A DNA stretch of 56,665 bases, the filler included, from Sluysia triapertura (lineage: Eukaryota), in the NCBI GenBank assembly GCA_046118255.1. It is 4 parts of 4 records of this genome, joined end to end, with 100 filler letters (N's around TTAATTAATTAA, not from the genome) between each part and the next. Parts side by side here need not be neighbours in the genome. Positions count along the whole stretch, not along the records: positions 1 to 11,682 come from JBJNIA010180251.1; 3 more parts are not named here. One strand, given 5' to 3'. Position 1 is the first letter of the stretch, and each line of letters opens with the position of its first letter. The notes beneath the pieces are model-generated. The model was given only the letters and a program-made list of their open reading frames with translations, was not told the origin of the DNA and did no database searches. Below, one piece after another: positions 1 through 56,665 of this stretch. The position numbers were made by a program, and so were the translations under genes.

Positions 1-41
1 TATATATCAAAAACAAAAAATTTAAAAGGTATATTTAGTTT

Positions 42-150
42 TTACAAATGTTCAAAATGTCCACCTTGAACTTCAATACAAGCATAACATCTTTGGACAA
101 CATTGCGACATACTTTCTGGCAAGTTTCCTCTGAAATTTGGTTAAATAGA
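42..150 (-). mobile_element. C-terminal fragment of a mariner-like (DD37D/DD41D-type) transposase, same family as 55990-56480
   Basis: Minus strand reads QISEETCQKVCRNVVQRCYACIEVQGGHFEHL*, the typical GGHFEH end. The DNA closely matches about 55995-56080. Confidence 0.8.
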
Positions 151-683
151 ATAAAATAAGTTAAAGATGTGAGTCCTCCAACGTACTGGACTTACTGCTA
201 GGGCCAGCTGTTGGATTTTTATAAGATAAATTTGGAAGAATGCGTTAAAATGATTCTGCTGTCTGGAGGTAATACTACGTTAAAAAATTAATAATTTAAA
301 TTGTAAATTCAAAAATTTAAATAAATCGAATTTAATTGCATATTTTACGTAAGATTCCTTTATACGGAATCGTAAATAAGATTTTATTCTAGTCTTTTGA
401 AAACTACTAAAACGTATAACTTTAATAGATTTTAAAACTATGTAAGTTATGAATAAAAAGTTATAAGGTAAAATCTTTTATTTCGTATAAGGAATACAAT
501 AAACAAATATTATCAATAATAGAAATGATAAAATTTACATCAACTAACTATTTCTAGTTAGTTATAATCAAATATATTTTATAAAAGGATTTTGCTTAAG
601 ATCGTTATATGATCTAAAATATTATTAATAAAATTTAAGTTAATTTTGCTAATGATATATAGTATATCGTCCTTAATAATATT

Positions 684-943
684 AAACTAACGTCACTTTA
701 TCAGAAAGATAATCAGTCTTCTTTATAACCACTGGATGTAAATGAAATTTTTCTCAAACTGTGAATTTAAAAAACAAATTCTTGTATACGATTTTTTTTG
801 AAAATTCTCATGTGTTTTGTGTTAAAAATTAGTCTGCTTATATACTAGTTTTAGTCCGACCTTGGTCAGACTAAAACAAAAATATTAAATTAAAATAATT
901 AAACAAAAATTTTTAAAAAAAATTAAATTAGTGACGTTAGTTT
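684..943. repeat. MITE-like inverted-repeat structure with an internal hairpin
   Basis: Perfect 14-bp inverted repeat AAACTAACGTCACT (684-697) / AGTGACGTTAGTTT (930-943). Near-perfect palindrome GTTTTAGTCCGACCTTGGTCAGACTAAAAC at 848-877. Confidence 0.5.
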
Positions 944-1211
944 TCTTAAAAGTAAATAGGTAATAAAAAATTATTAAAAATAAATAAAAAATTCTTACAT
1001 TATAACATTACTTCTTTACAATATTTTATAATTCCAATAAGATTTATATTCGTAATTCCAATAAAGTTAATTATAAAATTCATAAAATAGAATTTATATC
1101 AATTCAAAACAAAATATCAATAGTCAATAGTATGAGCAAAATATCAATGAAAATTGTTACAGTATTTTAATGTAGTGAGTCATCATAATGTTCAATTCAA
1201 GTTGATATAAT

Positions 1212-1351
1212 TGTTAGACTTCATTAAATGGACTGACGATGATTCGATGATGTGACAACTAAGTTATTAGCCTCGTCTTACAAATTTAGTTTTATTATAG
1301 TCAATTATACTACCATTATTCTAAGTAACACTTTATGCCCGTACTTCAACA
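1212..1351 (-). mobile_element. tRNA-containing LTR-like element (family A), internally deleted copy
   Basis: Both family ends are present (minus strand TGTTGAAGTAC...GAAGTCTAACA). Flanks TAAT/TATT. Homologous to the copies at 15711, 32353 and 55271. Confidence 0.7.
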
Positions 1352-2745
1352 TATTATTGTATCAATAAATATTGTTATAACCATTGTGATAAATTTTAAA
1401 AAGATTAGAGCTTGTCGCAAAACTTATTATCTTTTGATAATTTCTAGATAATACTAAGACGAAAACCCGACAGAAATGTATGTTCAAATTTATGTTAAAA
1501 TTGGTCGGTATTAAACCGGCTCCAAGAAATATGCATGTATTATCGTTATACACAGTAATTAAGTAGAAATTTGGACTTCCTAGAAATTATCTAAACACTA
1601 CATAAGAACCTCATTTTGGTGTCATTTAAAACTAAAAAATCATTGCAATAATTATTACTTTTGCTGTAAGAAAGATGATTCAGTACAGTAGTGACAACAT
1701 TGATTGAATCTTATAATTCTTCAATAATCGGACTAAATTTTATTTTTAACTGACTTATTCGTAGTTAATTTGGTCGTAAGTTTTTATTTTAATTTATTGT
1801 TATTGGCTACTGACATTTATATAACTCTTGAGATTGAATATTATAAATGAGTTTTATTTTATTGAATTAACTTAATTATTGTTTGATATCTATTGTAATA
1901 TATTGTGATGAAGTTATAATGTATTGAGATTTAGACTCATTTAACTGTGTTTTATAATTATCGTTCTTAATTTAAAGAATATTAAAAAGATAAAAACAAA
2001 CAAATAGATTTATTCAGTATAAAATAATTAACGATTATAATTTAATTCTTAATTGATTTAAAACCTTAATATGAAATAACTTACGGTAACTTTTGCAATT
2101 CTCTTCTGAGTCAATAAGGGTATTCGCAGTATATGCTAGCTTGTTTGTATCTAATCAAATTTGAAACAATGCATAAAATTACCCTGGATTACTCGAAATT
2201 TATAACATGTCTAGACGTAACTGAATTGATTAAACTATCGGTTAGCCACCAAATTAATATAATTAGTGTAAATGTAAAAATCAATATTTGTAATATGCGG
2301 CACTTCATCTTTTTCATGATTTCAGAAATAAAGAGTATACGTATTTTAAATTAGCGTTATGCATGACCGAATTTGGTAATTCACTTAAAGTTAATTTTAA
2401 TCCTGTGAAAATAATAATAAACAAAAAATTTTAAATTTTTTTCTTAAATTATTTTATTACATTAACATTTTTTTGTTATGACGCTTCTTGGAAAATGTTT
2501 TAATTTCTCAGTAAACAAACAAATTTATTATAAATATTAATAAGATATACATTTTAAATTTCTAATTTTTTTAAAATTGTTTGAATAATTGATATTTATT
2601 ACTAAATTAAAATACTCTAAATTGATTATATTAATTTATTGCATTATTTGAAAATTAAAAAATTAAACATTTGTACTTATTTTTATAAAATAATTAAAGA
2701 TTTTATTTGCAATTCATAATTTTAGTATTTTAAATCAATTTCAAT

Positions 2746-4186
2746 ATGGGTAAAATATTCTATTTAGTTATTTAGTGTAATAATTAGATAGAACCAGAAG
2801 TGGAAGGGTTGTAAAAAAATCCTTTAAATTTGTAAAAATGTTATTTTGTAAATTATATTACAGGACGAAGAAAATGATGATTATGAATTAAGCTTAAGTG
2901 ATGATATTATAAGTAATAAAGATGATGACTTTAATGAAATAGCGTTTGATAAAACTGCGAAACCTACTTCAAATAAACGGAAAAGTAATTTAATACCTCG
3001 TAAAGAAGAGCAGGTAGGTGGAGTAAATCCTGTTAATAAAATTTCTTTGATGAGTATGATATCTAAAGGTGGGCAAACAATTCAAGGAGGTAATTTTGAA
3101 TTGTATTTTTATGTATTAGATATTAAACCTAATACTGTAATAAGTTCGTTTAATAAAAAGGTTGTACCTGTAAAGAAAGATCCGGCTTTTAATTTTTATT
3201 CAACTGTTAGAAAAATGCTATCGAGTTTAGAATTTGTACGTTTATTATATTAATTATGTTTTTAATAAGGAATATGTTCCATTAAAAAATCAAGTGCAAA
3301 GTTCTTTAAGTAACAGTGGACTTGTAGATATTTGCAAAGGCGGTAATTATATAGTTTATTATTGCAATTGTTTAGATACTATGAAATTTACGTTCGATCC
3401 TACTCAACATAATGTTCATGTAAGTGCAGAAAAAGCCAATGAAAAAATTAAAGAAATTGTAGGTGTGGAATTGGATTATGAAGTTAGCTTTATAATTATT
3501 ACATCGATTTTATTCAGGAATTATCAAAAGTTAATCGTATGAGTACATATTATCTTTATACAGCTGTTTCGAAAAAAAAATTAGAAGCATTCGGTCAAAG
3601 TTCTAATCAACAACAATTGAATAAAGATTTTACGAAAACTTGGTCCAAAATGCCAGAAAGAACGCGTCGTGATTGGGAAATTAAAGCAAATCGTGTGAAA
3701 CGCATTATTGAGGAGCAGAAAAGACGTGAACAGTCTGAAACCTGTGTTAATCGTGACAAAAGAGAAAATTGCATCATGGAAGCTACAAGTACTATTGAAA
3801 AAGCGAAGGTATGTTACTGTTTTATTTAATTTTTATTTTAGTTACTCGATTATAATCTTATTGATTTGTGTGGTTATTTCGGAACTATTGCAGAAGGAAT
3901 GAAGAAAATAGCTGATGATTTACATAAGCAGCCTAATGTAAGTTGTGTGTTTTATATAAATTGTTTAGTGAGGTGTTTTATGCATTTATAGATCGAATGT
4001 AAAAAATAACTAATTTATTGTTTTTAGAGTATTGTAAATGTTGAGCAAGTAGAGAGTAAACTTTTGGACTATTTGTTATCATCAGTTGTGTGTTTGATTG
4101 CATTATTTGAAGAAACAGAAGGTTTGGATCGACATATTTCAACTGGATCTCTTAATAAACTTTCTTATATTGTTCCCACAAAATGA
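2746..4186 (+). CDS. HMGXB4: HMG-box-containing protein 4 homologue, 9 exons
   Basis: ATG at 2746. GT-AG introns at 2750-2787, 2832-2863, 3090-3119, 3236-3269, 3343-3375, 3483-3517, 3809-3841 and 3938-4027 give one open frame to TGA 4184-4186. N-terminal RTRSGRVVKKS. HMG box MSTYYLY...KTWSKMPERTRRDWEIKA. C-terminus IDLCGYFGTIAEGMKKIA...SKLLDYLLSS...LNKLSYIVP resembles the HMGXB4 C-terminal domain. Confidence 0.85.
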
Positions 4187-4729
4187 TTCTTATGTACATA
4201 ATTTATACGTAACAATTAATGTTACATATGTTATAAATAGTAATGTATTTTTAGTTCGTTTTCATTATGTTTCTATTTTGTATAGATATTTAAACTTTTG
4301 AATAAGAATATATATGTGGATGAACAGAACGCCTATCTTACATTTCATATTTTATGTTCTTAATCACTTTGTCTAGTTTTATATCCAAGCAGATTCTTCT
4401 CAAAATGTTGAACAGGTAACTTTAAATATTATTTGGTACTATTAAATAGTATTAAAAAAATAATGTAAATATACCGAACAATTTATTACTTTATTTCTAT
4501 TGCATTTGATTCTTCAGCAATATCAATTTATTAAACTGAACCAGAAAAAGTTGCTAATAAATATTTTTCATTAACAAAAATTTAACTGGGTTAAGTTTTC
4601 AAAGGTTACGTATTAAAAAACTGGTAGTATTTATTCGATATAAATAGATTAATAATAAAAATTTTAGGAAAACTATTTTGAATTAACCTTTATACTTTTT
4701 GTATATGTTGTCAATGTTATATTTAATGT

Positions 4730-6230
4730 TTATTTTAGGAATGTTATGTTTTGGTTTGTTGATTTTAAATGATAACAATTTAGTGAAGCAAAATATCTTT
4801 TAATTTTTATATAGGAATTGATAGAATTTATATTTATATTATTAAATCTAGATTCATTGTAAGTATTATGTATTAAGCTTTTATTTAAATTTATTATTAA
4901 TGAATTAATAAAATGAATTGAAAAGGCTTCGAAAGCTACAACAATTACTTTATTTTTTATTATAACAAAAAGTTTGGGTTTATTTGTCATGTCTTCGCAT
5001 ACGTTGCTACGCTTTGCCCCAGAATTAGCATCTAAAATAAAATAACAATTTAAATTATATACAAGATGAACAAAAGTAATAATTACGTTATAAGGATATT
5101 GTAAGACTTGTAATGTCCTTGCCATTATTTATTATCTCGAAACGATAAGTGGTTTGTGCAATTACTTTTATTATGCTGCAAAAAAAAACTTTCTAATATA
5201 ATAAAAACATCTGTTGTGTCGTACTTCTGTGATTTTCGCATAAATTCTGCATTAATATTATACAATTCATAAGTGATGTAATCTTCGAGTCTACAAATGC
5301 TCATACAGTAGTTTGTATAATCGTCACTAATAACATAACTATAATTAACAATTCTATTAAATTTATCTTTTTTAGACCTTTTATGGCCAAAGTTTATTTT
5401 ATATTTTAAAACATTTGGTAAATCTAAAAACTTGAGAACATCTAATAAAATTCGATCAATTAATGTAACTATAAAATCAAAATTCATATTATTAAAAAAA
5501 TGGATGAGATAACTCATTACATGATGAACAGAGTCTCTATGAACGTTTGTCTCGTCTTTTATATTTAACACAAAATAAGGTAAGTGATCATAAAACGTTT
5601 TTCTTGGCTCATTAGGAGAAAATGTAAAATAGCTAAATAAAAATGTAACATGTAGTAGAACATTATCTTGTGCTACATATTTTAAATTAAATTTACTAAG
5701 AACAGTCATCAAAATGTTACATGAAATGATGATATTCTCTTTATTACAACTGTAGCGTTTCAGAAAATCAATTGAGGTAATCATAAATTCATATTGTCTT
5801 TAAGTAATATAAAATATAATATATTTCATTAAAACGACTGATCTGGTTCTTTAAAAAATAATAAACGCTTACTATATGTATACCTTGGATCCCATGATTC
5901 TAAACTATAAATTTGAAACAAACCTTTAATCCATTCTAAAATTGGAACTATGTGACCTGAATAGCGTACGCGAAATAAATCACATCGGTCTATAGACTCA
6001 AAATTGACACGTTTCAATTTTACATATAAATTACTGATTATTAAACTAAAATCTTTGTTGTTGTCAGTTGATGCCGAAGACAACTTCATTAGGATACCAA
6101 ATGTTTGACAAATAAAATCATATAGTGTTCCACACAACTTTTTAATTTCATTTACCTTTAACTTTATTGTTATTCGATTTGATAACGAATTTTATCGGTT
6201 GTTAATGATATTTTGTACTGTATATTCATC
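4730..6230 (-). pseudogene. Orphan ORF family, copy 1 (about 500 codons, broken by frameshifts and stops)
   Basis: ORF pieces 5829-6137, 5125-5784 and 4730-5125 are colinear with 19066-20621 (shared SIDFLKRYSCNKENI, LDLPNVL, LQVLQYP). No recognisable domain. Confidence 0.7.
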
Positions 6231-6431
6231 TCAGTGTAAGGTTCGTAGTGAGGCTGTGCAGAAACAATCTTGGAATGTCTACAAAAACCGAATTACTGCC
6301 CAATTTTTTGCATTAATTTCAAACGGACGAATAAATTGCACTTTAGCATACTTCATATCAGTTTTTTGGTAGTACTAATTGTATATTATTATTTCATTGA
6401 TATAAAACTGTTTTAGTTGAATCTATTGCTG

Positions 6432-6497
6432 ATTGGTTATCCAACCAAATCATGTAAATGATGTTTATACACACGCGATTTTGGTTGGATAATCAAT
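6432..6497 (+). ncRNA. Hairpin HP1, copy 1 (pre-miRNA-sized stem-loop)
   Basis: ATTGGTTATCCAACCAAATC pairs with GATTTTGGTTGGATAATCAAT (about 20 bp, one G-U, one bulge). Homologue at 20816-20878. Confidence 0.5.
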
Positions 6498-6527
6498 ATA
6501 ATTATTACAACAGAATGATTGTGATGA

Positions 6528-6588
6528 GCCATCATCAGTACTGACAAATCTATTTACAGTAAAGAGCAATGTCAGTACTGGTGGTGGT
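6528..6588 (+). ncRNA. Hairpin HP2, copy 1 (covarying, pre-miRNA-like stem-loop)
   Basis: 19-bp stem GCCATCATCAGTACTGACA / TGTCAGTACTGGTGGTGGT with 3 G-U pairs, no mismatches and a 23-nt loop. Covaries with 20892-20954. Confidence 0.65.
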
Positions 6589-7139
6589 AGATACAATGTT
6601 TATTTTGATTAAAATTTAATGTTAATGATAATAAAAAGATAAAAATAATAATAGTAATAATAGCAACAGTATGTTATTATTATTACCATTATTACAAAAA
6701 TGCATAAATTCCTTGCAAATCTTCACAATATCTGTCTTTCTTTTCTTTATTACTTGACATATTTTAAACTGAAATAAAATAAAAAATGATATAATTGAAT
6801 TTAATAGCAACAATAATAAGATGAACAGTGTTATAGTTATTGCTGTTATTACACTGCATAAACTTTTAGATTCTTTAAAAACTGTGCACAATCTTTTATA
6901 TTTCTGAACTATTGGACTGCATTTAAATATGTTTGAAGCTAAAATTTTCAAGTACAGATTTGTTTAAATAAATTTTACATACGTAATTAACGTATGATAG
7001 CAGTTTTATGCCATACAGTGAAATGCAGAACGCTAGAATGAATTTTTAGATGGTGACTTATATTTTTGATTGAGAGTAGTATTTGAATATTGGAAGATTG
7101 TGACCATAAGATGCATTAAGTAAATGTGAAAAGATAAAT

Positions 7140-7513
7140 TATAGTACAACTCTTAGTATATTTGAAAGGTTATTGTTACTGTTATCCGTGATTTGTTTTC
7201 TTGCTATTTTTAAGCGGTATTGTATTTTGTGCTGTTAGTTATTATGGGATAATAATTGATTAATTTGAAAGGTTGTAATTGATTCGAAGAATTCGAGTGG
7301 ATAATGTAGAGTAGCATGGTTTTAATGGATCTGTTGATGTAAAGTGATGGTATTGGGTATGAATGTGGTTTGTATATTATGAGATTATGAATATACCTTA
7401 ATTTTGGCAGATGAACTGTTTAGTGAGTGAAGAGAAAATAAATATGTGAATGTTAAAGTGTTGAAAAATTAATTTTTTATAAAATTTAATAGTTGTGAAG
7501 GTTGACCACCACA
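7140..7513 (-). mobile_element. Gypsy-type 3' LTR (left boundary tentative)
   Basis: Minus strand starts TGTGGTGGTCAACC directly after a purine-rich tract and an integrase tail. Aligns with 21188-21575. Candidate end ...ACTATA at 7140. Confidence 0.7.
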
Positions 7514-7525
7514 TCAGCCCCCTCT
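7514..7525 (-). promoter_or_regulatory. Polypurine tract of an LTR retrotransposon
   Basis: Minus strand AGAGGGGGCTGA abuts the TG start of the LTR. Confidence 0.7.
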
Positions 7526-7553
7526 GAAGACGCGGAGCGATATATGTTTAATT

Positions 7554-7910
7554 TTAAAATGAGTTTGGTACCTTTAATTGAATTTTATGTAACCCTTGTT
7601 CGTTTAGCAAGGTAGCAGTGTTGTTAAATGTTACTGATTTTTTTGTTGTTGTAATTTGAGAATCTTCTTCAACTAGAATTGTTGCTGGTTTGAGCTTACA
7701 CCAGTTTACCGTTTTGGGTTTTCCATTGATATTAATTGAAGCTTTATTGTTATTTGAATTGAATTGGATGACTTGGTTGAAGAGATTTTGGATTTTCTGT
7801 TTTGAGCCACACAAATTTACTGTTTGTGATGTTTTTGGGTATGAAAATGTGAGGATTCTGGTTGCGTTGTGTTGATCTGTTTGATTCAATGTAGTATTGA
7901 TTTGTTTCAT
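7554..7910 (-). mobile_element. Degenerate gypsy integrase C-terminal tail (CsRn1-like)
   Basis: ININGKPKTVNWCKLKPATI resembles the xINGxxxTVSxxRLKPA motif of gypsy integrase tails and lies just upstream of the PPT and LTR. Confidence 0.65.
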
Positions 7911-9159
7911 GAATAGTGCAATGATTTCTTAACAGATTCTTAACAAATAATATTTTGTTATTATTTTTGTTATATTACTTACTATTTCAATGTTATTATT
8001 ATTTACTTACACTTGTAAATAATAATCTTATATTATTGAAATATTTAATTATTCTTATTATTGGTGTTACTATTTTCATCATTAATACTAATGTCCTTTT
8101 ATTATTATATAATTATTAATTAACAATTAATAAATAATAAATAATAGTCGTTATAAATAAATAAATTGCAACTTTAGTCAATATTGTTAATAAAAATGCC
8201 ACAAAATCTAGCTGTTAAATTGATTGTTAAACCTATTGAAAAAATCAAAAGTAGCTGAAAATAAATTTAAAATCTACAAAACGAAGACAATAAACAGGAT
8301 ATCATTAACGATGTTAAAAAGAATAAAGGACTCTCATTCCCAAAAATATTAATCGAAAAACAATTAGTTAAATATCGAAAAGTGTTAAATATGACAATGG
8401 TATATGTTACAATAAAATTACCGCAGAATCAATTAATGAATGTGTTGAGATCCTTAAAGTTTATGGTACCGAAATTAGAATTTCTTGACTAATTTTTGTA
8501 GATTCATTTTGTATTACAATTGTAATGAAATTTAATTTATTACTATTTATTTTGTTTTTATTAAAAAATTGATTTGCTTTGATTACTAAAATAAGAGTTG
8601 AAATACATATTTCGACAGGCCTTAAGCCGGTTTTAAACTTAGTAAAAATTTATTTTATAAGAGTGCTAGATAAGATAAAATTAGATAAAAGTGTATTCGA
8701 AATAAATATTCTTAGAAGAACCGCTGAAAAGAATTATAACTTTTCCTATAAAAACTTACTAAATTTTAAAACGAATGATGCCTAATCATTCAAGTATATA
8801 GTTAACTTCTTAATTAATAAACATCTAAAAGAACTTCTACAAAATAATGTGTAGAAGATGCAAAAAGTTATTCCAGTTTTATATCGTGCTGTAAATGCTC
8901 TTAATTTATTAGAAACTAAAAGTTCTAAGGATTTTAATGGAGACAAATACTTGACATAACCTTTGAACAGCGCAAAGATCTAATATAAAAATTATTACCA
9001 TCCTTCATGGCATAATTATTCCATCCTTCCTGAAAAAAGTTCATGTAAGTTACTCGATCCAACTTCAAAATTCCCTAAAAATAAAAAGAATAATAATAAT
9101 AAGGAATAGAACCACAATTAGTAGAGTATGATCAATAATTATTGTTTTCTGATATGTCC

Positions 9160-10200
9160 CAGTCTAAAAGCGAACCTTCTTAGTCCAGATGTGTTGGTGA
9201 GGATGGAATCAATGATGACAGGGGCGGTGTTGATGATGTTCGCCATGAGTAGTTGGCAGCTGAAGTAATTGATTGGGAGATAGCATCGTAATCTGTGAAA
9301 CTGTTGGTAAGTCCAATGGTCTTCATGCCGAGATGGTGGAGTTACTTACATTTAGAAAATGGGTAAGTGGAAGAACAGAATGGAAGGATAAAAAGGAGAA
9401 ATCATTTTCGAGAATTTAATTAAAAATAGGTACAAATTGATATGATGACCCGAAATATTAATTTCAAATATGACAAGAAAATAAATAATATTAAAAGATA
9501 ATAATAGAAAAACAATTAAATCGTGATTATTAAGACTGATTATACCTTTAATCCAACCAAAAGGAATATTAAAAATATCTATTATTAAACTTGTGTGTAA
9601 TGAGACAATAACTTTATCATGAAAATAGCCCAAAATATAATGAGGGATGTTCTCTCTATCTACCAGATCAATTTCATCCAACTCGTGAAAATCGCGAAGG
9701 AAATTCTTTATACGAGAATGGTTGCTATAGGAAAGCAAACCGATGGAATGATATAGAATGCAGTTTATTTATGAAATCTATTGCCTATTACGTGCAACTA
9801 AATGTAATTTTACCTCGTCATGGACGAAAAGAGTGAACACATATGCGACATAAATGTGTTGGGCAAGAAAGGTTGTACCTCTGCACGGACACTGGTAGAG
9901 AATTCTTGGACCTCCAATGTGAGTCTAATAATCAAAGGTACAGAGAAGAAAAAGGGAGCCGTCTACTGCTAGGATCACATTAACTGAAACCCGAGGCAGT
10001 GAGATATGCATGTCGTGATAATTTTCTAAGATATTGTCCAAACATTTCACAAATATTCTGGTATATTGAGAAGACAGGATCAAGAGGTGAGTGGCTACAT
10101 CAATGTCGAACTCACTTTTAATTTAGTTATGAGTACCTAAAGAGTGAATAAAGAAAACAGGAGTGTCACAGGAAGTAGAAAAGGTTTTAATTTGCTCCAA
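9160..10200 (-). mobile_element. Possible decayed gypsy gag/protease remnant
   Basis: Higher GC than the flanks. Fragments IKNFLRDFHELDE and FSTSVRAEVQPFL, and a broken CxYHxxxG-like motif near 9350. Same strand as, and upstream of, the integrase tail. Confidence 0.3.
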
Positions 10201-10341
10201 AATTTATGATAACAAAGCAAATATGACAAAAAAAATTAAATCTATGAATAAATGTGTACAATAAAATTCATAAATTGTTTCTTATATTTATAATGATGTT
10301 ATTATGTATTTTTGTATGTTAAGAAACTCACCACTTATTTC

Positions 10342-10490
10342 TGTGGTGGCTCAAACCATTACCCATGATTTCACTGCATCAGAAACATATGTCAAAGTAC
10401 ACAACACCTACTAAACTTATCTAAAACTTTTACTCATCTAAGAACACATTTACACATACTACATCTCACTGTTTCCACTCCAATATAAAT
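10342..10490 (+). mobile_element. LTR-like fragment
   Basis: Starts TGTGGTGGCTC and continues with the same A/C-rich composition as the LTRs at 7513 and 22759. Right end not defined. Confidence 0.3.
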
Positions 10491-11085
10491 TATTATAATT
10501 TGATCATTTTTCCATCATTGTTATCATTAGCGCAATTATTATTACTATTATTATTGTTATTATTAATATTACTATCGCATTCCTAACCGGAACAAATTTA
10601 TCTTATAAATTTACGAAGTTTTACAGGAATGATCAAATTGGAAATTAGTATGGGAATATCTCAGTCTTAAAAGAATTATATTATTTTTATTCTATTTCGA
10701 TAGCATGAATCAAAATAGATGCATTAAATCATCTATTCACCTTTCTAAACTTTTCACTTACACACAAAACATTCGATACATTTTCATTTCATCTTATCGA
10801 TCCTCAAAAAACACAACATTTTGTAATTAATTAATAACAATAATAGCTATAATAACAATAATAATATTATTGTAATTAATCTTATTGTTATTAATATTTT
10901 TAGGAATGTTTAAATAAACTGAAAAAACTATTATTATTCATTTTATTCCTAGAAAAAAATTTACATTTTCTTTTATGGTTCCAGTTTTATTTAGACTTAT
11001 AAATTTCGATTTATTATCAATTGTTGTACTCCTGAAAACATTTTAAATTAATTAAAGACCAATTTTTTATTTTTCAATATTATTT

Positions 11086-11151
11086 TTAAATGGACTGACC
11101 GAGGATCGAACCTGGGACCATCGCTGCACAGTTCGATTGCTCTACCACTGA
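11086..11151 (-). mobile_element. Family A fragment (tRNA-like core)
   Basis: Minus strand TCAGTGGTAGAGCAATCGAACTGTGCAGCGATGGTCCCAGGTTCGATCCTCGGTCAGTCCA has a partial A box and a B box. The 5' acceptor arm is missing. Confidence 0.75.
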
Positions 11152-11682
11152 AAATTCTAGTAAATCAAAAGAACTGGATAAATGTTCCGGCACAGGCGAT
11201 GATACAGTTTCAGTTCCTGAATTTACCGAAATATTATTTAATATGTACAGACATTCTAATAGAGTAACTAGAAATTTCGTTCAGACAACTGAGACGAATA
11301 ATTAAAAAGTGATAATCGAGCCTCACATTTATTGTGTAAATTCGATACGAGAAAATACATTACCAGAAATCAAAAATTATAGTATAATAGAATTTACTAA
11401 TTTTGATGCTAAAGTAGATACTGAAGCAAGCCCATATTTACAAGATGATTAATACACTGTGATTCATATAACGATGAAGATGTAATTTACTTGTTGGAAT
11501 TTTTAAAACAATTTATATATCGCAGTATTCCAATTTGTTGCATTTAAGTATTTTGTTAACCCCTTAACGTTCAATTTTTTTCAAAAAACGTCCAAAAAAA
11601 CTCATTTTTTATTGCTGCATTAGTTACTAAACTATATTTTAGTGTGATATTTACAAAAAAAAATTCAAAAACAAAAAAAACA

Positions 11683-11782
11683 NNNNNNNNNNNNNNNNNN
11701 NNNNNNNNNNNNNNNNNNNNNNNNNNTTAATTAATTAANNNNNNNNNNNNNNNNNNNNNNNNNNNNNNNNNNNNNNNNNNNN
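11683..11782. other. Artificial contig linker
   Basis: 44 N + TTAATTAATTAA (stops in all six frames) + 44 N. Identical structure at 34144 and 45583. Confidence 0.95.
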
Positions 11783-11889
11783 ACGTTATTTTTAATTAAC
11801 AGCTAAAAAATAGCAGAATACCAAATAGCATAACATCTCTAGTGCACATGTATAATTGAATTATGAATTTGTAAGAATATTTGCTTTGA

Positions 11890-12061
11890 AATATTATTCT
11901 TGATTGTTCTACATCAATATCGTAAATGATGGAATTAGATGATGGAATTACTTGAATTGGTAAAAAACAACAAAAAATATTCAAAGAAATAACAAAACTA
12001 TGTTTGTAAAATCTAACAATTTTAAAACTTTTTAGCGCCCCCATCCGGGGACTCGCCCCCT
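11890..12061. repeat. Dispersed repeat family C (probable DNA-transposon derivative)
   Basis: Reverse complement of 53918-54085 at high identity, with a GC-rich end GCGCCCCCATCCGGGGACTCGCCCCC. Confidence 0.75.
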
Positions 12062-12679
12062 AGTTTCAGCACGTTTTTAGTAGATATGAGCGCAATATAA
12101 ATTAATATATTATTATTAATATTAAGTGAACAATCAGATCATAAAATCTTATTTAGTTCGTATTAGTTTTAAATTCCTTTAAGAGTGCCCACCATTAAGG
12201 TCGAAAGACACTAAATTATTTGCGAACCCTTTACTTTATTTACATTTTATAAAATAAGTTTAAAATAAATTTTCATAGTAAATCAAACGAGATGAATAAT
12301 GTTTTAAATATTTTAATTTAACTCTGTGTTAACTTTAAATTAAAAATTCAATAAATGAAAATTAGATTTAACCTCAATTACATTCACTATATCACAATTA
12401 ATACAATGTATCAATTATCACAATATCTTATTAACTCAATTAGAGTCAAATAACCCAAATAATTATTAAATCTAATAAATGTTTAAAGTACAAATGATAA
12501 ATCAATTAATTAACAATTAGCTTTATGCGGCACTAATGTAACCATTACGTCAATAAATATACATAATAATAATAATTATTATTATTTTTACATTGTACTT
12601 TTTATTTCGAAAAGTGAATTTTTACAATATTTACCTTTTTATTTTTGAATTTAGCAAACAAAAATAATTTCTAAAGCGC

Positions 12680-14419
12680 CTATTGTTCAATAAGTAATAA
12701 CATGAATAATACTCGACTAACCTCATAGCGAGTAACGATCAATATCAGAAGAATTAAAAGAGGAGAATACATAACCACAAAAACAATTAAAGTCAACGAT
12801 GCTCTTTTGGCAGTTCGGCTTTCCATTTTTCTTTTTCCGACTTCTTGATTTGGCTTTTTAACTACACACACATTTCCTGCAATTTCTGTATTTTTCTTGA
12901 TTGGCATTTCCACTTTTTCTGGTTCTAAAGCGGCTCCAGTTTCTGTGATGACTTTGAATTCAGATTTTTTAAATGCTGAAGCAGCTGTCACAACAGATCT
13001 AACTAAGCGTAGTTTTTGTGTGCTTCGGTTTGCGCTTTTCAAAGAACTGCTTTCTGAATGAAAATTTTCTGCAGCTTTCGAATGATCTATGTCATTTTTC
13101 TGAATCGCTTCTGAATCTACCGTATCTAGTACGGTCTTTTCGTTTTGTGCCACAGTAACAGTTTCTGGTGCTGGCAATTTTTCAAATGTTTCCTGAAAAA
13201 CAGAATCTTTATTTGTAAGACCATCTTCAGTTTCTATTGTTTTCTTCACTGAATCATCGGCCAAAGGTGTCATCATTTCCGTGGGTTTACTTTCTGTATT
13301 AATCACATTGTTCGAAACAGAAATATTTTCTGAAACCGTTTCCAAAGTAACGGGAACTGATTTTGATTTTGGCAGCATGTTTTCTGTCTTAATTTCTGTA
13401 AAATCCGAATTTGTCACAGCATGTCCTTTAGTTTCTACAACACATTTTTCATTAGACAAATCGTACGATTCCAAATTTCGAACTTTAACATTTTTTACGA
13501 ACTTCTTAGGCTCCTTATTTCCATTTCCTTTTTGTGTCGAACATGTAATCTTTTCTGCGCCCTCTTTTTTAGGTCGTCTCGGTAACCGAACCACTGTTTC
13601 GTCTGATTCTAACAATGGTTCGGTTTTAATTTTAGATTTCCTAATGACAACTGTTTCACCTTCTACTTGGGTTTTCTTTTTCCTGGGTAAAGTTACGACG
13701 TTACCATCACCATGGTCGATAGCAGCGTGTTCTGCTTCTTTGGTTTTCTTCTTCGAAGAACTTGAAGTCGCTGAATGTTTATGAACAAATAAAATGATCA
13801 GCGAATATAAAACAGATACGGCAAGGATGGTGAAGGAAATACTGGCAATCCAAAATAGATAAAACAGCAGATCGGTCAGCGATATTTCCAAATATTGTAT
13901 TGTTCCAAATATCAAAGACTGTTCAGAAAACACATAACATTGCAGTTCTAATGGAGTTCTAAAAGACAATACAATCTCAGTGATGGCAACGGAAATTGAA
14001 AATGAAATAGAAATAATAATATGGATTTTAATACGTCGTGCTCGCTTCGTCTTTTCAAGCGGATTTCGAATAGCTTCCAGTCTGTCGTAACTAATGGAAA
14101 CCAGCAGAATCATTTGGTTGTAGCTTGTAACAGTATCTATGAACTGAACGATCTGACAGGCCCACATCCGAGACTGAGTGCCGGTATCACCGGAATGTGA
14201 GTTCATTATCAGTATTAAAAAAGGTGTCAAAATAACAGTGACCAGATCGTTAATGGAAATGCATATTACTAAAGAATTGGCGGAATTCTTCAGCGATTTC
14301 GCTTTCACAGTCGCATAGATGACAAAGCCGGTACCGGCCATACTGATGAAACAGTTAATGATACAGAGAGCCGAAAATGGAGCCGAAAAATATAAATCAA
14401 TTTGGATTGTGTAACCCAT
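12680..14419 (-). CDS. Intronless class A (rhodopsin-like) GPCR with a very long ICL3; TM7 truncated, so possibly a pseudogene
   Basis: TM1-5 with NSLVICISINDL (TM2), a Cys at the top of TM3 and SISYDRLEAIRNPL (DRY-like). Hydrophilic loop of more than 300 aa. TM6 ESRTAKRASLTLIVFVVMYSPL. The frame stops before any NPxxY. First ATG at 14419. Confidence 0.85.
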   Translation of the reverse strand: MGYTIQIDLYFSAPFSALCIINCFISMAGTGFVIYATVKAKSLKNSANSLVICISINDLVTVILTPFLILIMNSHSGDTGTQSRMWACQIVQFIDTVTSYNQMILLVSISYDRLEAIRNPLEKTKRARRIKIHIIISISFSISVAITEIVLSFRTPLELQCYVFSEQSLIFGTIQYLEISLTDLLFYLFWIASISFTILAVSVLYSLIILFVHKHSATSSSSKKKTKEAEHAAIDHGDGNVVTLPRKKKTQVEGETVVIRKSKIKTEPLLESDETVVRLPRRPKKEGAEKITCSTQKGNGNKEPKKFVKNVKVRNLESYDLSNEKCVVETKGHAVTNSDFTEIKTENMLPKSKSVPVTLETVSENISVSNNVINTESKPTEMMTPLADDSVKKTIETEDGLTNKDSVFQETFEKLPAPETVTVAQNEKTVLDTVDSEAIQKNDIDHSKAAENFHSESSSLKSANRSTQKLRLVRSVVTAASAFKKSEFKVITETGAALEPEKVEMPIKKNTEIAGNVCVVKKPNQEVGKRKMESRTAKRASLTLIVFVVMYSPLLILLILIVTRYEVSRVLFMLLLIEQ

Positions 14420-14909
14420 GGACAATTTATTAATTCCTAATCGAAATTATTACTTTTTGAATAATAAATTCATTCTTCATTCTGATTGGTTTATAGTTTA
14501 TCAATATTATATCAAATAATAACAGTTATTATGAAAAGACACAAAAATTACAAATCTATTTTTGATTTTCTTTAATTGTTTCAGTAATTGATTCAATTTT
14601 GATATTTTGTCTACACGTCCAACAATAAATAATCAATTCATATTAATTAGACTCATATTTTAATAACAATTCAAACAAATTCATTTCTAAAATTAGTAAC
14701 ACATTAGTTTCGGTTTACAGTTGATGTCGTAGCTGTCAAACGATCTTTTATATTTGTTTTTTTGTTCGTTAAAATTGATTAAATAATTAATTTAATTAAT
14801 ATTTGATATATATGACTGGATAAACATTTGGAATCAGTGACCTTGAATAGGTACACCTCGTAAATTAATATTTGAAAATGATTACGATACAAATAAGGAA
14901 GAAAGACAA

Positions 14910-15385
14910 TTGTTAATAATGACGATGGTAATAATAATGATTATTATTATAATACTGATGATAATAAAAATAATAATGATTATAAAAATAATGATAATAT
15001 TAATAATAATGATAATGAATATAATAATAATACTAATAATAATCATGATAATGATTAAAGTACTGATAATAATAATAATAATTATAATTATAAAAATAAT
15101 GGCAATATTAATAATAATAATAATGATTATAATAATGGTACTAAAATAATGATGACAATAATAATGATTATTATAATCATAATATTAATATAATGATAAT
15201 AATAATCATTATAATAATGATAATAATAATCATTATAATAATGATAATAATAATGATTATGATGATGATACTAATAATAACAATGATAATAATAATAATG
15301 ATAATAAAAATAATGATTATAATGATGGTACTAATAATAATGAAAATAATAATAATGATTATTATAATGACAATAATAATAATGG
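14910..15385. repeat. Degenerate (AAT/GAT)n microsatellite
   Basis: Visible trinucleotide periodicity; source of the spurious poly-Ile ORFs. Confidence 0.95.
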
Positions 15386-15710
15386 AAGGGCAATTATGCA
15401 TGAACAATTAAGGTTTTCAATTGAAGTTTTGAATGATATCAAAATGATTCAAATGACGAACAAATTATCATTCTTTATTCTGATATCATTTATTATTCTT
15501 ATTTTCAAATGATATTTAAATGTTTATACAAACAGACACAAACCACGGAATTTGTGTGGTTATGTAAAAAATAAATTTTAAGACGTTTAATATGTAAATA
15601 TAACTAACTGTACGATGGAAATAATTTTTATTAACATATTCCACATACACACAAACTCCACACACAACCAATCTAGTACTTACACTTAGTATATTTAACG
15701 TAATTATTAT

Positions 15711-15846
15711 TGTTAGACTTCATGATATGGACTGGTCGGAGATCGAACCTGGGATCTCTCGTTGCGCTACCCACTGGGCTATCAGCTCAGTCTAACAATT
15801 TTTAGATTACTATATTCAATTATACTACATGGCACTTTATGAATCA
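15711..15846 (-). mobile_element. Family A tRNA-containing LTR-like element
   Basis: TGTTAGACTTCAT end, B box (GGTTCGATCT on minus), degenerate A box and family upstream segment. Flanks TTAT/TTAT if the decayed far end is placed at 15846. Confidence 0.7.
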
Positions 15847-16963
15847 TTATGAATCAATTAATATTCATTAATAAAGCGGAAAATAATGCCCAAATTAGAA
15901 GAAAATGTTCAACTTAACACGAATTAATCAATATGTTGAGTTTGGTTAAAACTGAAGTAGACATAAGGGCTATAACTTATAGTATAAGAAAGAACTCTTT
16001 ATAAGGCCTTACTAGTTAGAATATGAGATTACATTTAATAATTAATTTAATAATTTAGTGAAGAATGTGTGCATTTAATAAAATAACATTCGAATTAGTG
16101 TGTGCAATTCCTAATGCTGAAATGTTACGAAGCACATCGATATAGATAATGTAAAAATTAGTTATTTTAATTAAAGTATATATTAAAATAATGCTCATGA
16201 ATATACCAACTCAAATATGTTATTGAACTCGACGTGCGACAAATGACGTATTAAATAAATTCAGTACTTGATTAGTTTTGTGTTTGTTTTAAGTTAATGA
16301 ATTATTTTAATAGTAAACATTGCTGTAATAATAATATTAAATTTTGATTAGAATGTGTTAATAAAATAAGGGCATTGTTTATCATATATTCCATTATCTT
16401 TGCAGGAGACAATAAAATTGGAAACCAACGGAAATTACTATTGAAATTTAATTATTAAAATTGCTGGGCTTATGACTGACTAAAAAATGAATAGTATTAT
16501 AAGTAATTATTTCCATTTATCCTATTTTTAATCTCTTAAGAAATTATCCAAATACTACATGAACTGTCGTATTTTTTGAGTACAATTAGAAAACAAAACA
16601 TTTGGATAAGTTGCCAATAAGAGAGCCACCTCAAAGCATCTGTGATAAACACTGTGATTGAGAGGACTAAACTGTTGATGAAGCTTTGTTTTACTGTTGA
16701 GGTTAGTAACCTACTTTTATTGTTTAACGGGCATTAACATTTTTAGTGTTGTGCCATCCCCGGATTTTTATAGATTTAGTAAATGAAACAGTGATTTATT
16801 ATTGAAGGTGTGCAAATAAAATATAACGTATCTAACGTAACAATTTACATTCATAGATTTAATTTGACAATCTATTTCAACAATATATAAGTAAGTAAGT
16901 AAGTAAATTAATCAAAAAATTAAGACTAGACAAATTTTTGAGAAAAAATTTTCGCAAACAGTT

Positions 16964-17028
16964 GGATCATTTGAGAAATACGTGTTGGAATCAAATAAGG
17001 AAAATTCCATTTGGTCAAACGAATATCT
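16964..17028 (+). pseudogene. Possible fragment of O6-methylguanine-DNA methyltransferase
   Basis: With two 1-nt frameshifts it reads GSFEKYVWNQIRKIPFGQTIS, similar to the GTxFQxxVWxxLxxIPYGxTxSY motif. No PCHRV found downstream. Confidence 0.35.
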
Positions 17029-17795
17029 CTTCTTTTCGATAACATTTAATAATTTAAGATCACGTTAGATTTATTTGAATAAACGTTATATAATCTTAAG
17101 CGGTATTAAAATCCACTATAAAATTTTGTTATATTTTTAAAGGACCGTTTTAAATAGGTCCGCTTCAAAATTATAATTTTTTAAAATTATAAAAATTAAG
17201 GTTTGAGTAAAAACCCTATTTCATTACTTTTATTTTGATAATAAATTATTATAGAATAGTTATTTTTAATAATTGATAATATAAATAACTGTAACGTGAT
17301 AATATAAATAATAATTGATAATATAAATAATGCCTTTTTAAAAAATCCTCAAAAATATCTTGTTACAATCCTATATTAAATAAGGTCTTCAAATACATTT
17401 GTAAATATTATTTTGTAAAATTATTTGATAAAAAAATGTAAAAATTTATTTGATTATAAATAATTATCTTAGAAAATTTGTAAATAAAATTAAAACATTA
17501 ATGTTTAATTTTGTAAAATAAAAATTTTAATTGATTAGAAAGAAAAAACGTTTTATAAATAAATATAACTAAATTTAATTTAAAACTTGATAATTATTTT
17601 TAAATGAAATTAAAATCTTTATGATAAAATAAAAAAGTCTTAAAATAACTTTATACTTATTTTATTCTTATAAAATAATAATAAACAGTTTTTTAAGAGA
17701 ATGTAAAAGGCATTGAATTTATTTAAAAACACAAAGAAAATTTTTATAAAGCTTTACAAGATATATTGCTGGAATAGGTTCAAGAAATAGTTTTG

Positions 17796-17886
17796 ATACA
17801 ATAATTTGGACAAAGGATTGATTTGATTATTATACAATAAATTGGACAAAGGATTAATTTAGTTATACAATAATTTGGATCAAGGT
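17796..17886. repeat. Short tandem repeat, 3 copies of 33-36 bp
   Basis: An ATACAATAATTTGGACAAAGG-like core occurs three times. Confidence 0.85.
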
Positions 17887-19065
17887 CGCTGTAAAGTTCG
17901 GATTATAATTTGGAAAGAAGATTCATTTGGAAATTATTTTGTTCACGTAAGTTGATAATTATTAATATGTGCAAAAATAACTTCTGCATTAATATTCTCA
18001 CTTAAAATCATTTTAATCACGCCAAGTATCACACCTGGTTTTATTATTTTTTAAAATTGAAAAAATAAAGATACATTTCTTTACTTTTAAATTGCTTCTG
18101 TTCTTGCCATATTTGTTATATCTATTTGTAAAAAGTATTATTTACTTAATAAAACTTCGTTTTTTGTGTATTTTTCATTAATTAATTTATTGAAAGAAAA
18201 TTTAAATTGATAACGTAAAGAAGTTAAGTTTAACAAATAAATTGAGTCAAATTGTTACAAATTATTAAAGCGATTAAGGTAAATTAATTTAGAGAATTAA
18301 AGATAATTCTTAGGTTCCATCACACTACTCTTGATCTCGTAAAACTTAGACAAGTATTGATAGAAAGATCATAAGAAAATTAGTGACCCTCCATTTGATT
18401 CTCTTAAGAAAGCTTTAATTATTTTCAATTAGTGACATATCTGTAATTGCGTCCTCGTTCATACATAAATTGCAATATACAGACGAACCTTATCGTAATA
18501 AAATCTTTCATAATTGTTTATTTTTAAGAAGAAATCGAACATATTTAATAATTAAATCATAAAATTCACTTTCTGAGTAGATTTACTAAAGTAAAACCTT
18601 AAAACTAAAATCCTATAGGCAGCCCTTAATTGAGTAAGTCTTATACTATAGGCGGATTCTTCATATTTTTAGAATAAAAGAGTAATTTATTGATAATTTA
18701 TTGTTGTAATTAAAAATTATGTTGAGATTTTGTATTAATTTAATTGTTGAGTTGTACTTAAATATGTTTGAAAAACACAACCAAGATATAAAATTAGTCA
18801 TTTACACCAAAAGCAGTCCTTCTGTTGTTTCACACAAGAATGAGGTTGATTTTGTAGTACTGACTTTAAGCTGACCACTTTCCCATCAGTGACAAACAAA
18901 ATCTAATCTAATTCAGAATAATAAAATCAAAATTTAACATAATTGTTACAACAATAATGCATCAATTTATATTGTCAAAATAACAGTAATAACAATAATA
19001 ATAATTCGAATATTTGCCTAATTAATTCTTTTCATTTAATTGTTTTGAGGAAATAATAAATTTAA

Positions 19066-20621
19066 TTAAAATTTTAGTAACGTTGGTTTATGGAGTGTTA
19101 TTTTTAATTGAAAACAATTTAGTTGAGTGTTGAACTTTTTAAATTTGAAGTTAAATTTTGTTTGTATTATTAAATATAAATTCGTTCGAATATTATATTT
19201 TAAAATTTTATTTAGGTTTATTATGAACAAATTAAGCAAATCAATTAACAAGGAATTAACAAATATAATAATTTTTATATTTTTTGTTAAAACACAAAGT
19301 TTAAGTTTCATTGTTATTGTTATATCCTGGCGTACGTTATTCAGCCTTGGCCAAGAATTATCATCTAAAATAAAATGAAAATTTAAATTATAAATAAAAT
19401 GAATAAAAGAAATAATTACGTTACTAGGATACTGCAAAACTTGCAGATTAAACGCCATTATATTTTTATCTTTAAACCATAAATAGTCTATGCAATTAAC
19501 TTTATTAGAATTTACTTTGATATTATTTTGGGATGAACAAATTTCCAGTAGAGCAAAAACATTTACTGTAATACGCTTTTGTAATTTTCGCGTAATTTCG
19601 GTAAAAATATTATACAATCCGCAAGTTATGATATCATCGCCGTCTCTACTAATACTCTTACAAATACTCATACAAACGTTTGTATAATCATCATTAATAA
19701 CATTATCATAATCAGTAATTTTATTCACTTTATCTTTTTTAGAGCTTTTATAGACAATGTTTATTTTATAATTTAAAACATTTGGTAAATCTAATAACTT
19801 GAGAAAATCTCTGAAAATTCTATCAATTAATGTAAATATAAAATCAAAAATCATATTATCATTGATAAAATGGATAAGACAACTCATCACATTATGAGCA
19901 GAGTCACTACGAACATTTATTTCATCCTTTGTATTTAACACAAAATAAGGTAAGTTATCACAAAACGTTATTGTTGGTTCATTATGAAAAGGTGTGAAAT
20001 AACTGAATTAAAATGTAACATGTAATGAAACATTATCTTGTGCTACAAATTTTAAATTATCTTTACTATGAACGGTCATCAAAACGTTAAATGAAATGAC
20101 GATATTCTCTTTATTACAACTGTAGCGTTTCAGAAAATCAATTGAGATGATCATAAATTTATCAACATCATTCGCTTGACTCTTTTTCTCTTTCGGTATA
20201 TTCTCTATTCGGCATATAATATATTTCATTAGCGACTGAACTAGTTCTTTAATAAATAATAAACGCTTACTATATGTATACATTGGATCCAATGATTGAA
20301 AATTTGTAACAAACTTTTTATCCATTCTAAAACTGGAACTATGTATTCTGAATTTCGTACAAGGATTGAATAACATCGGTCTATAGACTCAAAATTGACA
20401 CATGTGAATTTTGCCTATAAATTACTAATTACTAAACTAAATAATTTACCACTATTCTCAGTTGATACTAAAGATACCATAATTAAAATATCAGATATTT
20501 GATAAATTGAATCATATTGTGTTCCATGCAACTTTTTAATTTCATTTACTAGTTGACGAACTGATGCCATGAATTCGATTTCAAAATTAAGATTAGGATT
20601 GTACTGTAACTCTTTATTCAT
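19066..20621 (-). pseudogene. Orphan ORF family, copy 2 (about 515 codons; two internal stops and a frameshift)
   Basis: ORF pieces 20415-20621, 20008-20376 and 19066-19941 are colinear with 4730-6230. A 291-codon stop-free run is unlikely by chance at this AT content. Confidence 0.75.
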
Positions 20622-20815
20622 TTAGTTTGACGTGGATTGATTCTTTGATTACGCTTTAGTATTTTTTTGTAATTTTTCTATCTTGAAAACTTTTTACTAC
20701 TTTAATCTATTAATAATTTTTTCTAATTGTGTATACGTTATAAATTTTGAGAAATTCTGCTCATGATTGATTATTATGTTTGTACTAATGAAAAGCACAA
20801 CTGCAATTTGTCCGG

Positions 20816-20878
20816 ATTGTTTGTCAAACCAGAGATATGGAAAGCAATGAGCAGAGAAATTCTGGTCGGTCAGTAAAT
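20816..20878 (+). ncRNA. Hairpin HP1, copy 2 (partly decayed)
   Basis: Arms align with 6432-6497. Two A-T to G-C compensatory changes, but about 6 mismatches. Confidence 0.35.
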
Positions 20879-20891
20879 AATGATACACTAT

Positions 20892-20954
20892 GCAACTATC
20901 AATGGTGATGAAAATTTGTGCGTAGTAAGTAGTGGTGTCTCCATTGATAGTGGT
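20892..20954 (+). ncRNA. Hairpin HP2, copy 2
   Basis: 19-position stem GCAACTATCAATGGTGATG / TGTCTCCATTGATAGTGGT with 3 G-U pairs, 2 mismatches and a 25-nt loop. Four compensatory changes versus copy 1. Confidence 0.65.
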
Positions 20955-21004
20955 AATCATTGATTAAATGACAATAAGAAAAATTAGTTTTTAAAATAAT
21001 TAAA

Positions 21005-21009
21005 GAATG

Positions 21010-21049
<40 letters not shown>

Positions 21050-21090
21050 CAAATATAATGATAAAATTGATAATAATAACAATGACAATA
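21005..21090. repeat. (AAT)n microsatellite
   Basis: Direct inspection. Confidence 0.9.
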
Positions 21091-21187
21091 TTGTTATGTT
21101 ATTCTTGAACATAATCTTGCTTTTATTCTTTTGTATTTCTCAACATATGTGAAAAGGTTGGTTTGAGTAAATGCGAAAGAGATAAAT

Positions 21188-21575
21188 TATAGTAGAACTC
21201 TTATTATATTATGTACAATGTTGATAGTGTGATTGTTCTTTTTCTATTTTTTAAGTGGTATTGTCTTTGTGCTGTTAGTGATTATATAATAATAAATGAT
21301 GAATTTAAAATGTTGAAGTCGATTCGAAGGTGTCGAATGGATAATTTCGAATGTGGTTGAAGTTTGATTGTTATGAATGTGAAGTAAAATATTTTTGATG
21401 GACATTAGTGGTATTGGATGTAAATGTGATTTGTATGTTATGAAATTGTGAATGTGACTTGATTCTGGTAGATGAACTGTTTTATGAGTGTGTATGAGAT
21501 AAGTATGTGAATATTAGAGTGTTGAAGGATTATTTTATTTTTAAAATGTAATAATAGTGAAGGTTGACTACCATA
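21188..21575 (-). mobile_element. Gypsy-type LTR, probably solo (left boundary tentative)
   Basis: Aligns with 7140-7513. Homology stops exactly at the LTR start (TATGGTAGTCAACC) with no PPT upstream. Flanks TAAAT/AAAAT. Confidence 0.65.
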
Positions 21576-22758
21576 AAAATTATTTGAATTGTTTTATAAA
21601 TGCAAATTTTAATTAACAATAAGTAAGTTTTAATTAATGTAATTAAAAATTTGTATCTCCGTTTTTAAAATGTATAAACAAAGATTACAAAAATCACAAT
21701 ATTCGTCGATATTTTACCAAATCGCCATTTAATTAGAGAATCATAGGACCTCAGGCGGCCTTTTCAATTAATCAACATTATTGTACAAAAGTATACAGTA
21801 AGCTTTGTATGTGTAAGTTTTATCTTTCGTAAGAGAAGATTTAAAATCAATTTAAATTTAAAATTCGTTTTTAGACCATTTAAAGGTAGTCTTAAAATTA
21901 TACTTACTTGATTATGCAATCATTGTATTATATTTTTGTCAAGGTATAAATTTTGGTCTTTTTTAGAAAGGTAAATAAAGCGTACAAAATTCTCATTGGA
22001 TAATATAATTGAATTAAATTGAAAGGTGTGGAAAGTATGTGAGTAAGTATTAAAATTAAATAATTGATGGAGCATTTGGAATAGAAAATCTCATCCAATT
22101 ATTAATTTTGTAAATAACAAATACAATGGTGGCCAAATTATTAGACTAAAGATCATTTTTGTAATAATAATTCAACATTTTTCAAGGATACTGTGAAACT
22201 ATTAATCATAACATTGTCAGGGAAAATATAAAATGTTGGACAATAACTACTTTCTCCAAAAAAATTCTGGTAAAAGTAAAATAATAGATAAAAATAAATA
22301 ACAAGTGGATTCTTATTTACCAGTCGATCATTTTATTATTGACAAATTATTGTGGTAAATTTGGATTCAATTATCTGAAGGAGTTTATCATTTACTACAT
22401 CAACACATTGGTAAAGTGTCAAATTGAATTTGTTTGATCGAATACATTCAACGCTATTTTGGCAAAGAGTTACATTATTGTCCTATCCGGAATTACATTA
22501 TTTTTTAAAATTGAAATTTTAAGTTTTTATTACTTGTTGTCAGACTTTTGTGGTGGCTTAAGCCAGTAATAAAATATGACTGAAACACATTAGGAAAAAG
22601 AAATCAATGTAATAAACATTAATTGTATCATTCATTATTAATTATTTTTGTTTAAAAACAGTATTTTGTAATCATCTTCTTGTAGTTATTTATAAAGTTT
22701 TATTTTATATAATAAAGTTTCAACACAATTTGTTTCGGATTATTTTGAAAGATAAGTT

Positions 22759-23009
22759 TGTAGTGTTCAACTCTTTCACTAACCCCTAATATACGCATGC
22801 ACAAACATCCAATACACATGACACCCTTGCCACATCGTTCACTCATAATAACACCTAAAATATAATATACTTCAGACATATTATCAATTTTAAATATATA
22901 ATATTAACACTTTATCTAAAGTACAACGTAATTCAGTTAAATTACAGTAAATTATCCAATAACGACACTTTAATTCGCCAATATCGCCCTACCCAAATAC
23001 ACCACCATA
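22759..23009 (+). mobile_element. Related solo LTR candidate
   Basis: Starts TGTAGTGTTCAACTCTTTCACTA (similar to TGTGGTGGTCAACCTTCAC) and ends CACCACCATA. No clean TSD. Confidence 0.45.
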
Positions 23010-23287
23010 GTGTTAATTTTTACATTCTCCTTTTATTTTTTATTATTCCAATATAAATAAAGATATCTTGAAATTTTGTAAAAACAATTCATTTGTAGTT
23101 TTTTTTTAGTTTGTTTATTATTTTGGGAACCATTTCCAGTTTCAGCCCGCCTGTTCGATTATACAATAAAATCTATGAAGTTAAACCACTAAGTGAATAT
23201 GCTTAAACATAAAATCGGAAATAAATAATGCTGTCAAATTCAAGATGGTGATTTTATATTGTGAACTTTCATCTAATCGAACAATAG

Positions 23288-23460
23288 CTGTTGATGAAGT
23301 TGAAGCTGCGAAAAGACAAAATGAAGCTGAAATTGCAAGATTACAAGCAATTGATAAAAAAGCAGAATTAAAAATCACAAGCCTTGAAAAACAGTTAATT
23401 CAAAAGGTGGAAGAAAATCAAGAATTGAATAAAATCTGTGAAGAACTTATCACAAAATAA
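23288..23460 (+). CDS. TACC: Terminal exon of a TACC (transforming acidic coiled-coil) protein
   Basis: After acceptor AATAG (23287) it reads AVDEVEAAKRQNEAEIARLQAIDKKAELKITSLEKQLIQKVEENQELNKICEELITK*, matching the TACC C-terminal signature (SLExxLxQKxxENxELxxICDELI). Upstream exons not found. Confidence 0.85.
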
Positions 23461-24130
23461 AGCTGTGACTCGTGATTAATTTTCAAATGTGTTTGATTTT
23501 TTATTTACTACTTAATCTTTGCATTAATTAAAACTTTTACATACCATTGAAATAATTCAAAAATTGTTTTTTTTGTTTATTTTTTCTTATTTTTGAAGTA
23601 GGTTTGTCAATTTTTATTTTATAAAATAAAAACCTATTTCCTTATGCTTATCTTATTATTTCTAATCAAATGTTTTAAATTAATAATGTCTTTTATTCAA
23701 AATTTTATTAAATCATTAAGATCAAACTGCTCAATTTTTTATTGTATATATTTACCTTTTGGTTTTATATATTCAAGTTAAACATGTAATTATTAAGCAT
23801 AATTTGACGAATATGTAGATGGTATATTAATTAAATTGACTTCAGAATTTAATTTTTAAAATATGTTCGTGGCTTAAAATTAAAATGATTATATATTATA
23901 ATTCAAATATTTTTATAGTATCAGTCCTATGCAAATACAGATAATCTTAATATGGTACATTAACTTAACTAGGAATTCCACTTTTATTAATTATTTAAAG
24001 AATGTCTTTATAATTCAATTTTTATGTAATCATTAACACGTAATAAATTTAAGTATTTTTTATTATTGTAATTAAGATGTTGAATATTAAGTTTCAATTT
24101 TATTACTAATAAACATTGTTTTATAATTAG

Positions 24131-24276
24131 AATATAATGGTGTTAGTGAATCAAGTGAATGTCGACAAATTGGTAATGGCAATAATTACAATGGCAAATA
24201 TTGTCCGTCATCCAGTAGATATAATTTGAATCATCATTTAGATATCGACACTGAGTCAGAGGCTGTCAAATACTAA
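24131..24276 (+). CDS. Candidate terminal exon of an unidentified gene
   Basis: Acceptor AATTAG, then YNGVSESSECRQIGNG...DIDTESEAVKY*. GC is higher than the flanks and an AATAAA follows. Confidence 0.35.
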
Positions 24277-24517
24277 ATATAAATATAAATTTTATTTGTC
24301 ACAATAAATAAAATTTGCTAAAAATTGAATTTATCATTTTTAATTTGTTTTAAAATTATTATCACTATTATTATCTTTTTATTACATTTTATGGTGTACA
24401 TTTAATTATTACATTATTATCACTGCATCATTATTATTTTTTATTGTCACTATTATTACTACTATTATCGTTATTATTATTATCATTATTGTTTCGTAAA
24501 TTGTACTATATAACTAG

Positions 24518-25552
24518 AAAGTCAAGGTCAGTAATAAATTTTGAATCATTACAAAAATTTACAAAACAAAGGTAAGATTTCAAAGTTTTCAGTCTCGATA
24601 AAAAATTTGTTTAGGCAGAGTAATAGTATTGACGGAATTAGATACTTGGCTGATTTTTATATATCTTAATGCAGAAACATCCACCATCGAGTCAAGTACA
24701 TGATACTATCGTATCTAATTTGGATCAGGCAGTTATTGGAACTTATGACTTGGATTTTTCTACTTTAGCAGCAACATCGATTACAACTTCTATTAATGAT
24801 TGCTCGTTCATTACTAATAATAAGACTTATTATATAAATGATGCCAAATCTAGTAGTGATTATCACGATAACATATCTTCGAGCACTTTAGTTAATTCAA
24901 ATACATTGGACCCAGATCAAAGAAGTACAAGTATATTAGATTCCTCAAATTTAACAACGTCAGCATTATCTAATAATGATAACAACGCTAACCCTTTAGC
25001 AAGTAATACTAAACCTAGAAAAAAGAAAAAGAAAAATAGTAATACTTCGTCAAACTCAAACAATATGAAAGTAAAATTACCAGATGATGATAAAGTGGTA
25101 TAAAATTAAAAATTAGACGTACAAATAATGTTAATCAAGATGAAAATCATGTTATTGTAGACAATGATTCAAATAATAATGATGGTACTCAATTTTTAAT
25201 TGATATTGATGATTTTATGTGGATACAAGTGTGGTATGCAGACGAAATTTGTGGTACCCATAAATTGGCTGGGCCTAATCGAACAATGTTAGCTACACCT
25301 TTTTTTAATGGTGATTTTAATAATATTTTTTATGATGAGACTTTGATTATTGAGATGCTTGACAAAGTTATGAATTTGAAAAATATTGTTGCGTATTATT
25401 TTACTTTAACTGTTAATAGACATCTTAGTCTTTATGGTTTTCTTTTAAATATTACTAACTTTATAATTTTTGTTTTAAAATTAATTAAAAAGGAAATTCC
25501 AGATTCAAAATCGTTTAACGTCTTCACCAACCGGCCATTTCAGAAAGAGTAG
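24518..25552 (+). CDS. Unidentified multi-exon gene or gene fragment (Ser/Asn-rich region, basic NLS-like KPRKKKKK, then a globular segment)
   Basis: ORF 24669-25103 splices in frame through a ~42-nt GT-AG intron near 25098-25139 into DENHVIVD...FMWIQVWYADEICGTHKLAGPNRTMLATPFF. The 5' and 3' exon structure is unresolved. Confidence 0.5.
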
Positions 25553-25730
25553 AAAATAAAGATTTCTAAATTTTTATAACACACTAACGATAATGACACA
25601 ATGGTATGAAGATCCATGCATATGGTAAAATTTCTATTTATTATTTATTATTTTATTATAATGAAATAAGATAAATAATTAATTCTATTTTGTTTTTAAT
25701 AACTTTAATATAATTTAATATTGCGTTAGT

Positions 25731-26075
25731 TTGATTTTTTAGCTATTGCCAAAATAGTTTTGTGGGAACAAAACCCACGTAATTTTTTGTGAGATTTGGT
25801 TTTTAGCTATTAAGATAATTAATTTTAATAAATAATTAATTATTAAACATTTTACGCAATTATTGATAAAGATTATATTTGAATTTCAGCCATTTTAGGG
25901 TAATTTTGTAAGCAACTCCCTACTCAATTTTTGTTAAGACTATTTGATTTTTAGTTATTTTTAAAGTAATTAATTGAGAAACAGTTTACGTAATCTTTGT
26001 TGAAGATTATATTTAAATCTTATTTGATTTTCAGCTATTTTTAAGGTGAATTGAATAGAAACTCCCTAAGCAATT
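25731..26075. repeat. Degenerate tandem repeat with alternating ~65 and ~80-bp units
   Basis: A TTGATTTT(T/C)AGCTATT-like motif recurs at about 25731, 25796, 25879, 25944 and 26024. Confidence 0.7.
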
Positions 26076-26989
26076 TATTCTATCAAATTTATTTTATCAA
26101 GTATTTTATCTCTAGAAATTACTGTTAAGTTTTCCTTTAAAGTTATTATTACCAAAGAATTTTATTGTAGTCGTAATCACTCTCTGTTACATTGACCAAA
26201 ATATTTAAATAACATAATTACTATTAATTTTCTAGATATTGATATTGTTAGTGTCTGTTGCGTTACAACTAGTTATTTTGTCTTAATTAGATTGTAATAC
26301 CTTTGATTTTATTATTGTTATTTTTGTCGTTTTAGTTGTTCTCATTAATTAGTAAAGATTCTTATTGATAATAAATTATATTACGTTTTTTTGTTTAATA
26401 GTGCATTATTGTCTTAGTTTTGATTTGATTTTCAAGAACTTAAATTTGGGATAATAGTTATTAATATTATAAAAGAAGGTTACTGTAAAATTATACTTCA
26501 TATACTGATCATTTAAAATATTAAGGTTCCTTTTAAACTAATAAAGTTAATATTGAGTTTTAATAACTAATAATATTTAAAGACGCGACATTAAGAAGAA
26601 ATCTAGAATAGTGATAATTAACATGAAGAAAGAGAAAAAAGAGAAAAAGTCCTAATACAATGACCTTAAAGATTTTAAAAAATGATTTTAATCCAGGTGA
26701 ATGCTTGGATGTTAATTAATAGAATTTAAGTGTATTTTATAGCTGCAAATTAAAGCCAGAAACTTACAAAAACCAGCTAACTTATTCATGGAATGAGAAA
26801 TATGAAATCTAATCGACGAAAGTTCCAAATTAAATTTTTTCGAGAATGATTTTCTTTAACAGTATTCGATAAAATTTTCCACAAAGCTGGTAACAAAATG
26901 ACGTAACGTATTTACTATACTCTAAGAATAAAAGTAAAGTTTTCCGGAAAGTCGTTAATCGGCGTAAGATTCATTCAATTGTTATTTGA

Positions 26990-27300
26990 AATCAAAAATT
27001 AAAATACAATTTCGATCAAAGTACAAACAAGGAACATTTGGCTACAATAACTTTATCTAATAAAAGGGCCTGCAAGGTTGACGATATCCCTAAGCGAACC
27101 ATAAAGAATTTTCAAAGTATTAGTAAGGAATTAACTATAAAAGTAAATAAGGTTTTAAACACAAATTAAGAAATAGTAGCAAATTCTTAAAACTCATAAA
27201 GAGACGCAATACGAATTAAATATAATCACAATTATTGAGAATTATAAAATTTTTGACTTAAGGAGAATTTGAAACAAATAGTATAATTAAAAGACTCACG
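26990..27300 (+). mobile_element. Highly decayed non-LTR retrotransposon (LINE) fragment upstream of the RT domain
   Basis: EHLATITLSNKRACKVDDIP...KELTIKVNKVL resembles the AIxxLxNxKAxGxDxIP...LxxLxN motif. Confidence 0.4.
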
Positions 27301-28101
27301 ACTCAATAAATTACATAAAGAGCATCACATTAATATTCTCATAAAAACCTTACGCATAATTGATTTTTTATTTATTCAGGCATAACTTCGAATATACAGC
27401 AGGTTGTTTTTTAGTTTCTGTAAATTAATGCTTGTTTACTTTAGGAATTCTTTTCAAAATAATTAAGTTTTGTTTGTTTTTTCATTAATTTCTAATTAAT
27501 GTTTTATTATTATTATTTTAATTTCATACTTGATGACTTCCTTACAGTATCTTCATGGACATCAATTTAATATATAGTTTAATTATACTTAGGCGTCTGA
27601 ACATATGTAACTTTAATTTTAACTTATGAAAACTAATTAAAGTAACTTGTTATTTGTGTCAACGCACTTCGTAAAATTACTAATAAAACTCATCATGATA
27701 CACTAATTCTTATGCTATTTTATCATAAGCAAGAATTTCCATACAGTTATCAAATTAAGTATCTTTTTTCAGTTCCACGAGCAAAAATATGTTAAATTAC
27801 TTGCATTTTCTTTATTCAGCTTTTAAAATTAGTGTTAATTTTAAAAAGATTTTAGAAAAGGAATTTTTAATTAAAATTATTCATCGTCCTGCAATAAAAT
27901 TCTACTTCGTGATTAAATAAATAATTTTTTTAATGAAATAAATTTGTTTCAATATTATATTTAGTAAGAAATTGTATTAAAGCAAGATAACATTTGAATA
28001 TAACATTTGAAAATAACATTAAAATAAAGTATAGTATAAAATAAAATAGTATATAATGTAATTATGGTTAAATTAATTGTTTTGTAAATTATAAATGTTA
28101 C

Positions 28102-31100
28102 ATGTTTAAATCACGTACCATATTAAAACTTTTACAAAGAACAGTGACTTATGAATTTGAAGTTTCAGATTCTTCCACTCGAGATACATTGTTTAGAGAC
28201 TTTATTTTTCATCCGAAATTTATATCAGAAGATGAAGAAAACTCATTAGTTAAAGAAATCGAACCTATTGTTAATCGTATAAGGTACGAAAAAAATCACT
28301 GGGATAATGTGAGACATCGTAAATAATTTTAAATTAGATATAGGCGATATTGAATTATCGTGAAACTGAACGTTCAATGTGGAATAAATCAAACTTACCC
28401 ATTATAAACAGGATGAAAGATACGGCTTTCGGATTAGAGCAAAATCGAATAGAAAAAGTGCTACAACAAATTCATATTTTAGATTTAGCTGAGAATGGAT
28501 GTGTTAAGCCACATGTTGATAGTGTTAAAGTAATTATTATTGTAAACTATTCAAATACAATTAAGTTTTGCGGCGGTATAATCGGTGGTTTAAGCTTATT
28601 ATCAAATTCAGTATTGAAATTTGTTCGTGAAAATGATCCCAGTAAATGGGCATCAATTGAAGTTCCACGAAGGTCATTTTACATAATGAAGTAAGATTTC
28701 ATACAGTTAAAATTAATTAAAATGTATTAATTTTCATTATTGCTAAAAAGCCGAACTCAATAAAATGGGTTGATTGTTATCGTTAATATTTAAATACTGT
28801 TTCCACAAGTGCATAATAATTTCACTCGTTATTGTATCACCACAATTTATTGACATCATTTTCAAAATAAATACACCATCTAGTCGTAAATATTCGAGAA
28901 CAAATTTACTTAAATTATCTTCATCACATTCTGATTTATAAGTATCAGTTATTAGTAACATATTTCGGCAGAAACTTTTCCGACTTGATTGTATTAATAA
29001 TCGATAAATCCACATAATAAAACTGATTCCAGTTATAAGGATAGAAAGCAAAATCCATAGCCAAATGAATATATAAAGTTTTTCATTTAACATATTCATA
29101 TTTAAAGCACATTGAGCTACATAATCTGTGCTACCACTGATTAATTTGATATCGGCTATTTTACAGATACTAATCCTGGGGAAAATACGTGTCTTGTCCC
29201 ACGTACGACCATGGATCAATGAATTTAACATTGAAAAACCAACAAAAAATATGTTGCTGTGTTTTAAATCCAAAAATTTGTACATGAAGTATAACTGACC
29301 AATACAATTTGTGATAATTAATAATTTTATGAAAAAATAACCGCTAATTAACCAATTACCTAATTTTTCATTAATTAGAAATAGGCGGTCCCACAATTTT
29401 GAACATTTATTATCGTTATCATTATTATAACAATAATAATTGAATGATTTTGATAAAATAAATGCAATATTTTTTGAGGATTTTTGTCTATCTTCTGAGC
29501 CACTTTCGCGTGCATCTGTAATGCGTTGTAACACATTTTCTATATCAATACCAAATTTATTGCGAGAAATTAACTGCCAAAGTATTCTTGGTACATAAAA
29601 CATTAAACATTGTAAGCCTAATATTAATGGTATCCATTGGTAGTAATTAATTTTTTCTTGTTTGGTTAATTTTTCCCATTCATTATTATCTGAAGGTATA
29701 TATTCGTCTTGTAAAATTGGTATTGTTCCTGATATCCAGCAAAAATTTGTTACATATGATTGAAAGTTAACTCCTTCTGGATAATTCGGTATATAACATG
29801 ATAAGGGTTGATAAAAAAATTGGTTAGTGGTTACGATTATTGTACTTAATAACAATATTGATAAGGAACCAATAAAATTCATTTTATCAGAAGTATCCTC
29901 TAATCCTACATACTTTGTCACTTTCAATCGTCTAAACAACGATAAAAAATCAACAATCATTTCTAAAACGAATATTATATTTATTTATATATAAACAAAA
30001 TACAAGATTAACTTTTATTTCTAATGGATGAATTATTTAATACATCTTGTAAAATAATGCTCAAAAAATTCATTTTTGTAAAAAATCAAAGCGAGTGTTA
30101 TATTTATTTATATAAAAACAAAACACAAGATTAACGTTTATTTCTAATCGATGAATTAGTTGTGTTTGTGTCGCTATCTAGAATGTAAATATCTGAAAAA
30201 TTTCAACAAAAAACGATACTGTGAACAGAATATGTTTTAAATATCTTGTTTAAATATAAAAATAAATTTAGCGTATACTTGTGAAATATAAAACTGTATC
30301 AATAGAAAAAACAACTTGAAAATATTTCAATAAGCAGCAAAAAATACTGAAATGGCAAATCAACACAAAAAAACAGATTAAGGATTGGATTGAAGGGTCG
30401 AGAGAACAAGCTAGGATAAGTCTAATGTGAATAAATGAGTTATATTAAAGAAATTGCTACATGATGAAATTAAATATAGAAAAGATACTGTAAAGTGAAA
30501 TTAGAAATTTAGTGAATGAAAAGTGTAAATTAATCGGAAAATAATAGTTTTAATTTAAGTAACACTCAACAATTTTCCTGTATGTGTGGATATTTAGATA
30601 TTTAAAAATAGTAAATTTTGGAACTGATTACAAAGATTTTGAGCGGATATGAAACAATGTCATTTGTGCAACTTTCAAAGATCGCTAAATGGTTATTATT
30701 ATTGTATTTATGATATAGACTTTAACATTGATGAAACTTATCTCATATTCCTGATCATATGGTTTTTAAAAAGCACGAATTCATCGATGATCAGAATTCG
30801 TAGTGGCAGTCATGTGAAAATTATACAAGAACTTATCCTCAGAACTCACTTTAGAACTAGTTTTAGTATTATAATCCGAGTGGTACTTTATAGATGTATT
30901 TCTAACGTTATATATGAGGAATTCGTTCATATATATATATATATATATATATACATTTTAATGGATCAGTAAAACGGCAAATATTTTAAAAACTTTGTAC
31001 CTCAATATGTTTATCGATAAAATTCTTGATTCAACTGAAAATTGTAATTTAAATTTTCAAGGAAATTATCAAACATTAAATCATTATAAATGTTTTATTA

Positions 31101-32983
31101 AAAACATCCGATAATAAAATGTTCGGTAAAGATAGTACTGTTTAGAGCACGATCCTTGATATTTTATGACTGCTTCCGAGAAGACTTAAATATTGCTTAA
31201 GTGTGCACATTTAAATTACAGGCAAAATTATATATTATTTCATTTGTTAATTGGAATAACGAGTACCGTTCGTGACGCTCCTCATCAATTGATATCGTCT
31301 TTAAAATGTTTTAGGAATTTGACTTTATTTCTACATTCACATCTGGCTATATGATAATCATTTAACATGAAAGGATTGCATAAAACAATATTTGCTACAA
31401 TTTTGCCAAAAATAACAATGACAAACTAATACAAATGCACTGATAATCAAAGAGCCACGATTTGCCAATCCTTTAGATATAAAATTACTTTTTTTATTGA
31501 TGAAAGGTAATTTGAATTACAGGGTTTTATCCTTTTGTCATATAATTTAATCCTCTTGTCAAATAATTTAAGCATTTTTATAAATTAATTAGAATAATGT
31601 AATTATAATGCTTATATATATTATTCAATAAATTAAAAAAAACTCCAAAATAAGCGAACATGCATAATTTTTAATAAAATTACAATAAAAGATATTTATT
31701 TAAAAGGGCTTATTGTCAATTGCTCTGATTAAATATTCACGAATATTCATAAAATATGAGTTACAATATTCTCCATTGATATCGAAACGTGATTAAATTA
31801 TTTTCAATTTTACTTCATCTTCTGTTTGACAATTTTCAGATTTTATCATACTTTTCCATTTCGAAAATAGACTTCAATTGAATTTAGTTGTGGATAATTG
31901 TCAAATATAGTATATAATAAATATTTTTGAATGTATTTTCTTATTGAGGTGTATTCTACAAAGGAAAAATGATATGAATATAGCATTAATTTATATTTCA
32001 TTAAACACAAGTAACAACAGACCTAGGAATAATAAAGGCGAACAACATTGTTGAAATAGTTTTCAATGATTTCTGTAACCTTACATGTCACTTTGATGTT
32101 TTCCATTGATATACGAGTTTCTGTTATAGCTTGAATTTTAACCACTCCAAGTGATCTCCTAAGTGTTTTATTTTAAAAATTTCCAACTTATTTGCATGTA
32201 AACAATTATAACTTAATAAATCTAGTTTCAATGAATATTTTCTGTGTAAAAAATGGCAAGAAATAAGAATTAAAGTTAAATACAATAAAGAACCCTACGA
32301 ATTATCATCGGAGAAGTATGCTGTTGAAATTCATGGTGTTCAACAAATATTATCTTAGACTGACCGGGAATCGAACCCTGTTATTTTCGCTTCACAGCTG
32401 TGCAATTCGATGCTATGACTACTAAGCTATCAATTTTATTTTATTGTAGTCAATTATACTATCATTAATCTAAATGGCACTTTAGGTTTGTACCTCAACA
32501 ATTAAATGACAAACGAGAAAGTTATTAGAATTTATTAGTGGCTCCCGGATTTCTTGATACCTAGATAACACAAAATTGATATAACTTTCGTATTTTTGAT
32601 GAAGCAAGCAGATAAATCATCTGTGGACTTTAAATTCATATATCACAATTTTATTAAAATAAGACTCTTCTACTTATTTAAATACGTGGTTAATCTTTTT
32701 CATTGTTTACGTAACAAAAGGTGCCGGGCCTAATTCCTGTTTAATCCACTTTATGAAGTTTAGCATGAGTAAATAAATATAATGGATTATTATTTTCAGA
32801 AGTGACATTCGGTACTTGTTTACTCATGAAATTTTATCAAATGAAACTAGTTTCATCAATGGTAGACCAGTTTACAAAAGCCGCCGAATAACAATTATGT
32901 GTCGTTGTGAACCAAGTAGATCGAAGCATGACTTGACGCCTCAAGATAGTAAGGATTTGACGTATAAACCATATTCATTATAA
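28102..32983 (+). CDS. ALKBH7: AlkB homolog 7, 2-oxoglutarate/Fe(II) dioxygenase, 4 exons
   Basis: Exons 28102-28308, 28344-28529, 28566-28690 and 32800-32983 with consistent phases. Motifs RYEKNHWDNAILNYRETE, HILDL, KPHVDSVKFCG, GLSLLS, RYLFTHEI and RRITIMCR. Confidence 0.95.
28743..29960 (-). CDS. inx: Innexin (gap-junction protein), intronless, nested in ALKBH7 intron 3
   Basis: 405 aa, four TM segments, YYQWIPLIL signature, extracellular Cys pairs (SCY...NFCW; FPRISIC...QCAL), NMLNEKLYIFIWLW and YLRLDGVFILKM. Confidence 0.97.
   Translation of the reverse strand: MIVDFLSLFRRLKVTKYVGLEDTSDKMNFIGSLSILLLSTIIVTTNQFFYQPLSCYIPNYPEGVNFQSYVTNFCWISGTIPILQDEYIPSDNNEWEKLTKQEKINYYQWIPLILGLQCLMFYVPRILWQLISRNKFGIDIENVLQRITDARESGSEDRQKSSKNIAFILSKSFNYYCYNNDNDNKCSKLWDRLFLINEKLGNWLISGYFFIKLLIITNCIGQLYFMYKFLDLKHSNIFFVGFSMLNSLIHGRTWDKTRIFPRISICKIADIKLISGSTDYVAQCALNMNMLNEKLYIFIWLWILLSILITGISFIMWIYRLLIQSSRKSFCRNMLLITDTYKSECDEDNLSKFVLEYLRLDGVFILKMMSINCGDTITSEIIMHLWKQYLNINDNNQPILLSSAF
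29975..30158. repeat. Direct duplication of about 60 bp immediately upstream of the innexin start
   Basis: AAACAAAA(T/C)ACAAGATTAAC(T/G)TTTATTTCTAAT(G/C)GATGAATTA occurs twice, about 123 bp apart. Confidence 0.85.
32353..32500 (-). mobile_element. Family A tRNA-containing LTR-like element
   Basis: Minus strand TGTTGAGGTAC...GATAGCTTAGTAG...GGGTTCGATTCCCGGTCAGTCTAAGA. Flanks ATTA/ATTA. Confidence 0.75.
32720..32766 (+). mobile_element. Family A 3' fragment
   Basis: TCCACTTTATGAAGTTTAGCA matches the family 3' end. The preceding T-arm is degenerate. Confidence 0.45.
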
Positions 32984-34143
32984 TTTGTTTTCTATTTCAG
33001 TACATTTTTATAAATTCTAACCAATAATTGTTTAATATTATTGATATTAGAGTCACAGTAAGCTTTATAGGGCTAAGAAAACATTTTAATATTTTAATTA
33101 ATTAATTTTTGATAATTTTAACACCTTATAGTAAAGAATTACATTTGTTGCCAATAAAGCAAGAATAGAATTCAAAATCATGACAATAATTTACAAATGA
33201 TTATGCTACGGAAGTCCTGAATATTTTTTAGAAATAATACAAAAATTGGAAACCAAGATTAATATTTCATTGAGGCATGATAATTATACAGAATCCATAG
33301 TGATAACAAGCTAGGTTGTATATCGTTTATGTTTCAAAAATATACCAGAGAATGTCAAATTATGAAATTTAAGAAAAAGTCAAAGTTCTTTCTGTTTTAG
33401 AAATATTTTAACCTATTAAGGACAAGATTTTCTCAAAATTTAAAAATCATGACATGTATTTAGTTATCTTTCGTACAAGCGCAAGTCTTATAAAAACATT
33501 TTTGCGCACGCAACACATACCAATGCAATGATTGTGTCAGGAAATTTCATTATTAAAAATTGGTTGCAATAAACAAAATAATGTAAACCGTAAAGTCGAC
33601 ATTTGACAACCATGGTTGCTGATTGGGTTGACGTTTTTGAGTACTTTGCAATAAATATAAATTAATATATCATTATATAAAAATTGAATCAATGGAATGT
33701 ATTCAGATTATGATAAAAATTGTTAATCGAAATTTATCAAACTTTTTAACTACGGATGCATATATAATAGGTAAATCCTTCAAAACAAAAAATAATGGAA
33801 AAAATTTTCTAACCTTATTATTTTGTTTTAAAACAATGTTTTAGAAACAATAAAATTTAAAAACATTTTGCATTTAGAACGAAATACCTTATCTTTCTGT
33901 AAGTTGGACTTTTTGCGATTTTTTAGTATAAAATGAAAATTTCGCTTACTAAATATAATATTTTAATTTCCTAGTAGAAACTTACATAAATCGAACTAAT
34001 ATTTTGTCTAATTGCAACTATAACTGTATTTTTCCTTCTAAAATACAGTTAAACTTCAAATTTGAAATTTTCTCAACTTATAAAATGGAAATAATTAGAT
34101 CTCTTTCTACCGCGAGTACCACGAAATGTTGATGGTAAATTTA

Positions 34144-34243
34144 NNNNNNNNNNNNNNNNNNNNNNNNNNNNNNNNNNNNNNNNNNNNTTAATTAATTAAN
34201 NNNNNNNNNNNNNNNNNNNNNNNNNNNNNNNNNNNNNNNNNNN
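34144..34243. other. Artificial contig linker
   Basis: 44 N + TTAATTAATTAA + 44 N. Confidence 0.95.
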
Positions 34244-34262
34244 AATTTTATTCGTAATTCAT

Positions 34263-34378
34263 TAGTTACAGGAGTGCCAACGATACGTTGTAAGACACTT
34301 ACTGTAACCGAACCCTGCTCGAAATTGTTGTTTCGTTGTAGGTTTTAACTTAAAATTTTGATATAAAAAACCACAGCA
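34263..34378 (+). repeat. Family B arm (~115 bp)
   Basis: TAGTTACAGGAGTGCCAAC...GTAACCGAACCCTGCTC...AAAACCACAGCA. Homologues at 42176, 44301, 49424, 49573 and 51930. Confidence 0.75.
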
Positions 34379-34699
34379 CTTTCATTCATTTGCTGCTCTT
34401 ACAACTTCGTGATGAGACACAGGCAGAACGCACATACGACATTTTGGCACGTGTAGTTGTCGTAATCCGAGGTCAAGTCAAGTCTGCCATGGTTTTTGTG
34501 CGCCAGGAAGAATGGTTTCTGTTGAGAGGATAGTTTCTGAGACCAAGGTATTGTTTTTTATATTTCACGAATTTTTTCATCATAGCGAAGTGCTTGGCAC
34601 GTGCTTTTGGGATGAGTCGTTGATATCCAGTTTCCGCAGATGAAACGAGAGTCGGGATTGGATAAAGTTTCCATACATGATGAACTTGTTTTACTAATT

Positions 34700-35150
34700 T
34701 AATTGTATTGTTTAAAAAACATCAGTTTCCGAAAAAAAGAAAAAGAAAGAGTAAAAGCAGAAATCATATGTAGCAGCGGTTCTGACACCAGAGAATTGTG
34801 GATGTATAATGATGAAATTGAAAGACATATCTCATTACACAACAACTCCTGTGTCGCACTAATCAGCATGTATCTCAAACGTGCTGAAATGGAACTCTTC
34901 AAAACATCAATCATCCAACCGAATGGTAACGCCAGTACTTCTGCAATACTGATAAACTATCGAAAACACTTTACGTTGTTCGTTATTAACAGCATACCTA
35001 TTAGATGGGTTATCCTGGCTAATTCCGGAGAACACTGTTTTATATCTCCGCAAGCTGTTTTTGAAAATTAATGTGGCTCTTGAATTACCAGCATTAACCC
35101 TATAAGCAACACTTATAGGGTTAGGTAGAAAGACCCGCACCAGCCTGACC
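34700..35150 (+). mobile_element. Decayed gypsy integrase core remnant
   Basis: In order, across frames: LWMYNDEIERHI..C (zinc-finger end), a RxGYP-like stretch, SGEHCFIS, KLMWLL and G*VER, following the rve motif order. Higher GC. Confidence 0.4.
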
Positions 35151-35155
35151 ATCAT

Positions 35156-35229
35156 TTGCTACCTACTGAGCTATCAGCTCCGTATAACAATTGTAGATTA
35201 TTATAGTCAATTAACTAAAATGCACTTTA
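35156..35229 (-). mobile_element. Family A fragment (upstream segment plus A box)
   Basis: Minus strand ...AATTGACTATAATAATCTACAATTGTTATACGGAGCTGATAGCTCAGTAGGTAGCA. Confidence 0.7.
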
Positions 35230-36174
35230 ATCAATAAAAGGGGGTTTACAAGTAAAGTATTCATGCGAAAATAATCTTTAAATATGAGGAGTCTAAATTT
35301 TATATAATTTTTAATACAATTATTTTTTAGTTTTATTGATATTAGTATTAGACGAAAAAACATATTAAATTTTTTCTTAATGCAAAAAACAGTCACAAGA
35401 GTAGTATGCTCTAATATGCTCTAATATATTATTAAATATATTTTAATATTTATTAAAAGAATTTTAATTTTTTTTATTAAAAAATTTATTTTATTATTTT
35501 TATTTTAGTCCCTAGGGCTAGCGAAACAAAAATAGTGAAACAAAAAATAGTGAAGAACACTGCCTTATTAAATTCATTACTTTATGTAAGAGTAGATTTA
35601 TGCTTATATACTACAAAAACTTCATGTATTGCCCCACCTTATACGAGTTACCAACTCCCATTTTTTTAAAAGTAAACATTCTCTATTTCTTATTTCCCCA
35701 TACTAATGCAAAACTGAACACTGGAAGGACCCGAAATTTTTAATTACGAAACTCTAAATATTCAAAAATTACTACCAGATGTGACTCAATTTAAATTAAT
35801 AAATGTTGATGCATGTATTAACAACTAAAAAATAACAAAAAAGTAGCACAAGTTACTAACCTTAATCAATTGCTAATCAATAAAACTCATTTGTCCTGTT
35901 TTCTACGTCTTTTAAATACTCTCTCTATTTTCGCATTTTCGCTTTTGACTCTGTTACATATTTGACTCTTTATATTATAAGTAAATTGTAAGTTTTTAAA
36001 TCTTTTTTGTGATTTTTGAATAAACGTACCTGAATTTGTAGTTTCACTAAGATAATGTCAATAATTTCTTTAGAATTAGTATTTTGTAGTTAAATTAAGA
36101 AGTTTTTTTGAAACAGTTCAATGCGAAGTTAATTAAGCATTTGATAAGATCCTAATTAATGAGCATTACTATTT

Positions 36175-36330
36175 AGTAGTAGTAGTAGTAGTAGTAGTTG
36201 TAGAAGTAGTAGTAGTAGTAATAGTAATAGTAGGAGTAGTAATAGTAGTAGTAGTACTTGTAGAAGTAGTAGTAGTAGTAGTATTAGCAGCAGCAACAGC
36301 AGCAGCAGTAGTAGTATCACTAATAGTATC
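36175..36330. repeat. (AGT)n/(AGC)n microsatellite
   Basis: Direct inspection. Confidence 0.95.
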
Positions 36331-39300
36331 AGTACATCATCTCCTAAAACTAACCAACCTCTTCATTCAATATGCAGCAATCTATTGCAAGATACTAATA
36401 TTGAAATTCATAATTGGAAATACATCAAGTATCATTCGACTTCCATCTTGTCTTTATCTTGTCTTTTCTCTCTCTACTTCATTCTCTCTATTTTATTTAT
36501 CATTCATTTTCATACTTATTTCTTGACATTCATTATACATTTTGATTTTTCTTATTTATATCTGAATTAATCCGAATAAAATTAAAACTAATTCTAGTAT
36601 CAATCAAAATTTTTTTTTAATTTTTTTATCTAAAAACAATGTGGGTTTAAATGGAAATGACCTTGAAAAAATAGTCATCTAAATTTAAGTGTTTCAATAT
36701 TTATTTACTGAATTAAATTTAAAAAAAATTATTATTTTTACTTTTCTGTTTAAACATTAATTTATTTAAAAATTCAATTATTTAAAAATTATAAATTATT
36801 AAATTTAAATTTATTAAAAATAACGAAATATTTCGATTTAATAAACTGTTAATTATTAGATAAGATTTTATTGATTATTGAAGATTTGTGAAGGCATAAA
36901 CTGATTGTTTCAATGAATTTGTTGAAATGAGAATCAATATGTCTCTAAGCAATGCCACGATATTATAATGTCGTTGTTTAAGAGCTACAATTGCAATAAA
37001 AGTGAATTAATGGTACTGATTAAATATTAAGTTTGAGTATATCCTCCACTGAATCAGATTTATAGCCTTAAAATCGCGTATTCTAGTGCTTCTTAAAATA
37101 TATTTAACACTATATTGTTTTCAATGACTATTACATTTTAAATATGCATCACTATATTTATAAACTGAAATTATTTAATTTAGCGATTTTGTATTTAATT
37201 TATTTCATATTATACCTATTCATTTATTTATTTAGTGTGTACGTTTTTACTTTTAAATCTTTTGCGATACATAACTAATTGTAAATCACATAGATTTGAC
37301 ATATTGAAATACTTTTCCCTAATTTTTATTATTATTTTTCACAAAAGAAATACGTCACTATTTTCACGAAATATTTCAATCGCTTTGAATCATTCGATAT
37401 TTATTGCATTAAGAATTAAAAAATTATAATTTATTTATTTATTTATTTATTTATATTAAAAAATACAATTAAAATTTTCTAATAAAATTTAATTTGCAAT
37501 TTATTTTCAATTAAGTGAACTAATTAATTTTAAAATTAAACAATTTTTATTATTATTATTCTTATCATTACTATTATTATCATTTATTATTATCATCATC
37601 ATTATTATCATTATTANNNNNNNNNNNNNNNNNNNNNNNNNNNNNNNNNNNNNNNNNNNNNNNNNNNNNNNNNNNNNNNNNNNNNNNNNNNNNNNNNNNN
37701 NNNNNNNNNNNNNNNNNNNNNNNNNNNNNNNNNNNNNNNNNNNNNNNNNNNNNNNNNNNNNNNNNNNNNNNNNNNNNNNNNNNNAAATGCTTCTACTAAA
37801 ATGTTAATATAACTTCTCTATTGATGAGTGAATCTTTAAAATTTACGTGCTATGTTTAATACGCTGAAATGACGTGAAACTTGAATGTGTTTAACTGATG
37901 TTTTGCAATTTATATTTGTTTATACTTAACTCTTAATCTTTTAGCAATAATTTTAACTTATTTACTGATATTTTCTCGTAAAAGATTTCTCTGGAAGTAC
38001 ACTCTTTTATTAATACAAGCTTTCTTTATTAGCTTATTCTGAAAATATTATTTAGTATGTTTATTGTGAATTCAGATACTCGTTTCTTTGATCGTTTCAA
38101 TGTCCAATACTATATGAAAGTAACATGATCCCATTCTATTGCAGAATGTCGGATTTAGAATAGTTGTTAGCGTCAACTTATTATTTTTTATTCCTACAAT
38201 TTTATTCTTCCATTGGGCTCTATTATCAATTCTTCAAGATTAATTAGTTATAAGAAAAATTTGAACTCGATGAAAATTTATTAACTGAATACACAAAAAC
38301 AACTAATAATGATAAAAGTAATGAATTTAAATAGTTTAACCTTCAAGCAGATGATACAATAAATATTACTCACTTGTATATCCAAAATCTCGATAATTAA
38401 GGATAAATCAACAAATATTTTCATATATTCAAATCAAATTCTTCTCAACAAATATCCTCTCTCCAAAAAATCAATAAGTATCCTCGTATGTTTAAAATGA
38501 ATTATTTTTATTATTGCAGTTTTTTTGTAGCTATTTATAGTATTAATTTTGTGTAATAGCATGTATATAATAATAACCTTACCAATAAAAATATATAACG
38601 ATGATGTGTTTAATTTTTATGTTTAAATTTTATAACACACTAATTTTGTCAACAATGTTTAGTAATGGGTACAATAATGATTTTGTCAATGATAATATAG
38701 TGGTATGTATAATATGTATATTTATGCAATATTATTAATAATAAGCACTGAATAATAAATATTTCCTTCTGCATTAATGATTTGTTAAATTTGATTCATT
38801 CTTATTTTAAGATGATTTTTCTCGATTATAATGCATTTAAATTTGATATTGCATTCTCTATTCTGCGTGATCTTTAATTTAAGTTGATTTTGATCGATAA
38901 TAATGCTATTAATTTTTAATTACATACTAGTTCTATTCAATCTCAATTTAATATAATTTAAACTTACACATAACATTCTGAATCACGTTTTTAAGATAAT
39001 TCTAATAGGATATTATGTTCCTAAATTTTGATTTCATATTGCTGTTATTAATTTTTAATTTAAGATGATGTATTGACTATAATAATAGAATTTACTTTTT
39101 TTTAATTTTAATTTTCATATTGTTTCGTAGAATCACATTTTAAAATGGTTACTTTTACTTTTTCAATTTAAAATTGGTTTTTATTTGTTATACATTTTAA
39201 ATTTATATTAATTCTATTAAATCTTATTTTAAATTGATATAAAAGCATTATAATCTTAATGATAATGATTTTAATTTTATTTTAAAATAATTTTATTTAA

Positions 39301-40371
39301 GAAATAAATTTAAATTAAATGGATTTTAGATTTAAAATTTTGAAGGAAAAAGAAATGAATATTATGTTTTATTATCATTATAATGATCATTATTAATAAT
39401 ATCATAATTATTATCATTATTATTATTGTTGTTGTGTTTATTGACCTACTTAAACTAACAATTATAAAATTATCTATAATATATGGTTTATGTCTCTACG
39501 AAAGACAGTTAGATGTTTCAGTCAAATTAACTGCGAAAAGAATCCTTAATCGCTGCTATTTATTTCAATAATTATTCTAACTTTTCAACTATAATCAATG
39601 TATTTCAGGGTCCTTAATGATAAAATTGAAAATTCTCAAACAACGCATTTCTGTAGAATTTCCTTTAAATCTTTTTAAAATCTCTTAATCACTCGTGAAT
39701 TTCTTGTCAATCTTAATTATTGATTTAATTTCCTTTATCTTTCGTAGATTTTTTATCTTAATAATCAGTATCTTTAAGTCGTTTGATTTTACTCAAAACA
39801 TTTGAATCTTAGTTTTAATTATAAACAACAAATCTATTAAATAAGTTGATTAGTGCTTTCAATTTAAATTTAATTAAAACAAATGCAAATGTCAATAAGA
39901 TATTATGTAGTATATGCAAATGTATGCAAATGCTAAGTAAATTAAAATTGTATCCATAAATAGAATTATCGATTAATTTATACAATCATGTATTAATGTT
40001 TAATATTATTTTTTATATTTTAATAAAACTTTTAACTTTAAGTTGAAAATGCTTTTGGTTTGGAATTTTAAATTTGGAAAATTTTAAAGTAAGCATTTAA
40101 TTATTTTTTCATTTTAGGGAATATTATTATTATTTTAATTAAATTATTATTATCATTTTTGTTATTAATGACATTATTTAAATTATTGTTTAAAATATTT
40201 TTAATGACCTTCAAGATCATCTTTTTAATAGATATAATAAAATAACGAATAACTAAATAACTAATTACAATTCTTTTGATTTTTTAAAAATAATTTACAC
40301 AAATATTAATATTACAATAAAATTTTACAATTACAATTAAAAATGGTTCTTTAAAGGTACATTATTTACAC

Positions 40372-40708
40372 CTTTTTACATCGTCACATTATTATTTTAT
40401 CATCATTATTATTATCATTGTTAAGTTGTAAATCTAGTAATCTTTTTACATCTTCACATTATTATTTTATCATCATTATTATTATCATTGTTAAGTTGTA
40501 AATCTAGTAATCTTTTTACATCTTTACATTATNNNNNNNNNNNNNNNNNNNNNNNNNNNNNNNNNNNNNNNNNNNNNNNNNNNNNNNNNNNNNNNNNNNN
40601 NNNNNNNNNNNNNNNNNNNNNNNNNNNNNNNNTAATCTTTTTACATCTTTACATTATTATTTTATCATCATTATTATTATCATTGTTAAGTTGTAAATCT
40701 AGTAATCT
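40372..40708. repeat. 70-bp tandem repeat spanning an assembly gap
   Basis: Unit CTTTTTACATC...GTTAAGTTGTAAATCTAGTAAT starts at 40372, 40442 and 40512, and again after the gap 40533-40632. Confidence 0.9.
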
Positions 40709-41299
40709 TATGCAATGTTAATAATTTGATTGTTAAAATAATTTAATATAAGCTTTTAGAACAACACACACTTAAAATTTATAATTTTTGTGATGAAGAT
40801 TTTTCAAATTATATTATAATAAATTATTCATGCGAAGCTAACAAAGTTTAGGAATAATATTCACAGAGATTTTTTGGACATTGATCTGTACTTATCGTTA
40901 GTTACATTTTATATAAGCTGTGCAATATTTAAAATTGCTTCATTAAAATCCAAGTAAAATCATTTTAATTAAGATAGTTTCATAAAATCATTCATTTAAA
41001 ATACATGAGTAACAGATTATTATTAAAATAATCTAATTAAATTATTTATTTTCTACCTTATTATATAAATTTTGCATTTGTTTTTTTATATTAAACGGTA
41101 CAAGTAAATTTTATTATAAAATCACATTTAATTTTTTAAGAAAACAGTAAGTGTACATATACCTTTTCACGTACTAATTCTTATATTAAACTTCTGGTTA
41201 AAAAATTCAACGGTCTAGCCATAACCTGTAAGCCTAGATACGTTGGTAAACTCACTTATATTATTTTATTCTGTAAGGTTAAGTAATCACTCTTTACTA

Positions 41300-41560
41300 A
41301 TCATTTTCTAACATCATTATCATTATAAATATTCTTATCATTAATATTATTATTATCATTATAAATATTATTATCATTAATATTATTAGTATTATTATCA
41401 GTATTATCATTATAAATATTATTAGTAATATTATCTTTATTATTATCATTACTAGTAATATTATAATTATTATTATCATTATTATTACTACTATTATCAT
41501 TATTATTATTATCAGTATTATTATTATTATTTTATTTGTTATTTATTGATTATTATTATT
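41300..41560. repeat. Degenerate (ATT/ATC)n microsatellite
   Basis: Direct inspection. Confidence 0.95.
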
Positions 41561-42024
41561 TCGCATAGACCTGCTTGTTCCGGGATCATCAATAACTATA
41601 CCTTTACATCTATTATAATGTTTATAATACAAATATGTTTTGGAAATTTTTATTCACTTTTTTGTGACCTTTCCAAATCGATAAATATATTTCATTTAGC
41701 TATATTTTAGTTTTGTGTACACAGAATTTGTTTATTCTTTCTTTAAGTCTCCGTTACTATGCCAACAAACAAATTGAAGTGTCGATTGACACTCTGTGTT
41801 AACTGAATAAAGAAATAAATATGTAAAAACGATGAAACAGATTACTTCCTCAAATAAAAGAGTTACTAAGGAATTAATTATTGATAATTATCGCATAATA
41901 ATACGGCAAAAGTGTATATTTATTACATTTGAACGATAGATATGTCAAGTTGCCGGCACAACCTTCTAAAATCATTTAAAATATCATCACAATCTTAAAA
42001 ATCGTTTAAAAAATCTAATTGTCT

Positions 42025-42068
42025 GATAGATCGGGTTCGATCCCGGTCAGTCCACTTTATGAAGTTTA
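42025..42068 (+). mobile_element. Family A 3' fragment with B box
   Basis: GGGTTCGATCCCGGTCAGTCCACTTTATGAAGTTTA. Confidence 0.75.
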
Positions 42069-42175
42069 CGGTAAATTTCGACTCTTTAATTTTAAAATTA
42101 TAAAATCCACTCATTTATTTCAATTATTAGTCTCGATATATTGAGGAGTAAACTCTTACTTAATATTTTGCAGTT

Positions 42176-42230
42176 ACTGTGGTTTTCTTAAATCTAAACC
42201 TACCCCAAAATAAAAATTTGAGAAGGTTTT
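42176..42230 (-). repeat. Family B arm fragment
   Basis: CTGTGGTTTTCTTAAATCTAAACCTAC...AAAATAAAAATTTGAG is the reverse complement of part of 49470-49523. Confidence 0.65.
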
Positions 42231-44300
42231 CTTATAACTGTGCGTGAGTAAATCTTAAAAAGAGGGTTCAATGAATCTGATTACAAATAATAATTAAAAA
42301 ACAAATGATTTATTAACGATTATTAAATTTAAAGCATCAAAAAATGAAGACAGTAAAAATTCGACAATTATATTTAATTTATAAAAATTGCCTTCATTAT
42401 ATTGGTGCAAATAAAATGTAATAAAAATTAATTTGTTAATTTTAATGTTTTCATCTCTTCTACCAAGATAAAAAACGCCGACAAAAACAGCTTACTAATG
42501 TCATGGAAACAATGTTGTGGAATTGGTAGAAGTTGATGATGATCTCCAGAAAACAATAAAATATGAGTAAATTTTTAATGGAATCCGTCTTAAAATTGCA
42601 GCTATTCATAAAATTGGCTGCCAATAATAACATTCTAGAAACTTCTTTTTTCTATTTTTAGTATTATCTAGTTTATTATTCATTTTCGAGTACAATAAAA
42701 TTATAACTGCGACCGAGCCTGATCAAAAATATTTTACTAAAGCGTAAATGAAATAAATTCATGAAGCTATTAAAAATCGAAAATTAAAAATTACAATGTT
42801 CTGCAGCTTAATGAAATATTCTAATTAATTTCTTTTTTACTTTTCAATTAATAATGGAAAAAATGAAATAAGTGGTTTTTATCGTTTTTAATTTACATTT
42901 TGAATTGATTTCCTGAATTTAAAATCAAGAAAAACATCGAAAATGATTAATTTAATACGTCGTTCCGTGATAGAGAGTAGAAGAGGATGTTATCATATTA
43001 TTGAAAGTTGATATTGAAATTCGAAGCCTTTTATTTTATTATAATAACTTCACAAATAAATATGAGTGAAGATCAATAAACAATAAACAATGCAAATAAC
43101 AAGGTCAGATGATAAAGCACCAATCATATCTTTATCTTTGTGTATTGTGTTTTGTGTTAGTGTGTCTAATGAATAATAATAATAAACGAAGTTGTTTATT
43201 TCCTTGTTTCACCAGAATTATATAATGTGTGTATGGAGTGATAGGAATATGTGTGTGTGTTTGTGATTGTGTAATGCTAAAAATAGACTATTTTATGTAC
43301 ATTTAAAATAGTTGGTATTTAAAATACTTTATTGGATCTAAAATTAAATTAAATTAATTCATAAGAAAAGTTATTAATGAAAGCAAGAATTAACAATTAA
43401 TATAAGAATTATTATAGAAATTAAAATTAAAATCAATAAATAATTATATAATTATTATTGATAATGTAATAATGGAGTAAATGCATGCTACAAGAAAGTT
43501 GATAGCATTATATTATCGTAGCATATTAAAAACCTTGAAAAGTTAATGATTATGTTGATATCAGTATATATAATAATTGTATCAATGAATGTTTTCCGAC
43601 ATTGAACTTAGTAATGGAAGATAAATGTATTTGTGGTTTATATCGTTATGCTGTAAAATCAATTTTTATTCTATTGAATCAATTAGTACCACATCAAAAA
43701 TGCGATGCTAAATCATTATTTTGAACATTATTTTATGCTTATATTCAATTTCAGTTTCAAAAAGCAACACTTGTTATACAAAAATAATCTCAATTTATTA
43801 AAATATTCGTCTATTTTTGTCACAATTTTATCTAAGTTTCTCGCAGCTATGTCGTTTCTGTATACTTCAAAAAAGGCTTAATACATTTGATTGATTTATA
43901 ACATTTTGGAGTATTTTGTACTTTTACAATAAGAAAAAAATTCATAAAATAATACTGTTATATAAATAATTTTATAGAAAAAGTTTCTATTTTCAATCGT
44001 ATGAAACTAAATAATGATGCTATTTATATTTTTTAAGTAGATTATGAATAAAACGAAAATAAGCTTAGAAATTTTTAGCATTAAAATATTTTAATAGCAA
44101 ATAATTTTATGGAAATAATTTTTGGAAGTTTACAATTTATTTTTAAAGATAAACATGTACTTCAAAAGATATATTTAAATACCTTTGGAAAGTAAATAAT
44201 CGAATTAATCCATTCGGATATTTATCAGAAGATGTCGTATAAAATGCTGACAAACATTTAAGTAATTCAAGGAGCACCATTAAAAACTAATTTAGAAGTT

Positions 44301-44363
44301 CTGTGGTTGTCTTACGCTAAACCTACAACAAAATAAAAATTGAGCCGGGTCTGGTTACACTAA
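44301..44363 (-). repeat. Family B arm fragment
   Basis: CTGTGGTTG...AAACCTAC...TTGAGCCGGGTCTGGTTACACTAA. Confidence 0.65.
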
Positions 44364-44740
44364 CCTCTTATATCGTAAAGAGGTTGTTTCTGTAAGTGTA
44401 TATAGCCTAACTTGTGCGTAAAAATTTTAATGTAAACTTGACTGAAATATCATTAAATCTTAGATAGTTTTACGCTTAATAACTTGTGTTTATGATCACA
44501 ATTAATCCAATCGTTGCACTTTTACCGATAAAAGTATGATGGTAATTTATTTAACCGATGATAGGCACTGCTATTACGCGACTTTCGAAAGTTCCGTATA
44601 CTTATTTTCACTGCATATAGTCAATTTATCTCAATTTACACGTTTTGTGATTATTTGGTTAATTTCTTTAATTGGCGTATGCTTATTTATATTTTATGTT
44701 CATTTAATTTTATACTAGTTGTAATGGTAGTAGTAATATT

Positions 44741-45004
44741 CAGAACCGTAACTAGGCCTGAAGGGGTCCTTAGAGGGTTGACGAATGAATATATGTGCTC
44801 CCATAAAGAACAGTTAAGTATCTATTGTACTTTGTTAGCTTTATATTTTGTACGTTGATTGGTTTTTATTTTATATACGAATTGAATTTGTATACTGTTC
44901 GTTACAAATATAATTGTTCCGTTATATATAGTTGTGCTTTTGGGGCTACAGGGGGCCCGAATTTAATATCTTGTACAAGCTCTCAGAAACTAGTTGCGGT
45001 ACTG
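44741..45004. mobile_element. hAT-type MITE, 264 bp
   Basis: 15-bp TIRs CAGAACCGTAACTAG / CTAGTTGCGGTACTG (13/15). 8-bp TSD GTAATATT / GTAATAGT (7/8). Internal GGGGCCC motif. Confidence 0.85.
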
Positions 45005-45333
45005 GTAATAGTAGTAATAGCAGTAGTGGTATAAGTAGTAGTAATAATAGTAAAAGTAATAGTAGTACTAGTACTAGTACTTCTAGAAATAGTAGTAGTT
45101 ATTGGTAGTCGTAGTAGTAGTAGTAGTAATAGTAGTAGTAGTAGTAATAGAAATAGTAGTAGTAGTAGTAGTAGTAATAGAAATAGTAGTAGTAGTAGTA
45201 ATGGAAGTAGTAGTAGTAATAGTAGTAATAGTACTAGTAGTACCAGTAGTAGTAATAGTAGTAGTAGTAGTAGTGGTAGTAGTAGTAGTAGTAATAGTAG
45301 TAGTAGTAGTAGAAATAGTAGAAATAGTAGTAG
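45005..45333. repeat. (AGT)n microsatellite
   Basis: Direct inspection; source of the poly-Val/Thr/Leu ORFs. Confidence 0.95.
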
Positions 45334-45582
45334 TTTCAATAGAGACCATGTATATTTAGGGTTATCATTGTTTTTTCGCCAAACCGGGACGGTAAAATTT
45401 TTTTCAACACCCCTCCGCCCTCCCCAAAAAAAATTTTTTTGTGTTTTTCATTATACATATATAATTAATTAATTACCTTTATACTAAAAAGTTCAAAGTT
45501 AGAGGCACATACGTCACACATATACGTATGCGTTTGAGTCATACAGTATGACGCATCAAATATGTTTTCAAAATTTTTTTCG

Positions 45583-45682
45583 NNNNNNNNNNNNNNNNNN
45601 NNNNNNNNNNNNNNNNNNNNNNNNNNTTAATTAATTAANNNNNNNNNNNNNNNNNNNNNNNNNNNNNNNNNNNNNNNNNNNN
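45583..45682. other. Artificial contig linker
   Basis: 44 N + TTAATTAATTAA + 44 N. Confidence 0.95.
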
Positions 45683-45931
45683 TCTGATTTCATATACACT
45701 ATAGTCTGTTATTATTTGATAGTGTATGTGTTATTATTTTTCCCTGTTAATTTTAATTATTACTATTTCATTCACTTATTTATTTATTATTATGTTATTA
45801 AATTTTATATGTAGAATTATTAATTTAAATTTTATATGAGTTAATTTAATGCAGATTAAGCTAAATTTGAAATGAATTTATTTTGTTTCTACTTATTTTA
45901 ATTTTATTTTATCTTTTATTTTATTTACACT

Positions 45932-47147
45932 ATGATCAGAGAAAGGTTCAAGCAAATTCTACGATTTATTCGTTTTGACAAAAGAACCGAAAGAAGTATC
46001 CACCTACAAACAAATAAATTTTCGGAAATATGGGGCAGGTTTATTGAAAATAGTCACGCTTGCTAACAGTTGAAGAGCAATTATTTACGTCAAAAGCCAG
46101 GTGCAGGTTTACACAATATTTGCCTAATAAACCAAACAAATTTGGCATCAAATTTTGGCTTGTATCAGATGTTAGTAGAAAATATATTTTGAATGGTTTT
46201 CTTTATGTAGAGAAAGATGAACAACGACCATGGTCAATGCTTCTCAATGAACACGTTGTTGTGAAACTTGTCGAGCCATATACAAACTGTGGAAGAAATA
46301 TCACGGCCGATAACTTTTTCACTAGTGTGTCACTCGCGACAAAATTATTGGCAAAAAAATCAACTCTAGTTGTAACTATTAGAGGAAACAAAAGAGAACT
46401 ATCCAAAGCAGCCAAACAAACGAAGAATAACATGCCTCGTTTTTCCACTTTGCTACATAAATCAGAGAATTGTGTTCTTACAATATGTAAAAGCAAACCA
46501 AATAAAAAAGTAGTTATTCAAAGTTCTAAACATAAATTGATAAAATTGATAAAAGTAATAAAAAATGTTACCGGAATCAATTCAATTTTATAAAAGTACA
46601 AAATTTGGAGTTGATATGGTGGATCAGATGACCAGAAAATATACAGTAAAAGCTACTTCTCGTATACGGCTCCTCCAAATATTTTTCAATATTTTAGATT
46701 TGGCTGCCATAAATGCTTGCCATAAAGAAACGACAGGCATACAAATAGAACGAAAATAGTTCTTATTTCAATTAGCAGAACAGCTTTCCGACGAATATAG
46801 AGTTGTAGGACAAAAAAATTTATCAGAACATGAAAACCCACAAGATCAACTTCAGCCCATTCTCACAAACGCAAATTTTGTCAAGTACGACTTTGCCACA
46901 ATAACAAAACAAATAATATATGTGAAAAATGTCAAAAGTATGTTTGCGGAAGATGTACACATAAAAAGACTTCCACTTTCATTTGCATAAAATGTACAAA
47001 TAATAATGCATAAATTATTTTTTTCCAATTAAAGTAAATTTTTTTATTGTTAATATAACTGTAAATAATATAAGAAATATTAAAAATTAATTTTAAACAA
47101 ATTTCTTTACACATTAGTTACTTTTTCACAATGCAGTCATTTTGACT
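45932..47147 (+). mobile_element. piggyBac transposase pseudogene (PGBD4-like), 5'-truncated
   Basis: RERFKQILRFIRFD, TVEEQLF, QYLPNKPNKFGIKFW, NITADNFFTS, TKFGVDMVDQM and FFNILDLAAINA, then a C-terminal Cys-rich domain ending at TAA 47013. Several frameshifts. Subterminal palindrome CAGTCATTTTGACTG near 47133-47148. Confidence 0.92.
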
Positions 47148-47413
47148 GTTTCTGGGCAATATGGGTATACAAGAAATCTCGGGCAAATTGAAAATATAAT
47201 GTTTAGAAATTTTGTAAGAAATCTTAGTCCATTTATTTCTTTTATTCTAAACATTACGTTGATGTTTAACTTTACGATGGGTAATTTTTATTCTTGTTCA
47301 TTTAATCGAATCGAACTCGTTTTCGATAGTAGATGCGAAAGTGCAAATTCTATTGGTTAAACTACTTCAATCTCAAAATTTAAGGTGTTTATTACCTTAT
47401 ATTAAATGATTCA

Positions 47414-48170
47414 AAAGGCATTAACAATGAAATACGAGAAAATATCATAAAAGCATATATTTACAGAATGAAAAAGAAGGAAATTTAAAATTATCAACAG
47501 TTTATTCAACTGTGGATTCTTACATTAAAACCCGAGAAACTGAAGCTAGGCCAAAATTAAATGAAGACTAGATAAACACATTGAAAGATGATACCATATC
47601 TTTGAGTGATTTAGTTGGTAAATGTGAAGAAGTTTATAATATCACTGTTTCTACAACTTCAATTGCTAATTACACTATGGGCTTCAAACATTCACTAATC
47701 CCAGAGCGCAGAAACACTACAGAATATATTGATGAGAGAATGGATTATGCAAGAAGATTTTGCAGAAATACTTGCTTCGAACTTTATATTTATCGATGAG
47801 GCTAGGTTCAACGTTTCAATGAGGACATCAAGAGGAAGATCAGCACTTGGTTCGCCTGTGGTATCGATATGTTATGCAATTTCCCAATCTGAAATCTTGA
47901 ATTAAAAATCCAAAAATTTGGCTTTTAATTCAATTCCTTACCAACTTGATCGACAAAATAAAAGAAAAAAATAATGAAAGAATATCCATAATGAATAAAG
48001 GCTTTGTTAAGAGCGGTAAATGTTGAGTTTATTCTCTATTTTAAAATCCCATTGAGAATGCTTTTTCGAAATGGAAAGAATTAGTACAAAGGAAAAAACC
48101 AAATAATAAGACAGAAAGAGTGCGTGAATATGATGCTAATATGTAGAGAAGGTGAAATTATTATTGATTA
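47414..48170 (+). mobile_element. Decayed IS630/Tc1-family transposase
   Basis: INNEIRENIIKAY, ITVSTTSI, IPERRNT, IFIDEARFNVSM..SRGRS and NPIENAFSKWK appear in order across frameshifts. Confidence 0.85.
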
Positions 48171-49423
48171 AATTTTATATCTTATATATTGTTCAAATTA
48201 TAGGGATAATCAAAAAAAATTCAAAAAAGGGGTTAAAACCATGTAATAAATAATTTAACACACCGAGGATGGATCATGTGAATTATCATATTGTATGTTC
48301 TGGAGTTATGAAGATTCCTTATTTAAAGCTAATCGTTTTATTTTACTATGGACACTAAACTGGACCGTAATAATTACTAATAAAAGGTTTTAGCAACGAT
48401 TTAACTAAGGTTGGTTAAAATGAACCTGATTACTCAAATATTCGCTGATTTTAGTAACAATTAACAAAACGATATACTGATGTGACAAAAAGAAATAATA
48501 CATGTGGCTTACAAAATATCAAGATAATAATTTGCGAATTTAAAAAGATTACTTTAGATTAATAATCTTATGTAAATAAAGTTTAAAAATGTTTTACTAA
48601 GTTGACAAATTAAATGTTAATTGAAAGATTTCTCTTTAAGATTTTACTGAACTTAAACTTATGTAAACGAATAAACTAACGAATTATTTAATCTTTTTCC
48701 CGTAATGAATGCATATTTCCAAGCGATTTTACAACAAAAATTTGGTTATAAAAACTTGTAAACAAATGAACTGTTGTGAAAAGTTACCTTTTATAGTTAA
48801 ATTTTTCTGACCTTGGTATGATTTAATTAATTTGCATTTTATTCGTTAGTTTTATTTTATTCAAATTTAACAATTATTTTATTTTTTGAAGTTATTAAAT
48901 TTATTAATTAATTTATTTAATTAAATTTAAATAAAATAATACAAAATAAAATATCCAAAGTATTAATTCCGTAATTACATAATAATTAAATAAACAATAT
49001 TAAATATTTTCTAAGGGCTGAATTAGCATTATTTTAAACAAAGATAAAATCTCTTCAAACTGCTTTTTTCTTCAGTTTTAACATTTCTTTAGCATACTGA
49101 ATAATGTAAACTGTAGGTCTTAAGCGGTTGCTATATTTTGTAAACATACCAACGCGCAATAATGCGGGCCCGGCGCTTTAAGTGTTAATATATTTAATTT
49201 AATGTAACCTTATAATTGTAATCTTTAGTTAAAATCATCAGAAATAATATTGTTAAGTTGTCATCACATCCCTCTAAAATCATATTCGTTGGATTTTGTT
49301 CAATTACGTAAGTTTTAATAAGGTTATATAACACCCTCTTAAACTGTTTTTTTATTAATACTTAGTTAGAAACGTTTTAGATAAAACATATTATCGAATA
49401 AATATATTAAGATTATTAACTTT

Positions 49424-49640
49424 AAGTTACAGTAACGCTAACTACACGTAAGTCGTTCACAGTAACCGGACCGTGCTCAATTTTTTATTTTCCCGTAGGT
49501 TTAGATATAAGAAAACCACAGCAATATAAATTGTCAAGACTACAATTATCAAAATTATCACAAATAATAACATGCTGTGGTTTTTTCTAACGGCAAAATA
49601 ATTTTTAACGCGGCCCGGTTACAGTAAACTTCTTACAACT
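49424..49640. mobile_element. Family B fold-back element (two inverted arms, ~50-bp spacer)
   Basis: Left arm ends AGAAAACCACAGCA (about 49523). Right arm starts TGCTGTGGTTTT (about 49573) and contains CCGGTTACAGTAAAC. Confidence 0.7.
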
Positions 49641-49839
49641 TATAGTTGATTATCTTACAACCTAAAACTACTAGTCAAATTTAGAAAATCCTCCAATAGT
49701 CTTTATAAATACTATTTTAAGAAGATGAATAAAACTAAAAATTCAAAAAACCTTATTATTATTCAAAAATTTAATAATTTACAAAATTCAATATAAAATT
49801 ATAATTTTAAAGTTTAACTTTTTAACTTTTGTAATGTTT

Positions 49840-50160
49840 AATTTAATTTATTTTGCCCGTCAATATATCGAGGAAACCTAATTTTTTTTAAAGATTTAAC
49901 TTTTCGTGGATTTTAAGATTTTAATTTTATTAATTAAAATTAATACTACCTCATAAAAAATAACTTACAGTTAACACGGATATTGATGAGAACTTCTACA
50001 AATCAATTGTGAATCCCTTGAATTCAAAACAACGAATTTTGCAAATGACAGATTTCAAAATGACGATATTCTCATTAAACTGAGGCTACTTTAAATACTA
50101 GTCATCAGCCAATGAGAATCAATGGAATGTTCTACAGCATTCTAGAAGCTTCTATTATAT
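49840..50160. repeat. Dispersed repeat family D, copy 1
   Basis: Shares ATTTTGCCC(G/A)TCAATATATCG, TTCAAAATG(A/G)CGAT, AATACTAGTCATCAGCCAATG and CATTCTAGAA with 52250-52690. Confidence 0.75.
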
Positions 50161-50316
50161 TTTTAGAAGCGAATTTTATTTTTTAGAAATTTTCTTTTCT
50201 TTTTTCGAAAAATAATTAATTTTTTGGAAAAAAGATTTTTAAATGATTCTAATTGATTTTTAAGTGATTTTAAATAATTTTAAAGTGTTATTGCAACATT
50301 TCAAATTATTATATAG

Positions 50317-50332
50317 GGTTGTCATGACAACC
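50317..50332. promoter_or_regulatory. RFX X-box-like palindrome
   Basis: The perfect 16-bp palindrome GGTTGTCATGACAACC fits the GTTNCCATGGNAAC-type consensus. Confidence 0.4.
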
Positions 50333-51465
50333 TAACAAATATAAAATGCGAAAATTTGTTTATTACTTCCTCCATTATAGAAAAAATACTTGTTAATTTT
50401 TTATCACTTAATTAACTAATATTTTAATTCATTTATACATTCATATTCATTTGTTTGACAGTTGTATTGCATTAGTTTTTCATTTCGATATTAATAAAAT
50501 TGTGTGTTTTCGTTCTTACGGTACTATCGTCTAATTTGGCGAGTTTACTTTTATTTTTTTTGTTTTAGAACAATTTCTTTCTTAAAATACTGAGATATTT
50601 TATTTTATGTATAATTCTTTAACACAGTCATAGTACAAAGGTAAGAGTTTCAAGAGTAACTTCTAAAGTAGGAGCGAATAATTAAATCGTTGTTATAGGT
50701 TAATAAAAGTTACAAAAGGTCATTTTCTATCAAACCTTACATATTATTGTACTTAATAAATAAATAAATAAGCAAAACATCTCCAACAAAGTCAACTTCT
50801 GCTGAAGGAGTTGTACGCAGTGATGTGCTTATTACTTTTACACATAATGCTTTGTTTGTAATCAAATAAGTGCACCACAATTGACAGAATATTAGGGAAC
50901 ATTAATATATTAAAAATTTAACTAAGAATTTTATAAATTATTAACTTTATTTAATAAGACTGATACATGTTACTAAATAAAAAAATAAGTGTTGTGCATA
51001 AATATAGCCAAAGTAAATTAATTTCAAAATGTTATCTTTGTTCTTCTGATTAATTTTATCAGTTAATTAATAACGCTACGATAATAAATCTATATATAAA
51101 AACTAACCCAATCCAGAATGTCCAAAAGAAAACACACACGAATCTTTGCCACGAAATAATTCAATAATTGTATTAGTTAACGTTTGTGTTGTTAAAACAT
51201 TCTGAAATTATACAATGTACAATATACAAATAATTGATTGTCAAAAAGCTTTTTCAAAAAACATCAATTTAATTAGATATTTAATTATTATTTAGGATTT
51301 TAATGTTTGTATAATAAGCCAACTTAAATGAAAATGAAAATGAGTTTTTAAGCAATCATCACACAGGAAATACAATGTTTAATTTAAGCTTAAAATTAAG
51401 TCTTACAAATTATCTTTTATTATTCTTCTTAGTCGTATTAATAAATGAAAAAGCAATTACAAGCC

Positions 51466-51466
<1 letters not shown>

Positions 51467-51519
<53 letters not shown>

Positions 51520-51520
51520 T
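51467..51520. repeat. (AAT)n microsatellite
   Basis: Direct inspection. Confidence 0.95.
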
Positions 51521-51641
51521 AATGATAATAATTTAATAATTATAATGATGATGATGAGTTTATACTAAAGGTGAATAATTTAGCATTTTTTTCTCAATTC
51601 ATGTTTTCACTTTTCGAATAATAATTGTTAAATTTATTTAG

Positions 51642-51770
51642 CGGTATAATTTTCCTTCAACTCGTCCTACATCTAAATATACAAATAAGTATACACAAAA
51701 TCGTGGTAGAAATAGTGTTAATAACATTAAACTAGTGAGACCACCTGTGATCCAAGTCTTACGCACTTAA
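51642..51770 (+). CDS. Candidate terminal exon of an unidentified gene
   Basis: Acceptor TATTTAG, then RYNFPSTRPTSKY...LVRPPVIQVLRT*. Higher GC than the flanks. Confidence 0.3.
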   Translation, partial: RYNFPSTRPTSKYTNKYTQNRGRNSVNNIKLVRPPVIQVLRT

Positions 51771-51929
51771 GAGCTTTTAACACGATTTTTATAAAAGAAA
51801 ATTATTGAGGTCAACTTGTAAGGTGAATGATTAGTGATCAGTCTAAGACTCGTTACAAAACTTGGTTTCTCGTCCTTTTTTAAAAGTGGGACGTACGAAG
51901 ATCTATTAAAAATGGGTCCGAGTTTAAAT

Positions 51930-52021
51930 TGCTGTGGTTTTTCTAACACTTAACCTAGGGCAAAATATTTTCCAGCAAGGTCCGGTTACACTAAACGTAT
52001 AGTTGGCGTTCCTGTAACTAG
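51930..52021 (-). repeat. Family B arm
   Basis: TGCTGTGGTTTT...GGTCCGGTTACACTAAACG...GTTGGCGTTCCTGTAACTA is the reverse complement of the 34263 arm. Confidence 0.75.
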
Positions 52022-52249
52022 ATAATTTAATAAATACTTCGAAGCTACAAATCGATTTAATGCTTGTTAAATACCTAAGGGTCTTTTTACACAATACTTC
52101 TTTAAACAATGTTTATCTTAATATTATTAACAATGAAATAAAACCACAAATGCATATCTTTATTTTTCAATGGTTTACAAAAATTATAGAATTTTAAAAT
52201 GATAAAATTGTTTGTAAAGATTATAGTTAAAACTTTTTATTAATAATTT

Positions 52250-52690
52250 AGTTTACTTATATTTTGCCCATCAATATATCGGAGAAACTTAACTTTTTTC
52301 TTTTAAAAAATTATATTTGCATGTATTTTAAGATACTGACTGGTATCACCTTACAAGAAAAACTTACGTTTAGCATGGAATTGATGAAAATATTTTCAAA
52401 ATTAATCTCTAAAATCCTTGAAAACCTAATTCAACTAAAAATTTAAAGTGGCTGACTGAATTTAAAAATTTAAATTCAAAATGGCGATTCTCAATAAACG
52501 GATGCTAATACTAGTCATCAGCCAATGCTTTCCTAGAATTTATGAATTTTCTAAATCATTATAATGAATAAAAATTTTAGTCTGAACTGCATTGCCTTGA
52601 AAAATTGTGTTACATTATGATTGGGACTCAATTGGTGCCAATCAAAATCAATGACGATTTTCGACAATTCCAAACATTCTAGAATTTTCC
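52250..52690. repeat. Dispersed repeat family D, copy 2
   Basis: Colinear with 49840-50160. Contains CAAAATGGCG and two CCAAT motifs. Confidence 0.75.
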
Positions 52691-52887
52691 ATTTCTCTTT
52701 TAGAAAATATTATTTTTTGGAAAATAATTTTCTTTTTTAGAAATTTTGTAATTTTAAACGTTTTACGCAAGCTATTATTATTTAAATAATTATTAAATTA
52801 TTATATTCTGAAAAATTTAAAATCTAAAAATCCCAAAAAATGTTAATGTTATTTACTGCCTCGACAATAATAATAATATAAAATAAC

Positions 52888-53073
52888 CAAAGGTTCTGAG
52901 CCACTCAATATTGAATCAAAAGGAAATAGATTTATGTGGTTGTTTCCAACTTGATTAGACCTTCTAGAAGGTGTAGGATCAATAAGTCCAATGCAACTTT
53001 GTTGTTTATTGATAGTTATACAACTAGTAGAATTAACATCTTTCAGTTCTTGTATCTTAAGAATCACTTTAAT
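52888..53073 (-). CDS. Internal exon encoding the start of a kinesin motor domain, KIF26/kinesin-11-like
   Basis: AG/GT-bounded 62-codon exon IKVILKIQ...SCITINKQQSCIGLIDP...NLFPFDSILSGSEPL, similar to KIF26 VKVMLRI...KQITLYDP...KMFAFDAVF. Other exons not located. Confidence 0.6.
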
Positions 53074-53077
53074 CTAA

Positions 53078-53117
<40 letters not shown>

Positions 53118-53128
53118 TGAAAATATTA

Positions 53129-53603
53129 CTACCTCTGTTCAAAAATGATTGTCTCATTTGGCATTTGTTACTAACTTAATAATATAAGATGACAATGAGT
53201 CATTTGTATATGAACAACAGAGAATCTTAAAATCATAAAGTAATTTATGGCAAGTAAAATTGTTCAGTTTATAATAATTTTATAAATAACTAGCAACTTC
53301 TGAAATTTGTAATTTTTGGCTCTGTACTGAAATAACCCGCTGCTATTTTCTTTGCAGTCCATATAACTTTAAATAATGGAAATCAAACGTTCTGGAGTAC
53401 AGTACAGAAATTTAGGTGACGAAGAGAGGAATATCATCCTGTAATAAAAGAAAAATTGCCAAAATGAACAATTATTACGAGAGATATGTAATATAATTTG
53501 TAATAAAATATTTTCATAAATAAAAAAAAGTTGTCCAAAGCGAAATTGATGTTAATATATTGTTGATAAAACTAACGAGACAATCACTTTTGAGCGGAGG
53601 TAG
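53129..53603. mobile_element. Stowaway-like Tc1/mariner MITE, 475 bp
   Basis: 27-bp TIRs CTACCTC(T/C)G(T/C)TCAAAA(A/G)TGATTGTCTC (24/27), flanked by TA on both sides. Confidence 0.9.
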
Positions 53604-53917
53604 TATAATTTAAAATAAAATTAAAATTAATCGCTGCAATTAATTATTATTTTATAACTAAAACAATTAATATGAAGCTAGAAACATCTTAAGTTCGGTA
53701 GCTTCAGAGAAATACCTTAAAAATGCAATTACTTTAAGAATAAAACAAAAATAGAATGTTAGAATAGAAAAGATTGGCGATTAAAAGAAAGTTACAATTT
53801 AAAGGGAAAAAACATACGATTTTAGTAAAATAGAAATGAAAAAAAATAAGTACTAGCAAGCACAAGAATGAATAAATAAATAATATTGTTGGAAAAATTA
53901 ACTAATATACAGATCAA

Positions 53918-54190
53918 AGGGTGAGCTCCCGGATCGGGGCACTAAAAAATTTAAAATTATTAGATTTTACAAACAAAGTTTTGTTTTTTCTTTGAATATT
54001 TTTTATTGTTTTTCACCAATTCACGTAATTCCATCATCTAATTCCATAATTTACGTTATCGATGTAGAACAATCATCAAGAATAAAAAGGTGTTTATTTT
54101 ATTTATGAAGTTTTTTTATAGTGACGCTATGATTTTTTATTAAGTTGGGGGCGTCAAAAATAAATAAACTTAAAAAGTTTGCACACGCGT
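53918..54190. repeat. Dispersed repeat family C, second copy
   Basis: Reverse complement of 11890-12061, followed by a GGGGGCGTCAAAA motif of the kind seen in hAT-type MITEs. Confidence 0.7.
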
Positions 54191-55270
54191 GATATAGATG
54201 ATATTGGTGATATAATGATTTTATTAAATGCACTTACGTGATAAAAGGAAATTCACAATATTAGTGGTCGCAGTTTAATATGAGTAAAAAATATTCATAA
54301 CACTTTCATACGTATTGGCAAAAGTACATATTATAATATCTATGGTGATCTGAAACCGAATTAACGAAAATCTAGGTTGTGTATGTTTATATTAGTAATA
54401 TTCGATTAATTTAAAAATCAAATATGTTTATTTTGGCAACAATTACAAATTAAATAAGTTATGAATGACTAAATTCTTAATTTTCAATATTTGTTACACA
54501 ATATTACATCTTCATTTTCGAGTATAATAATGGTTTAAACCCTAGATCTGTTGTGAAGTTTATTTTGAATTAATAAAATTATATTATATTGTGACTTAAA
54601 TAATTAAATTAAATGAACTATTACAATAATTAATAATAATAATAATAATAATTTGTGTTTTTATTCTAAATTTATTACTAATACATATAACTTTAATCGA
54701 TATTAAACATATTTTGTCAATTTAAATTGGTTTCTCACGGTCAACTAAAAATAAGCAAAAAACCCAATTAAAATATCATGTTCTTAAATAATATTTAACC
54801 TTAATAACCAACCAAATGTTATTAATTTACTGAATTACTTTATATTGTAGACAATTAATTAATACTTTAAATTTTAAAATAATTATTGATGATTGTGTTT
54901 AAGAAATTTTTTGTGAATAATTTCTTATTGGTTCTTGAATTATTTGTGAATTAATGTACTTTTAACTTGCTTTAAATTTATTTTTTCATAAAAATAACGT
55001 GCTCTTCATACATGTTTGTAGGGGTCTATCTTCAAATGATCCAAACCACAGTCACATTTTCAGAGAAATTAAATTTCTATACTAATTTCTTCAATAATGG
55101 ATTAAATTTCTGATTTCGAATTTATTTAACTTCTGATTATATGCTTTTAACACATTTCGAATCAATGACGAGATATCTTCTAGATATTTTCTAGTGTGTT
55201 TGATAATTCGTAACGCGAATAAATTGTTCAAACTATTTAAATATTGATAATGACAAAGGAATTAACAATA

Positions 55271-55419
55271 TTTAATGTACAAGCCTAACGTGCCATTTAG
55301 AACAATGATAGTATTGGACGTGGCTGATAGCTCAGTGATCAGAGCATCGAAGTGCACATCTGTGAGATAAAAGGTCCGGATTCGAAACCCTTTCAGTCCA
55401 TTTAATGAGAAGTCTGTCA
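55271..55419 (+). mobile_element. Family A tRNA-containing LTR-like element with the most complete tRNA-like core
   Basis: GGCTGATAGCTCAGTGATCAGAGCATCGAA...GGTCCGGATTCGAAACCCTTTCAGTCCA, preceded by the family upstream segment and followed by TTTAATGAGAAGTCTGTCA. Flanks AATA/AATA. Confidence 0.75.
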
Positions 55420-55989
55420 AATATTACAGAACAATTTCCCAAATGTACAAATAAAATAAATTAAAAATAACATTTAGATATCAGAAATCAATTATTTTTA
55501 AGTGTGAAAACTTATTCAGTAATTCAACATTCCAAATCAAAATAAACAATATTCGGCACTCCAACTATCCCAAGCTACTACTAAAATTTATAAACAAGCA
55601 AAATAAAATATCCCTTTTATCCAAAAATTCTTTTAATTCTTTTCTATAATAATTTCTCTCTTTAATTTCAGTATGTAGTCAATTTTACTCCATATTTTGA
55701 CATGTCATTTTCTTTATTGTAGTTATATTTACATCCACTTTAATTATATATTTATATGCCTCTTATTAATAATTCGAGTCTTTGCTGTTTTCATGATAAA
55801 CTCTATTTTTCAGTTATGTTTTTCTTTCATTATTTTTCAAGTGTAATTTCGAAATATATCTTTCCTATTTTCAAATTTATAAGTCTTTATTGAGTTCATT
55901 CAAGTTCTTATTTTGTAAAATTATTTATTTTAAGAATTACGTTATTTTAGAAATTATAAAATAAGAATTAGATATCACAAACGACAAAT

Positions 55990-56480
55990 TTAATACAAAT
56001 GTTCAAAATGTCCACCTTGAACTTCAATACAAGCACATCTTTTGACAATATTGCGACAAGTATTCTCTGAAATTTGGTTTCATTCGAGCTAAATACTTTG
56101 TTTTAGTTGATCGATTGTCCTGAATTTTTTAGAACTCCCACATAAACTAATCAGGCGGAGTCAGATCCAAGGATCGGACAGGTCATTTGATTGGTTCAAT
56201 ACAACACCATTGTCCAACATCCATCTTGTTGAAAGTGAAGATCACCGAAATAGGGGAAAACTCATTAACAAGAGGAAACACTTTAGTCTTCAGTATATCA
56301 AGGTAACGTTCACCATTAACAGTTTCTTCAATTTTGAATACAAGATTAAACATTGTCGACTTACTAGGTACAGGTGTTATGAAGTTTGCTTCCCATCTAT
56401 TTTCAACATGTTTGTAGCTAGTCCTTGCATAGAAATTCTTAATAACGAAGATACGTTCGTTTAAATCTAAAGTCCTTCGC
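55990..56480 (-). mobile_element. Internally deleted mariner-like (DD37D/DD41D-type) transposase
   Basis: N-terminal HTH (ERIFVIKNFY...PSKSTM...KIEET) joined directly to VNGERYLDIL, then PVRSLDLTPPD*FMW and a GGHFEH-encoding tail. Confidence 0.88.
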
Positions 56481-56665
56481 TGTATTTTTAAGAATGAGGG
56501 TCCAGAAGCGCATGTTGAACAAAAATCAAGCAATGATGTAAGAACAAAATCAAGATCACGCAATAAAAGTCTACTATTCGCAGAAGGAAATGAATAGTAG
56601 CGAAGATAACATAAAATGACATAAAGGAAATTACATTTGTCGTTTTTGATATCTAATTTTTATTT

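What the first reader, a model, noticed from the sequence alone, without database searches (positions are those of the whole stretch)
6528..6588. Covarying pre-miRNA-sized hairpin (HP2) conserved in structure between two diverged cassette copies
Seen: the 19-bp stems at 6528-6588 and 20892-20954 align without gaps. Four pairs show double compensatory changes (stem position 6 C-G/T-A, 11 G-C/A-T, 13 A-T/G-C, 14 C-G/G-C). Four more changes keep pairing through G-U (positions 5, 8, 18, 19). Only 2 of 19 pairs are broken in copy 2 and none in copy 1. There are six G-T pairs and no A-C pairs on the + strand. Inference: a + strand RNA structure under selection, antisense to the LTR and ORF, with miRNA-precursor dimensions (61-63 nt) but a diverging stem sequence. 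I do not recognise a known miRNA in either arm.
Basis: partly seen in the sequence, partly recalled or inferred. Interest (0 to 1): 0.85.

Follow-up and report, generated by a model that had tools for sequence, protein, structure and literature searches.

The report
Two adjacent stable hairpins, function unproven
The 61-base hairpin is real and far stronger than chance, and it sits beside a second strong hairpin in a gene spacer of an unidentified AT-rich eukaryote, but the claimed covariation could not be checked and nothing shows it makes a microRNA.

Summary
Confirmed: 6528-6588 folds into a 19-pair uninterrupted stem (3 G:U) with a 23-nt loop. On the + strand it gives -30.9 kcal/mol (z -7.2); on the - strand -23.1. 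A second hairpin (HP1, 6432-6497) lies 30 nt upstream. These two are the only folds in the 11.7-kb piece that beat every shuffled control.

Not checkable: the second copy (20892-20954) is outside my piece, and no related locus turned up in any collection. The covariation claim is therefore untested.

Not supported: the "LTR and ORF" context. The piece has no long direct repeats and no retroelement domains. The neighbouring 224-aa ORF matched nothing among 1.84 billion protein representatives.

New observations:
- HP2 is palindromic right to its centre, which an RNA hairpin cannot use. That points to an origin as a DNA inverted duplication.
- Wobble pairs occur only in the outer stem and only favour the + strand (HP2 3:0, HP1 1:0). 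This is suggestive but not significant.
- The basal stem extension is no better than random flanks give.
- Rfam gives only generic sub-threshold hairpin hits.

Best reading (about 0.35): a young, palindrome-derived + strand hairpin-RNA locus. A nearly equal rival is DNA-level palindromic elements with no RNA function.

The parts
6528..6546 (+). HP2 5' arm (19 nt). Contains the 10-bp self-complementary motif TCAGTACTGA at 6535-6544.
6547..6569 (+). HP2 loop (23 nt). It is itself partly palindromic about base 6558: 7 of 11 mirrored positions are Watson-Crick, including 5 that abut the 1-nt centre.
6570..6588 (+). HP2 3' arm (19 nt). Contains a second copy of the 10-bp motif with one change, at 6572-6581.
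6513..6602 (+). Possible extended HP2 stem: about 11 further pairs with small internal loops, total -36.7 kcal/mol. The gain is not better than random genomic flanks give.
6432..6497 (+). HP1, the neighbouring hairpin. Arms are 6432-6451 and 6477-6497: 20 pairs with one G:U and one bulged base, around a loop of about 25-30 nt. RNA MFE is -25.7 on the + strand and -22.7 on the - strand.
6498..6527 (+). 30-nt spacer between HP1 and HP2. In the 221-nt fold it forms a small AU-rich hairpin of its own.

Best explanation
HP2, together with HP1 thirty bases upstream, is a two-hairpin module that began as short DNA inverted duplications (palindromes). It is most likely expressed from the + strand as a structured hairpin RNA: a young, lineage-specific small-RNA precursor of the miRNA or short-hairpin siRNA kind.

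Shown:
- Both hairpins exist and are the only folds in the piece beyond chance.
- They are adjacent.
- Every non-Watson-Crick pair in their stems is a G:U on the + strand.
- HP2 is palindromic to its centre.

Inferred:
- Transcription of the + strand.
- Processing into small RNAs.
- Selection on the structure.

The hairpins lie in a spacer of about 430 nt. It is bounded by a credible - strand ORF group (4733-6191) and a low-complexity ORF (6625-6963) that shows no coding signature. A + strand transcript would therefore run divergently from the - strand gene. A TATAAAA at 6401-6407 and an AATAAA at 6630-6635 on the + strand fit a compact transcription unit, but both motifs are common by chance in DNA of 26% G+C.
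For: - HP2 as RNA: -30.9 kcal/mol, z -7.2. HP1: -25.7, z -4.9.
- They are the two best 70-nt folds on either strand. Both lie beyond the minima of 12 shuffled windows, -18.6 to -22.2.
- Start-to-start spacing is 96 nt, as in hairpin clusters.
- The + strand is favoured in both: HP2 -30.9 against -23.1 and HP1 -25.7 against -22.7. For the whole 221-nt region it is -69.8 against -53.5.
- Wobble pairs are confined to the outer 19-pair stem, while the four non-wobble mismatches all lie in the inner part. Fisher P is 0.029. This is as expected if pairing of the outer stem is kept in a + strand RNA.
- Nine unchanged pairs out of 19 would be unlikely for two unrelated hairpins: 4.5 expected, P 0.02.
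Against: - There is no second sequence, so covariation is untested.
- The strand asymmetry is 4:0 only (two-sided P 0.125). It can also be explained by C-to-T changes on one DNA strand.
- A perfect 19-pair stem without bulges, and a palindrome that continues to a 1-nt centre, are typical of DNA inverted repeats rather than established miRNA genes.
- The basal extension needed by a Microprocessor-type enzyme is not above chance.
- No Rfam family reaches threshold.
- The third palindrome nearby (6646-6694) favours the - strand.
- No expression data are available.
- The organism is unidentified, so its small-RNA machinery is unknown.
Confidence: 0.35

Rival explanations
1. DNA-level palindromic elements with no RNA function. 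HP1 and HP2 would be short inverted duplications, or MITE/foldback-like insertions, in an intergenic spacer. The arms stay complementary through DNA processes such as intrastrand template switching (quasipalindrome correction) or recent origin. Apparent compensatory changes between copies then arise without any selection on an RNA.
For: - HP2 is symmetric about base 6558 through its whole length. Its 29-nt arms are 79% complementary with 1 nt between them.
- Seven of 11 inner positions are Watson-Crick (P 0.025), including 5 next to the centre that no RNA hairpin could use.
- The stem has no bulges.
- Each arm carries the same 10-bp self-complementary motif, a palindrome within a palindrome.
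- The hairpin is also strongly stable as single-stranded DNA on both strands.
- Other, weaker palindromes occur in the piece at 840-885 and 6646-6694.
- From general knowledge: short perfect inverted repeats in eukaryotic genomes far outnumber true miRNA genes.
Against: - No target-site duplication is visible at either hairpin (read).
- No other copy of either arm occurs in 11.7 kb.
- All four stem mismatches are G:T on the same strand.
- Non-wobble mismatches are excluded from the outer stem.
If true, that argues for an RNA-level constraint.
Confidence: 0.33
2. Hairpins that act on neighbouring genes: 3'-end or termination signals, or a barrier between two genes. This resembles the palindromes that mark polyadenylation sites in AT-rich giant viruses. 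Each hairpin would serve a transcript that ends in the spacer.
For: - The hairpins sit in a spacer between ORFs. A + strand ORF ends at 6372, 60 nt before HP1, and a - strand ORF ends at 6622, 34 nt before HP2.
- An AATAAA lies on the - strand just upstream of HP2 (read).
- Both hairpins remain stable on the - strand.
Against: - The two flanking ORFs are weak. The - strand ORF 6625-6963 has no coding signature (GC1 0.20, G1 0.10) and is low-complexity. The + strand ORF is short.
- No other ORF end in the piece carries such a hairpin.
- The spliced HMG-box-like gene shows this is a cellular eukaryote with spliceosomal introns, where such a rule is not known (own knowledge).
- The - strand versions carry A:C mismatches.
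Confidence: 0.1
3. Double-stranded DNA binding sites. The repeated 10-bp self-complementary motif and the inverted repeats would be recognition sites for dimeric DNA-binding proteins in the promoter region of the - strand gene that starts at or below 6191.
For: - TCAGTACTGA occurs twice, 37 nt apart, and nowhere else in the piece. 0.26 matches are expected and 5 of 200 shuffles reach two.
- The location is 240-400 nt upstream of the nearest credible - strand ORF.
Against: - Complementarity extends well beyond the motif, across all 19 pairs.
- HP1 has no such motif.
Confidence: 0.07
4. Chance hairpin in AT-rich DNA, with 'covariation' produced by comparing two unrelated hairpins. Any two hairpins differ by seemingly compensatory changes.
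For:
- Differences between any two hairpins look compensatory by construction.
Against: - The hairpin itself is far beyond chance, and so is its neighbour.
Confidence: 0.05

Closest known systems
Clustered miRNA precursors / young hairpin-RNA loci born from inverted duplications
   Same: - Two hairpins of 61-66 nt lie 96 nt apart, start to start.
- The stems could hold a small-RNA duplex of about 19-22 nt.
- Wobble pairs occur only on one strand.
- Near-perfect stems and an inverted-duplication origin are what is described for evolutionarily young hairpin loci (own knowledge).
   Different: - No family match. The best Rfam hits are generic hairpin alignments at 22-23 bits against thresholds of 65-70.
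- The stem has no bulges.
- The basal stem is not above chance.
- No expression evidence exists, and no conservation could be shown.
MITE / foldback-type short palindromic repeats
   Same: - Short terminal inverted repeats of about 19-20 bp around a small unique centre.
- Intergenic location.
- Symmetry at the DNA level right to the centre.
   Different: - No target-site duplication was seen.
- No further copy occurs in the piece.
- The genome was not available for a copy count.
- Stem mismatches are strand-biased.
Quasipalindromes maintained by template switching during replication
   Same: An imperfect palindrome whose arms stay complementary. Such correction produces paired ('compensatory') changes with no RNA involved (own knowledge).
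   Different: This mechanism predicts no preference between G:T and A:C on a given strand. Here the count is 3:0, or 4:0 with HP1, which is too few to decide.
H/ACA box snoRNA (hairpin-hinge-hairpin-tail)
   Same: Two hairpins joined by a 30-nt hinge holding ANANNA-type strings, with an ACA shortly after the second hairpin (read).
   Different: - Both stems are uninterrupted, so there is no internal pseudouridylation pocket.
- The distance from the only internal loop to the ACA is about 30 nt, not the canonical 14-16 (own knowledge).
- No Rfam snoRNA hit reaches threshold.
'Hairpin rule' palindromes at mRNA 3' ends of AT-rich giant viruses
   Same: Strong palindromes in short AT-rich spacers after ORF ends, among ORFs without homologues.
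   Different: - The piece has low ORF density and a gene with four spliceosomal introns, so it is cellular eukaryotic DNA.
- Only this one spacer carries such hairpins.

Membership tests
miRNA precursor (animal-type criteria) | Hairpin whose two arms give at least 16 complementary positions within a duplex of about 20-26 nt | tested here: met
   19 consecutive pairs, 16 Watson-Crick plus 3 G:U
miRNA precursor (animal-type criteria) | Total stem of about three helical turns, including a basal stem of about 11 bp below the cleavage site | tested here: inconclusive
   With flanks the stem extends to about 6513-6602 at -36.7 kcal/mol. The -5.8 kcal/mol gain is matched by 18% of random genomic flanks.
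miRNA precursor (animal-type criteria) | Membership of a described miRNA family by sequence and structure | tested here: not met
   Rfam 15 gives no hit at E<=1 over the piece. A local scan gives only MIR172 at 22.7 bits against 70 and MIR827 at 23.3 against 65, plus similar hits.
miRNA precursor (animal-type criteria) | Small-RNA reads from both arms with 2-nt 3' offsets and a homogeneous 5' end | not testable with these tools
   No expression data are available and the organism is not identified.
Structured RNA under selection | Significant covariation across homologous sequences | not testable with these tools
   The second copy is outside the piece. Scans of viral, metagenome and prokaryote genome collections gave no homologue.
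   The piece has no direct repeat above about 44 nt at 70% identity. A sensitive self-BLAST finds only short palindromes and low-complexity matches.
   Pfam finds no such domain in any of the 19 ORFs or stop-free segments scanned, at E<=1. The 224-aa segment has 0 hits among 1.84 billion representatives.
MITE / foldback element | Terminal inverted repeats flanked by a target-site duplication | tested here: not met
   Inverted repeats are present, but the bases flanking HP1 and HP2 show no duplication (read).
MITE / foldback element | Many dispersed copies in the genome | not testable with these tools
   Only 11.7 kb of the genome is held, and it contains no second copy.
H/ACA snoRNA | Two hairpins each with an internal pocket, an H box in the hinge, and an ACA 3 nt from the 3' end with 14-16 nt spacing to the pocket | tested here: not met
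   The stems are uninterrupted, the spacing is about 30 nt (read), and no Rfam hit was found.

The most novel reading that the evidence does not exclude
A lineage-specific, two-hairpin small-RNA gene in a poorly sampled AT-rich eukaryote with 33-35-nt introns. It would have been born from DNA palindromes and be kept by selection on RNA pairing, while its stem sequence drifts between paralogous copies. That would be a snapshot of how new miRNA-like genes arise and are maintained.
Probability: 0.2. Interest if true: 0.55.

Novelty: new member of a known kind. Interest (0 to 1): 0.3.

Why it matters
If the covariation and + strand expression were confirmed, this would be a clean example of a hairpin-RNA gene caught between its DNA-palindrome origin and RNA-level maintenance, in an organism whose proteins have no relatives in very large databases. 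If it is only a pair of DNA palindromes, it is ordinary. It would then stand as a caution that two-sequence "compensatory changes" in inverted repeats do not by themselves prove an RNA structure.

Tried and rejected
1. Finding further copies.
- A core-stem pattern scan of viral contigs gave 0 hits.
- The same scan of metagenome contigs gave 50 loci. None shares the flanks, the loop or any other part of the window. They are tandem CAGTACTGA-type repeats or other elements. One example is a four-locus family in sample Ga0307518 whose flank looks like AT-rich repeat DNA.
- A 32-nt exact pattern in prokaryote genomes gave 0 hits.
- An HP1 pattern in viral contigs gave 0 hits.

2. Identifying the organism through proteins.
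- The 219/224-aa ORF gave nothing in the word-indexed search.
- It gave nothing in the exhaustive HMMER search.
- It gave nothing in the exact look-ups.
- HMG-box exon C and exon A gave nothing.
- PDB gave only marginal hits: DCN1-like at E 0.07 for the ORF and the SSRP1 HMG box at E 0.015 for exon C.

3. Alternative genetic codes. A ciliate-type code was rejected: the HMG-box-like exons are open in the standard code and use CAA for Gln. A mitochondrial origin was rejected: there are no tRNAs and no longer ORFs under code 4.

4. Literature string search for the arm sequences found only chance primer and transcript matches.

5. A possible paralogy between two - strand ORFs sharing 'WIKG' was not significant.

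6. Bacterial-type promoter and terminator scans were uninformative.

Full report
**What was checked**

The piece is 11,682 bases with no N, 25.8% G+C and a CpG observed/expected ratio of 0.96. At 6528-6588 the + strand folds into one hairpin. Bases 6528-6546 pair with 6570-6588 as 19 consecutive pairs: 16 Watson-Crick and 3 G:U, the wobbles at stem positions 1, 5 and 8. The loop is 23 nt.

**Is it more than chance?**

Yes, clearly.
- As RNA the + strand gives -30.9 kcal/mol against -11.0 +/- 2.75 for shuffles, z -7.2.
- The - strand gives -23.1, z -5.0.
- In a 70-nt sliding scan of both strands the window mean is -6.6 with sd 3.7. The hairpin is the best fold at -31.9.
- Twelve dinucleotide-shuffled versions of the whole piece gave minima of only -18.6 to -22.2.

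The second-best fold is a different hairpin just upstream, HP1. Its arms are 6432-6451 and 6477-6497: 20 pairs with one G:U and one bulge. It gives -25.7 on the + strand and -22.7 on the - strand. Every other fold in the piece falls within the shuffled range. So the two significant hairpins in 11.7 kb lie 30 nt apart. That adjacency is itself unlikely to be an accident.

**What could not be checked**

The second copy (20892-20954) is outside the piece I was given, so the covariation claim is untested.

I looked for other copies and found none.
- The piece holds no other copy of either arm, even with 3 mismatches.
- A core-stem pattern found nothing in viral contigs.
- The same pattern found 50 loci in metagenome contigs. 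None shares flanks, loop or any other similarity with the window. They are chance matches or unrelated repeats built on the same short self-complementary motif.
- A 32-nt exact pattern found nothing in the prokaryote genome collection.

One logical point bears on the claim. Any two hairpins compared without gaps differ by apparently compensatory changes. Such changes therefore count as evidence only if homology is established from the flanks.

The copies may well be homologous, but I cannot show it.

**Context**

- There are no long direct repeats.
- No retroelement domain, and no other significant domain, occurs in the 19 ORFs and stop-free segments scanned.
- The largest - strand segment (5128-5799, 224 aa) has no homologue among 1.84 billion protein representatives.
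- It also has none in the word-indexed search and is not on record anywhere.

The one clearly recognisable gene is on the + strand. Its exons are 2864-3235, 3270-3482, 3518-3808 and 3842-3937. They are separated by GT-AG introns of 34, 35, 33 and 54 nt, all in phase 0 (read).
- The exons show a strong coding signature: GC1 of 0.40-0.47 against GC3 of 0.15-0.24.
- Exon C carries a weak HMG-box likeness: Pfam E 0.002 and the SSRP1 HMG box at E 0.015.

I searched the exons separately by reference and left out the joined-exon step.

The source is therefore a cellular eukaryote with very short introns and the standard genetic code. I could not identify it.

The hairpins lie in a spacer of about 430 nt.
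- On one side is the credible - strand ORF group 4733-6191. An ORF of 224 codons is far too long for chance in this composition.
- On the other side is a low-complexity - strand ORF (6625-6963) with no coding signature.

**Anatomy that bears on mechanism**

1. HP2 is palindromic through its whole length about base 6558. Its 29-nt arms are 79% complementary with 1 nt between them. In the 11 inner positions, 7 are Watson-Crick (P 0.025). Five of these abut the 1-nt centre. An RNA hairpin cannot close on a 1-nt loop. This symmetry therefore records an origin as a DNA inverted duplication, not selection on RNA.
2. Each arm contains the same 10-bp self-complementary motif, found nowhere else in the piece.
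3. The mismatches are sorted. The outer 19 positions have only wobble mismatches (3) and the inner 11 only non-wobble ones (4). Fisher P is 0.029. That pattern fits preservation of pairing in the outer stem of a + strand RNA. It also fits the known instability of palindrome centres (own knowledge).
4. Strand bias is weak. G:T versus A:C on the + strand is 3:0 in HP2 and 1:0 in HP1, two-sided P 0.125. All four could be C-to-T changes on the + strand. The AT-rich palindrome at 6646-6694 has mixed mismatches and favours the - strand.
5. With flanks, the HP2 stem extends by about 11 pairs with small internal loops, to 6513-6602 at -36.7 kcal/mol. That would give Drosha-type geometry. But 18% of random genomic flanks give as large a gain, so it is not evidence.
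6. Rfam gives nothing at E<=1 over the piece. A local scan gives only generic miRNA-hairpin alignments far below threshold: MIR172 at 22.7 against 70 and MIR827 at 23.3 against 65.
7. As single-stranded DNA both strands also form the hairpin, at -16.1 and -11.9 kcal/mol.

**Weighing**

For an RNA-level role on the + strand:
- the adjacency of two exceptional hairpins;
- the one-strand wobble pattern in both;
- the sorting of mismatch types;

For a purely DNA-level explanation:
- the centre-to-end palindromy;
- the bulge-free stem;
- the palindrome-within-palindrome motif;
- the high prior for short inverted repeats being repeat-derived.

I put a young, palindrome-derived + strand hairpin-RNA locus (miRNA-like or short-hairpin siRNA) first at about 0.35. 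DNA-level palindromic elements with no RNA role follow at about 0.33. The lesser rivals are 3'-end or barrier hairpins for neighbouring genes (0.10), protein-binding sites in a promoter (0.07) and chance or unrelated hairpins (0.05).

Membership in a known miRNA family is rejected. Membership in the class "miRNA precursor" is open.

**Comparison with known systems and novelty**

Functionally the closest models are clustered miRNA precursors and young hairpin loci born from inverted duplications. Structurally the closest are MITE/foldback palindromes and quasipalindromes kept by template switching. An H/ACA snoRNA architecture was considered and fails on geometry. At best this is a new member of a known kind.

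Where such a motif supports a statement, that statement is marked as own knowledge.

Noticed in passing
window 6432-6497: A second strong hairpin (HP1) lies 30 nt upstream of the finding. It has 20 pairs with one G:U and one bulge, and gives -25.7 kcal/mol on the + strand. It is the only other fold in the piece beyond the shuffled controls.
   Followed up: yes
window 2864-3937 (+): A spliced gene with exons 2864-3235, 3270-3482, 3518-3808 and 3842-3937, and phase-0 GT-AG introns of 34, 35, 33 and 54 nt. Exon C has a weak HMG-box likeness. No homologue was found for exons A or C. The first and last exons were not defined.
   Followed up: partly
window 4733-6191 (-): Three adjoining stop-free segments of 120, 224 and 132 aa on the - strand. 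The first two can be joined in frame by an 86-nt GT-AG intron (5798-5883). The 224-aa segment has no relative among 1.84 billion protein representatives, and only marginal PDB hits (DCN1-like, E 0.07).
   Followed up: partly
window 6535-6544 and 6572-6581: The 10-bp self-complementary motif TCAGTACTGA sits in each arm of HP2 (the second copy has one change) and occurs nowhere else in the piece. It is a palindrome inside the palindrome.
   Followed up: partly
window 6646-6694: An AT-rich near-perfect palindrome with 23-nt arms, 87% complementary, and a 3-nt spacer, inside an (AAT)n-like low-complexity stretch. It is more stable on the - strand (-19.6 against -14.6) and lies within the range of the shuffled controls.
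   Followed up: partly
window 11090-11150 (-), and 1224-1256: A tRNA-like fragment with A-box-like and B-box-like strings on the - strand, not called by ARAGORN. A degenerate 33-nt match to it lies at 1224-1256. It may be a tRNA pseudogene or the head of a tRNA-derived SINE.
   Followed up: no
window 840-885 and 2756-2792: Two further short palindromes or hairpins, at about -20 kcal/mol in 70-nt windows. Both are within what shuffled sequence gives.
   Followed up: partly
window 7001-8000: A strong excess of G over C (GC skew up to +0.59) and of T over A on the + strand, unlike the rest of the piece. The cause is unknown.
   Followed up: no
window 8305-10350 (-): A stretch of 682 codons without TGA on the - strand, where about 10 would be expected. 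Its composition is Leu/Ile/Phe-rich and not protein-like, and the standard code fits the one clear gene. It is probably a compositional effect.
   Followed up: partly
L004, L009, L042, L044 (metagenome sample Ga0307518): An unrelated repeated hairpin family that shares only the 11-nt core of the HP2 stem. In L004 it is embedded in very AT-rich repeat-like DNA.
   Followed up: partly
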